Of a stretch of 38,667 bases of DNA, positions 1 to 38,667 are shown one piece after another. The DNA comes from a virus. Taxonomy: Duplodnaviria > Caudoviricetes. The stretch spans positions 1-38,667 of IMG/VR virus record IMGVR_UViG_3300043473_000126. One strand, written 5' to 3'. Within the stretch, counting starts at the first letter, position 1. Each line of letters starts with the position of its first letter. The notes beneath the pieces are model-generated. The model was not told the DNA's origin. It saw only the letters and a program-made list of their open reading frames with translations, and did not search any database. A program made the position numbers and the translations under genes.

Positions 1-610
1 CTCGGGGTCGTTCATCACGTTCGCTCGTGCGATCCTCAAGGTCAACGGCGTCGCAGTACCGAACAATCAAGCCGAGGTTCGTGTACTTGCTGCCATTCCC
101 GAAAGGGCGTGGTATGACGGCCCTTACGACCCCGATGAGCCGCAAGTACCAGCTTGCTATGCTCTGGATTCGGGCGAGCCGCACCCCGAAGCAGCAGACC
201 CCCAGTCTGATACGTGCATGGGCTGCCCTAAGAACAAGTGGGGCACGGCTCCGCCTCGTCCTGGTTCGACTATCCCTGGCAAGGGCAAGGCATGCCGTGA
301 GGGGGCCCGCATCATCGTCACGCCGGCTGGGATCCCGCTGAAGTCCAGCCCCCTATACACCGCGAAAGTCCCTGTCACGTCGCTCAATGCGGTTCAGACG
401 TACATGGACCGTTGCGCGAACAGCGGCCGCATGATGGGCGAGTTCATCGGCGTCCTGAGCGTGGTCGAGGACAAGCGCTCGTTCTTCAAGGTCGGCTTGG
501 ACATCAAGGAGCATACGGCAGATCTGGACCCGGTGCTCATGATGAACAAGATGGATCAGGCCATGCAGCTCGCGCTGCAGCCGTACCCGAACCTGAACAG
601 CGATAACTAG
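1..610 (+). CDS. 3' part of a Cys-containing phage replication protein (putative SSB/Zn-binding); continues from 38579 across the window join
   Basis: Frame from nt 2 is open to 610 (SGSFITFARAILKVNG...PACY...QSDTCMGCPKNKWGT...GKGKACREGARIIVTP); four-Cys pattern seen in phage replication-module proteins; high-GC3 codons. Confidence 0.7.
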   Translation, partial: SGSFITFARAILKVNGVAVPNNQAEVRVLAAIPERAWYDGPYDPDEPQVPACYALDSGEPHPEAADPQSDTCMGCPKNKWGTAPPRPGSTIPGKGKACREGARIIVTPAGIPLKSSPLYTAKVPVTSLNAVQTYMDRCANSGRMMGEFIGVLSVVEDKRSFFKVGLDIKEHTADLDPVLMMNKMDQAMQLALQPYPNLNSDN

Positions 611-618
611 GAGGTCGC

Positions 619-855
619 ATGGACGAAAGCGGCAAGTATCCGCCTCCCGCGCAAGCGATGGGGCAATACAACCAGGGCATGCTCGGTCTGGTGGACTCCA
701 AGATGCACAACCCGACCATCGGGGAGAACATCGACATGAAGATCCGGCAGGCCGAAGAGCGGCTCCAGATGCTGAAAGACAACAAGGTCCGGATGGAAAA
801 AACCGGCCTGTTGGACATCCGCATTCATGACCTTCGTCAGGTGATGGACTACTAG
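619..855 (+). CDS. hypothetical protein
   Basis: GGAGG RBS just upstream; 78 aa with coiled-coil-like C-terminus. Confidence 0.75.
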   Translation: MDESGKYPPPAQAMGQYNQGMLGLVDSKMHNPTIGENIDMKIRQAEERLQMLKDNKVRMEKTGLLDIRIHDLRQVMDY

Positions 856-887
856 ACCCAACAGCAGTTGCCAAACGTGCTGGGATT

Positions 888-913
888 CCTAGCCCTTCGG
901 GGCTAGGTCTTTT
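888..913 (+). terminator. intrinsic terminator
   Basis: CCTAGCCC-TTCG-GGGCTAGG followed by TCTTTT. Confidence 0.8.
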
Positions 914-956
914 ATGCTAGTGGCATGTATCTCACGGGTACATGCCACTACCATAA
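912..956. repeat. 18-bp inverted repeat (1 mismatch) upstream of the PEP-CTERM gene
   Basis: TTATGCTAGTGGCATGTA (912-929) / TACATGCCACTACCATAA (939-956), 9-nt spacer. Confidence 0.8.
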
Positions 957-983
957 TTTTGTGGTAGGTCACAGGAGTTATAC

Positions 984-1655
984 ATGAAGAAGTTCCGAAT
1001 CCTTTCTCTTGCTCTGGCCGCAGCCGCGGCAGTGCTTGCGGTCCCCGCCGCGAACGCTGTCACGCTTGGGTTCCAGGACGAGTTCAGCGGCGGTACCAAC
1101 TGCGTGAACCTCATCAGTGGTTGCTCGTTCTTGCAAGCGGAGCAGACGGCCACGGGCGTCCACTTCGAGCTGCAGGGCACGATGGCACCGGGTGAGTTCA
1201 TCACGGGGCTGTACGGGAACTACACCGGCGCACCGCTCACCATCAGCAACGTCGGCGGTACGGGGGCAGCAGCCTACCAGGGCTTCAGCTTCTCGAACGA
1301 CTCGTTCAAGGCGGACGGCGACGGGTTCTTCGACTGGAAGATCGATCTGGCCACAGCAGCGGCCAATCGCTTCAACCTGTTCGACACGCTCTCGTGGGAC
1401 TTCGTCGGCGCCTCGTTGAGCTCGTTCAACAGCCGCAGCGTCAACGGTCCGATCGACAAGAACGGCTTCCTGTTCGCCACACACGGTCAAGGACTCGTGC
1501 TCGGCGGCTCGGGCTGGTTCAAGGGTGACCTCACCCCGACGAGCACCCCCTTCGACGTGACGCCGGTTCCGGAACCCGAGACGTACGCGCTCTTTCTCGC
1601 CGGTCTCGGCGCGATGGGGATCGTGATCCGTCGCCGCAAGAACCAAGCGGCGTAA
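984..1655 (+). CDS. PEP-CTERM sorting-domain surface protein
   Basis: Signal peptide MKKFRILSLALAAAAAVLAVPAANA; G/S/T/F/D-rich body; C-terminal VPEPETYALFLAGLGAMGIVIRRRK (PEP motif + TM helix + basic tail); AGGAG RBS. Confidence 0.93.
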   Translation: MKKFRILSLALAAAAAVLAVPAANAVTLGFQDEFSGGTNCVNLISGCSFLQAEQTATGVHFELQGTMAPGEFITGLYGNYTGAPLTISNVGGTGAAAYQGFSFSNDSFKADGDGFFDWKIDLATAAANRFNLFDTLSWDFVGASLSSFNSRSVNGPIDKNGFLFATHGQGLVLGGSGWFKGDLTPTSTPFDVTPVPEPETYALFLAGLGAMGIVIRRRKNQAA

Positions 1656-1677
1656 AGACTCAGGCCTGAGCCTTTAG

Positions 1678-1706
1678 GAGTCCTGGCCTTCGGGCCAGGC
1701 TCTTTT
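1678..1706 (+). terminator. intrinsic terminator
   Basis: GAGTCCTGGCC-TTCG-GGCCAGGCTC-TTTT. Confidence 0.75.
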
Positions 1707-1742
1707 CACTAGAGACCAACTCTAGTCAAAGGAGCTAGTACG

Positions 1743-2297
1743 ATGATCGAGGTAGTATTTGACTTTGAATCTGAAGAGATTCAGAATAGGCCAGATTACC
1801 CCCCTAAGCCGGTGGGCCTGGCACTGTACGTTCTTAGTGGCTCAATGAAGCAATGCCACTATTACGCCTGGGGTCATCCCACTGGCAACAACTGCACAGA
1901 AGGGGATGCCATCCATGCCGCATGGGAACTACTCCAGGACCCGTCAACGTTCTGGATTGCGCACAACACAGCTTTTGACGCAAGCATCATCGTTGAGAAG
2001 TGGAGTCTTGAATTCCCCTGGGAACGCAGTGCTGATACAATGCTCCTTGCGTTTCTGGATAACCCATACGGCGAGCTGTCCCTCAAGCCGCTGGCAGCAA
2101 AGCATCTCAATATGCCGCCTGACGAACAGGATGCAGTACAGCAGTGGCTCATTCGGAATGGCGTGGTGCGAAGCAACGATAAGCAATGGGGTGCTCACAT
2201 CTCAAAAGCTCCTGCCGAGATCGTTGGACCGTACGCTCTAGGCGACGTGATCCGCACCAAGGGCCTCTTCGACTACTATAGGGCCACAAATGTTTGA
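1743..2297 (+). CDS. stand-alone 3'-5' exonuclease (proofreading domain of a split family A DNA polymerase)
   Basis: ExoI VFDFESE, ExoII IAHNTAFD, ADTMLLAFL...SLKPLA, ExoIII PYALGDV; AAGGAG RBS. Confidence 0.85.
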   Translation: MIEVVFDFESEEIQNRPDYPPKPVGLALYVLSGSMKQCHYYAWGHPTGNNCTEGDAIHAAWELLQDPSTFWIAHNTAFDASIIVEKWSLEFPWERSADTMLLAFLDNPYGELSLKPLAAKHLNMPPDEQDAVQQWLIRNGVVRSNDKQWGAHISKAPAEIVGPYALGDVIRTKGLFDYYRATNV

Positions 2298-2406
2298 ACA
2301 AATAACAGGCGAAGAAGTGGCGATGTGGATGACGCTCATCTTCTTCGCCGGTGTAGTCTGCGGCATGTGGCTTGCCCATTCCAACAAGGAAGAAGAGAAG
2401 GAATGA
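2290..2406 (+). CDS. 38-aa single-pass membrane peptide inserted between the exonuclease and polymerase genes
   Basis: MFEQITGEEVAMWMTLIFFAGVVCGMWLAHSNKEEEKE; start overlaps the exo stop and its stop overlaps the pol start (ATGA); too short for the ORF track. Confidence 0.65.
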   Translation: MFEQITGEEVAMWMTLIFFAGVVCGMWLAHSNKEEEKE

Positions 2407-3719
2407 ACCCAGAACAACTTGAAATGCGGTTGATGCCAATCGTCAACCGGATGGAACGACGTGGCATCAACCTAGATGGCCCCCGTTTGCAAACCGACAC
2501 CGACTACTACTGGGGCATCCTGGAAGAAGTTGATGAGCGGATCATGTCGAAGCTCGGCAGTCGGGTCGACGTAGACTCGAACGCAGAGCTAGTCCTGGCA
2601 CTGCAGAAGGTCGGTTACACCAGGTTCCTGTCAACGCCGAAAGGCAAGCTGTCCGTCTCCAAGGATTCCTTGATGACGGCTCTGGAAGGGGGCGATCCTG
2701 AACTACTTGGACTACTGCTCGTCAGGGGTGCCCTCGCTACCTCACTTCGGACGTTCCTACAACCATGGTCCGTGCAATACTCTCGGAATGGGCGTCTATT
2801 TCTCCGTTGGAACCAGTTCCGGAATTACACGGATACAGGAGCTCGTACGGGGCGGCTGTCATCGTCCCCTAACCTCCAGAACATCCCGGTTGAGTGGGAG
2901 GAGCTCAGGGAGCGTCTCAAGAAGATCGGTTTCGAGCTCTGGTTTGAGTTGCCATCGATTCGCCAATACATTATCCCTGACGCAGGTATGGTGTTCGTGG
3001 GGGGCGACTACAAGGCGCAGGAGATGCGACTACTCGCACACTTCAGTCAGGGCACGCTACTCGAAGCTATCAGAGCTAGGCCTCATGACGACATTCATGC
3101 CGTGGCAGCTAACATTGCCGGTGTTACTCGTCGAGTTGCCAAGACGCTCGGTTTCGCGGTCCTGTACGGAGCAGGCGTCGGGCGCATTGCTGAATCGCTT
3201 AACTGCACGGCTGAAGAAGCGGGGCGAATTAAGAACCGCTATCTCACAGCGCTTCCCGATATCAAGAAGTTCCAGAAGGCACAGACGGACATCGGGAAGA
3301 ACGGCGGTTTCGTTGAGACGCTCGGTGGCCGCAAGTACTACACCGATCCCACGGTCAAGGTAATCAATGGCCGTATCGTTGACTACAGCTACAAGCTGGT
3401 CAACTACAAGATTCAGGGCAGCGCAGCGGATCAGACGAAGCGCGCCATGATCCACTATGACGACATGGACGAAGGCGAGCTAGTCCTGTCGGTACACGAT
3501 CAGCTCGTTGCACAAGTTCCGATCGGCACCCCCTCCACGAATCTGTGTCTGGCGATGACAGAGTCCTTCCAGGAGATCTTGAGGTATCAAGTAACTGTAG
3601 ACCCTAGTCCTGAAGACTGTATGCGCTTCTCAGACATTAAGGACACGGCTGAAAAGATCAAAACAGTGCTTGGTTCTCAAGATGGTACCCAACGACCCTT
3701 CACACCACCAGAGAACTAG
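2403..3719 (+). CDS. family A DNA polymerase, polymerase domain
   Basis: TGRLSSSPNLQNIP, motif A GDYKAQEMRLLAHFS, motif B RRVAKTLGFAVLYG, NYKIQGSAAD, motif C SVHDQ; start moved to ATG 2403 (ATGA coupling). Confidence 0.92.
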   Translation: MNPEQLEMRLMPIVNRMERRGINLDGPRLQTDTDYYWGILEEVDERIMSKLGSRVDVDSNAELVLALQKVGYTRFLSTPKGKLSVSKDSLMTALEGGDPELLGLLLVRGALATSLRTFLQPWSVQYSRNGRLFLRWNQFRNYTDTGARTGRLSSSPNLQNIPVEWEELRERLKKIGFELWFELPSIRQYIIPDAGMVFVGGDYKAQEMRLLAHFSQGTLLEAIRARPHDDIHAVAANIAGVTRRVAKTLGFAVLYGAGVGRIAESLNCTAEEAGRIKNRYLTALPDIKKFQKAQTDIGKNGGFVETLGGRKYYTDPTVKVINGRIVDYSYKLVNYKIQGSAADQTKRAMIHYDDMDEGELVLSVHDQLVAQVPIGTPSTNLCLAMTESFQEILRYQVTVDPSPEDCMRFSDIKDTAEKIKTVLGSQDGTQRPFTPPEN

Positions 3720-3720
3720 T

Positions 3721-4383
3721 ATGACCTATTCAGAGCCATGGGGCCACAGCAAACTCGACACCTTCCAGCAATGTAAGAAGAAGTTCGAGTTCCAGTACAT
3801 CAAGAAACTGCCCTCGCCTGGCAATGAAGCCATGGCCCGAGGGGGGAGGATGCATGAAGACATCGAGGCCTATCTGCAAGGTTGGATCACCGAGCTACCG
3901 GCGGCTATCCTCCCGTGGAAGGATCGTCTGGACGAGCTCAAGGCCATGCCCAATTTCACCTCGGAGCAGGCCGTCGGTCTGGACAAGAATTGGCGCCCCC
4001 TTAAGGACTGGTTCCAGAAGGACACCTGGCTCCGTGCCAAGATGGATGCCAAGACCTACCACGACGTGGGCAAGAAGCTCCAGGTGGTTGATTTCAAGTC
4101 GGGGAATTACCGCGTCCCGTCCGACGAACAAATCGAGCTTTACGTCCTTGTTGGCGTAGCACAGCACCCCGAGGCTGAGGAAGCAACGGCTGAGTTCTGG
4201 TTTATTGACAAGGACGACGTCTACTCGAAGACTTATAAGGCGCCTGAGTTCCCGGCGCTACGCAAGAAGTTCGAGGGGCTAGCCAACAACCTCTACACCA
4301 CTGAGGTGTGGATCGAGGAGCCCAGCAGGGAGTGTAAGTGGTGCCCATACTCGAAAAGTCGGGGTGGGCCATGCAAGTTCTAA
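3721..4383 (+). CDS. PD-(D/E)XK exonuclease, Cas4/RecB-like, with probable Fe-S cysteines
   Basis: HSKLDTFQQC, RGGRMHEDIE, RAKMD...VVDFKSG, QIELY, C-terminal CKWCPY...C. Confidence 0.85.
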   Translation: MTYSEPWGHSKLDTFQQCKKKFEFQYIKKLPSPGNEAMARGGRMHEDIEAYLQGWITELPAAILPWKDRLDELKAMPNFTSEQAVGLDKNWRPLKDWFQKDTWLRAKMDAKTYHDVGKKLQVVDFKSGNYRVPSDEQIELYVLVGVAQHPEAEEATAEFWFIDKDDVYSKTYKAPEFPALRKKFEGLANNLYTTEVWIEEPSRECKWCPYSKSRGGPCKF

Positions 4384-4694
4384 TTCCAACGGAAAGAGTC
4401 TTTGAACAAAAGTGCAGAGAAATAGCGGAGAAGCAACAATGTATCCTACTGAAGGTGGAGAAGCGGAAGGGGTGGCCCGATCGGATGCTCCTAGCCCCGA
4501 ACGGGCAGATGGCGTGGGTGGAACTCAAACGGCCGGGGGAGAATCCAACGAAGTTCCAGGAGCATATCCACGAGATGCTGCGGTCGATGAATTTCAGAGT
4601 GCACGTCGTGGAGAACTATTCGCAGTTCATGGCAGCACTAGTGTCCTTGAAGGCTTTGGCCCGCCCGAGTGGATCCCCGTCAATTATCAAGTAA
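4371..4694 (+). CDS. VRR-NUC domain nuclease (putative resolvase)
   Basis: E...GWPDRMLL...WVELKRPG...PTKFQ...VHVV pattern. Confidence 0.85.
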   Translation: MQVLIPTERVFEQKCREIAEKQQCILLKVEKRKGWPDRMLLAPNGQMAWVELKRPGENPTKFQEHIHEMLRSMNFRVHVVENYSQFMAALVSLKALARPSGSPSIIK

Positions 4695-6034
4695 GAGGTG
4701 TTAAGTGGCTAAGCGAGAACATCGGTTCCGCCCTCTTCTTGAAGCCTGGTTCGGGCAAGACGTCGGTAGTTCTGGCCGCATTCCTCCGGGTTTCGGAGAT
4801 GATCCTACGGCGAAAGACCCGGATGCTTGTGTTGGCGCCCCTGAAGCCCGCCGAGTCTACCTGGATGGACGAGCCGCGAAAATGGAAGCAGTTCGCGCAC
4901 TTGAAAGTCGGTCTGGCTCGTGGACCACTACGCGAGCAGATCTTAAAGGACCTATCCTACGACGTAGTCGTGACCAACTACGATTCCCTGGAGTGGATAG
5001 CCCCGATCCTGGAACAGAAGAATGACTTTGACGTTCTAGCATGCGATGAGCTGACTAGGCTCAAGCATATCCAGTCAAAGCGCTTCAAGCTACTGAAACC
5101 ACTTCTCAAGACGTTCACGTACCGCTGGGGCGCAACGGGCACCCCCGCCGCCAATGGTCTGCTGGACCTCTTTGGCCAAGTAATGGTACTCGACCTGGGT
5201 CAACGTCTAGGCCGTTACATCACCCACTTCAGGATGACGTACTTCTACCAGAAGCCCTGGGATCAGTACCGGTACTATATCTCTGACAACATGGCAGACA
5301 AGCTCGTTGAGAAGATCAGCGACATCTGCATGTACCTAGCCAATGACGAGGAGCTGGAATTGCCCCCGCTCATTGACGTCATCCGCCGTACCGACCTCCC
5401 GCCGAAGGTTCGCCGTCAGTACTACGAGCTGGAAACTGAGTTCATCCTCAAACTGTCTACCGGCCTGGTAACCGCGTCTAATGCGGGGGTGCTGACATCG
5501 AAGCTACGCCAGTTCACTGGTGGCGCGGTGTACAACGCCACGGCTGATCGGACCTGGTCAGACGTGCATGACGCCAAGATTGAGCTCCTGAAGGACCTCG
5601 TCGAGGAGCTTGCAGGCGAGCCTCTTATGGTATCCTATCAGTTCGAGCATGAGTATGAGCGACTGATGAAGGAGTACCCCCAGGCGCTGTGGATCAAAGG
5701 CGGCATGCCTAAGGGCCTGTTACAGTCCACAATTGAACAGTGGAATACGGGGGCGATACCGGTCATGCTGGTACAGCCTTCGGCGGCAGCGCTGGGTTTG
5801 AATTTGCAGTTCGGTGGCAACAACCTAGCTTGGTATTCCCTGACCTATAACCTGGAAGAGTACATCCAGATGATCGCACGCCTGCTCCGTAAGGGTCAGA
5901 CGAAGAGTGTCATGAACTACATCCTAACGGTGAGTGACACAATTGACCAAGTGGTTGCGAAGGCCCTGGTCGCCAAAGACCTCACGCAGAACAAAGTGTT
6001 TGAAGCGCTGCAGGGGTTAAAAACCGAGGAGTAA
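4439..6034 (+). CDS. SNF2-family (SF2) DNA helicase; start uncertain
   Basis: PGSGKT Walker A, DELT Walker B, ATGTP motif III, GLNLQ, QMIARLLRKGQ; nearest upstream ATG with RBS (GGAG 4427-4430) is 4439. Confidence 0.88.
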   Translation: MYPTEGGEAEGVARSDAPSPERADGVGGTQTAGGESNEVPGAYPRDAAVDEFQSARRGELFAVHGSTSVLEGFGPPEWIPVNYQVRGVKWLSENIGSALFLKPGSGKTSVVLAAFLRVSEMILRRKTRMLVLAPLKPAESTWMDEPRKWKQFAHLKVGLARGPLREQILKDLSYDVVVTNYDSLEWIAPILEQKNDFDVLACDELTRLKHIQSKRFKLLKPLLKTFTYRWGATGTPAANGLLDLFGQVMVLDLGQRLGRYITHFRMTYFYQKPWDQYRYYISDNMADKLVEKISDICMYLANDEELELPPLIDVIRRTDLPPKVRRQYYELETEFILKLSTGLVTASNAGVLTSKLRQFTGGAVYNATADRTWSDVHDAKIELLKDLVEELAGEPLMVSYQFEHEYERLMKEYPQALWIKGGMPKGLLQSTIEQWNTGAIPVMLVQPSAAALGLNLQFGGNNLAWYSLTYNLEEYIQMIARLLRKGQTKSVMNYILTVSDTIDQVVAKALVAKDLTQNKVFEALQGLKTEE

Positions 6035-6079
6035 CAATTCGTAAAAAGATTTCCATTGGGAGTTCCTTCGTCGTATAAT
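6021..6079 (+). promoter_or_regulatory. phage promoter family, copy 1
   Basis: AAACCGAGGAGTAACAATTCGTAAAAAGAT-TTCCAT-17nt-TATAAT(6074-6079); near-identical blocks at 31796 and 37495. Confidence 0.8.
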
Positions 6080-6136
6080 GTATTTTGCTGCCTGCGATTC
6101 CGCGGCAGCTGGCACAGGACCAACAGGAGATTTGGA

Positions 6137-6784
6137 ATGGATTTCAAAGGTTTGAGCATGTCCCAACTGATCGAGGCGTACAACGTCCTCGCCACGGAAA
6201 AGGGCGTGCCCCACGAGACCGAGTTCAAGAACCTCGCCGCAGCTCGGGCGGCAATCACTTCACTGGAGAGCAAGATGACAGACGAAACCACCACGGCAGT
6301 CGATGCCGATCCCGCGGCTGCGTCCGCTGATGGCGCCGAGAACACCGGTGCCGACGTGAGCACCACGGACTCGAAGTACTCGACCGTCGGCAAGCGTGGT
6401 CCGACGCAAGGCGTTGGCGAATTCGCCAAGCAGCTCCTCGCCGGGGGCATGCCCACCGGCGACGTCCTGACGAAGGTCCGCGAACAGTTCCCGACGGCCA
6501 AGACGAGCGCCTCGTGCATCGCCTACTACAAGGCCGCGCTGAAGAACCCGAACCTCGGCAAGCGCAAGGGCGGCGTCTCGACCGATCCCGCCGCGCTTCG
6601 CGCCAAGGCCGCGGAACTCATGGCTGCCGCGCAGGCCGCCGAAGCCGCCAACGCCGAGGCTGCCGTGAAGGCCGCCGAGGAAGCGGTTGCCAAGGCCGAG
6701 GTCGCCAAGAAGGCGGCGGAAGCAGCGCTCGCGGCGCAAGCTGCGCTCAAGGAACAGCAGGCAGCGCAAGCTCCGGCAGCCTAA
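6137..6784 (+). CDS. hypothetical protein, paralog C of the G(Q/E)F...KT..C(I/V)A(W/Y)YK domain family, with Ala-rich C-terminal helix
   Basis: AGGAGA RBS 6125-6130; GVGEFAKQLL...VREQFPTAKTSASCIAYYKAALK aligns with ORFs 29888 and 30345; very high GC3. Confidence 0.85.
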   Translation: MDFKGLSMSQLIEAYNVLATEKGVPHETEFKNLAAARAAITSLESKMTDETTTAVDADPAAASADGAENTGADVSTTDSKYSTVGKRGPTQGVGEFAKQLLAGGMPTGDVLTKVREQFPTAKTSASCIAYYKAALKNPNLGKRKGGVSTDPAALRAKAAELMAAAQAAEAANAEAAVKAAEEAVAKAEVAKKAAEAALAAQAALKEQQAAQAPAA

Positions 6785-6789
6785 CGCTG

Positions 6790-6816
6790 AGGGGGCGATC
6801 GTGAGGTCGCCCCCTT
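6790..6816 (+). terminator. strong hairpin (weak terminator or mRNA-stabilising stem)
   Basis: AGGGGGCGATC-GTGA-GGTCGCCCCCT with only a very short U tail. Confidence 0.5.
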
Positions 6817-6826
6817 AAGGAGCAAC

Positions 6827-7102
6827 ATGAACAAGATGCGCTATCTCGAGCTGATCAACCCAGCTATCGAGATTGTGGTAAAGAAGCACGAGGATTACGG
6901 CAATGACCGTCTCGGGCTCAAAAGCTATTTTCCGTTCGGACTCAAATCTCATATCCAGATGCTGCACATCAAAACGCAGCGCCTGGTCTCGTTGGCGCAG
7001 ACTGGTCAGGAACCGAACTTCGAGTCCGTCAAGGACACGCTGCTCGACCAGATCAACTACGCCGTCTTTCTGTTGGACGCTATCGACAAAGGCGATGTCT
7101 GA
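6827..7102 (+). CDS. nucleotide-modification-associated domain protein (Nmad1/DUF1599-like, all-alpha NTP-PPase-like)
   Basis: KKHEDYG...IKTQRL...ESVKDTLLDQINYA signature; AAGGAG RBS. Confidence 0.75.
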   Translation: MNKMRYLELINPAIEIVVKKHEDYGNDRLGLKSYFPFGLKSHIQMLHIKTQRLVSLAQTGQEPNFESVKDTLLDQINYAVFLLDAIDKGDV

Positions 7103-7932
7103 TGAGCAACTATGAACTGGATTACCTCGACCTGGTGGAAAAGGCCATCACCAAGGGTCAGTACCGCGAGTGCCGTAATGGCGAGACGCGGGCCCTCTTT
7201 GGCGAGACCCTCAGGATCGAAGAGCTCAAGTGGGATCAGTTCCCCCTCTTGACGCAACGCCGCATGTTCTACGGTGGTGTCCTCGGCGAGTTGGCGGCCT
7301 TTTTGAGGGGGGCCACCAAGCTCGGTGAGTTCCATGCGCAGGGCTGCCACTACTGGAACGAGAACGCCAAGGCATGGCCCCCTAATCAAGATAAAGGGCT
7401 AACCTTGCCGGAGATGTCGATCGGCCAGGTCTATGGCGCGCAATGGGTGAACTGGAAGCAAACCGGTTACAACCAGATCGCGGCGATCATGGACGAGCTG
7501 TATAGCAACCCACATGGTCGCAGACACGTCCTCACCTCGTTCGATCCTCTGGCCGAGGCTTGTCTGCCGCCGTGTCATCTTATGGCACAGTTCTTCGTCA
7601 ACGCAGATGGGCGTCTCGACTGCATCGTTTACATGCGCAGCGTGGACCTTATCCTTGGCCTGCCCAGCGACGTCATACTCTACGCAGCGCTCCTCACCTT
7701 GATCGCGAACTACGTAGCCATGCGTCCGGGGGTGCTCACCTTCTACATGGGCGATACCCACATCTACGAGAACCACGTGAAGATCTTCTACGATCAACAC
7801 AAGGACCGCCCAATGCACCGCGCGCCGGGCTACTCGCTTGCTGCGAACGAGGTCTTTGACTTCGTGCCGAAGCACCTCACCATCAACGACTACGAGCACT
7901 CGGCAGTCATTCAGTACCCATTCAATGTCTAA
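7102..7932 (+). CDS. thymidylate synthase homolog with dCMP-type specificity residue (putative dCMP methyl/hydroxymethyltransferase)
   Basis: FPLLT, GELAAFL, GRRH, LPPCH (catalytic Cys), YMRSVDLILGLPSD (Asp at E. coli N177 position), GDTHIYENH. Confidence 0.9.
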   Translation: MSNYELDYLDLVEKAITKGQYRECRNGETRALFGETLRIEELKWDQFPLLTQRRMFYGGVLGELAAFLRGATKLGEFHAQGCHYWNENAKAWPPNQDKGLTLPEMSIGQVYGAQWVNWKQTGYNQIAAIMDELYSNPHGRRHVLTSFDPLAEACLPPCHLMAQFFVNADGRLDCIVYMRSVDLILGLPSDVILYAALLTLIANYVAMRPGVLTFYMGDTHIYENHVKIFYDQHKDRPMHRAPGYSLAANEVFDFVPKHLTINDYEHSAVIQYPFNV

Positions 7933-8317
7933 GTCAATGTTCAAGAAGGTGGCTGACTTCCACACCGAGATCCTCGGCGTGGATGAACCGGAGATCCCGA
8001 CCTTCAACCAGCCGGAATGGATCATCGAACGCACGCGGTTCATGATGGAAGAGCTGCAGGAATTCACCTCTGCCGCGATGCAGAAGGACATGGTCGAGGC
8101 CGCCGATGGCCTAGCTGACATCGTGTACGTAGCGCTAGGCACTGCGTTCATGATGGGGCTGCCCTTCGAGAAGATCTTCGACCACGTCCACAACTGCAAC
8201 ATGCGGAAGCAGCGCGGTACCACGAGCAGGGGCAATGCGATCGACGCCATCAAGCCTGCCGGATGGGTACCCCCTAACCAGGGTATCGCAAAGATTCTGG
8301 AGGACAGTCTTGATTGA
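7925..8317 (+). CDS. MazG-like (DR2231/PRA-PH type) dNTP pyrophosphohydrolase
   Basis: VADFH...MEELQEF...EAADGLADIVYVALG...VHNCNMRK...KPAGWVPP. Confidence 0.85.
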   Translation: MSKSMFKKVADFHTEILGVDEPEIPTFNQPEWIIERTRFMMEELQEFTSAAMQKDMVEAADGLADIVYVALGTAFMMGLPFEKIFDHVHNCNMRKQRGTTSRGNAIDAIKPAGWVPPNQGIAKILEDSLD

Positions 8318-8771
8318 ACGACCCACTATCCAGCAGGTCATGCTGGGGGTCTGTGTCATCCTGGCGACGCGGGCGACCTGTAAGAAGTTACAAGTCGGCT
8401 GCGTCCTGGTTGACAAGTTTCAACGCATACTAGGAACTGGTTACAATGGCGTGGCCCGCGACCAACCTCACTGCATTGACACGGCTTGCCCTGGTGCCCT
8501 CGCTCCTAAGGGGGCCGACCTCTGCGAAGCCATCCACGCCGAGCAGAACGCGCTCCTCGTCTGCCGCAACCCAGACGACGTCTACGTCTGCTATACCACG
8601 CATGCTCCGTGCCTCCGTTGCACAAAGCTTCTTCTTAACACTGGGTGCGAGTCCATCCAATATCTTTACGGAGAAAACGGTGAACCAGCAGCCGAACGAA
8701 TCTGGCGCGCAGCCGGAAGAGATTGGTTCCGACACGACGTCAGTGGAATGGCGGGTAGTACCGGGCTATGA
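8310..8771 (+). CDS. dCMP deaminase-family Zn-dependent deaminase
   Basis: RATC..LQVGCVLV, GTGYNG, HAEQNA, PCLRC; TTG start after GGAGG 8299-8303. Confidence 0.9.
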   Translation: MIERPTIQQVMLGVCVILATRATCKKLQVGCVLVDKFQRILGTGYNGVARDQPHCIDTACPGALAPKGADLCEAIHAEQNALLVCRNPDDVYVCYTTHAPCLRCTKLLLNTGCESIQYLYGENGEPAAERIWRAAGRDWFRHDVSGMAGSTGL

Positions 8772-9219
8772 AGAGTTCGAAGTCAACAGAGCAGGCGGTA
8801 TCCGCGAGAATGGCGGACCTGCTCGTGTCAGAGTGGCAGGTTCCGGACATATTTATGTCCTCAGAACCAAATCAAGACCTGCGTTGCTTGTCCACCGCGG
8901 AGTACTTCTTGCATTCGAGGGGCCCTGCCCTCCGGGACATGTTTGTCGGCATCTTGACGACAATCCCGCCAACAACCAGTTCGACAACCTGAAGTGGGGC
9001 ACTAAGAAAGAGAACGCCGAAGACCGCGTCAGGAATGCCCCCACAAAGCCGGGGTGGACTGACGAGCGCCGGCACCTAGAACGGATCAAACAATTGGAGG
9101 AGGAGAACCTTGCGCTAAGAACCCAGAACATGCGCTTCAAGGCGACGATCATGAACTTCGTCGCCGATCGGTCAACCCGCGTTACTCAATCTCTTTTGAA
9201 GGAGCTAGGACTCTCATGA
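8680..9219 (+). CDS. NUMOD4-like/HNH homing-type endonuclease with C-terminal coiled coil
   Basis: EWRVVPGYEEFEVN..G.IR; VHRGVLLAFEG...CRHLDDNPANNQFDNLKWGTKKEN; GTG start after GGAG. Confidence 0.8.
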   Translation: MNQQPNESGAQPEEIGSDTTSVEWRVVPGYEEFEVNRAGGIRENGGPARVRVAGSGHIYVLRTKSRPALLVHRGVLLAFEGPCPPGHVCRHLDDNPANNQFDNLKWGTKKENAEDRVRNAPTKPGWTDERRHLERIKQLEEENLALRTQNMRFKATIMNFVADRSTRVTQSLLKELGLS

Positions 9220-9395
9220 ACTTCACCGACCTCACGAAGGAAGAAGCGGCCTTGGTGCTCGACGGGCTAGCATCGCTGCCTCTCGCGAAGAGCTACAACC
9301 TCTTCAACAAGCTGGCGCAACAAGCGCAACAGCAGGGCCAGCAGATGCCCCAGGTCGCAGCGGCTCCCGCAGCTGGTTCGGACGTGGTGCAATGA
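9216..9395 (+). CDS. 59-aa hypothetical protein (resembles small tail-fibre-associated proteins)
   Basis: MNFTDLTKEEAALVLDGLASLPLAKSYNLFNKLAQQAQQQ...; ATGA-coupled to HNH; high GC3. Confidence 0.7.
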   Translation: MNFTDLTKEEAALVLDGLASLPLAKSYNLFNKLAQQAQQQGQQMPQVAAAPAAGSDVVQ

Positions 9396-9517
9396 GCGCG
9401 AAGGCCACGCTCGACAAGACACGGCCGTCCTATCCCTGGACGGCTCGCCAGAAGCGCCAAAAGGTTAGCGGACGCTTGACGCGGAAGCAGATGCGGGTAG
9501 TCACCCGCAATATCTAG
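9392..9517 (+). CDS. 41-aa basic hypothetical peptide
   Basis: ATGA-coupled ORF MSAKATLDKTRPSYPWTARQKRQK...; stop overlaps the convergent gene's stop. Confidence 0.35.
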   Translation: MSAKATLDKTRPSYPWTARQKRQKVSGRLTRKQMRVVTRNI

Positions 9518-9741
9518 TATCTGCCGCGATCGCGCAAGAACTTCACCTGAGCAGCGGCCTGCTTGGCTCGCTCCTCAGGTGACCAACCTTTGGTGAACCC
9601 GATGCTCGATGCGGGGGCACTCACTGGCGGAGCCGGTGGCATTGGACGGCCGAGGGGCAGGCCACCTCTACGACGCGCTTCGTCCAGGCGCTTTTGTTCT
9701 TCGGTAGCCTCATCGCTACCGCCTTCCAGATAATCAGGCAT
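9514..9741 (-). CDS. small hypothetical protein, last gene of the late operon
   Basis: AAGGAGG RBS; C-terminal AKQAAAQVKFLR motif resembles that of ORF 21023-21223. Confidence 0.75.
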   Translation of the reverse strand: MPDYLEGGSDEATEEQKRLDEARRRGGLPLGRPMPPAPPVSAPASSIGFTKGWSPEERAKQAAAQVKFLRDRGRY

Positions 9742-9753
9742 GATGCCTCCTTG

Positions 9754-11871
9754 TTAACCGACCCGCATCCAGAGAACGGTGTCGACGTTGGTTGCGTTTG
9801 TCTCGCGACCTAGCATTCGGTAAGTGCCGACGTTGAAGGACGTGTTGGTCGCATTGCCGAAGATCGTAATGGTGACTGCCCCGCCCAGAGCAACGTCCGA
9901 GAACGGGTTCATGGTCGGCATACCAACGCCTCGACCGAGCAAGATGCCGCCAACTGGGAAGGTGATGCCGCCGCTCCCAAATGCTCCGGACTCCGTACAG
10001 ATCGCCACACGGAAGTCAGTAACCCCTTCGCGGACGAAGATAGAGTCATTGCCAGTGGGGACCGTGACCTTCGGTTGTCCGTTTACTATGATCAGCGTAC
10101 TGTGGTTGCTCAGCGAACCAACACGGACGTCAGTATTGGCGTTCGCCTGTAGGAAGGCCGACGCACCGCTCGTGTGGCGAAGTCGAGCGACCGCCGCAGT
10201 TCCATCGGTAACGTCAATCGGATAGGCCGGCGCAGCTCCGGTGTTTATGCCGAGGTAGCCTGCGTTGGTAATCCACACCCGCGTTGTGGACGCATCGATG
10301 AACTGCCAGCCCTGATAGTCACCGCCACCCGCGATGAACGAGCGATCCCCGAACTTGATCATGCCCTGATTAGGCGCGCCTGCCACATCAAGGTGAAGCG
10401 CAGGTACCCCGCTCGTCGCGCTCTGCACGTCGAGCTTAAACCCAGGAGCTGAGTTGCCAATGCCGACCTGCTGGCCCGTGGTCACGGTAACGACTGGACT
10501 ATTCAGGTGACTGCTGACGCCGATCCGGTATGAGGAGTCCGCAGCGCGAATCCCAGTACTCCAGTCCCAAGTACCTTGGTTGACATAGTGGGTGAACGCA
10601 TCACTACCAGTCTGCGTGCCCCCGTTGCTGAGCTCCAGCTTGGCACGCGAGTTGACTGTATTCGAGAAATTGCTGATGAAGATGGCTACATCGCCACCTG
10701 GAGCCGAATAGCCAGCGGACATGTTGCCGCCTGAGTTGATCGAACTAGCAGTGGTCAGGACGCCCGCATTGCTGAGGGACATGCGGTTCACGCCAGTGGT
10801 GTTCCACTGATAGTCGCTGGCTCCAAAGGTGAACTTGTCCCATGCGGGGGACTGTCTATCAAAGGAACGAAGCTCAGACTCGGCCGGATTCAGGCGCACC
10901 CACTCCAGGCCTACATCATTGGCTGCTTGGGCCTGAACTCGGAACTGAACGCCAGCCGGCGGGATGCAGTTGATGCCGAGGTTGCCTGCTGGCGTCAGCC
11001 GCATCTGCTCAGTGCCGCCGCCAGCAGAGAAGCGGACTGAGCCGCTTGCGTTCCGGGCACTGATCGCAATACCGCCTACACCATCGGCCAGCATCAGGGC
11101 TGCGCTCGGTCCAGCAAGAGGGTAGCCAGTATACCCAGGACCGGTCATCAAAAACTGCGAAGAGATGCTGCCAGAGATCGTAGCAACGAATCCCGTTGCC
11201 GCAGCTACTCCCAGATTTGGATTGAGCGAGGTGAATCCAGTAACGCTGTCGGCAGACCCTGCCACGGACAGGAGACCGCCCGGCGCGAACTGCATCGCCG
11301 TGACGCCGGCACCCAGAGTCCAGCCCAGCGTGTTCGGCGCTGGGTGCCACATTCCTGTATCGGGGTCAGAGGTGAACGAGTATGCCGGCAGAGCAGCAGT
11401 TCCGTCAGGTACTAGTATCTGGCCCGCGGCATTGCCAGTGAAGCTGCCATCAACAGTCAGGTTTCCGATGATGGCAGTGTTCCCACCAACAGCAAGATCG
11501 CCTGTTACACTTGCATCACCAGAGGCTTGGAAGTCACCGGTAACTGCCAAGTCAGCGTTGATGCCTACAGTAGATGAGGACCAGGACTGCCGTAGCACCC
11601 CCGCTATCGACATCCCCACAGTATTGGGTGCGAAGCGGTATAGCCCCGTGGAGGGGGCCAACGCGAAGGCGAGACCAGGCAGTGCAACCGTCCCATCAAC
11701 GACCAGGAAAGGCAACAGCGGACCAAGGAGGCCATCCCTGGTGATCACGTTGTTCAGCTGGACGGCAATGTCCGACATCGTGTCATTGGCCCAGATGGAC
11801 TCAATGACGGTACCGCTGACGACTGGGTTACCAGACGGAAGGGTATAGTTACCACCTGAATCGCGCGGCAT
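9754..11871 (-). CDS. tail fibre protein
   Basis: Podovirus-type N-terminus MPRDSGGNYTLPSGNPVVSGTVIES; duplicated DGT.ALP...F...P.TG module; repeated G.(L/V)GI..AP...(L/I)DV units. Confidence 0.85.
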   Translation of the reverse strand: MPRDSGGNYTLPSGNPVVSGTVIESIWANDTMSDIAVQLNNVITRDGLLGPLLPFLVVDGTVALPGLAFALAPSTGLYRFAPNTVGMSIAGVLRQSWSSSTVGINADLAVTGDFQASGDASVTGDLAVGGNTAIIGNLTVDGSFTGNAAGQILVPDGTAALPAYSFTSDPDTGMWHPAPNTLGWTLGAGVTAMQFAPGGLLSVAGSADSVTGFTSLNPNLGVAAATGFVATISGSISSQFLMTGPGYTGYPLAGPSAALMLADGVGGIAISARNASGSVRFSAGGGTEQMRLTPAGNLGINCIPPAGVQFRVQAQAANDVGLEWVRLNPAESELRSFDRQSPAWDKFTFGASDYQWNTTGVNRMSLSNAGVLTTASSINSGGNMSAGYSAPGGDVAIFISNFSNTVNSRAKLELSNGGTQTGSDAFTHYVNQGTWDWSTGIRAADSSYRIGVSSHLNSPVVTVTTGQQVGIGNSAPGFKLDVQSATSGVPALHLDVAGAPNQGMIKFGDRSFIAGGGDYQGWQFIDASTTRVWITNAGYLGINTGAAPAYPIDVTDGTAAVARLRHTSGASAFLQANANTDVRVGSLSNHSTLIIVNGQPKVTVPTGNDSIFVREGVTDFRVAICTESGAFGSGGITFPVGGILLGRGVGMPTMNPFSDVALGGAVTITIFGNATNTSFNVGTYRMLGRETNATNVDTVLWMRVG

Positions 11872-11884
11872 GGCAGCCCCTTAG

Positions 11885-13672
11885 TTATTTAGCAGCTGCA
11901 GCACCAGCAGCGCTAGCAGTAGTAGATGCAAGTGCGTCTGCAAGACCTTCAGACATCTTCTTAACGACTGCTTGCTTGGCCGTCAGCGGTTCATTGCCGG
12001 CAACACGAGCACTTACATCGTCAACCATCTTCATGAACTTGTCTGGGTCTAGAAGCGCTTCGTCAATCTCCTTCATGACCCTATCTTGATTAGACACCCG
12101 CAGGTCATTCAAGGCGCTAACCTTGGCCTTGTTGAGGAACATGTTTGCCATGCCCCAACCCTTGGCCTTGACGAAGGCGCCGAGTACCATCGGGATGTGG
12201 TCGGTCCACTTGCTGACGTCTGGGGTTATGGCACCTTGCCCATACTTCACTACGTCACGCCGTGACAGGTCATCAGCAAGGTTTATGGCTATGTCGCGTT
12301 CATCCGGCGACAAGCCGTTCTGTGTCTTAGCAAGAGCTTGTCGAAGGGGCTGTGCCCTAACGTCGGGGACCCTCTCGGCGCCTGTTCCGAACTGTCTCCC
12401 GCCTGGGATTACGCCATCGCGCATGAACGTACCACGCAGCGCTTCTCCTGCATCTGTAACGTCAGGGGACAAATGCAGCGCATCCCACGCTGAACGAGCA
12501 ACACGCTCGTCATGCGAGTTGAAATCAGCCAGCCCTCTGCGCCTAGCGCCTCGTTCTAGGGCGCCAAGACGTGGGTTCTGTGACATTGAAGCCGATGTCT
12601 CTGGGATCATGCCAGGAGTCGCCCCCTCCATAGCTGTACGAGCCTCAGCGAGACCTTCTTTGCCTAGTGTCTTGGTCAGGCCACCAACAGCTCTGAGCTC
12701 GAGCTCTTTCTGGCTAGGCCAGAACGCGTTCTTAACGCCTGATGCAACACTGGCGCCGTACTTGAAAGGCAACGAAGCTACTTTCAGGATTGGTACCGCC
12801 GCAGCACCCCCGGCAGCGCCTTCAAGTGAGTCTACCAGACGGTGGCCAAGGTCGCCCTTGTCATCTGCGTGCCCTACAAGGCCTGCTGTCGTAGCGCCCT
12901 GCACTGCGCCCTCAGTCATCTTCCCTAGGTTCAGTACTTTGCCGCCGTACTGAGCTGCTTGGGCTAGCTCAGGTATTGCTCTCGTTAGGACCTTACCGCC
13001 CAAATTAGCAACGCCCCCGCCGATAGGGGCGGTTATCAACCCCTCAGCTAGCAGCTCGCCAGCGGTGCCCCAGTTGCCTAGAGGCTTGTTACGTTTCTCA
13101 CGGTCGATCCGTTCCTGGCGACCCTCATCATCTTCGAGACCAACGAGGTCCTTGGCGCCAGAGATAGCGTTACGCAGCCCTGACTGAAAGCCAACAGCTC
13201 CTTTCTGGTACCATGGCATACCAGTAGCAGGATTGGCCATGCGCTCTGTATCGGCACGATCCTTCGCCAGCTGCTCTTCATGTGATAGCTTGCTAACGGG
13301 GGGCCGATCAAGTGGTTTTAGTTCGCCCGTCGGAGCGGCAGTGCGTGGCGCACCGCCGGGTACCCCTTGTGGCCCAGGTGGAGGTTCCGTGATGGGGGCA
13401 GCTCCTGGCGGAGTGTCACGAGGTATCGCGTAGGGCGTAGGCCAAGGCGGCGACGAAGCATTGCCTGGAATCGCGTAGCTAGATACCTTCTTAGCCGGTA
13501 GACGCTGATCGCCCTCAGGGCCTTGTACCTTGCCGCCTACATCGTCAGCTCTCGTCATCATGTCTGGATAGATGACGTCATTGAATTTTGCAGTCGCCGC
13601 CTCAAGACCGCCTTCCTTGACAGTCACATAGGCTACGCGCCCATCATCAAACGAGAACTTGTAGCGGCCCAT
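11885..13672 (-). CDS. internal virion/DNA ejection protein
   Basis: Ala/Gly-rich helical protein with hydrophobic Gly-rich segments, between tail genes and fibre. Confidence 0.65.
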   Translation of the reverse strand: MGRYKFSFDDGRVAYVTVKEGGLEAATAKFNDVIYPDMMTRADDVGGKVQGPEGDQRLPAKKVSSYAIPGNASSPPWPTPYAIPRDTPPGAAPITEPPPGPQGVPGGAPRTAAPTGELKPLDRPPVSKLSHEEQLAKDRADTERMANPATGMPWYQKGAVGFQSGLRNAISGAKDLVGLEDDEGRQERIDREKRNKPLGNWGTAGELLAEGLITAPIGGGVANLGGKVLTRAIPELAQAAQYGGKVLNLGKMTEGAVQGATTAGLVGHADDKGDLGHRLVDSLEGAAGGAAAVPILKVASLPFKYGASVASGVKNAFWPSQKELELRAVGGLTKTLGKEGLAEARTAMEGATPGMIPETSASMSQNPRLGALERGARRRGLADFNSHDERVARSAWDALHLSPDVTDAGEALRGTFMRDGVIPGGRQFGTGAERVPDVRAQPLRQALAKTQNGLSPDERDIAINLADDLSRRDVVKYGQGAITPDVSKWTDHIPMVLGAFVKAKGWGMANMFLNKAKVSALNDLRVSNQDRVMKEIDEALLDPDKFMKMVDDVSARVAGNEPLTAKQAVVKKMSEGLADALASTTASAAGAAAAK

Positions 13673-13674
13673 GG

Positions 13675-14982
13675 CTATTCCTCAGTGACTGTGACACCAG
13701 GGGGCAGATCGGTTCTACGACGACTTTGAGATACTGGGCGCATTGTTCGCTGCGTAGGCAGGATCGGTTGCGCGCCAGCTCCTGGAATGGCTTCGAAGTT
13801 CTCTGGTTGTTCCGGGAACGCCTCTCCAACAGCTGGTCGACCAGTCTGGACGAAGCCATTGCGGAGCCGGTTGAAGTAATGCGCTGCAACCTGGGCCCGA
13901 ATCTGCAAGTTCTTGGCAATGACTTGCGGATCAGTGAGCTTGCTGAACGTGGCGTTGTCCCAGGCGGTCTTCTCTGAAGCAGTGAAAGCTGAACCGAACT
14001 TAGAGTGCCGTTCCATGAGCGCCACAGTGGCCTCGTACTGGCTCCACCAGTTTGCAGCTTCCTTCTGTTCGTCTGAAGACATGCTTCCAGGAGCAAGCTT
14101 GCCCACGAACTGATCGAAGGCTCCGCCGGGACCTCCGAACTGCGGTTTGAAGGACGTAAAGGAGCCGCTGATGTTCTGAGCAATGGCTTCGGCATCAGTC
14201 ATCTTAGAAACGACTGTTGGCGGCACAGGTTGTGACTTCTGACCAGCTGCAAGTGCTCTTTCATGCGCCGCATCGACTCGGGACTGTGCTTCGACGGCAG
14301 CAATGCTGCGCTTTGTAGCATCCGCCTCTCTGAACAGCGTCGCCTTCTGGTTCTCATCCAAACGATGGTCGGCAAGCTTGACCTGAATCTCAGACAAGCG
14401 ATTCTTGTACGTTGTACTGATCTGATCCAGACGATTCTGACGCTGATACGACGATTCCTGTGCTTTCCAGGCACGGTTCGCCTCACGATCAGGCTCGCTG
14501 ATCATCTGATCTTCCATGTACTTGGAAGCCAGCGTCTTCGATAGCGGGTTCTGCATGCCCCGCGCAGCCCACGCCATCTGCTCTTCTTTAGTGGGCTGCG
14601 TGGTCTGCTTGACCATTTGAACCTTCATGGGGTTCATGTCTTCCTGGCCCTCTGGCATGGGTCCAGGCGCAACGCTACCAGGAATCTCTTCTGGTGTCGA
14701 GATGGTCTTGGCAAGCGGACGACTGTTCATCCAGTCCTTGTAGTCTGACTGCACTCGACCAGAGAGCTCTGTCTGCGCGGTCTCAGCTTGGCGTTCCTTG
14801 CGCGCGCCCATGATCGTGCTGACGAGGGGGGCCAACTGTTGTGTCCACGAAGGCTTGACGTACCAACCGCTAACCATCTGGCCTGGTCCGGCACTTTGTT
14901 GGCCCCCAGCACGCAACGCCTGCGCCTGCGCAAGCATGCGCTGGATCTGAGCCTGTTCTGATTCGTAGTCGGTAATTGGCAT
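13675..14982 (-). CDS. internal virion/DNA ejection protein
   Basis: N-terminal AQAQALR...GQMVSGWYVKPSWTQQLA; Q/A-rich helical; AAGGAG RBS; synteny. Confidence 0.65.
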   Translation of the reverse strand: MPITDYESEQAQIQRMLAQAQALRAGGQQSAGPGQMVSGWYVKPSWTQQLAPLVSTIMGARKERQAETAQTELSGRVQSDYKDWMNSRPLAKTISTPEEIPGSVAPGPMPEGQEDMNPMKVQMVKQTTQPTKEEQMAWAARGMQNPLSKTLASKYMEDQMISEPDREANRAWKAQESSYQRQNRLDQISTTYKNRLSEIQVKLADHRLDENQKATLFREADATKRSIAAVEAQSRVDAAHERALAAGQKSQPVPPTVVSKMTDAEAIAQNISGSFTSFKPQFGGPGGAFDQFVGKLAPGSMSSDEQKEAANWWSQYEATVALMERHSKFGSAFTASEKTAWDNATFSKLTDPQVIAKNLQIRAQVAAHYFNRLRNGFVQTGRPAVGEAFPEQPENFEAIPGAGAQPILPTQRTMRPVSQSRRRTDLPPGVTVTEE

Positions 14983-14991
14983 GATCGCTCC

Positions 14992-16386
14992 TTAACTCGG
15001 TACCGACACGAGCTGACCGTTGGCGTCTACCTGCCAAGTATAGCTGCCATTGTTCATGTACGGCGTCTGCGCTTGTCCAGCTGTCGGCGCGAGCGCTCTA
15101 CCAGCAGCACCGCCAAGTGCGGCACCACCAGGACCACCGAAGTAGCCGCCTACTAGCGTACCAGCTGTTGATAGCAGTCCGGACCACATGCCTGCGCTCT
15201 TGGCTTCATCGGCGTTGTACTGACTTGCCTTTGCGGCGTAGGCGTCCTGTGCCGCTTTGGCGATCTGTGCTGCGCTTGCACCGCCAACGTTGGAATAGCC
15301 ACTGAACGTAGGCGACGTGGCCTGTGTCATGCCAGAAAGCTGCTGATACTCTGCCATTGGCTGCGAGCGTGCCAGAAGCTGCTCGCTCAGGGCACGTTGG
15401 CGGTCATCCAGACTGGCCGATCGCATTGTGCCTTGTTCGCCTAGTTCCTGGCCACGCAGCGCATTGGCATAGGCCGAAGCCTGCGCTTTCTGAGCGAAAT
15501 CAGAGGCCAAGATGTTGTTATTGAACGCGTCACCAGCAAGCTGCTCCCCGGTCTGCTGGGCCCTTGTCTGGTTCGCAAAATTGGCAACATCGGACAGCTC
15601 CGAGGCGCCTTGCCGGCGAGCTGTCATGCCCCGATTGAAGATATCGTTGTAAGCAGTCGTTGCACCGAGCAATGCTTGGTTCTGGGCGTCTACATCCTTC
15701 CTGTTCAACCGGTCTTGCGATACGCCGAAGCCCTCATCGGTCTCATTGAAGCCCTGCGCCTTGAGACGCTGAACCTCTCGTTGACGCTGCATGTCCAAAT
15801 CAGGCTGCGTACGAGCCAACATGGCCTTACGAACGTCTTCGACCGCGCCGAACCCAGAGTCTGGCATCTTGCCGAGACTACTATAGTCCAGATTACCGTA
15901 GGCATGCTCACCGGTAGGATCGAACGTGGACATCTGGTCCGCGTTCGGGTTCAGATCGGCTCCTGCGGCATGCAACTGGCTTGGATCTAGGCTCTGGACC
16001 TTCGGCAGGCCATTGAAATCGAGGTTTCCTTGCGTCGCGGAAATTGCTTTCGCAAGTGCAGGGTTCGCCGCAGCAGCTAGTTGCTGCTTCTGTATCTGGG
16101 CAGCATCATAGAGCGTTTGCTGCCCAGGCGAAAGGGCCGTCGTCTGAGTCCACTGGCCCGTTGCGGGGTCCATTGTCCACGTGGACGACCCATCAGGCGT
16201 GATCTGGTTAGGCCTGTTTGCTGCGGCAACGCGGTCCGCAGCGATACGATCCAGATCGGCCTGCTTCTGAGCTAGGTCCTGGTAGTCCGGAGGAGTCGGC
16301 TCATTGCCCTTATCCTTGTGGAAGAGGTCCTGGACCTTGTCTGATATTGCATTCCCGACTGGGTCGAGAAATTTCATGAATGACAT
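14992..16386 (-). CDS. internal virion/DNA injection (pilot) protein
   Basis: PTPPDY...AANRPNQITPDGSSTW...TQTTALSP N-terminus; C-terminal Gly-rich hydrophobic tract GTLVGGYFGGPGGAALGGAAG. Confidence 0.7.
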   Translation of the reverse strand: MSFMKFLDPVGNAISDKVQDLFHKDKGNEPTPPDYQDLAQKQADLDRIAADRVAAANRPNQITPDGSSTWTMDPATGQWTQTTALSPGQQTLYDAAQIQKQQLAAAANPALAKAISATQGNLDFNGLPKVQSLDPSQLHAAGADLNPNADQMSTFDPTGEHAYGNLDYSSLGKMPDSGFGAVEDVRKAMLARTQPDLDMQRQREVQRLKAQGFNETDEGFGVSQDRLNRKDVDAQNQALLGATTAYNDIFNRGMTARRQGASELSDVANFANQTRAQQTGEQLAGDAFNNNILASDFAQKAQASAYANALRGQELGEQGTMRSASLDDRQRALSEQLLARSQPMAEYQQLSGMTQATSPTFSGYSNVGGASAAQIAKAAQDAYAAKASQYNADEAKSAGMWSGLLSTAGTLVGGYFGGPGGAALGGAAGRALAPTAGQAQTPYMNNGSYTWQVDANGQLVSVPS

Positions 16387-16804
16387 GGTGTCTCTCCAAC
16401 CACTTACATTGCTCGCGGTGCATGCTGAAGATATGCAAATCTCCAGACATGCCTGCTCTTGGTATTACGCATGCTTTTGTCCAACCCATTCGTCTTGTAA
16501 TATCAAGGGACACTACATTGTCGCTTGATACTTCACAAACCACTGTCTTCAGATCCAGCTGAAGAAATGGATAGGCGTACATGAATCCTAGGAACCGCCT
16601 AGTTAACCACCCCTTTTCACCCGCCATGTACATGACGCATGACTGGTTGGTAAAGTGGTCATATCCAGCTACGCCTATCAATTTCCTTTCTGAATCACAA
16701 CTGCCAACCGCCATCAACCTGGCGGTTGGCACTAGCTTCAACCGACTACACAGCCACTCCCGAAGGAGCAGCTGGTTAGCGCATTCCACGTAGCCTATTG
16801 GCAT
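16310..16804 (-). CDS. GNAT-fold morphogenesis protein
   Basis: LIGVAGY...WLTRRFL..MYAYPFLQL...V..DN..SL....RMGW; position between nozzle and ejection genes; start placed at MPIG. Confidence 0.7.
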   Translation of the reverse strand: MPIGYVECANQLLLREWLCSRLKLVPTARLMAVGSCDSERKLIGVAGYDHFTNQSCVMYMAGEKGWLTRRFLGFMYAYPFLQLDLKTVVCEVSSDNVVSLDITRRMGWTKACVIPRAGMSGDLHIFSMHREQCKWLERHHVIHEISRPSRECNIRQGPGPLPQG

Positions 16805-17168
16805 AGGCTTGGGCCATGGCAGGATTACCGCCCCCTGGTGCAAACATGCGGCCAGGAGGGGCCATTCCCGGTGGCATCCGTCCGGGAGGCATCATGCCCT
16901 GCGGCGGGGGCATTCCCATGCCTTGGGGTGGCATTCCTTGCGGTGGCATGCCTGCTCCGGGCGGCATACCTGCACCAGGCGGCGGGCCCATCGGACCTGG
17001 CCCTGCGCCCATGGGCATACCTCCGCCGGGCGGGGGGCCCATCGGGGTGACTTGCGGCATGCCAGGCGCTCCGGGGACGCCAGGCGGCATCACGCCCTGC
17101 GGTTGGGCCATTGGCGGACGTTGCATCATGTTGGGCATCATCCCAGGCGGCAACTGATTGGGCATCAT
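16776..17168 (-). CDS. Pro/Gly/Met-rich low-complexity protein
   Basis: Start overlaps the nozzle stop (ATGA); MPPG/GMPP repeats; ends AQAYANRLRGMR. Confidence 0.65.
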   Translation of the reverse strand: MMPNQLPPGMMPNMMQRPPMAQPQGVMPPGVPGAPGMPQVTPMGPPPGGGMPMGAGPGPMGPPPGAGMPPGAGMPPQGMPPQGMGMPPPQGMMPPGRMPPGMAPPGRMFAPGGGNPAMAQAYANRLRGMR

Positions 17169-18736
17169 AGCGGACCTCCGTATCTGACTGTGTAATCGGT
17201 ACTAACCCAGGTGGCTTCTGCCTCCGTGGACAAGTTCACTGAGATGGACATTACTGTCCCCATGCCGGCAGCTGATCGCCAGTCGCGTTGAACGGCTAGA
17301 CCACCAGACCAGTATCCTGTATCCCACAGCGCTTCATCCCAGTGAGCGAAGGCCCCTGTAACGCCTGATCCAGTTGCGTCCGGCGGACCAATCTGGCTGT
17401 AGTCGTAGGTGATTCTTGTGGCATAGCCCACGGGCCTCGCACCGAGGAACGTAAGGCGGTACATGCCGATCTGTTTTTGAGACGTCTGGCTGTCGAAGGC
17501 TGAATAGGCTTGCTGACCACCTGAAAGGATGTTGGTTCCGCCAGTTCCATCGACAGCCACACCATCCTTGTCGCCTTGAAGCGCAAAGTTGACATTACCG
17601 TCTGCGTCACCAAAGATAGGCGCTCCGCCTGCTCTGTTCCAGCAACGCGCATCGAACCCGCTGAAGGTGCACCATGCAGTGGTGATGTGATTTGCAACGA
17701 TCTGCCCGTTACCACCAGCGAAGACCGTCGGCACATTGATGATGAGCAGATTCTCAGACGGGTAGAAGTCAATCTCCCATCCCTCGAGGTCCTGGAGCGA
17801 GGCTAGCAGGTCACTGAGCAGGAAGGCGATCTTTTGACTGTACGTGTTATTGGCTGAGACGTTCACCTGCGTCGAGGTGACGAGCGTCGCCATCGATACA
17901 ACACCAGTCATTGTCAAGAGGTACAGGTCCCCTGCCACATTGCAGAAGAACCTGCGGCCACGCGGGGGCTGACCGACAAAGTATACCCCGATCAACTTCC
18001 AGTTATCTGGGTCGGTAACGTCAATGCCTCCGTAGACAGCAGCCTCCCCGTTAGACGAGACAGCTACAAGGTAATCGTTGGATCCTTGTCCGGCATCAAC
18101 TGTCCAGGTCGCCAGGATAGCAAGGTAGCCGCCACGTTTGAATTGTGGTCCGAAGTCGAAGGAAGCGGCAACGCCATAGACAGTATCAGCAGGCAGGTAC
18201 CATCCTTTTGTGGAATCAACTTGCACTCCCCAGACGCGGCGTTGGTGAATCGTGGCCTGGATGATGTTAGATGGAGATACTCCGGACCAGGTACCAGTGA
18301 CGATACCGTCACCAAGAGTAAGGCGTTGGAGTCCAGCGTTGCTATACCAGATGCCATCATCAGCTCCATCGAACAACAGAGTATGCGGTCCAGCAGCATT
18401 GGCGAAACCGACACCTTGCCAGAAGTCTGAGAGCAGACCTGTCAGAAGGGGGGCACCGATGGCCCCCACGGCTGTGATGTCGTAGAACCCGCCGTCTGAG
18501 AAAGCGAAGAACTTCTCGGTACCTGCATGGGATATCCACTGCGACATGGATTCCACTGGCCCAGGAAAGCCGGTATTGCGTCTTTGATAGCCCTTCCGTA
18601 CCGTGCAGCCATACGGTTGCGGAATGATGTTGTTCAGGCGAATGGCATCCTTCGGCGGCATCGACGCCAAGTTGTCATAGGCGTTAATGCCCCCGGTTGG
18701 GGACGGAACAGTACTGATCTTGGCCGTCATCTGCAT
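17165..18736 (-). CDS. tail nozzle / head-closure protein (P22 gp10 / tubular protein B-like)
   Basis: PSPTGGINAYD...DAIRLNNIIP...VRKGY; beta-rich 523 aa; WDEALWD..YW near C-terminus; synteny. Confidence 0.75.
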   Translation of the reverse strand: MQMTAKISTVPSPTGGINAYDNLASMPPKDAIRLNNIIPQPYGCTVRKGYQRRNTGFPGPVESMSQWISHAGTEKFFAFSDGGFYDITAVGAIGAPLLTGLLSDFWQGVGFANAAGPHTLLFDGADDGIWYSNAGLQRLTLGDGIVTGTWSGVSPSNIIQATIHQRRVWGVQVDSTKGWYLPADTVYGVAASFDFGPQFKRGGYLAILATWTVDAGQGSNDYLVAVSSNGEAAVYGGIDVTDPDNWKLIGVYFVGQPPRGRRFFCNVAGDLYLLTMTGVVSMATLVTSTQVNVSANNTYSQKIAFLLSDLLASLQDLEGWEIDFYPSENLLIINVPTVFAGGNGQIVANHITTAWCTFSGFDARCWNRAGGAPIFGDADGNVNFALQGDKDGVAVDGTGGTNILSGGQQAYSAFDSQTSQKQIGMYRLTFLGARPVGYATRITYDYSQIGPPDATGSGVTGAFAHWDEALWDTGYWSGGLAVQRDWRSAAGMGTVMSISVNLSTEAEATWVSTDYTVRYGGPL

Positions 18737-18739
18737 AGA

Positions 18740-19477
18740 TTACGGTCCTGTCGTGCCTGTATCCCAAGAGCCATCTGGGATGCTCCAGGGGCCAATGAAC
18801 AACGGCGGGAAGAGCGGCGCCAAGGACAACTTCGGTGCGCCCTTGCTCTTGCCGGTCAAGGACGTAAAGAGGCGCATGAAGTCTGTCTGTGCAGCAGTTG
18901 TGTCGAAGCCCTTCAGTTCATAGAACTTAAGCTTCAGGAATTTCATGAACAGCCACGGCTCGTACATGACCGTATCGCCGTCTGCGATGATCATGGATGT
19001 AGGCGTATCTGGTGCAGGCGTGTTGGTGAGTACCCAGTTCTGGGTTACGTACTCCATTGCCATGTCGAAAGGGGTGGCCGATGGCACGGGATGCAGCCAG
19101 AACTTGTCCTGATAGACACGATACCGCATCTTGGGCGCAGCTGCGAGCAGGCCGCCCTTCAACCATGCCCATTCCTGCGGCGACTTCGGACCAAGCAACG
19201 GCCAATGGTTCGTACGATCCCATTGAGTCTGGTCCGTGAAGTACAACCAGTCAGTTGGCATGTCGTAGGCATCTTGCCCATCGATGGTCGGCCACTCCCA
19301 TTGCTTGATGAACTGCTCCCAGGTGTAGTAGGTGAGCAGCTCGTTCCCAGCCGAGTTCATCAGGGCTGTGAGTTGATTGATTTGGACGTCAGAGCTACCA
19401 ACCAGCGTCGTGGGGGCAGGCAGACCCAGTTCTGCCGCAACCTGCTGCAAAAGCGACAACGCTGGCCAGTAGTTCAT
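18740..19477 (-). CDS. head-tail adaptor (tubular protein A-like)
   Basis: ALSLLQQVAAELGLPAP...Y.MP.DW...TQWDRT.HWPL.GP.SPQEW; synteny. Confidence 0.72.
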   Translation of the reverse strand: MNYWPALSLLQQVAAELGLPAPTTLVGSSDVQINQLTALMNSAGNELLTYYTWEQFIKQWEWPTIDGQDAYDMPTDWLYFTDQTQWDRTNHWPLLGPKSPQEWAWLKGGLLAAAPKMRYRVYQDKFWLHPVPSATPFDMAMEYVTQNWVLTNTPAPDTPTSMIIADGDTVMYEPWLFMKFLKLKFYELKGFDTTAAQTDFMRLFTSLTGKSKGAPKLSLAPLFPPLFIGPWSIPDGSWDTGTTGP

Positions 19478-19480
19478 GAC

Positions 19481-20050
19481 TTACTCCTTCTTCTGCAGTT
19501 TGGCGATCGCAGCCATCATTTCCTTGTTCTGCTGCGTCAGAACTTGGATCTGGTTGTCGCGCTCTTCCAGCTCGGCGCGCATCTGCGTGAAGGGGACCGC
19601 TTCCTTGGCGACCTGCAGCCAGGCCTGGGCCTTCTGCTTGAAGCCGATCATGCCCATCATCTTGGACATCTGCGCGTCGCCCATACCGGCGAGATGCTCG
19701 ATGGTATGACAGTTCACGGCCTTGAGCTCTGCGATGACGCCAACGGTTAGCCAGGGCACCTGCTCGAGCGGCGTGCCGTCCTGGACCTGTTCGAGCTGTT
19801 TCTCGTACCTGGCCCATTGCTTCGGAAAGCGGCGCTTGTAGGTCTCATTGGCCTTTTGCACGGTGACATCTCGCGACCCGGGGGTCATGATGCGGATGCA
19901 CGGAATCTCGCGGAAGATCGGGCGTCCCGCTTCCTTTGAGGCGAACTTGTCTTCGACCGCCTCCGTGAAGAATTGGGCGAAGAGACGCTTGTCATCTTCG
20001 TATTGCTGGTCTTCTTCGAAGACCTTCTCTTCGTACTCTGCTGTGGGCAT
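19481..20050 (-). CDS. conserved phage protein (morphogenesis module)
   Basis: SKEAGRPIF...IRIMTPG...GTPLE.VPW...TIEHLA + C-terminal coiled coil; AGGAG RBS. Confidence 0.75.
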   Translation of the reverse strand: MPTAEYEEKVFEEDQQYEDDKRLFAQFFTEAVEDKFASKEAGRPIFREIPCIRIMTPGSRDVTVQKANETYKRRFPKQWARYEKQLEQVQDGTPLEQVPWLTVGVIAELKAVNCHTIEHLAGMGDAQMSKMMGMIGFKQKAQAWLQVAKEAVPFTQMRAELEERDNQIQVLTQQNKEMMAAIAKLQKKE

Positions 20051-20059
20051 CGCCTACTC

Positions 20060-20629
20060 CTATGGACCGATTGTGGGAACTACCTCGAGGATCAACCTCA
20101 CTTCAGTCAGAACCACATTCGCTGCGGCCCCGCTGATCTTGCTCGCCATCACCTTGTAAACCGGATCACCGGCAATTGGCGTGGAATTGATGATTGCGAA
20201 ACTGCCTTCGACAGGGTTGCCGTTACCCTGACCACTGATCGTGCAGCCGCCCGGGACGCTTACGCCGTCGCGGAACAGGGTGAAGCTCACCTCGTTGCCT
20301 GCGGGACAGTCCACCTGAGCGAAGAAGGTCACCCGGTTGTTGACCGTCGGCAGTCCGAGCGCGTTGCGCTGCACGGTGCCGAGTGCGAGATTGGCGGTGA
20401 AGTCCGCTGTCACCGCCAGCAAGGTGTCATAGGTAACGACCTGCTGCGTCGGCCCCAGCGCTGTCAGCGTCTGCGTGGCACGACCAACGGCACCGAACCC
20501 CGGCGTCAACGTATCGAGTACGTCCTTGATCATGTTCCGGACATCAGCAGCTGAGATGGCCCCCGTGATGTTGTCCTCGATGGTGGCATCGGCCTGCGCT
20601 TTCAGCGCAACCATTGTCTTTCTGCTCAT
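20060..20629 (-). CDS. virion structural protein (head fibre/decoration-like)
   Basis: IEDNITGAISAADVR N-terminal motif; beta-rich C-terminus; ATGA coupling. Confidence 0.6.
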   Translation of the reverse strand: MSRKTMVALKAQADATIEDNITGAISAADVRNMIKDVLDTLTPGFGAVGRATQTLTALGPTQQVVTYDTLLAVTADFTANLALGTVQRNALGLPTVNNRVTFFAQVDCPAGNEVSFTLFRDGVSVPGGCTISGQGNGNPVEGSFAIINSTPIAGDPVYKVMASKISGAAANVVLTEVRLILEVVPTIGP

Positions 20630-21021
20630 GGTGCGTTCGGGCTGTCAAACCCGTCGTTGAATGCGTTGGAGAAAGCGAACTCAGTCGGAGGCGGAACCAC
20701 CCCGAACGAGACCGCAAGACGACCATCAGAAAGGAACGGCAAACCGCACCAGTACCATGCGATTGGCGTAGTTGCGACTGAGATTGCGAGTCGACCATCA
20801 GAAGTCATTGGACCATTGACTGGATTCAGGCCCTGAATGGCACAAGCACAGCCTTTTCCGTCGAAGCTCCAACCACCAAGGTAGTCGACTGGCGGGACGT
20901 CACCTACGCAAAGTAGGCCGTCCTTAATGGGGGTGCCACCGTTGAAGTCAGACGGCACTTGGTTCAACGAGCACATGACGCGCCCGTTGGCATCGAATTG
21001 GAGCAGCTGATGGTTGAGCAT
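20626..21021 (-). CDS. hypothetical virion protein
   Basis: Repeated D..GR(V/L) beta units; ends FSNAFNDGFDS; start at MLNHQ. Confidence 0.65.
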   Translation of the reverse strand: MLNHQLLQFDANGRVMCSLNQVPSDFNGGTPIKDGLLCVGDVPPVDYLGGWSFDGKGCACAIQGLNPVNGPMTSDGRLAISVATTPIAWYWCGLPFLSDGRLAVSFGVVPPPTEFAFSNAFNDGFDSPNAP

Positions 21022-21022
21022 G

Positions 21023-21223
21023 CTAGTACGCCTTTGGCTCACGGGGCTTGTCAGGTCCCCGTGGTCCACGAAGAATCTTCACCGTAGCAGCAGCTTTCTT
21101 GGCTTGATCTGCTAGGTTATATTCCTTGGCAACGCCCTGCGGAATCCCCACCTTCGCAGCGAAGGTGGGGTCATGTGCCGCTGCAGCCATTGTGCGCCTT
21201 TGCGCCTCTGACTTGCTTGGCAT
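21023..21223 (-). CDS. small conserved phage protein
   Basis: MPSKSEAQRRTMAAAAHDPTFAAKVGIPQGVAKEYNLAD motif common in phage structural modules. Confidence 0.75.
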   Translation of the reverse strand: MPSKSEAQRRTMAAAAHDPTFAAKVGIPQGVAKEYNLADQAKKAAATVKILRGPRGPDKPREPKAY

Positions 21224-21226
21224 GGT

Positions 21227-21856
21227 TTACGACGGCACTGCCGACGCCACGTTGCTGACACCGAAGACGCTGTCGCCGATACCGATGCCGAAACCGACAC
21301 GGTTGAGGAAACCCGCCTCGACAGCCGCTCCGTTGGCGACAGAAGCCGTTGCCGTCACCAACTTCATGGTGAAGCCGGTGTACGCAGGGCCTGCACCTTG
21401 GTCGCGCGTGCCGCCGCTACCAGCTGCACCGATGCCGAAGCCTGCGACGTACGGGACCACTGGCGCGAGGCCGTCGACGTTCTTCGTGCACTTGCCCCCA
21501 CCGATGTACATGTACGTCGAATTGGGCGAGTCCGCCGGCAAGGGGGTGCTGATACCCGGCTTGTAGTCGTCCGTGAAACCAGCTCGGCCGATCGTGACTG
21601 CCGCCGGCGGACCCATCAAGGTCTCCGGCGTCATGCCGATACCGGTGCTCAGTGCACCGGTCGAGCAGTTGAGGTTGGCGACTGCGGCTGTGGTCGTGTC
21701 CTGCTTGAAGAAGGGGCTGACCGCGTTGGCGTAGTCCTTGTCGTTGTCGAAAGGTGAACCCTTCGGACCGGACAGCAGGTCGAAGATGACCGCTACCCCG
21801 AGACTCGGGTTCGTCTGGTTCTGAGCCGGCGATGAACCGGGAAGACCTGCTGGCAT
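21227..21856 (-). CDS. putative capsid decoration/minor capsid protein
   Basis: Immediately downstream of the MCP; AGGAGA RBS; G/A/T/P-rich; high GC3. Confidence 0.6.
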   Translation of the reverse strand: MPAGLPGSSPAQNQTNPSLGVAVIFDLLSGPKGSPFDNDKDYANAVSPFFKQDTTTAAVANLNCSTGALSTGIGMTPETLMGPPAAVTIGRAGFTDDYKPGISTPLPADSPNSTYMYIGGGKCTKNVDGLAPVVPYVAGFGIGAAGSGGTRDQGAGPAYTGFTMKLVTATASVANGAAVEAGFLNRVGFGIGIGDSVFGVSNVASAVPS

Positions 21857-21880
21857 TGTGTTCTCCTGATTGAAGACTCG

Positions 21881-21937
21881 CCCCGGAGGCTAGACTTTGG
21901 GTCGCTGTGACCGACCGTCTAGGGCGATCCTCCGGGG
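21881..21937. other. bulged hairpin between the MCP and the next gene
   Basis: CCCCGGAGG/CCTCCGGGG, CTAGAC/GTCTAG and GGTCG/CGACC nested stems; no U tract. Confidence 0.55.
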
Positions 21938-21947
21938 TCCGTCAAAC

Positions 21948-22928
21948 TTACTCGACCATCACGCCCTGGAACTGCAACCCGCACGAGGTGAGGTTGCCGG
22001 CCCACGCCAGGATCTGCACGGCGGCGTCCTGGTTCACCGAGTAACGCTGGCCCGGCGAAAGCGGGACCATGTTACGATCGCGGTGGGGGCGATACTTCAG
22101 GTACTTCGTGTTCAGGAAGTACGCCGTCGAGACCGGGTCAAAGCCGCCGATGCCGCCGTCGAGGCAGACGTCTGCGTCCATGAACTTGATCGTGACGAAG
22201 CCGAGCTTGGCCGTCTGCGAGTCCGTGAACCGTTGGATGGCCTGGAGCGAGGCCATGTAGAAGCCCCAGTAGTTGTTGTCGACCATGATCAGGTCGGGGC
22301 GATCGTTGCCGCGGACGCACTTTGCCCAGAGCCGGTTGAAGTAGCTCTGGATGTTCGTGGCCGAAGTGGGGGCACCACCGTCCGTGCTGGCGTCGAACGT
22401 CTGGTTACGCCAGAACGTCCAGGTGACGCGGTCGATGCCGCCGGGCGAGCCGGAGGTCGGAACCGCGATGACCTGCTTCTGCAGCCCGTCGATCTGCTTG
22501 CCGCCCGCGGCCGTGCCGTCCGAGTACAGGCCCTGCGCGATCAGGTTGGCCATGGAGGCCTCGCCGACGTTGACGCGGGCTTCGAGCAGGTCGATGATCT
22601 GTTCCCGGCCGCTGTTCTGCAGCTGGTCGAGACCGGAGATCGTGACGGGGCAAGCGGCCTGCTTGATGTCGTACTGGGCGGCGCTGATCACGTCCTGTGC
22701 CGCGATGGGCAACAGGTCGTAACCCGCGTACCAGCCGGCGTTGCCGTTGGCCTGGAACGAGAGCTCTTCCATGATCACGTTGCCGCCGGAGAACGGCTTG
22801 ATGTTGCCGCGTTCCTTCAGCCTCATGAGCAAGGCGTTGTTCTTCGTGACGTTGTCCGCGATCGTACCCGTGCGGGATTGGATCGTGGTTGCGATGATGT
22901 CGCTCACCGCGGCGTTTGCGAATGCCAT
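21948..22928 (-). CDS. major capsid protein
   Basis: DIIATTIQSRTG.IADNVTKNNALL.RL, LYSDGT..GGKQIDGL, GGIDR.TW.FWRNQ; 326 aa; strong codon bias; follows the scaffold; AGGAG RBS. Confidence 0.9.
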   Translation of the reverse strand: MAFANAAVSDIIATTIQSRTGTIADNVTKNNALLMRLKERGNIKPFSGGNVIMEELSFQANGNAGWYAGYDLLPIAAQDVISAAQYDIKQAACPVTISGLDQLQNSGREQIIDLLEARVNVGEASMANLIAQGLYSDGTAAGGKQIDGLQKQVIAVPTSGSPGGIDRVTWTFWRNQTFDASTDGGAPTSATNIQSYFNRLWAKCVRGNDRPDLIMVDNNYWGFYMASLQAIQRFTDSQTAKLGFVTIKFMDADVCLDGGIGGFDPVSTAYFLNTKYLKYRPHRDRNMVPLSPGQRYSVNQDAAVQILAWAGNLTSCGLQFQGVMVE

Positions 22929-22937
22929 GATTGGCTC

Positions 22938-23096
22938 CTATGTAGGTGGTACGGGTTTGCGGAGTCGAACTATCACTCCGCCAAGTCGGGTTTGAGGTTT
23001 TCCTGGATCATTCCTTGTGACCCGAGCAGGGGGTGCAGTCCTGTCGATGCGCTCCGGTGGGGAGAACTTCAACAGACGTTTGATGATAAGCAGCAT
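22938..23096 (-). CDS. possible 52-aa basic ORF filling the scaffold-MCP gap (alternatively a structured leader)
   Basis: ATG 2 nt after the scaffold stop; TAG abuts the MCP RBS; MLLIIKRLLKFSPPERIDRTAPPARV... Confidence 0.3.
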   Translation of the reverse strand: MLLIIKRLLKFSPPERIDRTAPPARVTRNDPGKPQTRLGGVIVRLRKPVPPT

Positions 23097-23098
23097 GG

Positions 23099-24172
23099 TT
23101 ATCTGCCTGCCACTTGACTGAACGCTGCTTCGATGGTATCACGCAGAGATGCGTTTGGTCCGACCCCGCCTACGGGTGAGCCACCTGGCGCGCCGCTGAC
23201 AGAACTGGAAGCCGCGAGCGCCCGCTGTGCCCGTTCATTTACCGAACGTGCTTGCTGGAGCTGTCGTCCATTGTTCTGTTGCTGCGCCATTTGAGCGCCC
23301 AACTCAGGGTTCATTCCCACGGCACGTGCATACGCCTGGTCTGGCGTAAGGAACACGTTCCGCTTGGCATTCATCTCGATGATGTCGGCCATGTCTTCCC
23401 GCACTGAATCGAAGTGCGGGTACTTGACGTTGTCCTGTGCGATTTGGTCGATCGTAGTAGCGGCCTCGGTCAGAATCTGCTGCTCCTGGTACTGGGCGAC
23501 CTGCTGCTGTTGATTGAGGAATTGCTGGAGAGGACTGAGGCGCTCCTGCAGCATCCGCTCGACTTGAGCGGCGACTGGGTCTGGAGCTTGTGTACTACCT
23601 TGTCCGGCCAGCGCATCATCGAGTTGCCGAATGTCGATCCCATACTCCTTGATCAGCTGCGCCATGTATTGGGCGCGTTGCGGACCAGGAGTGGAGGAAA
23701 GGATGTAGTCGGACCTCAACAGTTGCTGAACTGCCTGTAGCGGTTGCATGCCGATCGACTGAAGTCGAGCTGCATAGGGCTGTACGATCTCGTTGAACTG
23801 TTTGAAGGTTTCTCGTATTCCGCTCGTTTCACCAAATACTCTGGACGTTTCCTTTTCACGGCGGTGCACCTCGGCCCGGATCTCCGGATCGACCGTACTC
23901 CACTTTCCTTGCGCAGCAGCTTTCCAGGACTTCGGCGCCGCTTCTTCCGGCGCCCCCTTGGCTGCTTTGTCGAGCTTGACGACGGCATCGGGCTTGTTCA
24001 GGTCGACAACTTGGCCTTCGGGCGCACCTTCACGTTGCTGCGTGGGTTCCGCAGACGTTGAGGGGGCGGCCTCTGGCTTGTCCGCTGCTTCGACGACCTC
24101 CACGGCCGCTTCGAGCGAGTCCCGCAGGCTCGGTTCTGCGGGTTCCTGACCTTCTTGACCTTCGATTGCCAT
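23099..24172 (-). CDS. capsid scaffolding protein
   Basis: Acidic disordered N-terminus, APKSWK...W..V.PE.RAEV.RRE, Q-rich helices, YPHFDSVR..MA; directly upstream of the MCP. Confidence 0.8.
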   Translation of the reverse strand: MAIEGQEGQEPAEPSLRDSLEAAVEVVEAADKPEAAPSTSAEPTQQREGAPEGQVVDLNKPDAVVKLDKAAKGAPEEAAPKSWKAAAQGKWSTVDPEIRAEVHRREKETSRVFGETSGIRETFKQFNEIVQPYAARLQSIGMQPLQAVQQLLRSDYILSSTPGPQRAQYMAQLIKEYGIDIRQLDDALAGQGSTQAPDPVAAQVERMLQERLSPLQQFLNQQQQVAQYQEQQILTEAATTIDQIAQDNVKYPHFDSVREDMADIIEMNAKRNVFLTPDQAYARAVGMNPELGAQMAQQQNNGRQLQQARSVNERAQRALAASSSVSGAPGGSPVGGVGPNASLRDTIEAAFSQVAGR

Positions 24173-24183
24173 CGCCTAGCTCC

Positions 24184-24378
24184 TTAATGGATGAACACAG
24201 GGAGATGAATTCCCCCGAAGAGAGCGCTCAAGAGCACCACGAGGATGATGAGCACCAAAACCACTTTGATGACTACTGGGAACGGCGCCGGCAGAGGCAG
24301 TTGCGCGATCGCCCAGTAGACGAGATAGAAAACCAGGCCGAGGATGATCAGCCAGACCAGCAGGTTGATGAGACTCAT
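24184..24378 (-). CDS. small two-TM membrane protein (holin candidate)
   Basis: Two hydrophobic helices separated by LPLPAPFP; ATGA coupling. Confidence 0.7.
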   Translation of the reverse strand: MSLINLLVWLIILGLVFYLVYWAIAQLPLPAPFPVVIKVVLVLIILVVLLSALFGGIHLPVFIH

Positions 24379-24674
24379 TTCATGTACCCCTTTTCGTGCA
24401 TTACACGGATGATGTCCTGCCTGATCTGGTTACGATCTGGCAAAACAGGTTGAGGTCCATAGGGAAGACCCGCTAGCTCCTGAGTCGGGACCACGTCGTG
24501 GCGAGCACAGTGGTCTCGTATGCCAGCACGGCCCCGAACAACCGTTTTGTCGATAGGAGAAACGAAGTCAGGGACATCTGGAATGACAAACGGGCCCACT
24601 GAAGGTCGGCTAGACACTGGTTCAGTTCCCTTTTCATACATCTCACCCTTGATGTACACCCAAGTGCGCCTCAT
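24375..24674 (-). CDS. conserved phage protein downstream of portal
   Basis: PDVPDFVSPIDKTVVRGR...DHCARH; start overlaps the portal stop. Confidence 0.7.
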   Translation of the reverse strand: MRRTWVYIKGEMYEKGTEPVSSRPSVGPFVIPDVPDFVSPIDKTVVRGRAGIRDHCARHDVVPTQELAGLPYGPQPVLPDRNQIRQDIIRVMHEKGYMK

Positions 24675-27019
24675 TAGTGCCTCGTAACTGGTTTCGGCTT
24701 CGCCGCAGCGGTAGCCTTCATGGTTTGGACCTTGACAGCGCCTTGCACCGCAGCTTGATGCGTCTTCATGCGGTGCTCGTCCATCATCTGTTGCATCTTG
24801 AACCCGTGTTCTTGACGCATCATCATCTGCTCCATCTGCATCTTCTGGAGTTCAAACTGGAGCTGCTGCTGGTTCTCCACGGAAGCGGCCTGCAGCTCCG
24901 CTTGCTTCTCCTGAATCTGCAGTTGCGCCTCCTGTTGCTTCATCTGCAGGTCCGCTTGCATCTCTTGCATCTTCATCTGATGCTCTTCCTGCATCATCTG
25001 CATTTCCATCTTGGCCTTCTCGGCCTCAGGGTCAGGCTTATCTTCGTGCGGGGGCGCCTTCAGCATGGCGTCCAGCTCCTTGTCGAGCATCCCCTCAATG
25101 TCTCGTGCACCCTTGAAGCCAGACACGGCCCATTTCAAGATACCCACGAACAAAGGCCCGGATTGGGGGGCTGACATGATCATGGGGCCGACTTTCTCGA
25201 GGTATCCGGACACAGAAGTCAGCATGTCTACTCGGTCCTGCTTCTCCATCGAGTAGTCGGTCTGCGCCAGTTGGTCGGAGGTAACCAGAATTCTCCATTC
25301 GAACCCCTCTTCGGACTGTAGAAGCTCGACGGCTTCCTGAGCCATCGCTGCGTCGTCCGTTCGCATGATGTTCGACTTGCGGATAAGTATCTCCGGGTCA
25401 AAGTGCTTGACCTGTATCTCGGCTTTAATCCGTAGGAGTTCAGAAGCAAATCGCGCAACCTCGTCCTGGGTGTCCTTGATGCGGACCGAGGCAAACTTTG
25501 CTTTGATTTCCTGAGCACCCAGCGTCTCAGATGCCTTCGAAGCACCCCGAACAATATCTGCAATGCCAGTAATTTCATAGATCTGGGCCTTAATCCCTTC
25601 CCGCGCTTCATAAAGACGCTGGAGAGCATTAACGATCTGTTCGAGGGGCAGCCAATCGACCTGACCCTTGACGCCACCCTTCTCTGCGAACATCGCCCAG
25701 TTCTCGACTGGGACCAAGACGTTGTCCACCCCCTCCTGGAGGAGGCGCTGAATACCGGTAGATGACTGGTCGTAGACGCCTGCGACCTTGCAGGCCTTGA
25801 CCAGGTTCGAGATTCTGTTGTTGACGTTGTCCAGTTCCTGATACTGGTCCTGCACCAGGTAGTAATCCGGCCTCGGAACTGTATTCGAGGTCGTAATATT
25901 GGCAAGAAGGGGCCGAGGGCACGGCTCGAAGCCGACCAGGTTCAGGAAATCGTCTTTCTCGTCGAGCAACCCCGGCAGATCTTTGCAAAACCAGATGATC
26001 TTACGATGAATCCTATCCCAGATCTCGTAGATCTTCGCTTGTTTTACAGCTTGGTTGACCGGAACAATACCACCAGGGTACGTGTTCAGGTTCAGGTTCA
26101 TTGGACGGTGGTTCAAAGGGATTTCTTTGCCCTTTTTCTCACCAAAGCGCTTGATGCACTGCGCTTGGTCCATGTACACGACGCGGCCGACCCAACGACG
26201 CTCTTCCCAGACCCTGCAGGGCGACCACAGGAAGTCCTCCCAGTACACGTAGTCAACTGCTACGCGCTGATCTGTGATCCGCTTGTACTTTAGAACGACC
26301 GGTGCTGGCGCAGCCGGCGGCTGTGGTACTGGTGGTCCAGGAGGAACGGCACCAGGAGGAACGGGACCTCCAGGAGGAGGACCACCAGGCATAGGAGGCT
26401 GCCCAGGAGGAGCCCCAGGCATAGGAGGAGCTGCGCCGGGAGCGGCCATTCCTTCGTCGGGGGCAGGTCCGGTCTTGAACCCGCTGAAGAGGGGGTCTTC
26501 GTGGTGGTCATGCGGCGGTTCCAGTCCCTCGCCTACCGATTGGATCCCTTCGAGGATGAGCTCTGTATCTTCTGTATCCGTTTCAAGACGGCACCACGCG
26601 ATCCCCAGACCAGATAGGAGTCTGTCCAGAGTAACGTGCCGCATGGTGGAGTCGAAGAGATCCCTGGGATCGTCTCCGTCGGGCATGATCGCGCGTTGGA
26701 GCATGATCGCGGCGACACGCCCGAGCTGGTCCTTGTAGTCAAGGTACTTCCTCTTCACTTCCGGCTTGGGAATCTGCGCATACAGCGCCGCCTTCATGAT
26801 CTTCGTGTTGGCGTAGAAGAGGTTGAACCACTTCTGGGGCGCGTCCATCGCGTCGCGCTCGTCGACGTACCGGCGAATGACCTTCCGGCCACGCTCGTGG
26901 AACTTCTTCAGTTCCTGCTCAGCGTAGTTTACCTCGGTCCGCCACAGCTCGTCAGGCGCGAGCTTGTTCGGATCGACGATCGTGGGGGACCCACTGTAAC
27001 TGCCGCCATCAATACTCAC
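24674..27019 (-). CDS. portal protein with Pro-rich insertion and Q/M-rich coiled-coil tail
   Basis: FNLFYAN...ALYAQIPKPEV, YEIWD, FEPCPRPL, IYEITGIADIVRGAS..SETLGAQ.IK; follows TerL. Confidence 0.88.
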   Translation of the reverse strand: MSIDGGSYSGSPTIVDPNKLAPDELWRTEVNYAEQELKKFHERGRKVIRRYVDERDAMDAPQKWFNLFYANTKIMKAALYAQIPKPEVKRKYLDYKDQLGRVAAIMLQRAIMPDGDDPRDLFDSTMRHVTLDRLLSGLGIAWCRLETDTEDTELILEGIQSVGEGLEPPHDHHEDPLFSGFKTGPAPDEGMAAPGAAPPMPGAPPGQPPMPGGPPPGGPVPPGAVPPGPPVPQPPAAPAPVVLKYKRITDQRVAVDYVYWEDFLWSPCRVWEERRWVGRVVYMDQAQCIKRFGEKKGKEIPLNHRPMNLNLNTYPGGIVPVNQAVKQAKIYEIWDRIHRKIIWFCKDLPGLLDEKDDFLNLVGFEPCPRPLLANITTSNTVPRPDYYLVQDQYQELDNVNNRISNLVKACKVAGVYDQSSTGIQRLLQEGVDNVLVPVENWAMFAEKGGVKGQVDWLPLEQIVNALQRLYEAREGIKAQIYEITGIADIVRGASKASETLGAQEIKAKFASVRIKDTQDEVARFASELLRIKAEIQVKHFDPEILIRKSNIMRTDDAAMAQEAVELLQSEEGFEWRILVTSDQLAQTDYSMEKQDRVDMLTSVSGYLEKVGPMIMSAPQSGPLFVGILKWAVSGFKGARDIEGMLDKELDAMLKAPPHEDKPDPEAEKAKMEMQMMQEEHQMKMQEMQADLQMKQQEAQLQIQEKQAELQAASVENQQQLQFELQKMQMEQMMMRQEHGFKMQQMMDEHRMKTHQAAVQGAVKVQTMKATAAAKPKPVTRH

Positions 27020-28359
27020 ATGACCCTCCGATCACCAAGCATGGCGAGCCTATCCTCATGGAGCCCCTCGAGATGAAAGGCATAGTGCATGCCCTGCTCT
27101 TTCACTCGACTCCGGTCAGACGTCTTCTTTTGCACAGATGCGTACTTCTTGTGTGCAACCACGCACATGTAACCGAATGCGTCTGCGTAGTCCGAGCACC
27201 AATCGTGGAGGGGTACGTCACTGAAGTTGAGATTCTTGTCGTCCCAGACGCGGCGATACCCCTTCAGTGCCTCAATGAGGTCCTCTGTCGAGAGCTGGTC
27301 AAACGCGACGAGGGGGAACAACTGCCGCGTGGCGGCAATGCGGTCTCGCACCTTGTGCGCAGGAACCAGTTCAGGTCTGATTCCTTCTTTAATGAACTGC
27401 TCCACCAGACTTCTACCAGTCTGGAGGTTCTTCGCTCTCGCATCGTGGGGCAGCCAGACGCTCCCCAGTTCTCCGGCGAATGAATGAAGCTTCTCGATGT
27501 GGTAGAAGATGTCCTTACCCTGGGTAGCTTCAACGTGGACAACGCGGACAGGCGACTTTCCAACAGCGTAAGAAGCTTCCTGCCAGAAGATACACACGGT
27601 AGCATCAGTGAAGCCAAGATCGAATACCACGTGTGTGGGTAGGTTCGGATCGTAAAGGCTCGCCTGAACTCGCTTAGTGAGGAAGACTTCATTGACTTCA
27701 TCCGCGTAGATGGCGCCCTTCAGGGCCGAGTCAAATGAGCAGAGGTACTCCTGGGCGAATTCCTCGGGGTCCATGTCCTTGCGAAGGTCTGCGAGCTCCT
27801 TCGGAGGAATGATGTCTGAGGTGTCTGCCCTCAGCTCGAGGTTGTACCAGGTGGGGTCGTTACGCGCGTCTTTGACGACGTCGTAGAACAGGTTCTTTCC
27901 GCGCGGGGTGGATGCAAAGACGAACCACCCATTACGGTCCGATAGTGTCGGCCGAATGACTTGTGGGAAGACGGACGGCCTAAACAGCGCGTACTCGTCA
28001 CCAACGCCTCCATCCAGGTACATTCCCCGGAGTGAATCAGCGTTGTCTGCGCCGAGGACATATAGCGTTCGGTCTCCATGCAGAGTCACCTTCAGCTCGG
28101 CCTCCTGCGGGGGCCTTGACATGTACGGTTCCGCGTAGTCCTTGAGGTACGTCCAGGCGACGCGCTTTGCTTGACTGTACGTGGGGCCAATGTACGCCAG
28201 TTGCGGCTTGTACAACTGGCACTCCAAGGCCCCGAACACCAGGTCATTCACCAGAGCGACGGTCTTCCCCGCGCGCCGATGAGTATTCAGCGCACCCCAC
28301 CGCTGAGTGCGGTTGTGGAAGGGAACGAACTGTTCCCGAGGTACGTACTTCAGGGCCAT
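27016..28359 (-). CDS. terL: terminase large subunit
   Basis: HRRAGKT Walker A, GADNADSLRG..LDG...DEY Walker B, STPRGKN, QEYLCSF, nuclease VFDLG...LPHD...SDYADAF. Confidence 0.93.
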   Translation of the reverse strand: MALKYVPREQFVPFHNRTQRWGALNTHRRAGKTVALVNDLVFGALECQLYKPQLAYIGPTYSQAKRVAWTYLKDYAEPYMSRPPQEAELKVTLHGDRTLYVLGADNADSLRGMYLDGGVGDEYALFRPSVFPQVIRPTLSDRNGWFVFASTPRGKNLFYDVVKDARNDPTWYNLELRADTSDIIPPKELADLRKDMDPEEFAQEYLCSFDSALKGAIYADEVNEVFLTKRVQASLYDPNLPTHVVFDLGFTDATVCIFWQEASYAVGKSPVRVVHVEATQGKDIFYHIEKLHSFAGELGSVWLPHDARAKNLQTGRSLVEQFIKEGIRPELVPAHKVRDRIAATRQLFPLVAFDQLSTEDLIEALKGYRRVWDDKNLNFSDVPLHDWCSDYADAFGYMCVVAHKKYASVQKKTSDRSRVKEQGMHYAFHLEGLHEDRLAMLGDRRVM

Positions 28360-28365
28360 CGTTGG

Positions 28366-28659
28366 CTACTTCTTCGCGGGGGCGTCCTTCTTCGACTCGA
28401 CCTTCGCTTCTTCCTTGACCTCGGCCTTCTTCTCTTCCTTGTACGTTGCTTCTTCCTTCGCCGTCGGCAGCATAGCCACGCGTGACGCCAAGATCGCGAG
28501 GTACCGCTGCATCACGGGGAGCTGTGCGTCCAAGTAGTCGCGTTCTGGCACCGAAACCACTTTCCAGTAGTCGGGGCTCGCCGCAAACGCAGCGAGCTTA
28601 TTGGTGCGTTCCTCGAGGTCCGCGTACTCCGCAAGCAGTCGATCTTGATAGCCTTCCAT
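28366..28659 (-). CDS. crAss001_48-like helical phage protein with Lys/Glu-rich tail
   Basis: YQDRLLAEYADLEERTNKLAAF...LDAQLPVMQRYLAILASR pattern. Confidence 0.7.
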   Translation of the reverse strand: MEGYQDRLLAEYADLEERTNKLAAFAASPDYWKVVSVPERDYLDAQLPVMQRYLAILASRVAMLPTAKEEATYKEEKKAEVKEEAKVESKKDAPAKK

Positions 28660-28660
28660 T

Positions 28661-29023
28661 TCACTCTCCTCTGACTTGCACGTCGACGACTTCGTTGTCG
28701 CCGTCGCGCTTGTAACTGAGCCGTGCGCCCGTCAACCAGGGCACGTCGATGATCACCCCATTCCCACCCTTTGGATCGTTAGCGGGGGGCAACAGTTTGC
28801 TGATCGCCTGCACGAAGACCCGGGCGTTCTGGTCGGACTTGCTTGCGAACTCGACGAGCCAGGGGGCACCCCCAAGGTTGTCGAATGCCTCACGGAACAC
28901 TTCCCGGAGCTGCTGAGTGACTCGGCGGGGGCTTGCCTCTTCCTGGAGGGACCCCGGCGGCGCTGAAAACCTGGGCGGTCCAGCTGGAATCAAGCTTGGG
29001 AGCAGTGACGGGGGCCTGTCCAT
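28661..29023 (-). CDS. putative terminase small subunit
   Basis: LREVFREAFDNLGG..WLVEFA...F...ISKLLP; first gene of the late operon, upstream of TerL. Confidence 0.7.
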   Translation of the reverse strand: MDRPPSLLPSLIPAGPPRFSAPPGSLQEEASPRRVTQQLREVFREAFDNLGGAPWLVEFASKSDQNARVFVQAISKLLPPANDPKGGNGVIIDVPWLTGARLSYKRDGDNEVVDVQVRGE

Positions 29024-29059
29024 GTTTGTAACGGAGTAGATTTAGGCGTACGTGCGACC

Positions 29060-29088
29060 ATTATACACGGTATTTTCGGACAGGGGAA
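29060..29088 (-). promoter_or_regulatory. late-operon promoter candidate
   Basis: - strand TTCCCC (29088-29083), 17 nt, TATAAT (29065-29060); same odd -35 as the + strand promoter family. Confidence 0.65.
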
Positions 29089-29092
29089 TGGC

Positions 29093-29159
29093 CCGAGGAC
29101 GTAACACTTTGTAACAGTCGTAACACTGGTAATAATTTCGGCCGAAAGTGCGTTATAAT
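29093..29159 (+). promoter_or_regulatory. promoter with tandem GTAAC boxes, divergent from the late promoter
   Basis: CCGAGGAC then GTAAC at 29101, 29111, 29120 and GTAAT at 29129; TGCGT-TATAAT at 29154-29159. Confidence 0.65.
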
Positions 29160-29178
29160 GGTATTTTACGGAGGCCAC

Positions 29179-29655
29179 ATGGCAACACAGAAGCAGATAG
29201 ACGCGTGCATCGAGTACATTTTGGAAAACAGCTTTGTTGTACAGGAAACTGGATGTTGGGTTTGGCAGAAATTCACAGACAAAGGCTACGGCTATGGTTA
29301 CGGGCGTGCAGAGGGCTTTGTAGAAAGGCTCGCGCATAGGCTTGCCTACGGAGTATTTGAGTTTTCGCAGCAGGGCGGGGAGCTGCCTGAGGGGGCCCGA
29401 CTGCGGCAGAAATGTAGGAACCATGCTTGTTGCAATCCGAAGCATCAGGACCTTAGTTTGCCACGGCCGAAAACGTGTATAAAGCCCCAAGAAAACGGGC
29501 CTGATGAAACGGCTAGGCCCCCCGGCCGAAATGCGGCCACGGCTGCCGACGTTTATTATAAGGCATCAATTTCGCACGGGCCGTCGGGCTCGTCCGACGA
29601 GCCGGGGTTGACTTGGGAAGAAGTGTTCGCGGCGTTCTTTACACGAGGTAAATGA
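29179..29655 (+). CDS. HNH/His-Cys-box nuclease-like protein, apparently degenerate
   Basis: GCWVW...GYG...LAHRLAY...LRQKCRNHACCNPKH; GGAGG RBS. Confidence 0.75.
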   Translation: MATQKQIDACIEYILENSFVVQETGCWVWQKFTDKGYGYGYGRAEGFVERLAHRLAYGVFEFSQQGGELPEGARLRQKCRNHACCNPKHQDLSLPRPKTCIKPQENGPDETARPPGRNAATAADVYYKASISHGPSGSSDEPGLTWEEVFAAFFTRGK

Positions 29656-29688
29656 CTGGTAGCGGAAATTGAAAAATTCTATGTGCGC

Positions 29689-29737
29689 GGTGGGGCCCCA
29701 CCAGCCCGACCCCCCAGTCTCCCTTTCCCTTTCTCGA
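29689..29737. other. candidate packaging/terminus signal: 14-bp palindrome + C-tract array
   Basis: GGTGGGGCCCCACC (29689-29702) then CCC/CCCCCC/CCC/CCC tracts, near terS at the start of the early region. Confidence 0.4.
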
Positions 29738-29887
29738 GTTACATTTGGTTGCATTCGTGACACTCTATTAACAATTGTAGAACACAGTTACAAATATTCA
29801 ATACATAATATCTTCATACTGTGAATAAACAAGTATGTCACTTGAATCACAGTATGAATGTGTAAAACTTGTAAAGATTGCAACATC

Positions 29888-30112
29888 ATGAACATTGGTC
29901 AATTCATTACTTACATGATCTTGAACAGCAACAAGAGCAACAGTGAGATTCTGCAACTTGTGCATGAAAAGTTTGAAGGTTGTAAAACTTCTGCAGCATG
30001 TGTTGCATGGTACAAGAGCAAGTTGAGGAAGGAAGGCAAGATTGAGAAGAGCAGAACACAGAAGTTCTCTGTTGCACTCAGTGAAGAAGAGTTGCAACAG
30101 CTGTGTGAGTAA
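29888..30112 (+). CDS. 74-aa protein, paralog A, encoded without CC or CG dinucleotides
   Basis: MNIGQFITYMILNSNKSNSEILQLVHEKFEGCKTSAACVAWYKSKLRKEG...; clear alignment to ORF 30345; own terminator. Confidence 0.85.
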   Translation: MNIGQFITYMILNSNKSNSEILQLVHEKFEGCKTSAACVAWYKSKLRKEGKIEKSRTQKFSVALSEEELQQLCE

Positions 30113-30120
30113 CAGATAGC

Positions 30121-30154
30121 AAAGAGTGCAACAGAAATGTTGCACTCTTTTTTT
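30121..30154 (+). terminator. intrinsic terminator lacking CC/GG/CG
   Basis: AAAGAGTGCAACA-GAAA-TGTTGCACTCTTT-TTTT, perfect 13-bp stem. Confidence 0.88.
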
Positions 30155-30235
30155 GACAGTTCAGGTTGGGCGGATTGGTCAGTCCCGGGATGAGGGACCC
30201 GGTGGGGCTCGTAGATCTTCGAACCCAGTTCAATT

Positions 30236-30283
30236 GCAACAGTTGTAATATGAATTCCCTTCGTTTGCCCAAAACGTTATAAT
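30236..30283 (+). promoter_or_regulatory. phage promoter family, copy upstream of paralog B
   Basis: GCAACAGTT-GTAATATGAA-TTCCCT(30255-30260)-17nt-TATAAT(30278-30283). Confidence 0.72.
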
Positions 30284-30344
30284 TGTTGTTGAAGCTGAGA
30301 ATACTCTCACTTCAACTGTGAATCAACTTGAATAGGGAAATGTC

Positions 30345-30743
30345 ATGAGCAAGAAGTACCAGGAACAACAAGCCCAGAACGAACTGCCGGAAGGGGGCGA
30401 TCAGGCGACCCAGAGCGATACGGGGGCCGATACCTCGGTCGAGCAGAGCACGGAGAGCGAAGTGCAAAGCTCGGAAGCCCCGGACGAAGTGCCAAGCACG
30501 GAGACCAAGGCGATCGGCATCGGCCAGTTCGTGCGGCATCTCTTGATGCACAGCACGAAGAGCAACTCGGAAATCCTCGAGCTGGTTCTCAAGACCTTCG
30601 AGGGCAGCAAGACGACGCCGGCGTGCATTGCGTGGTACAAGACGGACCTCCGGAAGAAGGGGCTGCTTGATGGCCTGAACCAGCGCGGCAAGAACAAGAC
30701 CGTGGCGTTCAGTGCCGAGGAGCTCGAGGCGCTCTGCAAGTAA
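30345..30743 (+). CDS. paralog B: acidic disordered N-terminus + shared helical domain
   Basis: GIGQFVRHLLMHSTKSNSEILELVLKTFEGSKTTPACIAWYKTDLRKKG...VAFSAEELEALCK; GC-rich codons. Confidence 0.88.
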   Translation: MSKKYQEQQAQNELPEGGDQATQSDTGADTSVEQSTESEVQSSEAPDEVPSTETKAIGIGQFVRHLLMHSTKSNSEILELVLKTFEGSKTTPACIAWYKTDLRKKGLLDGLNQRGKNKTVAFSAEELEALCK

Positions 30744-30746
30744 TTC

Positions 30747-30772
30747 AAGGCCCTCTTCGGAGGGCCTTTTTT
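30747..30772 (+). terminator. intrinsic terminator
   Basis: AAGGCCCTC-TTCG-GAGGGCCTT-TTTT. Confidence 0.9.
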
Positions 30773-30960
30773 ATACTTGTTCATTAATTGAAGAGTATAA
30801 AAAAGGTCAGCTGATACGACGAACAATGTGCGTGTGTGTCGGCCGTTATTGCACAAACACGTCGAATCTATCCTTTATATATTATACTGGTAACATTTTA
30901 AATTATTAACTTTAAATGTGATCACACACATCACACATACACAAAGTATATTGAACTCTG
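30765..30960. other. AT-rich non-coding region with inverted repeat and TGTG/CACA runs (origin candidate)
   Basis: CCTTTTTTATACT/AGTATAAAAAAGG 13-bp IR; AT tract ~30865-30920; CACACACATCACACATACACA. Confidence 0.35.
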
Positions 30961-31049
30961 CCGTTTTGGTTAGCACCCCCTAAATCGGGTGTTAACCAAT
31001 GCGGGCAAGGTGCCTAGCAGATAGCGCGACGCGCGAAGAGGAAAGCAAA

Positions 31050-31274
31050 ATGATTGATAAGCTACCGCAGAAGACATGGCAGGGCAAAGTCCCCGCAATG
31101 TGCGAGATGTCTGGTGAGGAGATCACAGATCGATTCATCGATGGATGCAATCGGGCAGGTCAATGGTGTATCATGTCCCCTACGGGCCACATGCAATATG
31201 GACGTGGTCTGGGCGTCGGTAAGGGCCAAGAGTACACGAAAGTGCACGGAAAGTGGGTGAAGACACGTGGATAA
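31050..31274 (+). CDS. conserved small phage protein
   Basis: FIDG...GQWCIM...GRGLGVGKGQEY motif; GAGGA RBS. Confidence 0.75.
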   Translation: MIDKLPQKTWQGKVPAMCEMSGEEITDRFIDGCNRAGQWCIMSPTGHMQYGRGLGVGKGQEYTKVHGKWVKTRG

Positions 31275-31446
31275 CCAAGAACAGTCGGCCCCCCTCAACG
31301 CGATGCAGAGCATCAAAGACGAAGGGTACAGAGCGCAAGCTCAAGGCAAGGTCATGAGCCTGGACAACCCGTACCGGCAGAGCGACCCAGCGCATTGGGC
31401 TTGGAGAAGCGGTTTTATCGAAGCATGGAGAGATGCAAATGGCTGA
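31267..31446 (+). CDS. Rmf/CrpP-fold-like small protein
   Basis: 59-aa GTG-start ORF with EGYRAQAQG...DNPY...WAWRSGFIEAW; overlaps both neighbours; not in the ORF track. Confidence 0.6.
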   Translation: MDNQEQSAPLNAMQSIKDEGYRAQAQGKVMSLDNPYRQSDPAHWAWRSGFIEAWRDANG

Positions 31447-31804
31447 TCACCCCCGCAAGCAACCGAACTGGATCGTCGGTAAGAACGGATGGTGGCAAGC
31501 TACGTCTGGTGAAGTCAAAGAGATGTTCGGTCTGAAGAAGACTGATCCCTGGCCAGATGCAGGGATGCCAAAGCGCGTAGTGCAAGGCTTCATTTGCTGG
31601 ATCGATCCGATCGCCCCCGTTCAGATCAACAAGAATGGTCGTGAATACAGGCCGTTTAGGATCAGGGCGCGGATGTTCTGCGGTATCTGCGGGGATGAGC
31701 AGCCGATCGGCAGGCAACAGCAGCATGCTCAGGTGCATATCGAAGAGGCCAAGCAGGAAGCCGCTCAGCACCGCTACGATACCACCCCCGCAAGTGAGGA
31801 GTAA
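31439..31804 (+). CDS. hypothetical protein with C2H2-like Zn motif
   Basis: CGIC...IGRQQQHAQVH; GGAGA RBS. Confidence 0.7.
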   Translation: MADHPRKQPNWIVGKNGWWQATSGEVKEMFGLKKTDPWPDAGMPKRVVQGFICWIDPIAPVQINKNGREYRPFRIRARMFCGICGDEQPIGRQQQHAQVHIEEAKQEAAQHRYDTTPASEE

Positions 31805-31850
31805 CGAGACGTAAAAAGATTTCCCTTGGAGCTCCTTGATGTGTTATAAT
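31796..31850 (+). promoter_or_regulatory. phage promoter family, copy 2
   Basis: GAGGAGTAACGAGACGTAAAAAGAT-TTCCCT-18nt-TATAAT(31845-31850). Confidence 0.8.
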
Positions 31851-31857
31851 ATATCTT

Positions 31858-32061
31858 ATGCCGCACATGGAGCTTCAAGTGAACCAAGTCAAACAGTCTA
31901 AACCTGTGTCCCAAATGAGTAAGATGGAGATGGAAGAGAAGATCAAGGGATACAAGTTTGTACTGTTCAAATTGCATAAGGAGATCTCGGAAAGAGACGA
32001 AGAGATAGCGAGACTTAATCAACTTCTAGAAAGGAAGAAGCGCAATGAGATTGGAACATGA
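31858..32061 (+). CDS. small coiled-coil protein (start uncertain)
   Basis: EISERDEEIARLNQLLE heptads; directly after the promoter. Confidence 0.55.
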   Translation: MPHMELQVNQVKQSKPVSQMSKMEMEEKIKGYKFVLFKLHKEISERDEEIARLNQLLERKKRNEIGT

Positions 32062-32254
32062 GTTCACCAAGAAGTCTATGATGAGTGGCAAGACGCACTC
32101 AGTCAAGATGATGGTCGACATGGACGACTATGCCGCATGGCAGAACGGCCAGTTGATTCAGAATGCCATGCCGTATCTGACCCCGGATGAACGGGAGTTC
32201 TTGATGACCGGCATCACCAAAGAGGAGTGGAACACGATGTTCCCCAAGGACTAA
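32045..32254 (+). CDS. conserved small phage protein
   Basis: WQNGQLIQNAMPYLTPDEREFLMTGIT.EEW..MF motif. Confidence 0.8.
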   Translation: MRLEHEFTKKSMMSGKTHSVKMMVDMDDYAAWQNGQLIQNAMPYLTPDEREFLMTGITKEEWNTMFPKD

Positions 32255-32255
32255 C

Positions 32256-32402
32256 ATGGAAGACCAGGAACTGGACCGCACCATCAGCGGACCGTGGCGC
32301 CGAAGGATGAAGGAAAGCACGATCATTGCGATCCTTCTCGGCAGCGCGATCGGTCTCACCCTCGCCGTTACGCTCGGCTATTTTCTCGGGAGCCACATGT
32401 GA
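32256..32402 (+). CDS. 48-aa single-pass membrane peptide
   Basis: AAGGA RBS; TIIAILLGSAIGLTLAVTLGYFLG; stop overlaps next start (GTGA). Confidence 0.65.
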   Translation: MEDQELDRTISGPWRRRMKESTIIAILLGSAIGLTLAVTLGYFLGSHM

Positions 32403-32599
32403 GAAACCCTTTCAGAAAACCGACCCCCCTCGAGCAGGCATCCTCGGACTTGGTCGCAGCACAGCACGGACTGTTGACCGCGCAGCTCAGCTATGAACGG
32501 GCATGCGCCGAGGTGAACATGCGCAGGCAGAGCTGCATCCGGCTTCGCAGGGACATCGCGGAACTGAGCAGCGACCAAGCGACTTCGGTGGAGGACTAG
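32399..32599 (+). CDS. helical hypothetical protein
   Basis: GTG start after GGGAG; FRKPTPLEQASSDLVAAQHGLLTAQ... Confidence 0.65.
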   Translation: MRNPFRKPTPLEQASSDLVAAQHGLLTAQLSYERACAEVNMRRQSCIRLRRDIAELSSDQATSVED

Positions 32600-32600
32600 C

Positions 32601-32771
32601 ATGTTCATCATCGGCGCAATCATAGCGGCTTGTGTTTGGGGATGGCCTGCGTTTATCGCAGTCCTGCTCATCGGCGCAATCTGTCACATCTTGGGCTTCA
32701 TGATGGTACTCGGCGACATCGAGTATGCGGAACGTAAGCGCAAGGAACAAGAAGCGAAGTGGGGCCAGTGA
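32601..32771 (+). CDS. 56-aa membrane protein
   Basis: GGAGG RBS; MFIIGAIIAACVWGWPAFIAVLLIGAICHILGFMMVLG then charged tail. Confidence 0.65.
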   Translation: MFIIGAIIAACVWGWPAFIAVLLIGAICHILGFMMVLGDIEYAERKRKEQEAKWGQ

Positions 32772-32962
32772 TGGCCTCTAACTGGAAGGACTATCCAGAA
32801 GACCACTACAAGATGCTCGCAGAGTGCCGCGCCTACATCAATGCTGCGCCCACGCCCGAAGAGCGTAGCAAGCGCAAGCAGCAGATGTACGTTCACATCT
32901 ACTCGAGCAGCCAGCCCCTCAGCACTTGGTTGAAAGACCAAAAGAAGGATCAAGTCAAATGA
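32771..32962 (+). CDS. hypothetical protein
   Basis: TGATG coupling; MASNWKDYPEDHYKML... Confidence 0.65.
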   Translation: MASNWKDYPEDHYKMLAECRAYINAAPTPEERSKRKQQMYVHIYSSSQPLSTWLKDQKKDQVK

Positions 32963-33219
32963 GCAGATACAACACCTACGCCCGTCCGTTCCTGATTACC
33001 TATCCTGGTTGTTGGGACGGTCACGCCAAGACCCGCGAGGGGGCCATCAACGCGGCTTCCCGCCATTGCGTGAGCGACGGGTACCTGAAGGCCACGATCA
33101 CGGACAAAAGAACAAATCAGGACGTGGCCCGAGTGCATGTGTCCAGGGACCGTACGACGGTAACCGTGGAAGCAGTCCGCCCCCTCAAGACGTACGCGGC
33201 TCTTCGGAGGGTGGCATGA
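32959..33219 (+). CDS. hypothetical protein
   Basis: Start overlaps the previous stop; AAGGA RBS. Confidence 0.65.
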   Translation: MSRYNTYARPFLITYPGCWDGHAKTREGAINAASRHCVSDGYLKATITDKRTNQDVARVHVSRDRTTVTVEAVRPLKTYAALRRVA

Positions 33220-33473
33220 GCGACAACCTGTCCAAGCCGTGCACGGGGTGCATCCACTTCCGGCCGTACAAACGGATTCTTTGGATCATTCCAGTACAGC
33301 GTAATCACCCCCTCTGCGCTAAGGTCCGAGACCCTGGTACGGGGGAGATGGCATTTACCGAGATCGAACGGTCCGAGGCCTACCGAGGCAACTACCCCAG
33401 TTCGAAGAACCACTGCGGTCCCCAAGGCAAGTTCTATCAGTTCTCATGGCCAGATGGAGTGCCCGAACTATGA
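33216..33473 (+). CDS. Cys-rich hypothetical phage protein
   Basis: KPCTGCIHF...LC...DPGTG...ER...CGPQGKFY; GGAGG RBS. Confidence 0.7.
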   Translation: MSDNLSKPCTGCIHFRPYKRILWIIPVQRNHPLCAKVRDPGTGEMAFTEIERSEAYRGNYPSSKNHCGPQGKFYQFSWPDGVPEL

Positions 33474-33640
33474 GCTCCAAAGACCCGAACAGGATCATCG
33501 AGCGCATCGAGAAGCTCCTGGCAATGGCGCGCAGTGCTATTGACGAAGCCGAGGCAATCGCTGATTGTCCAGATGAGCCACTGCGCATCCAGCGAGAAGC
33601 TAGAAAGCTGATGGACAAGTTCTACGAGGATCAGCTATGA
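33470..33640 (+). CDS. DUF2786-like helical protein
   Basis: IIERIEKLLAMARS...EAE...ARKLMDK. Confidence 0.55.
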   Translation: MSSKDPNRIIERIEKLLAMARSAIDEAEAIADCPDEPLRIQREARKLMDKFYEDQL

Positions 33641-34191
33641 AACCTGACTTCAAGGACTTGTACGAGTTCCTAGAGTGTGCGCCGAGACCTTGGTACATCC
33701 TGGTGGTTGGCGCGCCTGGCAGTGGTAAGAGCACGTTGTGCAAGGCGCTGCTAGGGACGTACACCAAGCTGCACCGGTTCAGCACGGACGACAAGCTCGA
33801 GCTCATTGCCCTTCGCAGATACGGCACGAAGACACTCAAGGAATCGCAGTTCGCAAAGGTCCCCTTCGGCGAGCTAATCCGGGAAATGAAGTTCAACATC
33901 TGGCAGATGGCGAACATGGGGGAGTCCATTCTGATCGACCAGACCTCCATGAGCGTCGAGTCTAGGGTTAGGAAGTTGGCGTGGTCACCCCCGCGATTCA
34001 CAAAGATCTGCATTGACTTGCATGGTCTTACGGCTGATCAATGCTTCAGGCGCGTCGAGCAACGAGTTCGAGACAAGGGCCGGTTCATTCCTAAGCATGT
34101 TATTGAAGACATGCTCAAGAAGTACGAACAGCCCAGCGTAGACGAAGGTTTCAACCTGATCTACAGACTCGATCAATCTGTAGGTGTGTAA
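33637..34191 (+). CDS. P-loop kinase (AAA_33 / polynucleotide-kinase-like)
   Basis: LVVGAPGSGKST, STDD, ILIDQT, R..R...IP..VI..M...YE.P...EGF. Confidence 0.85.
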   Translation: MKPDFKDLYEFLECAPRPWYILVVGAPGSGKSTLCKALLGTYTKLHRFSTDDKLELIALRRYGTKTLKESQFAKVPFGELIREMKFNIWQMANMGESILIDQTSMSVESRVRKLAWSPPRFTKICIDLHGLTADQCFRRVEQRVRDKGRFIPKHVIEDMLKKYEQPSVDEGFNLIYRLDQSVGV

Positions 34192-34238
34192 CAGAGGTGT
34201 AACGTAAGTTTACAACGAGTTGCATAGGGGTGTATAAT
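34188..34238 (+). promoter_or_regulatory. promoter with GTAAC boxes upstream of primase-helicase
   Basis: GTAAC 34188, GAGGTGTAAC-GTAA 34194-34207, TTTACA 34209-34214, 18 nt, TATAAT 34233-34238. Confidence 0.7.
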
Positions 34239-34243
34239 AATGC

Positions 34244-34366
34244 TATCACGACTGCAACGGTCGCGATATTCCTGTGCTGCCCTGTGGTAGGGGCTGTGGA
34301 TCAAGGGGACGGCCTAACCAACCGTCCCCTCCACTTATAAGGCCAGGGATCACCCTTAGCACAGGA
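34244..34366 (+). promoter_or_regulatory. structured 5' leader of primase-helicase
   Basis: TCCTGTGCT (34270-34278) pairs with AGCACAGGA (34358-34366, contains the SD); inner AGGGGACGG/CCGTCCCCT stem. Confidence 0.5.
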
Positions 34367-34371
34367 CAGTA

Positions 34372-36393
34372 ATGGCAATTACCAAATTGTTTGCAGCGCC
34401 ACCGCCAGCGCCGTGGGAAAAAGAATCAGTTGAGTTCATGACTGAAGACCTACATAGGTCTGGTCTAGTCGCTGAGGACATGGGCGCATACCCCATCGCC
34501 GCCAGCAAGTATAGCGCCCCCGCGTACTGCATACCATATCAAGGCAATGACGCTCTCTATCGCGTCAAGATCAATCGCGAAGAGAACAAATACATTGCCA
34601 CACCAGGTGTCACCCCCGACATCTGGGTACCACCATCTCGTGACTACATGGAGATGTACGACGGTGACCTGATCGTCGTTGAAGGCGAGAAGAAGGCGGC
34701 TGCTGTAGCCAAGTACTTCGGTGTACCTTCAGTTGTAGGAATAGGCGGCTGCTGGAACGCAGTACGCAAGTCGGAGAAGAACGAAAGCTACTCGTTGATC
34801 GAGCGGCTCCAGCTACTCATCCAGCCTGGACGTCACGTCCACGTGATACTGGACGGGGACGTAATAGACAACAAGAATGTGGGGCGCGCAGCCCTGACGT
34901 TGCAGTCTTGCATCGAGGCGCTCAACGCCAGCATGACGTTGTACACCCCGCCCTCGGAGTTCAAGGGGGTGGACGACTGGATCTACCAGGACCCGAAGGC
35001 TAGCTTCAGCGGACTGGTGGTCGTCCCCTTTGACAAGCTTGCGATCAATCGCACCCTCCTGTATACAGAGACTGGGTGCTCGCTCAACGACAAAGGCGGT
35101 TTAATCCACAATGAACTGAATGGATCCAAGCTCCTAGCACATCACTTCAGGAGTCTGGGCATTGTCAATGACAAGCGTCTCGGTTTCATCGGTCGAGATC
35201 GCAATCAGATCAATCCCGCAGTCATGCACTCCATGTGCCTGGATTACTTGCAAGGTGACATCAGTCCACGTTATCCAGCAGGTGCGATCGGCGGGGCATA
35301 CAACGACTATCAAGTTAAAGGGACTCAATACGATCTGGTTCAGGAATTCGTTAAGGCACTCAAGTGGGACGGTGTCCCCCGCCTCGAGACCTGGGGTTCT
35401 GAGTATCTTCAATCCAAACAAGCAGCTCCTGTCGTCAACGAATGGGGGCGACTGCTCTTCACGGGTCTAGTCCTGCGGATCCTAGTGCCTGGCACTAAGG
35501 TCGACACCGTCTCTATCTTGAATGGGAAGCAAGGAATTGGAAAAACCACGTTCTTCGAAGACCTTGCAACTATCGACGGCTTCAACTTCTATCGACCTAT
35601 TACTGATCTACCCGGATCGACTGGAGATGATCGTACATTCAAGCAAACCATCACGGCGTCACTTGTTGTGGACCTCGGCGAAGGTATCATCTTTGAGAGC
35701 AAGAAGACCAGTTCAGATCGGCTAAAGCAGTTCTTGACGGAGAGAGCAGATGAATACAGAGTCGCCTACGCCAAGAACAACACTATCACTCCTCGTGGGT
35801 TCATCTTTGTTGGCACGACTAACCGTGGTGATCAGCTATCTGACCTTTCTGGCTCTCGTCGCTTCTTCTATCTTAATGTTCAGCGCATAACCCGTATACC
35901 GTATGAGATACGGTTGCAGATCATGGCTGAGGTCGCAGCTCGAGAAGAGGAAATCAGGGCAAGTCATTGGTACGATCTACGTGTGACCATGGACGACATG
36001 GACCAAGGTTTGAAGGACGAGAATCCTCATATAACCGATGTCCGGGAGCTCCTAAACGTAGAACATTACCGCCCCGACTCGCTCACAGAATCCATTAAGC
36101 AGCTCATCGAGTCTGGTACGATGGCCACGCACAAAGAGACTGGCGAAATCTTGATCTCTGCGAACTACATTACTACACTAATAAACCAAGATGGCCAACG
36201 CATCACTGCTAATATGGTCAGCCGCAAGTTCACCGAATTGACAGGCTCCCCGCAGTTCCCGTATACCTTTGAATGGGTCAAGTATCGTCTTGGTCAAGTT
36301 ATCTTTCATTCAACTATGCAGGAGACATTGTATAAAGGATTCGTAGGCAATTCACAAGGTCAATTCGTCTGTTACATAGTACGGAGAAAGTAA
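34372..36393 (+). CDS. primase-helicase (TOPRIM/DUF3854-like + VirE/VapE-type P-loop helicase)
   Basis: VVEGEKKAAA, GIGGCWN, ILDGD, KGVDDW; LKWDGVPRL, GKQGIGKTT, FIFVGTTN, D.SGSRRF. Confidence 0.88.
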   Translation: MAITKLFAAPPPAPWEKESVEFMTEDLHRSGLVAEDMGAYPIAASKYSAPAYCIPYQGNDALYRVKINREENKYIATPGVTPDIWVPPSRDYMEMYDGDLIVVEGEKKAAAVAKYFGVPSVVGIGGCWNAVRKSEKNESYSLIERLQLLIQPGRHVHVILDGDVIDNKNVGRAALTLQSCIEALNASMTLYTPPSEFKGVDDWIYQDPKASFSGLVVVPFDKLAINRTLLYTETGCSLNDKGGLIHNELNGSKLLAHHFRSLGIVNDKRLGFIGRDRNQINPAVMHSMCLDYLQGDISPRYPAGAIGGAYNDYQVKGTQYDLVQEFVKALKWDGVPRLETWGSEYLQSKQAAPVVNEWGRLLFTGLVLRILVPGTKVDTVSILNGKQGIGKTTFFEDLATIDGFNFYRPITDLPGSTGDDRTFKQTITASLVVDLGEGIIFESKKTSSDRLKQFLTERADEYRVAYAKNNTITPRGFIFVGTTNRGDQLSDLSGSRRFFYLNVQRITRIPYEIRLQIMAEVAAREEEIRASHWYDLRVTMDDMDQGLKDENPHITDVRELLNVEHYRPDSLTESIKQLIESGTMATHKETGEILISANYITTLINQDGQRITANMVSRKFTELTGSPQFPYTFEWVKYRLGQVIFHSTMQETLYKGFVGNSQGQFVCYIVRRK

Positions 36394-37293
36394 ATGGCAA
36401 ACGAGATATTCAGGCCCCTGTTGGCGAGCACGCTTGAATCACCCGCACTCCTCAAGTTCCCGGTTGTAGTCAGCCCTAAGCTTGACGGCATCCGGTGCAT
36501 GATTGTTCAGGGTGTCCCCCTTTCCAGGAATGGGAAACTCATTCCTAACAACTACATTCGCAGTAAGCTCAGTGCCCAGGCCTTTCATGGTCTAGACGGG
36601 GAGCTCGTTGTTGGTGAGCCTAACGGCGAGAAGGTATTCAACCGCACCTCTTCTGGCGTCATGTCCATGGAGGGGGAGCCAGCCTTCACTTACTGGGTAT
36701 TCGATAACTTCATCTACCCAATGTCGCCATTCATGAAGCGGTACGACATGCTAAGGATCTTCAATGAGAAAGATTCTGCTGTGCCTTTTATTCGCATGCT
36801 GCCTCATCGCGTTGTTCATACTCTGAACGAGTTGGCGGACTACGAGAGCGAGATGCTGAAGAACGGCTTCGAGGGCATCATGATCCGCAATCCGCAAGGT
36901 CCTTACAAGAACGGGCGGTCAACCCCGAACGATGGGATACTACGAAAGCTCAAGAGGTTCCGAGATGGTGAAGCGACGGTTGTTGGACTGGAGGAGGGTG
37001 TTCAGAACAACAACGAAGCAAAGCAAGACGATCTGGGTTACACGACTCGTTCTACGCATGCTGCCAATATGGTGGGTGCTAATCGTGTGGGGACTATTCT
37101 CGCTACTGACCTGAAGACCGGCGAACTGCTTCGTATCAGCCCCGGCCGGATGAACCACTTCCAGAGGCAGAAGTACTGGATGATGCAGCACGAGATCATG
37201 GGCAGGATCATCAAGTACAAGACGTTCGACTACGGGGCCATCGATGCTCCCCGCTTCACCACGTTCCAAGCCTTTATGGATGGACGACCATGA
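36394..37293 (+). CDS. ATP-dependent DNA ligase
   Basis: SPKLDGIRC, LDGELV, YWVFD, FEGIMIRNP..PY..GRS, KLKRF.D.EA, APRF. Confidence 0.92.
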   Translation: MANEIFRPLLASTLESPALLKFPVVVSPKLDGIRCMIVQGVPLSRNGKLIPNNYIRSKLSAQAFHGLDGELVVGEPNGEKVFNRTSSGVMSMEGEPAFTYWVFDNFIYPMSPFMKRYDMLRIFNEKDSAVPFIRMLPHRVVHTLNELADYESEMLKNGFEGIMIRNPQGPYKNGRSTPNDGILRKLKRFRDGEATVVGLEEGVQNNNEAKQDDLGYTTRSTHAANMVGANRVGTILATDLKTGELLRISPGRMNHFQRQKYWMMQHEIMGRIIKYKTFDYGAIDAPRFTTFQAFMDGRP

Positions 37294-37496
37294 ACCTGAT
37301 GACAGACGAGGTGGTGCTTCAGCAGATGCAGGGTTACGGCGAGACCTGCTGGCGGGCCACCCCCTCGAACTGGGAGCCAGGTGACCCCGTCGGATGGGGG
37401 CCGACTCCGGTGCATGCCCGGGAGCATCTACTGGACCAAATCCAGGAGCGCATCGACTACATCATGTGGGCCAACGGCAACGGTACCATCCAGTAA
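37290..37496 (+). CDS. hypothetical protein
   Basis: ATGA coupling; WEPGDPVGWGPTP..A...LL. Confidence 0.65.
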   Translation: MNLMTDEVVLQQMQGYGETCWRATPSNWEPGDPVGWGPTPVHAREHLLDQIQERIDYIMWANGNGTIQ

Positions 37497-37553
37497 ACCG
37501 AGGAGTAACAAAACGTAATAAGATTTCCCTAGGAACGCCTTTTGCGTTATAAT
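37495..37553 (+). promoter_or_regulatory. phage promoter family, copy 3
   Basis: AAACCGAGGAGTAACAAAACGTAATAAGAT-TTCCCT-17nt-TATAAT(37548-37553); first 17 nt identical to copy 1. Confidence 0.82.
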
Positions 37554-37598
37554 AGAATTTATGCCACCAGTAGTTCAACGGAACAAGGAACAAAGTAC

Positions 37599-37847
37599 AT
37601 GAGACATATCTTGGTTGAAGAGAATGGCGGAGCCGAGGTCAAGCCCGGGATGCGTGTCCTGACGTTCAGGAACGAGATCTATGAGCTGATCGGTTTCACA
37701 GTTCCTGGAAGCGATGCTAGCACGGGTCGTGTCCAGGTGAAGAAGCCCGGTGAACAGGTGCTGCCTGGCCACGGGCGTGAGTATTACCCTTCGGTCTTCG
37801 GGCTGAAGATTGTCACATTGCACGAATCAAAGGACAAAGCGAAATGA
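37599..37847 (+). CDS. small beta-barrel-like hypothetical protein
   Basis: AAGGA RBS; EVKPGMRV.TFRNE...STGRVQV...REYYPSVFGL. Confidence 0.72.
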   Translation: MRHILVEENGGAEVKPGMRVLTFRNEIYELIGFTVPGSDASTGRVQVKKPGEQVLPGHGREYYPSVFGLKIVTLHESKDKAK

Positions 37848-38236
37848 GCCAAGAAGGTAGCAACGAACTGGGCCCCACGATCGACGCGCTCTATGCGCTT
37901 CGTGAGATGCGGTTGGGCATGCAGAAGAAGGTCGACGAGCTGAAGGCCGAAGAAGTCAGGACCCGCGAGAAGCTGTTCGAGATGCTCTCGGCGCTCGGCT
38001 TGAACAGGGCCAGCGGCATGGTGGCCACCGCCGGCATCAAGGTCAGCAACATCCCTCTGGTCGAGGACTGGGACCTGTTGCAGGCGCACATCAAGGCGAC
38101 CGGCGAGTTCGATCTGCTGCAGAAGCGGATCAGCGTCACGGCATGGCGTGCGCGGTTCGACGAGAACGTCGATGTTCCCGGCGTCTCGAAGGTCGAGGAC
38201 GTGGACATCAGCCTCACCCGCGCGTCAAGGGGGTGA
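37844..38236 (+). CDS. conserved phage replication-module protein
   Basis: N-terminal coiled coil then VEDWD.LQ.HIK.TG.FDLLQKRIS...VPGV; high GC3. Confidence 0.78.
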   Translation: MSQEGSNELGPTIDALYALREMRLGMQKKVDELKAEEVRTREKLFEMLSALGLNRASGMVATAGIKVSNIPLVEDWDLLQAHIKATGEFDLLQKRISVTAWRARFDENVDVPGVSKVEDVDISLTRASRG

Positions 38237-38237
38237 C

Positions 38238-38408
38238 ATGTCACAAGGACAAGCGTTCATCGCTTTCACGGTCACTGTCCAGGTTCTCAACCTGATGTGC
38301 CTCCTTGGTATCTGGAAGCATATCAGGCGGATCGCGGACTCGGCGGAGCGGGCACATCCTGCCCCTCCGATCGAGTACGATGACACGGACTTCGACATCA
38401 AGCGCTGA
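38238..38408 (+). CDS. small single-pass membrane protein
   Basis: AFIAFTVTVQVLNLMCLLGIW; AAGGGG RBS. Confidence 0.6.
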   Translation: MSQGQAFIAFTVTVQVLNLMCLLGIWKHIRRIADSAERAHPAPPIEYDDTDFDIKR

Positions 38409-38409
38409 C

Positions 38410-38589
38410 ATGCAAGAAGCGATGATCGAGTTGCTGGCGGAGTTCTACAGAAACACGGGACTCCGGCCCATGTGTGCAGATGATGCACTTCACCTGGAGG
38501 AGCTAACAGAGCTGCAACGGAAGTGGCTCTTGAACTACGGTCAAATGTGGGACATCATGAAAGAAATGGAAGTTCAAAATGGGAACTGA
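38410..38589 (+). CDS. hypothetical protein
   Basis: MQEAMIELLAEFY...LTELQRKWLLNY..MWD; tight spacing with neighbours. Confidence 0.6.
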   Translation: MQEAMIELLAEFYRNTGLRPMCADDALHLEELTELQRKWLLNYGQMWDIMKEMEVQNGN

Positions 38590-38667
38590 AGTTGAAAGCG
38601 CAGAGGTCATTCGACAACGGATCGCTGAACAGCTCGAGCGTCAGCAAAAGGCCGCACAGGCCCTTCG
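38579..38667 (+). CDS. 5' part of the SSB-like gene (joins nt 1-610)
   Basis: MGTEVESAEVIRQRIAEQLERQQKAAQAL + CG; nt 1 (C) completes CGC and the frame continues into SGSFITF. Confidence 0.7.
   Translation, partial: MGTEVESAEVIRQRIAEQLERQQKAAQAL

What the first reader, a model, noticed from the sequence alone, without database searches (positions are those of the whole stretch)
6827..8771. Cytosine-modification cassette: ThyA homolog with the Asn-to-Asp specificity switch
Seen: YMRSVDLILGLPSD aligns with E. coli ThyA YQRSCDVFLGLPFN, putting Asp (codon 7669-7671) at N177; the catalytic PPCH is intact. Established: Asn here selects dUMP, Asp selects dCMP (T4 dCMP hydroxymethylase D179; the N177D mutation turns ThyA into a dCMP methylase). 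The gene is coupled to Nmad1/DUF1599, a MazG-like pyrophosphatase (could remove dCTP or dUTP) and a deaminase. Xanthomonas phage Xp12 replaces C with 5mC and induces a 5-methylcytosine-nucleotide deaminase. Inference: this podovirus makes 5m-dCMP (or 5hm-dCMP) for its DNA and/or makes dTMP by methylating then deaminating. I see no glycosyltransferase, which favours plain 5mC.
Basis: partly seen in the sequence, partly recalled or inferred. Interest (0 to 1): 0.82.

Follow-up and report, generated by a model that had tools for sequence, protein, structure and literature searches.

The report
Soil phage 5-methylcytosine synthesis cassette
This soil phage's only thymidylate-synthase-like gene carries the active-site residues of enzymes that methylate dCMP rather than dUMP and sits in the same gene set as in phage Xp12, so the phage likely builds its DNA with 5-methylcytosine to escape restriction enzymes, a known strategy seen here in a large uncultured phage group.

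Summary
Observation confirmed. The ThyA-family gene (7102-7932) has Asp190 (codon 7669-7671) at E. coli Asn177, as do 120 of 120 closest homologues listed. It keeps Leu143 and Asp169, which by published rules point to a methyl product, not hydroxymethyl or hydroxyl. Its neighbours Nmad1 and PRA-PH/MazG match the two halves of one Xp12 protein (41.5%, 39%) that precedes Xp12's dCMP methylase and deaminase. Among 79 related viral loci, 42 of 46 Asp-type but 0 of 33 Asn-type have a deaminase nearby. The genome looks complete and shows no second synthase, glycosyltransferase, DHFR or clear dNMP kinase. Best reading (0.72): dCMP to 5-methyl-dCMP for DNA, with thymine nucleotides made by deaminating part of it. 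This pathway is published (Xp12; MetaGPA 2021, 2024), and this scan has noted it on other genomes. What differs: the synthase is only 25% like Xp12's, keeps ThyA's His147 and groups with cultured Kafunavirus-like phages, for which my searches found no DNA-chemistry test. No enzyme or DNA of this clade was assayed here. New member of a known kind; interest 0.33.

The parts
6021..6086 (+). One of three copies of a ~66-nt repeat holding a sigma-70-like promoter match (6050-6079); likely heads the operon
   Evidence: function inferred
6137..6784 (+). Conserved Ala-rich protein of unknown function directly upstream; weak homologue of Xp12 QNN97219, which lies between Xp12's helicase and its cassette
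   Evidence: (47.8% over 46 aa)
6827..7102 (+). Nmad1/DUF1599, 91 aa, mainly three-helix protein; homologous to the C-terminal half of Xp12 QNN97215; function unknown
   Evidence: (41.5%, E 7e-14)
7102..7932 (+). ThyA-fold enzyme, 276 aa, predicted dCMP 5-methyltransferase: Leu155 (7564-7566, =L143), Cys158 (7573-7575), His159 (=H147), Asp182 (7645-7647, =D169), Asp190 (=N177D)
7669..7671 (+). GAC codon, Asp190, at the Asn177 specificity position
7925..8317 (+). PRA-PH/MazG-like all-alpha NTP pyrophosphohydrolase (closest solved structure DR2231); homologous to the N-terminal half of Xp12 QNN97215; predicted dCTPase
   Evidence: (39%, E 7e-21); substrate inferred
8310..8771 (+). dCMP-deaminase-family zinc enzyme (HAE 76-78, PCxxC 100-104 invariant in 17 of 17 aligned); predicted to deaminate 5-methyl-dC nucleotides
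   Evidence: selectivity inferred
8743..9219 (+). HNH endonuclease overlapping the deaminase 3' end; accessory, absent from many relatives

Best explanation
The cassette is a predicted pre-replicative 5-methylcytosine pathway: the ThyA-fold enzyme, which has Asp at the Asn177 position, likely methylates dCMP to 5-methyl-dCMP, which would be phosphorylated and built into phage DNA in place of cytosine. Steps: (1) the PRA-PH/MazG enzyme would hydrolyse dCTP to dCMP, keeping plain C out of DNA and feeding the methylase (inferred from family and context); (2) the synthase would transfer a methyl from methylene-tetrahydrofolate to dCMP (residues shown; activity inferred from assayed Asp177/Leu143 homologues); dihydrofolate would be recycled by the host, as no phage DHFR was found; (3) a kinase, not identified, makes 5m-dCTP; (4) the deaminase would turn part of the 5-methyl-dC pool into dTMP/dTTP, replacing an ordinary thymidylate synthase (inferred); (5) the phage family-A polymerase incorporates 5m-dCTP, and the DNA would resist most type II restriction enzymes. 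Nmad1 is an unassigned helper.
For: Shown: Asp190, Leu155, Asp182, Cys158 and deoxyribose-type Arg140/Ser180; each of D190, L155, D182, C158 is invariant in 120 of 120 listed homologues. Published rules: N177D selects dCMP, L143 goes with methyl and L143D/E with hydroxymethyl, D169N marks hydroxylases (PMC13326640); 5 of 7 tested Asp177 synthases linked to deaminases made 5mdCMP, and deaminase mSCD-B5 converts 5mdCTP to dTTP (bioRxiv 2024.12.05.627091); TS + PRA-PH + deaminase co-occur on cytosine-modified contigs (PMC8670742). Same four modules as Xp12, whose DNA is 100% 5mC. Co-occurrence in 79 viral loci: deaminase within 4 kb in 42 of 46 Asp loci (3 of the 4 misses end at a contig edge) against 0 of 33 Asn loci; MazG 41 of 46 against 0 of 33. 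Only one TS and no glycosyltransferase, carbamoyltransferase or dioxygenase found in an apparently complete genome. Phage S144, with an L143/Y147/D169/D177 synthase 32% identical to this one, is cut only by A/T-site enzymes (PMC7432712). Weak support: 0 of 26 Asp loci against 10 of 21 Asn loci strongly avoid a 5mC-blocked 4-mer site.
Against: No assay of this clade is known to me. The synthase is only 25% identical to Xp12's and differs at positions 143 and 147 (Xp12 Asn162/Pro166); it keeps His147, which MetaGPA found to differ between modified and unmodified contigs, and its best sequence and fold matches are ordinary thymidylate synthases; it passes TIGR03284's cut-off. 2 of the 7 tested Asp177 enzymes gave no 5mdCMP; of 194 soluble deaminases only 56 were active and 34 selective, and selectivity is polyphyletic, so it cannot be read from the tree. 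No DHFR and no clear dNMP kinase: the P-loop kinase at 33637-34191 is closest to polynucleotide kinase. The site-avoidance signal is confounded by GC and kinship, weakens against GC-matched (p 0.03) and helicase-related controls (p 0.08), also appears for 5mC-cut sites (p 0.001), and is absent for 6-mers.
Confidence: 0.72

Rival explanations
1. Thymine-only route: the synthase methylates dCMP, but the deaminase converts essentially all 5-methyl-dC nucleotide to dTMP/dTTP, so the DNA carries ordinary or only partly methylated cytosine.
For: No dedicated dNMP kinase identified. Earlier scan notes report the same Asp-type TS + deaminase pair in CPR bacteria and read it as a thymine route (unchecked by me). 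17 of 277 deaminases on unmodified MetaGPA contigs also had a TS nearby, and about half of those TS were not predicted to make dT.
Against: A tightly linked NTP pyrophosphatase (41 of 46) is what full replacement needs; mSCD-B5 acts on the triphosphate, which implies a 5mdCTP pool open to the polymerase; S144 and Xp12-like phages with such cassettes have restriction-resistant DNA.
Confidence: 0.12
2. Ordinary dTMP supply: dCMP deaminase makes dUMP, the PRA-PH enzyme is a DR2231-like dUTPase, and the synthase still methylates dUMP despite the Asp.
For: The protein is closest to canonical ThyA in sequence, fold and tree, keeps His147, and the pyrophosphatase's nearest solved relative is DR2231 (its dUTPase activity is recalled, not from a call). 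This is how such genes are usually annotated.
Against: Asn-to-Asp at 177 switches ThyA to dCMP in mutagenesis (cited); Asp is fixed in 120 of 120 homologues; Asn-type viral synthases never had the deaminase or MazG nearby (0 of 33).
Confidence: 0.07
3. The product is 5-hydroxymethyl- or 5-hydroxy-dCMP, or 5mC is further modified by an unrecognised phage enzyme.
For: The 143 rule is described as a correlation; Xp12's methylase itself has Asn there; several small ORFs and Nmad1 are unassigned.
Against: Leu155 and Asp182 are invariant, unlike T4, Xp15 and AXL3 (Asp143/Thr147) and the D169N hydroxylases; no glycosyl-, carbamoyl- or methyltransferase or dioxygenase hit among the ORFs scanned.
Confidence: 0.06

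Closest known systems
Xanthomonas phage Xp12 dCMP 5-methyltransferase module (MT664984: QNN97215 PRA-PH+Nmad1 fusion, QNN97214 TS homologue, QNN97213 deaminase, QNN97212 DHFR); also PaMx74 and AXL1
   Same: Asp at 177, Asp at 169; PRA-PH, Nmad1, TS and deaminase clustered downstream of polymerase, helicase and a homologous Ala-rich gene.
   Different: TS only 25% identical, Leu143/His147 instead of Asn/Pro; PRA-PH and Nmad1 are separate genes flanking the TS; deaminase only 30% identical; no DHFR; 38.7-kb podovirus-type genome instead of a 63.8-kb Mesyanzhinovviridae phage.
MetaGPA Asp177-TS + PRA-PH + 5mC-selective deaminase (mSCD) cassettes (PMC8670742; bioRxiv 2024.12.05.627091)
   Same: Meets their in-silico definition: PF00383 deaminase with a PF00303 synthase carrying Asp at 177, with PRA-PH and DNA polymerase A nearby.
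   Different: Whether any tested enzyme belongs to this clade could not be seen: the eLife supplements held show no protein sequences in the part readable and the preprint's supplements were not available.
Kafunavirus-like podoviruses (Edwardsiella KF-1, Dickeya Amaethon) and Salmonella phage S144
   Same: KF-1 and Amaethon have L143/H147/D169/D177 synthases (34%, 39% identical) followed by pyrophosphatase and deaminase genes; KF-1 groups with this clade (SH-aLRT 99). S144 has L143/Y147/D177 and restriction-resistant DNA.
   Different: Their deaminases are fused to a dGTP_diPhyd_N domain and no Nmad1 was detected (KF-1, Amaethon); annotated as ordinary thymidylate synthases; base chemistry not identified in what I read.
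T4 gp42 dCMP hydroxymethylase and RB69/DLP3 5hodCMP synthases
   Same: ThyA fold, catalytic Cys, Asp at 177.
   Different: They have acidic 143 (T4 Asp145, Thr149 at 147), D169N in the hydroxylases, and glycosyltransferases; this enzyme has Leu143, His147, Asp169 and 24% identity to gp42.

Membership tests
Xp12-type dCMP 5-methyltransferase / 5mC replacement pathway | ThyA-family enzyme with intact catalytic Cys and Asp at E. coli position 177 | tested here: met
   Cys158, Asp190
Xp12-type dCMP 5-methyltransferase / 5mC replacement pathway | Non-acidic residue at 143 and Asp at 169 (methyl, not hydroxymethyl or hydroxyl) | tested here: met
   Leu155, Asp182, each 120 of 120 (rules)
Xp12-type dCMP 5-methyltransferase / 5mC replacement pathway | Linked dCMP-family deaminase and PRA-PH pyrophosphatase; no second, Asn-type synthase | tested here: met
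Xp12-type dCMP 5-methyltransferase / 5mC replacement pathway | Synthase in the same sequence clade as Xp12's | tested here: not met
   25% identity; Xp12 lies on a long branch outside the clade in both quick trees; long-branch placement is unsure and no AU test was run
Xp12-type dCMP 5-methyltransferase / 5mC replacement pathway | Phage-encoded DHFR beside the cassette | tested here: not met
   No hit with Xp12 DHFR in the window or in any Asp locus; none in Pfam scans
Xp12-type dCMP 5-methyltransferase / 5mC replacement pathway | Kinase able to phosphorylate 5-methyl-dCMP | tested here: inconclusive
   Only a PNK-like P-loop kinase, 33637-34191
Xp12-type dCMP 5-methyltransferase / 5mC replacement pathway | dCMP methylation activity and 5mC in virion DNA | not testable with these tools
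   Only assembled contigs, no raw reads; site-avoidance test is indirect
5mC-selective deaminases (mSCD) | PF00383 deaminase in cis with an Asp177 synthase | tested here: met
5mC-selective deaminases (mSCD) | Preference for 5mdCTP over dCTP/dCMP | not testable with these tools
   Trait is polyphyletic with no published diagnostic residues in the passages read
Canonical ThyA (dUMP methylase) | Asn at 177 | tested here: not met
   Asp190
T4-type dCMP hydroxymethylase | Asp/Glu at 143 | tested here: not met
   Leu155
5-hydroxy-dCMP synthase (RB69/DLP3) | D169N | tested here: not met
   Asp182
MazG-like all-alpha NTP pyrophosphatase (for Nmad1) | MazG fold | tested here: inconclusive
   Best Foldseek row 2p06 (E 0.43, prob 0.94, TM 0.65), iMazG and dCTPase rows lower; VIA best Z 7.5 on unrelated helices; no profile match to the neighbouring MazG

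The most novel reading that the evidence does not exclude
This clade is a near-minimal natural conversion of ThyA into a dCMP methylase (Asn177Asp with Leu143 and His147 kept), running full 5mC replacement plus thymine synthesis with no DHFR or recognisable dNMP kinase of its own; it would extend 5mC genomes to a large uncultured podovirus group and to cultured Kafunavirus-like phages, on a virion chassis that in Stenotrophomonas phage BUCT555 carries PurZ/MazZ/DatZ-like genes instead, with Nmad1 or the PNK-like kinase supplying a still unknown step.
Probability: 0.4. Interest if true: 0.5.

Novelty: new member of a known kind. Interest (0 to 1): 0.33.

Why it matters
If true, it widens the set of fully 5mC genomes beyond the Xp12-like siphoviruses to a widespread podovirus-type group (over 100 distinct homologues listed), shows that genes annotated 'thymidylate synthase' in cultured phages such as KF-1 and Amaethon are probably mis-annotated, and offers a ThyA-proximal dCMP methylase for studying how specificity switches and a further source of 5mC-selective deaminases for sequencing tools. 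The chemistry and logic are already published, so the gain is in range and in easy test cases, not in a new mechanism.

Tried and rejected
Independent origin of this methylase from ThyA: not shown. Two quick trees (72 of 88 rows after removing near-duplicates, the careful search did not finish, 39 rows) put the clade nearer canonical ThyA than Xp12 or T4, but all Asp types except L066 fall on one side of a branch (support 84), long branches meet, and no AU test was run. Direct read evidence of modification: no raw reads or RNA holder listed, only contigs. Close relatives without the cassette as a control: none; all helicase relatives at 44% identity or more with room carry it. 6-mer palindrome avoidance: no Asp/Asn difference (medians 0.86 and 0.90, 21 loci each). 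The group labelled 'Xp12-like' was mixed (L103 and L136 are Asp143-type, L150 is Leu/His-type) and is not used. MetaGPA supplements gave no protein motifs (the zip is cut). tblastn with a 76-aa motif stretch found nothing. Nmad1 fold search gave no significant match. Bacterial genomes: 2 loci only, one Leu/Thr/Asp type and one Asn type. No paper on DNA chemistry of KF-1-like phages, or naming this clade, in searches and passages; the library lacks most subscription papers. Look-ups of earlier findings by place and by sequence were empty. No complex prediction was run.

Full report
Observation. The window is a 38.7-kb tailed-phage genome with a family-A polymerase, SNF2 helicase, VirE-type primase, ligase and a podovirus-type virion module. 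It looks complete and circularly permuted: a 230-aa protein of relatives L015 and L018 matches window 38579-38665 with residues 1-29 and window 2-595 with residues 32-229. Four overlapping or abutting genes lie at 6827-8771: Nmad1/DUF1599, a thymidylate-synthase homologue, a PRA-PH/MazG-like pyrophosphatase and a dCMP-deaminase-family protein. Aligned with E. coli ThyA, T4 gp42 and the Xp12 enzyme taken from their records, codon 7669-7671 (Asp190) sits on Asn177. Contigs from four soil or sediment runs cover the codon without a difference (one may be the source), and 120 of the 120 homologues listed (of 1109 found) have the Asp.

Reading the active site. PMC13326640 (sections 24 and 28 read) gives three diagnostic positions: Asp at 177 for dCMP; Leu at 143 for a methyl product against Asp/Glu for hydroxymethyl; Asn at 169 for 5-hydroxy-dCMP synthases. 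The window enzyme has Asp190, Leu155 and Asp182, plus Cys158, His159, Arg140 and Ser180; the last two are the deoxyribose-type residues named in PMC5175136 (passages). That predicts a dCMP 5-methyltransferase. The AlphaFold model (pLDDT 96) is a standard ThyA fold, closest to ordinary synthases (TM about 0.9), so fold does not decide substrate.

Context. Xp12's 257-aa 'hydrolase' just upstream of its dCMP methylase is a fusion whose N-terminal half matches the window's PRA-PH protein (39%, E 7e-21) and whose C-terminal half matches Nmad1 (41.5%, E 7e-14). So the window has the same four modules as Xp12, whose DNA is 100% 5mC (PMC7653180, parts 2-3 read), without Xp12's DHFR. In the 79 viral loci (the best 80 of 134 confirmed stretches), 46 are Asp-type and 33 Asn-type; within 4 kb, the deaminase is present in 42 of 46 against 0 of 33, the pyrophosphatase in 41 of 46 against 0 of 33, Nmad1 in 32 of 46 against 0 of 33. 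Three of the four Asp loci lacking a deaminase end at a contig edge; L066 truly lacks it. These loci are largely one clade, so the counts show conservation, not many independent events, and detection used the window's and Xp12's own genes as queries. No second synthase, glycosyltransferase, carbamoyltransferase, dioxygenase or DHFR was found among the ORFs scanned (48, 16, 10; not all 260 mechanical ORFs). The only kinase, 33637-34191, is closest to polynucleotide kinase, so the 5mdCMP kinase step is open.

What is in print. PMC8670742 (section 11, passages, part of the supplements) showed that Asp177 synthases mark cytosine-modified contigs and co-occur with PRA-PH and dCMP deaminase; it also found position 147 to differ between modified and unmodified contigs, whereas this clade keeps His. 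bioRxiv 2024.12.05.627091 (parts 1-2 of 11 and passages; supplements not seen) showed that 5 of 7 such synthases make 5mdCMP in E. coli, that mSCD-B5 deaminates 5mdCTP but hardly dCTP, and proposed that these phages make dTTP this way; of 194 soluble candidates 56 were active and 34 selective. This scan has also noted it on other phage and CPR genomes.

Where this clade stands. The synthase is 30% identical to E. coli ThyA, 25% to Xp12's and 24% to T4 gp42. Its nearest cultured relatives with the same Leu/His/Asp/Asp pattern are KF-1 (34%) and Amaethon (39%), each followed by pyrophosphatase and deaminase genes; KF-1 joins the clade at SH-aLRT 99. My searches (passages 86) found no test of their DNA. 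S144, a lead from an earlier scan note, has Leu143/Tyr147/Asp177, 32% identity, and DNA cut only by SspI and PacI of nine enzymes (PMC7432712, passages): support for the class, not for this clade. The trees do not show a separate origin from Xp12.

Indirect genomic test. A 5mC genome should not need to avoid sites that 5mC blocks. Using the Xp12 digestion table (PMC7653180 supplement), eight blocked and three still-cut 4-mers were scored on loci of 12 kb or more, near-duplicates, two giant-virus loci and seven reference loci left out. No blocked site falls below half of expectation in 26 Asp loci including the window, against 10 of 21 Asn loci (Fisher p 7e-5); 4 of 26 Asp loci do avoid GATC, GTAC or TCGA, which are still cut. 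Against this: I saw the pattern before fixing the classes; Asn loci are lower in GC; with GC-matched controls it is 5 of 23 (Mann-Whitney p 0.03) and with helicase relatives lacking a synthase 3 of 11 (p 0.08); cut sites are also less depleted in Asp loci on average (p 0.001); 6-mers show no difference; kinship is not corrected. I count it as weak support.

Nmad1. A confident three-helix model (pLDDT 89) gives only non-significant matches, led by MazG-like proteins; the wide search shows common helical hairpins. Its fusion to PRA-PH in Xp12 ties it to the pyrophosphatase step, but it also occurs beside ThyX and dUTPase in archaeal viruses (passage) and in crAss-like phages, so it is not a marker of 5mC.

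Verdict. Real, and most likely a 5mC-replacement cassette with thymine made by deamination (0.72). Rivals: thymine-only route (0.12), ordinary dTMP supply (0.07), another C5 product (0.06). Shown here: residues, gene order, conservation, homology to Xp12's module. Inferred: every activity and the DNA chemistry. It works like the Xp12 system; its synthase is not in Xp12's sequence clade. New member of a known kind, interest 0.33.

Noticed in passing
L090:13954-15819 (Stenotrophomonas phage BUCT555) against window 6827-8771 and 21948-22928: The closest cultured match for the major capsid protein (64.8%) has no TS cassette; near the end of its replication arm it has adenylosuccinate-synthetase-like, MazG-like and HD/YfbR-like genes, the gene set I recall for Z-base (2-aminoadenine) genomes. 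The same virion module seems to go with different base-modification cassettes.
   Followed up: partly
L096-L168 (helicase relatives): This SNF2 helicase family sits beside several kinds of TS homologue (motifs like the window's, Asp143-type, and types with other residues at 177), suggesting a replication module that often hosts pyrimidine-modifying cassettes.
   Followed up: partly
window 6021-6086, 31791-31856, 37495-37560: Three copies of a ~66-nt repeat with a sigma-70-like promoter match; likely the phage's strong promoters.
   Followed up: partly
window 6791-6814: GC-rich 10-pair hairpin directly before the Nmad1 ribosome-binding site, read by eye; not listed by the terminator scan. May tune or stabilise the cassette transcript.
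   Followed up: no
window 984-1655: 223-aa protein with a C-terminal PEP-CTERM sorting motif (E 5.6e-9), unusual in a phage; hints at a host with an exosortase.
   Followed up: no
window 31267-31446: 59-aa ORF with a weak ribosome modulation factor match (E 9.8e-5, below cut-off).
   Followed up: no
L066:1849-2784: An Asp177 synthase nested among canonical Asn enzymes in both trees, with no deaminase or MazG detected nearby: a possible separate Asn-to-Asp change.
   Followed up: partly
L029:5075-5935 and 10001-10828: Two copies of the synthase about 5 kb apart; duplication or assembly artefact.
   Followed up: no
window, whole: ATGCAT occurs once against 8.6 expected; Xp12 has none against 3.1. 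Unexplained.
   Followed up: no
L010:5344-5952 and L091:19048-19647: KF-1 and Amaethon deaminases are fused to a dATP/dGTP diphosphohydrolase N-terminal domain (PF18909), which may stand in for Nmad1.
   Followed up: no
window 6137-6784 and 30345-30743: Two paralogous proteins of unknown function; Xp12 has several weak homologues.
   Followed up: no

Follow-up and report, generated by a model that had tools for sequence, protein, structure and literature searches.

The window, by which we mean the whole stretch of DNA analyzed here, is an entire soil phage record of 38,667 bp with a GC content of 56.5%, for which no DNA-level relative was found among cultured phages. The gene of interest, gene A (29888-30112, plus strand), encodes a 74-residue protein predicted to form a three-helix helix-turn-helix (HTH) domain followed by a basic tail. 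An alternative in-frame ATG at 29858 would yield 84 residues; since the homologues begin with MNIGQ, the ATG at 29888 is the most likely start. A probable -10 box, CATAAT, is located at 29804-29809 (plus strand) without a canonical -35 box and was missed by a two-hexamer promoter scan, and all 18 gene A alleles checked have a (C/T)ATAAT box at 66-108 bp before the start. Downstream, positions 30121-30154 (plus strand) hold a hairpin resembling an intrinsic terminator, with 13 pairs, a GAAA loop and a subsequent T run.

The genes for the terminase large subunit (27016-28359) and the presumed small subunit (28661-29023; named by position, with no family match) are both on the minus strand, their transcription leading away from gene A. 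An HNH endonuclease gene (29158-29655, plus strand), missing in most relatives, separates the small terminase from the gene A unit; in relatives without it, the rightward block starts with gene A, which, in the window and in three distant loci (L081, L099 and L115), is also the first to point away from the terminase. The left flank of the unit (29655-29729, plus strand) consists of a 32-bp box, ACTGGTAGCGGAAATTGAAAAATTCTATGTGC, followed by a GC-rich stretch rich in CC and CG. The box occupies 29655-29686 in the window and recurs in L001 (4801-4832), L002 (1890-1921) and L044 (3001-3021); it is identical in two relatives, though the flanks of these relatives differ. Box and stretch together represent a candidate terminus or packaging signal. 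In close relatives, TG(T/C)AAC and CGTAAC words cluster at the terminase-gene A junction, at up to 17 per 500 bp, with clusters at 29027-29119 and 29738-30235 in the window, at 3960-4180 in L084 and at 7000-7500 in G004; these words are possible binding sites for the HTH proteins or the terminase. The TGCAAC repeats within gene A, five in the window versus 0-3 in other alleles, are window-specific and probably a by-product.

Two paralogs share the HTH domain of gene A. Paralog B (30345-30743, plus strand; 132 residues) combines it with an acidic N-terminus, and paralog C (6137-6784, plus strand) with an Ala/Lys-rich tail. The latter is situated just upstream of a cytosine-modification cluster, as in phage Xp12. 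This cluster (6827-8771, plus strand), a likely 5-methylcytosine (5mC) pathway, encodes a DUF1599 protein, a thymidylate synthase homologue, a MazG-like pyrophosphohydrolase and a dCMP deaminase homologue, and a P-loop kinase of the AAA_33 type (33637-34191, plus strand) is possibly a modified-dCMP kinase. DNA polymerase A is split into a 3'-5' exonuclease gene (1743-2297) and a polymerase gene (2325-3719), likewise in relatives, and an early ORF of 59 residues (31267-31446) bears a weak resemblance, below the cut-off, to ribosome modulation factor (Pfam RMF, E 1e-4). A gene for a PEP-CTERM surface protein with a signal-peptide-like start (984-1655, plus strand; 118-771 in G001) hints at an exosortase-bearing Gram-negative host.

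A first, sequence-only reading had placed gene A beside a probable genome end, which does not correspond to any observation: contigs from three runs pass through the region without an end, their depths being flat per contig and uninformative on ends, and no terminal repeat was found in the record. Neither records nor literature provided mapped termini for the terminase relatives (P26218, HTVC010P-type and OH, at most 36% identity). X4 record 29 was considered as a relative lacking gene A and rejected, as its region is only ~425 bp shorter, a difference explained by loss of the HNH gene. In the JWX record, the first genes are repeated at its end (L147, 1-3300 and 46400-49714), and this terminal repeat holds an HTH-domain gene together with the highest-scoring CG-free run of JWX (168 bp).

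Composition and borders of the CC/CG-free island

The gene A unit lies within a run of 415 bp devoid of CC and CG (29757-30171, an unstranded feature), which begins ~47 bp before the -10 box and ends shortly after the terminator, so that its borders coincide with the promoter and terminator of a single promoter-gene-terminator unit. The runner-up in the 38.7-kb genome measures 89 bp. The hand count of the sequence-only reading, a unit of ~400 bp lacking both dinucleotides where about 23 were expected, is confirmed for positions 29758-30163, which contain 64 C and 84 G, no CC (10.1 expected) and no CG (13.2 expected). GG occurs 6 times (17.4 expected), four of them forced by Gly or Trp codons, and GC is present 17 times (13.2 expected), CA 46 times (23.3 expected) and TG 40 times (22.8 expected). 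Other details of that reading were equally accurate: the protein has no Pro, uses only AGA or AGG for Arg and only GCA for Ala, and the 13 pairs of the terminator stem are free of CC, GG and CG. CG/CC-rich DNA lies directly to the left of the island promoter, and paralog B downstream has an ordinary composition, with observed/expected values of 23/29 for CC and 38/36 for CG.

The argument that low GC does not explain the pattern, made on the grounds that GC steps are tolerated, also stands, given that zero CC plus CG was reached in none of 20,000 base shuffles of the island, whose minimum was 10 against ~23 expected. With the protein held fixed, CG was never eliminated in 3,000 random synonymous codings under each of two codon models, whereas CC reached zero with P values of 0.0013 and 0.016, which identifies CG as the strong signal of the island; six or fewer GG had P values of 0.013 and 0.009. 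The absence of CC and CG is thus not accounted for by GC content or by protein sequence. Other AT-rich segments of the genome might have been equally depleted, as the sequence-only reading had allowed; the island unit is the most AT-rich 400 bp, and no 400-bp window with GC ≤ 0.43 exists elsewhere, so the genome offers no internal control of the same GC content. Contigs from three soil runs, one of which (X1) is possibly the source of the record itself, span the island with no differing letters, and the island is therefore not an assembly error. Runs X4-X11, which contain small shares, contribute no evidence here.

The 89-bp run, at 30860-30960, is AT-rich with (CA)n-like repeats and lies upstream of the next early genes; similar runs occur in relatives. 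A small early gene for a coiled-coil-like protein (31858-32061) is likewise CG-poor, with observed/expected values of 0.23-0.6 including its orthologues in G001, G005 and L019, and these orthologues are CG-poor even in phages whose gene A is CG-rich.

The predicted 5mC genome and the HTH family

That the genome contains modified cytosine, as had been predicted, is likely. The window's synthase carries Asp at E. coli position 177, with GLPSD aligning with the canonical GVPFN and with GLPYD of Xp12, and a dCMP deaminase homologue and a nucleotide pyrophosphohydrolase adjoin it. According to the accessible text of PMC8670742, Asp at the Asn177 position marks contigs with modified C; the available part of bioRxiv 2024.12.05.627091 reports that five of seven Asp-type synthases produced 5mdCMP and proposes the deaminases beside such synthases as a source of dT. 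With this Xp12-type gene cluster and its Asp-177 synthase, the phage genome likely carries 5mC in place of C; as the synthase is only 25% identical to that of Xp12, the base may instead be 5hmC or a further-modified one. No glycosyl- or carbamoyltransferase was found among the 27 and 25 ORFs scanned, a subset of all ORFs.

Xp12 (MT664984), as described in the accessible text of PMC7653180 and bioRxiv 2024.12.05.627091, resembles the window in its Asp-type synthase next to a pyrophosphohydrolase and a dCMP deaminase homologue; in both phages an HTH gene precedes the modification cluster and several HTH copies are present. Despite these likenesses, the Xp12 synthase has Pro after the catalytic Cys where the window's keeps His, and Xp12, a 64-kb phage without an island, carries HTH copies in a MuF-ADP-ribosyltransferase head protein. 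This head-associated protein of 1,192 residues (L046, 12154-15732) includes two or more HTH copies. Similar proteins join HTH repeats to MuF and an ADP-ribosyltransferase domain, so the HTH domain may be delivered with the DNA.

The structural model of gene A (pLDDT 90.8) consists of three helices, a basic linker and a short last helix, with no strand and with residues 51-60 at pLDDT 72, and the protein presumably binds DNA. Its structural matches are generic HTH folds, none of which singles out a methyl reader. In VIA-align the best Z is 5.4, and DpnI (Z 5.0, rmsd 2.7, 56 residues aligned) ties with unrelated HTHs; the match to Mrr_N is weak (E 0.055), and the top viral matches belong to RDJL Phi 1, Xp12, Xoo-sp2 and JWX. 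Foldseek searches of PDB and BFVD returned no match at E ≤ 0.001, which is uninformative as an absence. Gene A has no named family in Pfam, PHROGs or NCBIfam; the Atlas yielded nothing beyond unnamed viral clusters below 0.9, and Rfam no match. Winged-helix modification sensors such as DpnI and fusion endonucleases, as presented in the accessible text of PMC11037411, are likewise small helical DNA-binding domains that are sometimes fused to nucleases; they differ in sensing 6mA in ApT and in having a wing, whereas the gene A model has no strand.

At E ≤ 0.001, gene A has 650 representative homologues, and 52 homologues are close. Among 50,697 cultured phage records, 72 match gene A (E ≤ 1) and 74 match the Xp12 synthase (E ≤ 1e-40), with nearly equal genus tallies among the matches listed (40 of the 72 and 60 of the 74). 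Profile searches detected the domain in all five cultured Xp12-synthase phages tested, with six copies in Xp12, three each in JWX, RDJL Phi 1 and ART, and two in Tedan. The same searches found none in four T-modifying relatives, namely M6, PaMx11, YuA and ZC01, the last two of which we take to be T-modifying. For M6 and PaMx11, T modification is reported in the accessible text of PMC6449724 and PMC11472151. Similarly, in each of the 14 viral loci that combine the domain with a synthase motif in the fetched flank, the diagnostic residue is Asp, although the search pattern allowed Asn. KF-1 and MW202744 have an Asp synthase and lack the HTH domain. By these comparisons, the HTH family follows the modified-C pathway across phages. 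We found no relative with gene A and without an Asp synthase, so no control is available for linking the island to 5mC.

Head proteins of the MuF-ADP-ribosyltransferase type and proteins with Lys/Ala-rich tails contain the domain as well. Only two fusions, with the domain ahead of a NucS C-terminal nuclease, were found, both on cellular-looking contigs (L042, 274-948, and L141, 5729-6430), one of which is a Phycisphaerae MAG; the HTH-NucS_C fusion is a candidate 5mC-dependent restriction enzyme.

Gene A alleles and distant loci

From 42 loci we retained 21 gene A alleles, leaving out duplicates or near-copies (L001, L002, L007-L009, L019, L025, L027, L028 and L030), a fragment (L034) and paralog-B-like or distant matches (L012-L014 and L035-L042). 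CG counts per allele are bimodal, with 0-2 in eight alleles and 7-21 in 13. When promoter and gene are pooled, seven CG-free alleles have observed/expected values of 6/58 for CC, 61/124 for GG, 97/85 for GC and 3/85 for CG, the last being low by definition of the group, while eight CG-rich alleles have 14/74, 83/151, 103/104 and 119/104, respectively. Because the scarcity of CC and GG is common to both groups, CG is the trait that switches. The earlier proposal that a cytosine context had been purged, and that homologous loci would be depleted too, therefore requires division: the depletion is real, looks selected and extends, for CC and GG, to all close alleles, but CG is normal in 13 of the 21. 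In the promoter region, all four G/C-only steps are low in both allele classes, with no CC against 33 expected. Depletion of GNC in the alleles is weak (GAC/GTC 48 versus 70).

On the protein tree of gene A, which is weakly supported (2 of 17 branches starred), the CG-free state requires ~5 changes, and a topology test rules against a single CG-free clade (p-AU 5e-5). Across 9.4 kb of structural genes, the CG-rich G001 and the CG-free G005 share 93.5% identity. Among the genes listed, no accessory gene dividing CG-free from CG-rich genomes was seen by eye. Between the window and L015, 19 codons show synonymous differences, none of which creates CG or CC (P ~0.001, given that 30% of possible changes would create them); similarly, L006 and L032 keep zero CG through 18 synonymous differences, and two other pairs include an allele with 1-2 CG. 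At 48 same-residue sites with CG in a CG-rich allele, a comparison in which the direction of change is not fixed, the counterpart is TG or CA at 21 and CT, AG, GC or another word at 27; these 27, being neither TG nor CA, are not deamination products. Loss of the C-G pair closing the terminator loop was considered as a CG-free trait and rejected, since three CG-free alleles retain it and the CG-rich L021 and L024 lack it.

For the distant comparison, 62 viral loci were dereplicated to 52 and runs were scored by adjusted expectation. At scores of at least 9, five CG-free runs lie within 300 bp of the domain gene, a region comprising 12% of the bases, and none elsewhere; as two of the five are close alleles already counted, only three are new. 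At scores of at least 7, there are 11 near the domain gene and 14 elsewhere, and control runs for GC at 9 or above number two near and four far. The run of L099 (957 bp) covers the promoter and two genes, with CG returning gradually; that of L115 (379 bp) covers the promoter and two-thirds of the gene; and that of L081 (638 bp), below the score cut-off, covers the whole unit. All three adjoin the terminase. The run of L084 covers the last part of the HTH gene and the gene after it, leaving the promoter outside. L099, L115 and L084 exclude CG only, L081 is also low in CC and GG, and CC is at expectation in the distant CG-only islands (63/63).

No comparable run is present in Xp12, JWX, RDJL Phi 1, KF-1, P26218, OH or Mvi-Yong1342-1, whose best scores are 5-7.5 versus 13.7. 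The first four have an Asp synthase and no island, and the CG-rich G001 has the same Asp synthase as the window; together, Xp12, JWX, RDJL Phi 1 and G001 imply that 5mC alone is not sufficient for an island. In podophage MW202744 (L067, 40003-40861), AT-rich, CG-poor DNA with small genes follows directly after the terminase, a weak signal. Since the CG-free state is scattered on the tree, kept through synonymous change and recurrent in distant phages, selection likely keeps the island CG-free.

Possible causes of the island

The explanation that we prefer, though tentatively, is that a host sensor of mCG or CmC finds no site in the first-read unit until protein A shields the genome. A genome with 5mC in place of C would be exposed to such a sensor of methylated CG or CC; the gene A unit, likely the first to be read, would offer it no site, lacking both words; and the predicted HTH protein, once made, would cover or compete for mCG and CC sites elsewhere. 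We infer 5mC in the virion, early expression of gene A and DNA binding by its product, while the identity of the sensor and the shielding are guesses. McrA/PsuGI-like enzymes for mCG and LpnPI-like enzymes for CmC are conjectural candidates, acting either as a cutter or as a transcription block. A cutter would require that a genome end lie beside the promoter and that entry pause, as otherwise the rest of the genome would be destroyed; a reversible block would need neither and would better fit borders that run from promoter to terminator. CG-rich alleles would suit hosts without an mCG sensor, and the scarcity of CC and GG in all close alleles would reflect a commoner pressure.

The island was scanned for enzyme sites as if every C were methylated, with specificities for GlaI, RlaI, SgrTI and SauUSI that we assumed. 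No McrA, PsuGI, GlaI or LpnPI sites are present, and those of McrA, PsuGI and LpnPI occur at 34-69 per kb genome-wide; six FspEI (minus strand), 61 MspJI and 94 McrBC sites remain, and AspBHI and RlaI sites are also present. The earlier idea of hiding from modification-dependent enzymes thus survives for McrA and LpnPI and not for FspEI. The specificities (Y)mCGR for McrA, BBmCGD for PsuGI, CmCDG for LpnPI and CmC for FspEI follow the accessible text of PMC6212794, PMC12707154 and PMC7653180. These Type IV nucleases have in their sites the words missing from the island, although none reads every mCG and FspEI sites persist. A TagI-like preference for mC followed by C or G was dropped as a match, as the portions of the literature available did not bear it out. 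Glycosylase defenses against modified C exist and, in the accessible text of bioRxiv 2026.02.25.707755, are shown for 5hmC.

Escape from a host sensor is favored by the match of the island borders to promoter and terminator, the bimodal CG counts among the 21 alleles, the place of gene A as the first gene pointing away from the terminase, the presence of the HTH domain in five of five Xp12-synthase phages and none of four T-modifying relatives, and the two proteins that fuse it to a NucS-type nuclease. Xp12 DNA is cut in vitro by FspEI, LpnPI and MspJI (accessible text of PMC7653180), which points the same way, as does the precedent of site-free leading regions, proven for Type I restriction, where only the first-injected sites decide; this rule would not hold for headful packagers (accessible text of PMC12455610). 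The systems of that account, Murciavirus with the Type I enzyme Mme2I, T5 first-step transfer and T7 gene 0.3, resemble the island in a target missing early and common elsewhere, a small early gene possibly countering defense, and alleles that vary among close relatives. They concern a long unmodified site of a known enzyme, whereas the island lacks a two-base and probably methylated word, cleared from promoter, codons and terminator alike. Against the sensor stand the contigs that traverse the region without an end and the CG/CC-rich DNA left of the promoter; the 13 CG-rich alleles and the island-free Xp12, JWX, RDJL Phi 1 and KF-1; the FspEI, MspJI, McrBC, AspBHI and RlaI sites in the island; the L084 run, which misses the promoter, and the L115 run, which stops two-thirds through the gene; and the lack of a structural match that singles out a methyl reader.

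An unlikely alternative is that the HTH proteins A, B and C themselves form a chromatin-like coat or timer on the genome by binding methylated CG and CC, and that gene A, being site-free, escapes silencing by the protein it encodes, as a CpG island in reverse. The family tracks Asp-type synthases, most genomes have 2-6 copies, many members have Lys/Ala-rich tails, and a transcription unit accounts for the island borders better than distance from an end does. However, CG-free and CG-rich alleles share the predicted recognition helix (SMACVAWYKSK in both L022 and L004, for instance) and are up to 86% identical, the Xp12 copies lie in CG-normal genes, and the L084 run mostly covers a different gene.

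We also consider improbable a methylation-independent host factor acting on CG in early DNA or RNA, such as a short-site nuclease, an ADP-ribosyltransferase or a silencer, with the 5mC pathway being coincidental. It would agree with the insufficiency of 5mC and with the distant islands that exclude CG only, but a phage with 5mC for every C would present mCG to any reader of CG. Enzymes reading mCG are known, and we know of no two-base defense directed at unmodified CG. A pure RNA target is countered by the depletion of the untranscribed part of the promoter and of coding-strand GG.

A physical cause seems distinctly unlikely, namely that methylated CG and CC steps stiffen or stabilize the duplex and are dropped from the unit transcribed fastest by an unmodified host polymerase. 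The borders do follow the path of the polymerase, and the promoter region is low in all four G/C-only steps in both allele classes, yet GC steps are retained in CG-free alleles (97/85), CG-rich alleles and paralog B occur in phages with the same pathway, and a physical cost should be graded where CG counts are bimodal. The related suggestion of the sequence-only reading, that depletion keeps the gene readable by host RNA polymerase, is weakened: no phage RNA polymerase was found among the ORFs scanned (the same subset of 27 and 25), so the host polymerase presumably reads CG-rich genes too, which argues against plain unreadability. An origin without selection, through 5mC deamination at the locus or import from a phage that is AT-rich and CG-poor, is very unlikely and was already disfavored, for although CA and TG are at about twice expectation, TG or CA makes up 21 of the 48 replacements and no other 400 bp of the genome is as AT-rich as the unit, the other 27 replacements are CT, AG, GC or other words, the CG-free state has several origins and its zero is kept across 18-19 synonymous differences, and whole-genome 5mC would presumably not limit deamination to CG or to 415 bp.

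If escape from a host sensor is extended to the whole family, phages with fully methylated genomes would protect their DNA against methyl-directed defense with a hitherto undescribed HTH family that reads methyl-cytosine, and the gene of the first-made copy would be CpG-free, and so able to work ahead of the shield, selected and allele-switchable; we regard this broader proposition as possible and rather doubtful. A search of titles and abstract openings, with subscription papers outside its scope, found no publication describing either the HTH family or a 5mC phage whose first gene lacks a dinucleotide.

The island is real and likely selected. Replacing C with 5mC guards a phage against most Type II enzymes at the price of exposure to methyl-directed ones. 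This locus offers a small protein family that accompanies the 5mC pathway in unrelated phages, as well as natural pairs of alleles distinguished by a single dinucleotide rule. Should the proposed reading be true, site avoidance in leading DNA would extend to a modified two-base word, and the island would point to the specificity of a host sensor (mCG, CmC) and to a possible 5mC-binding module of 74 residues.
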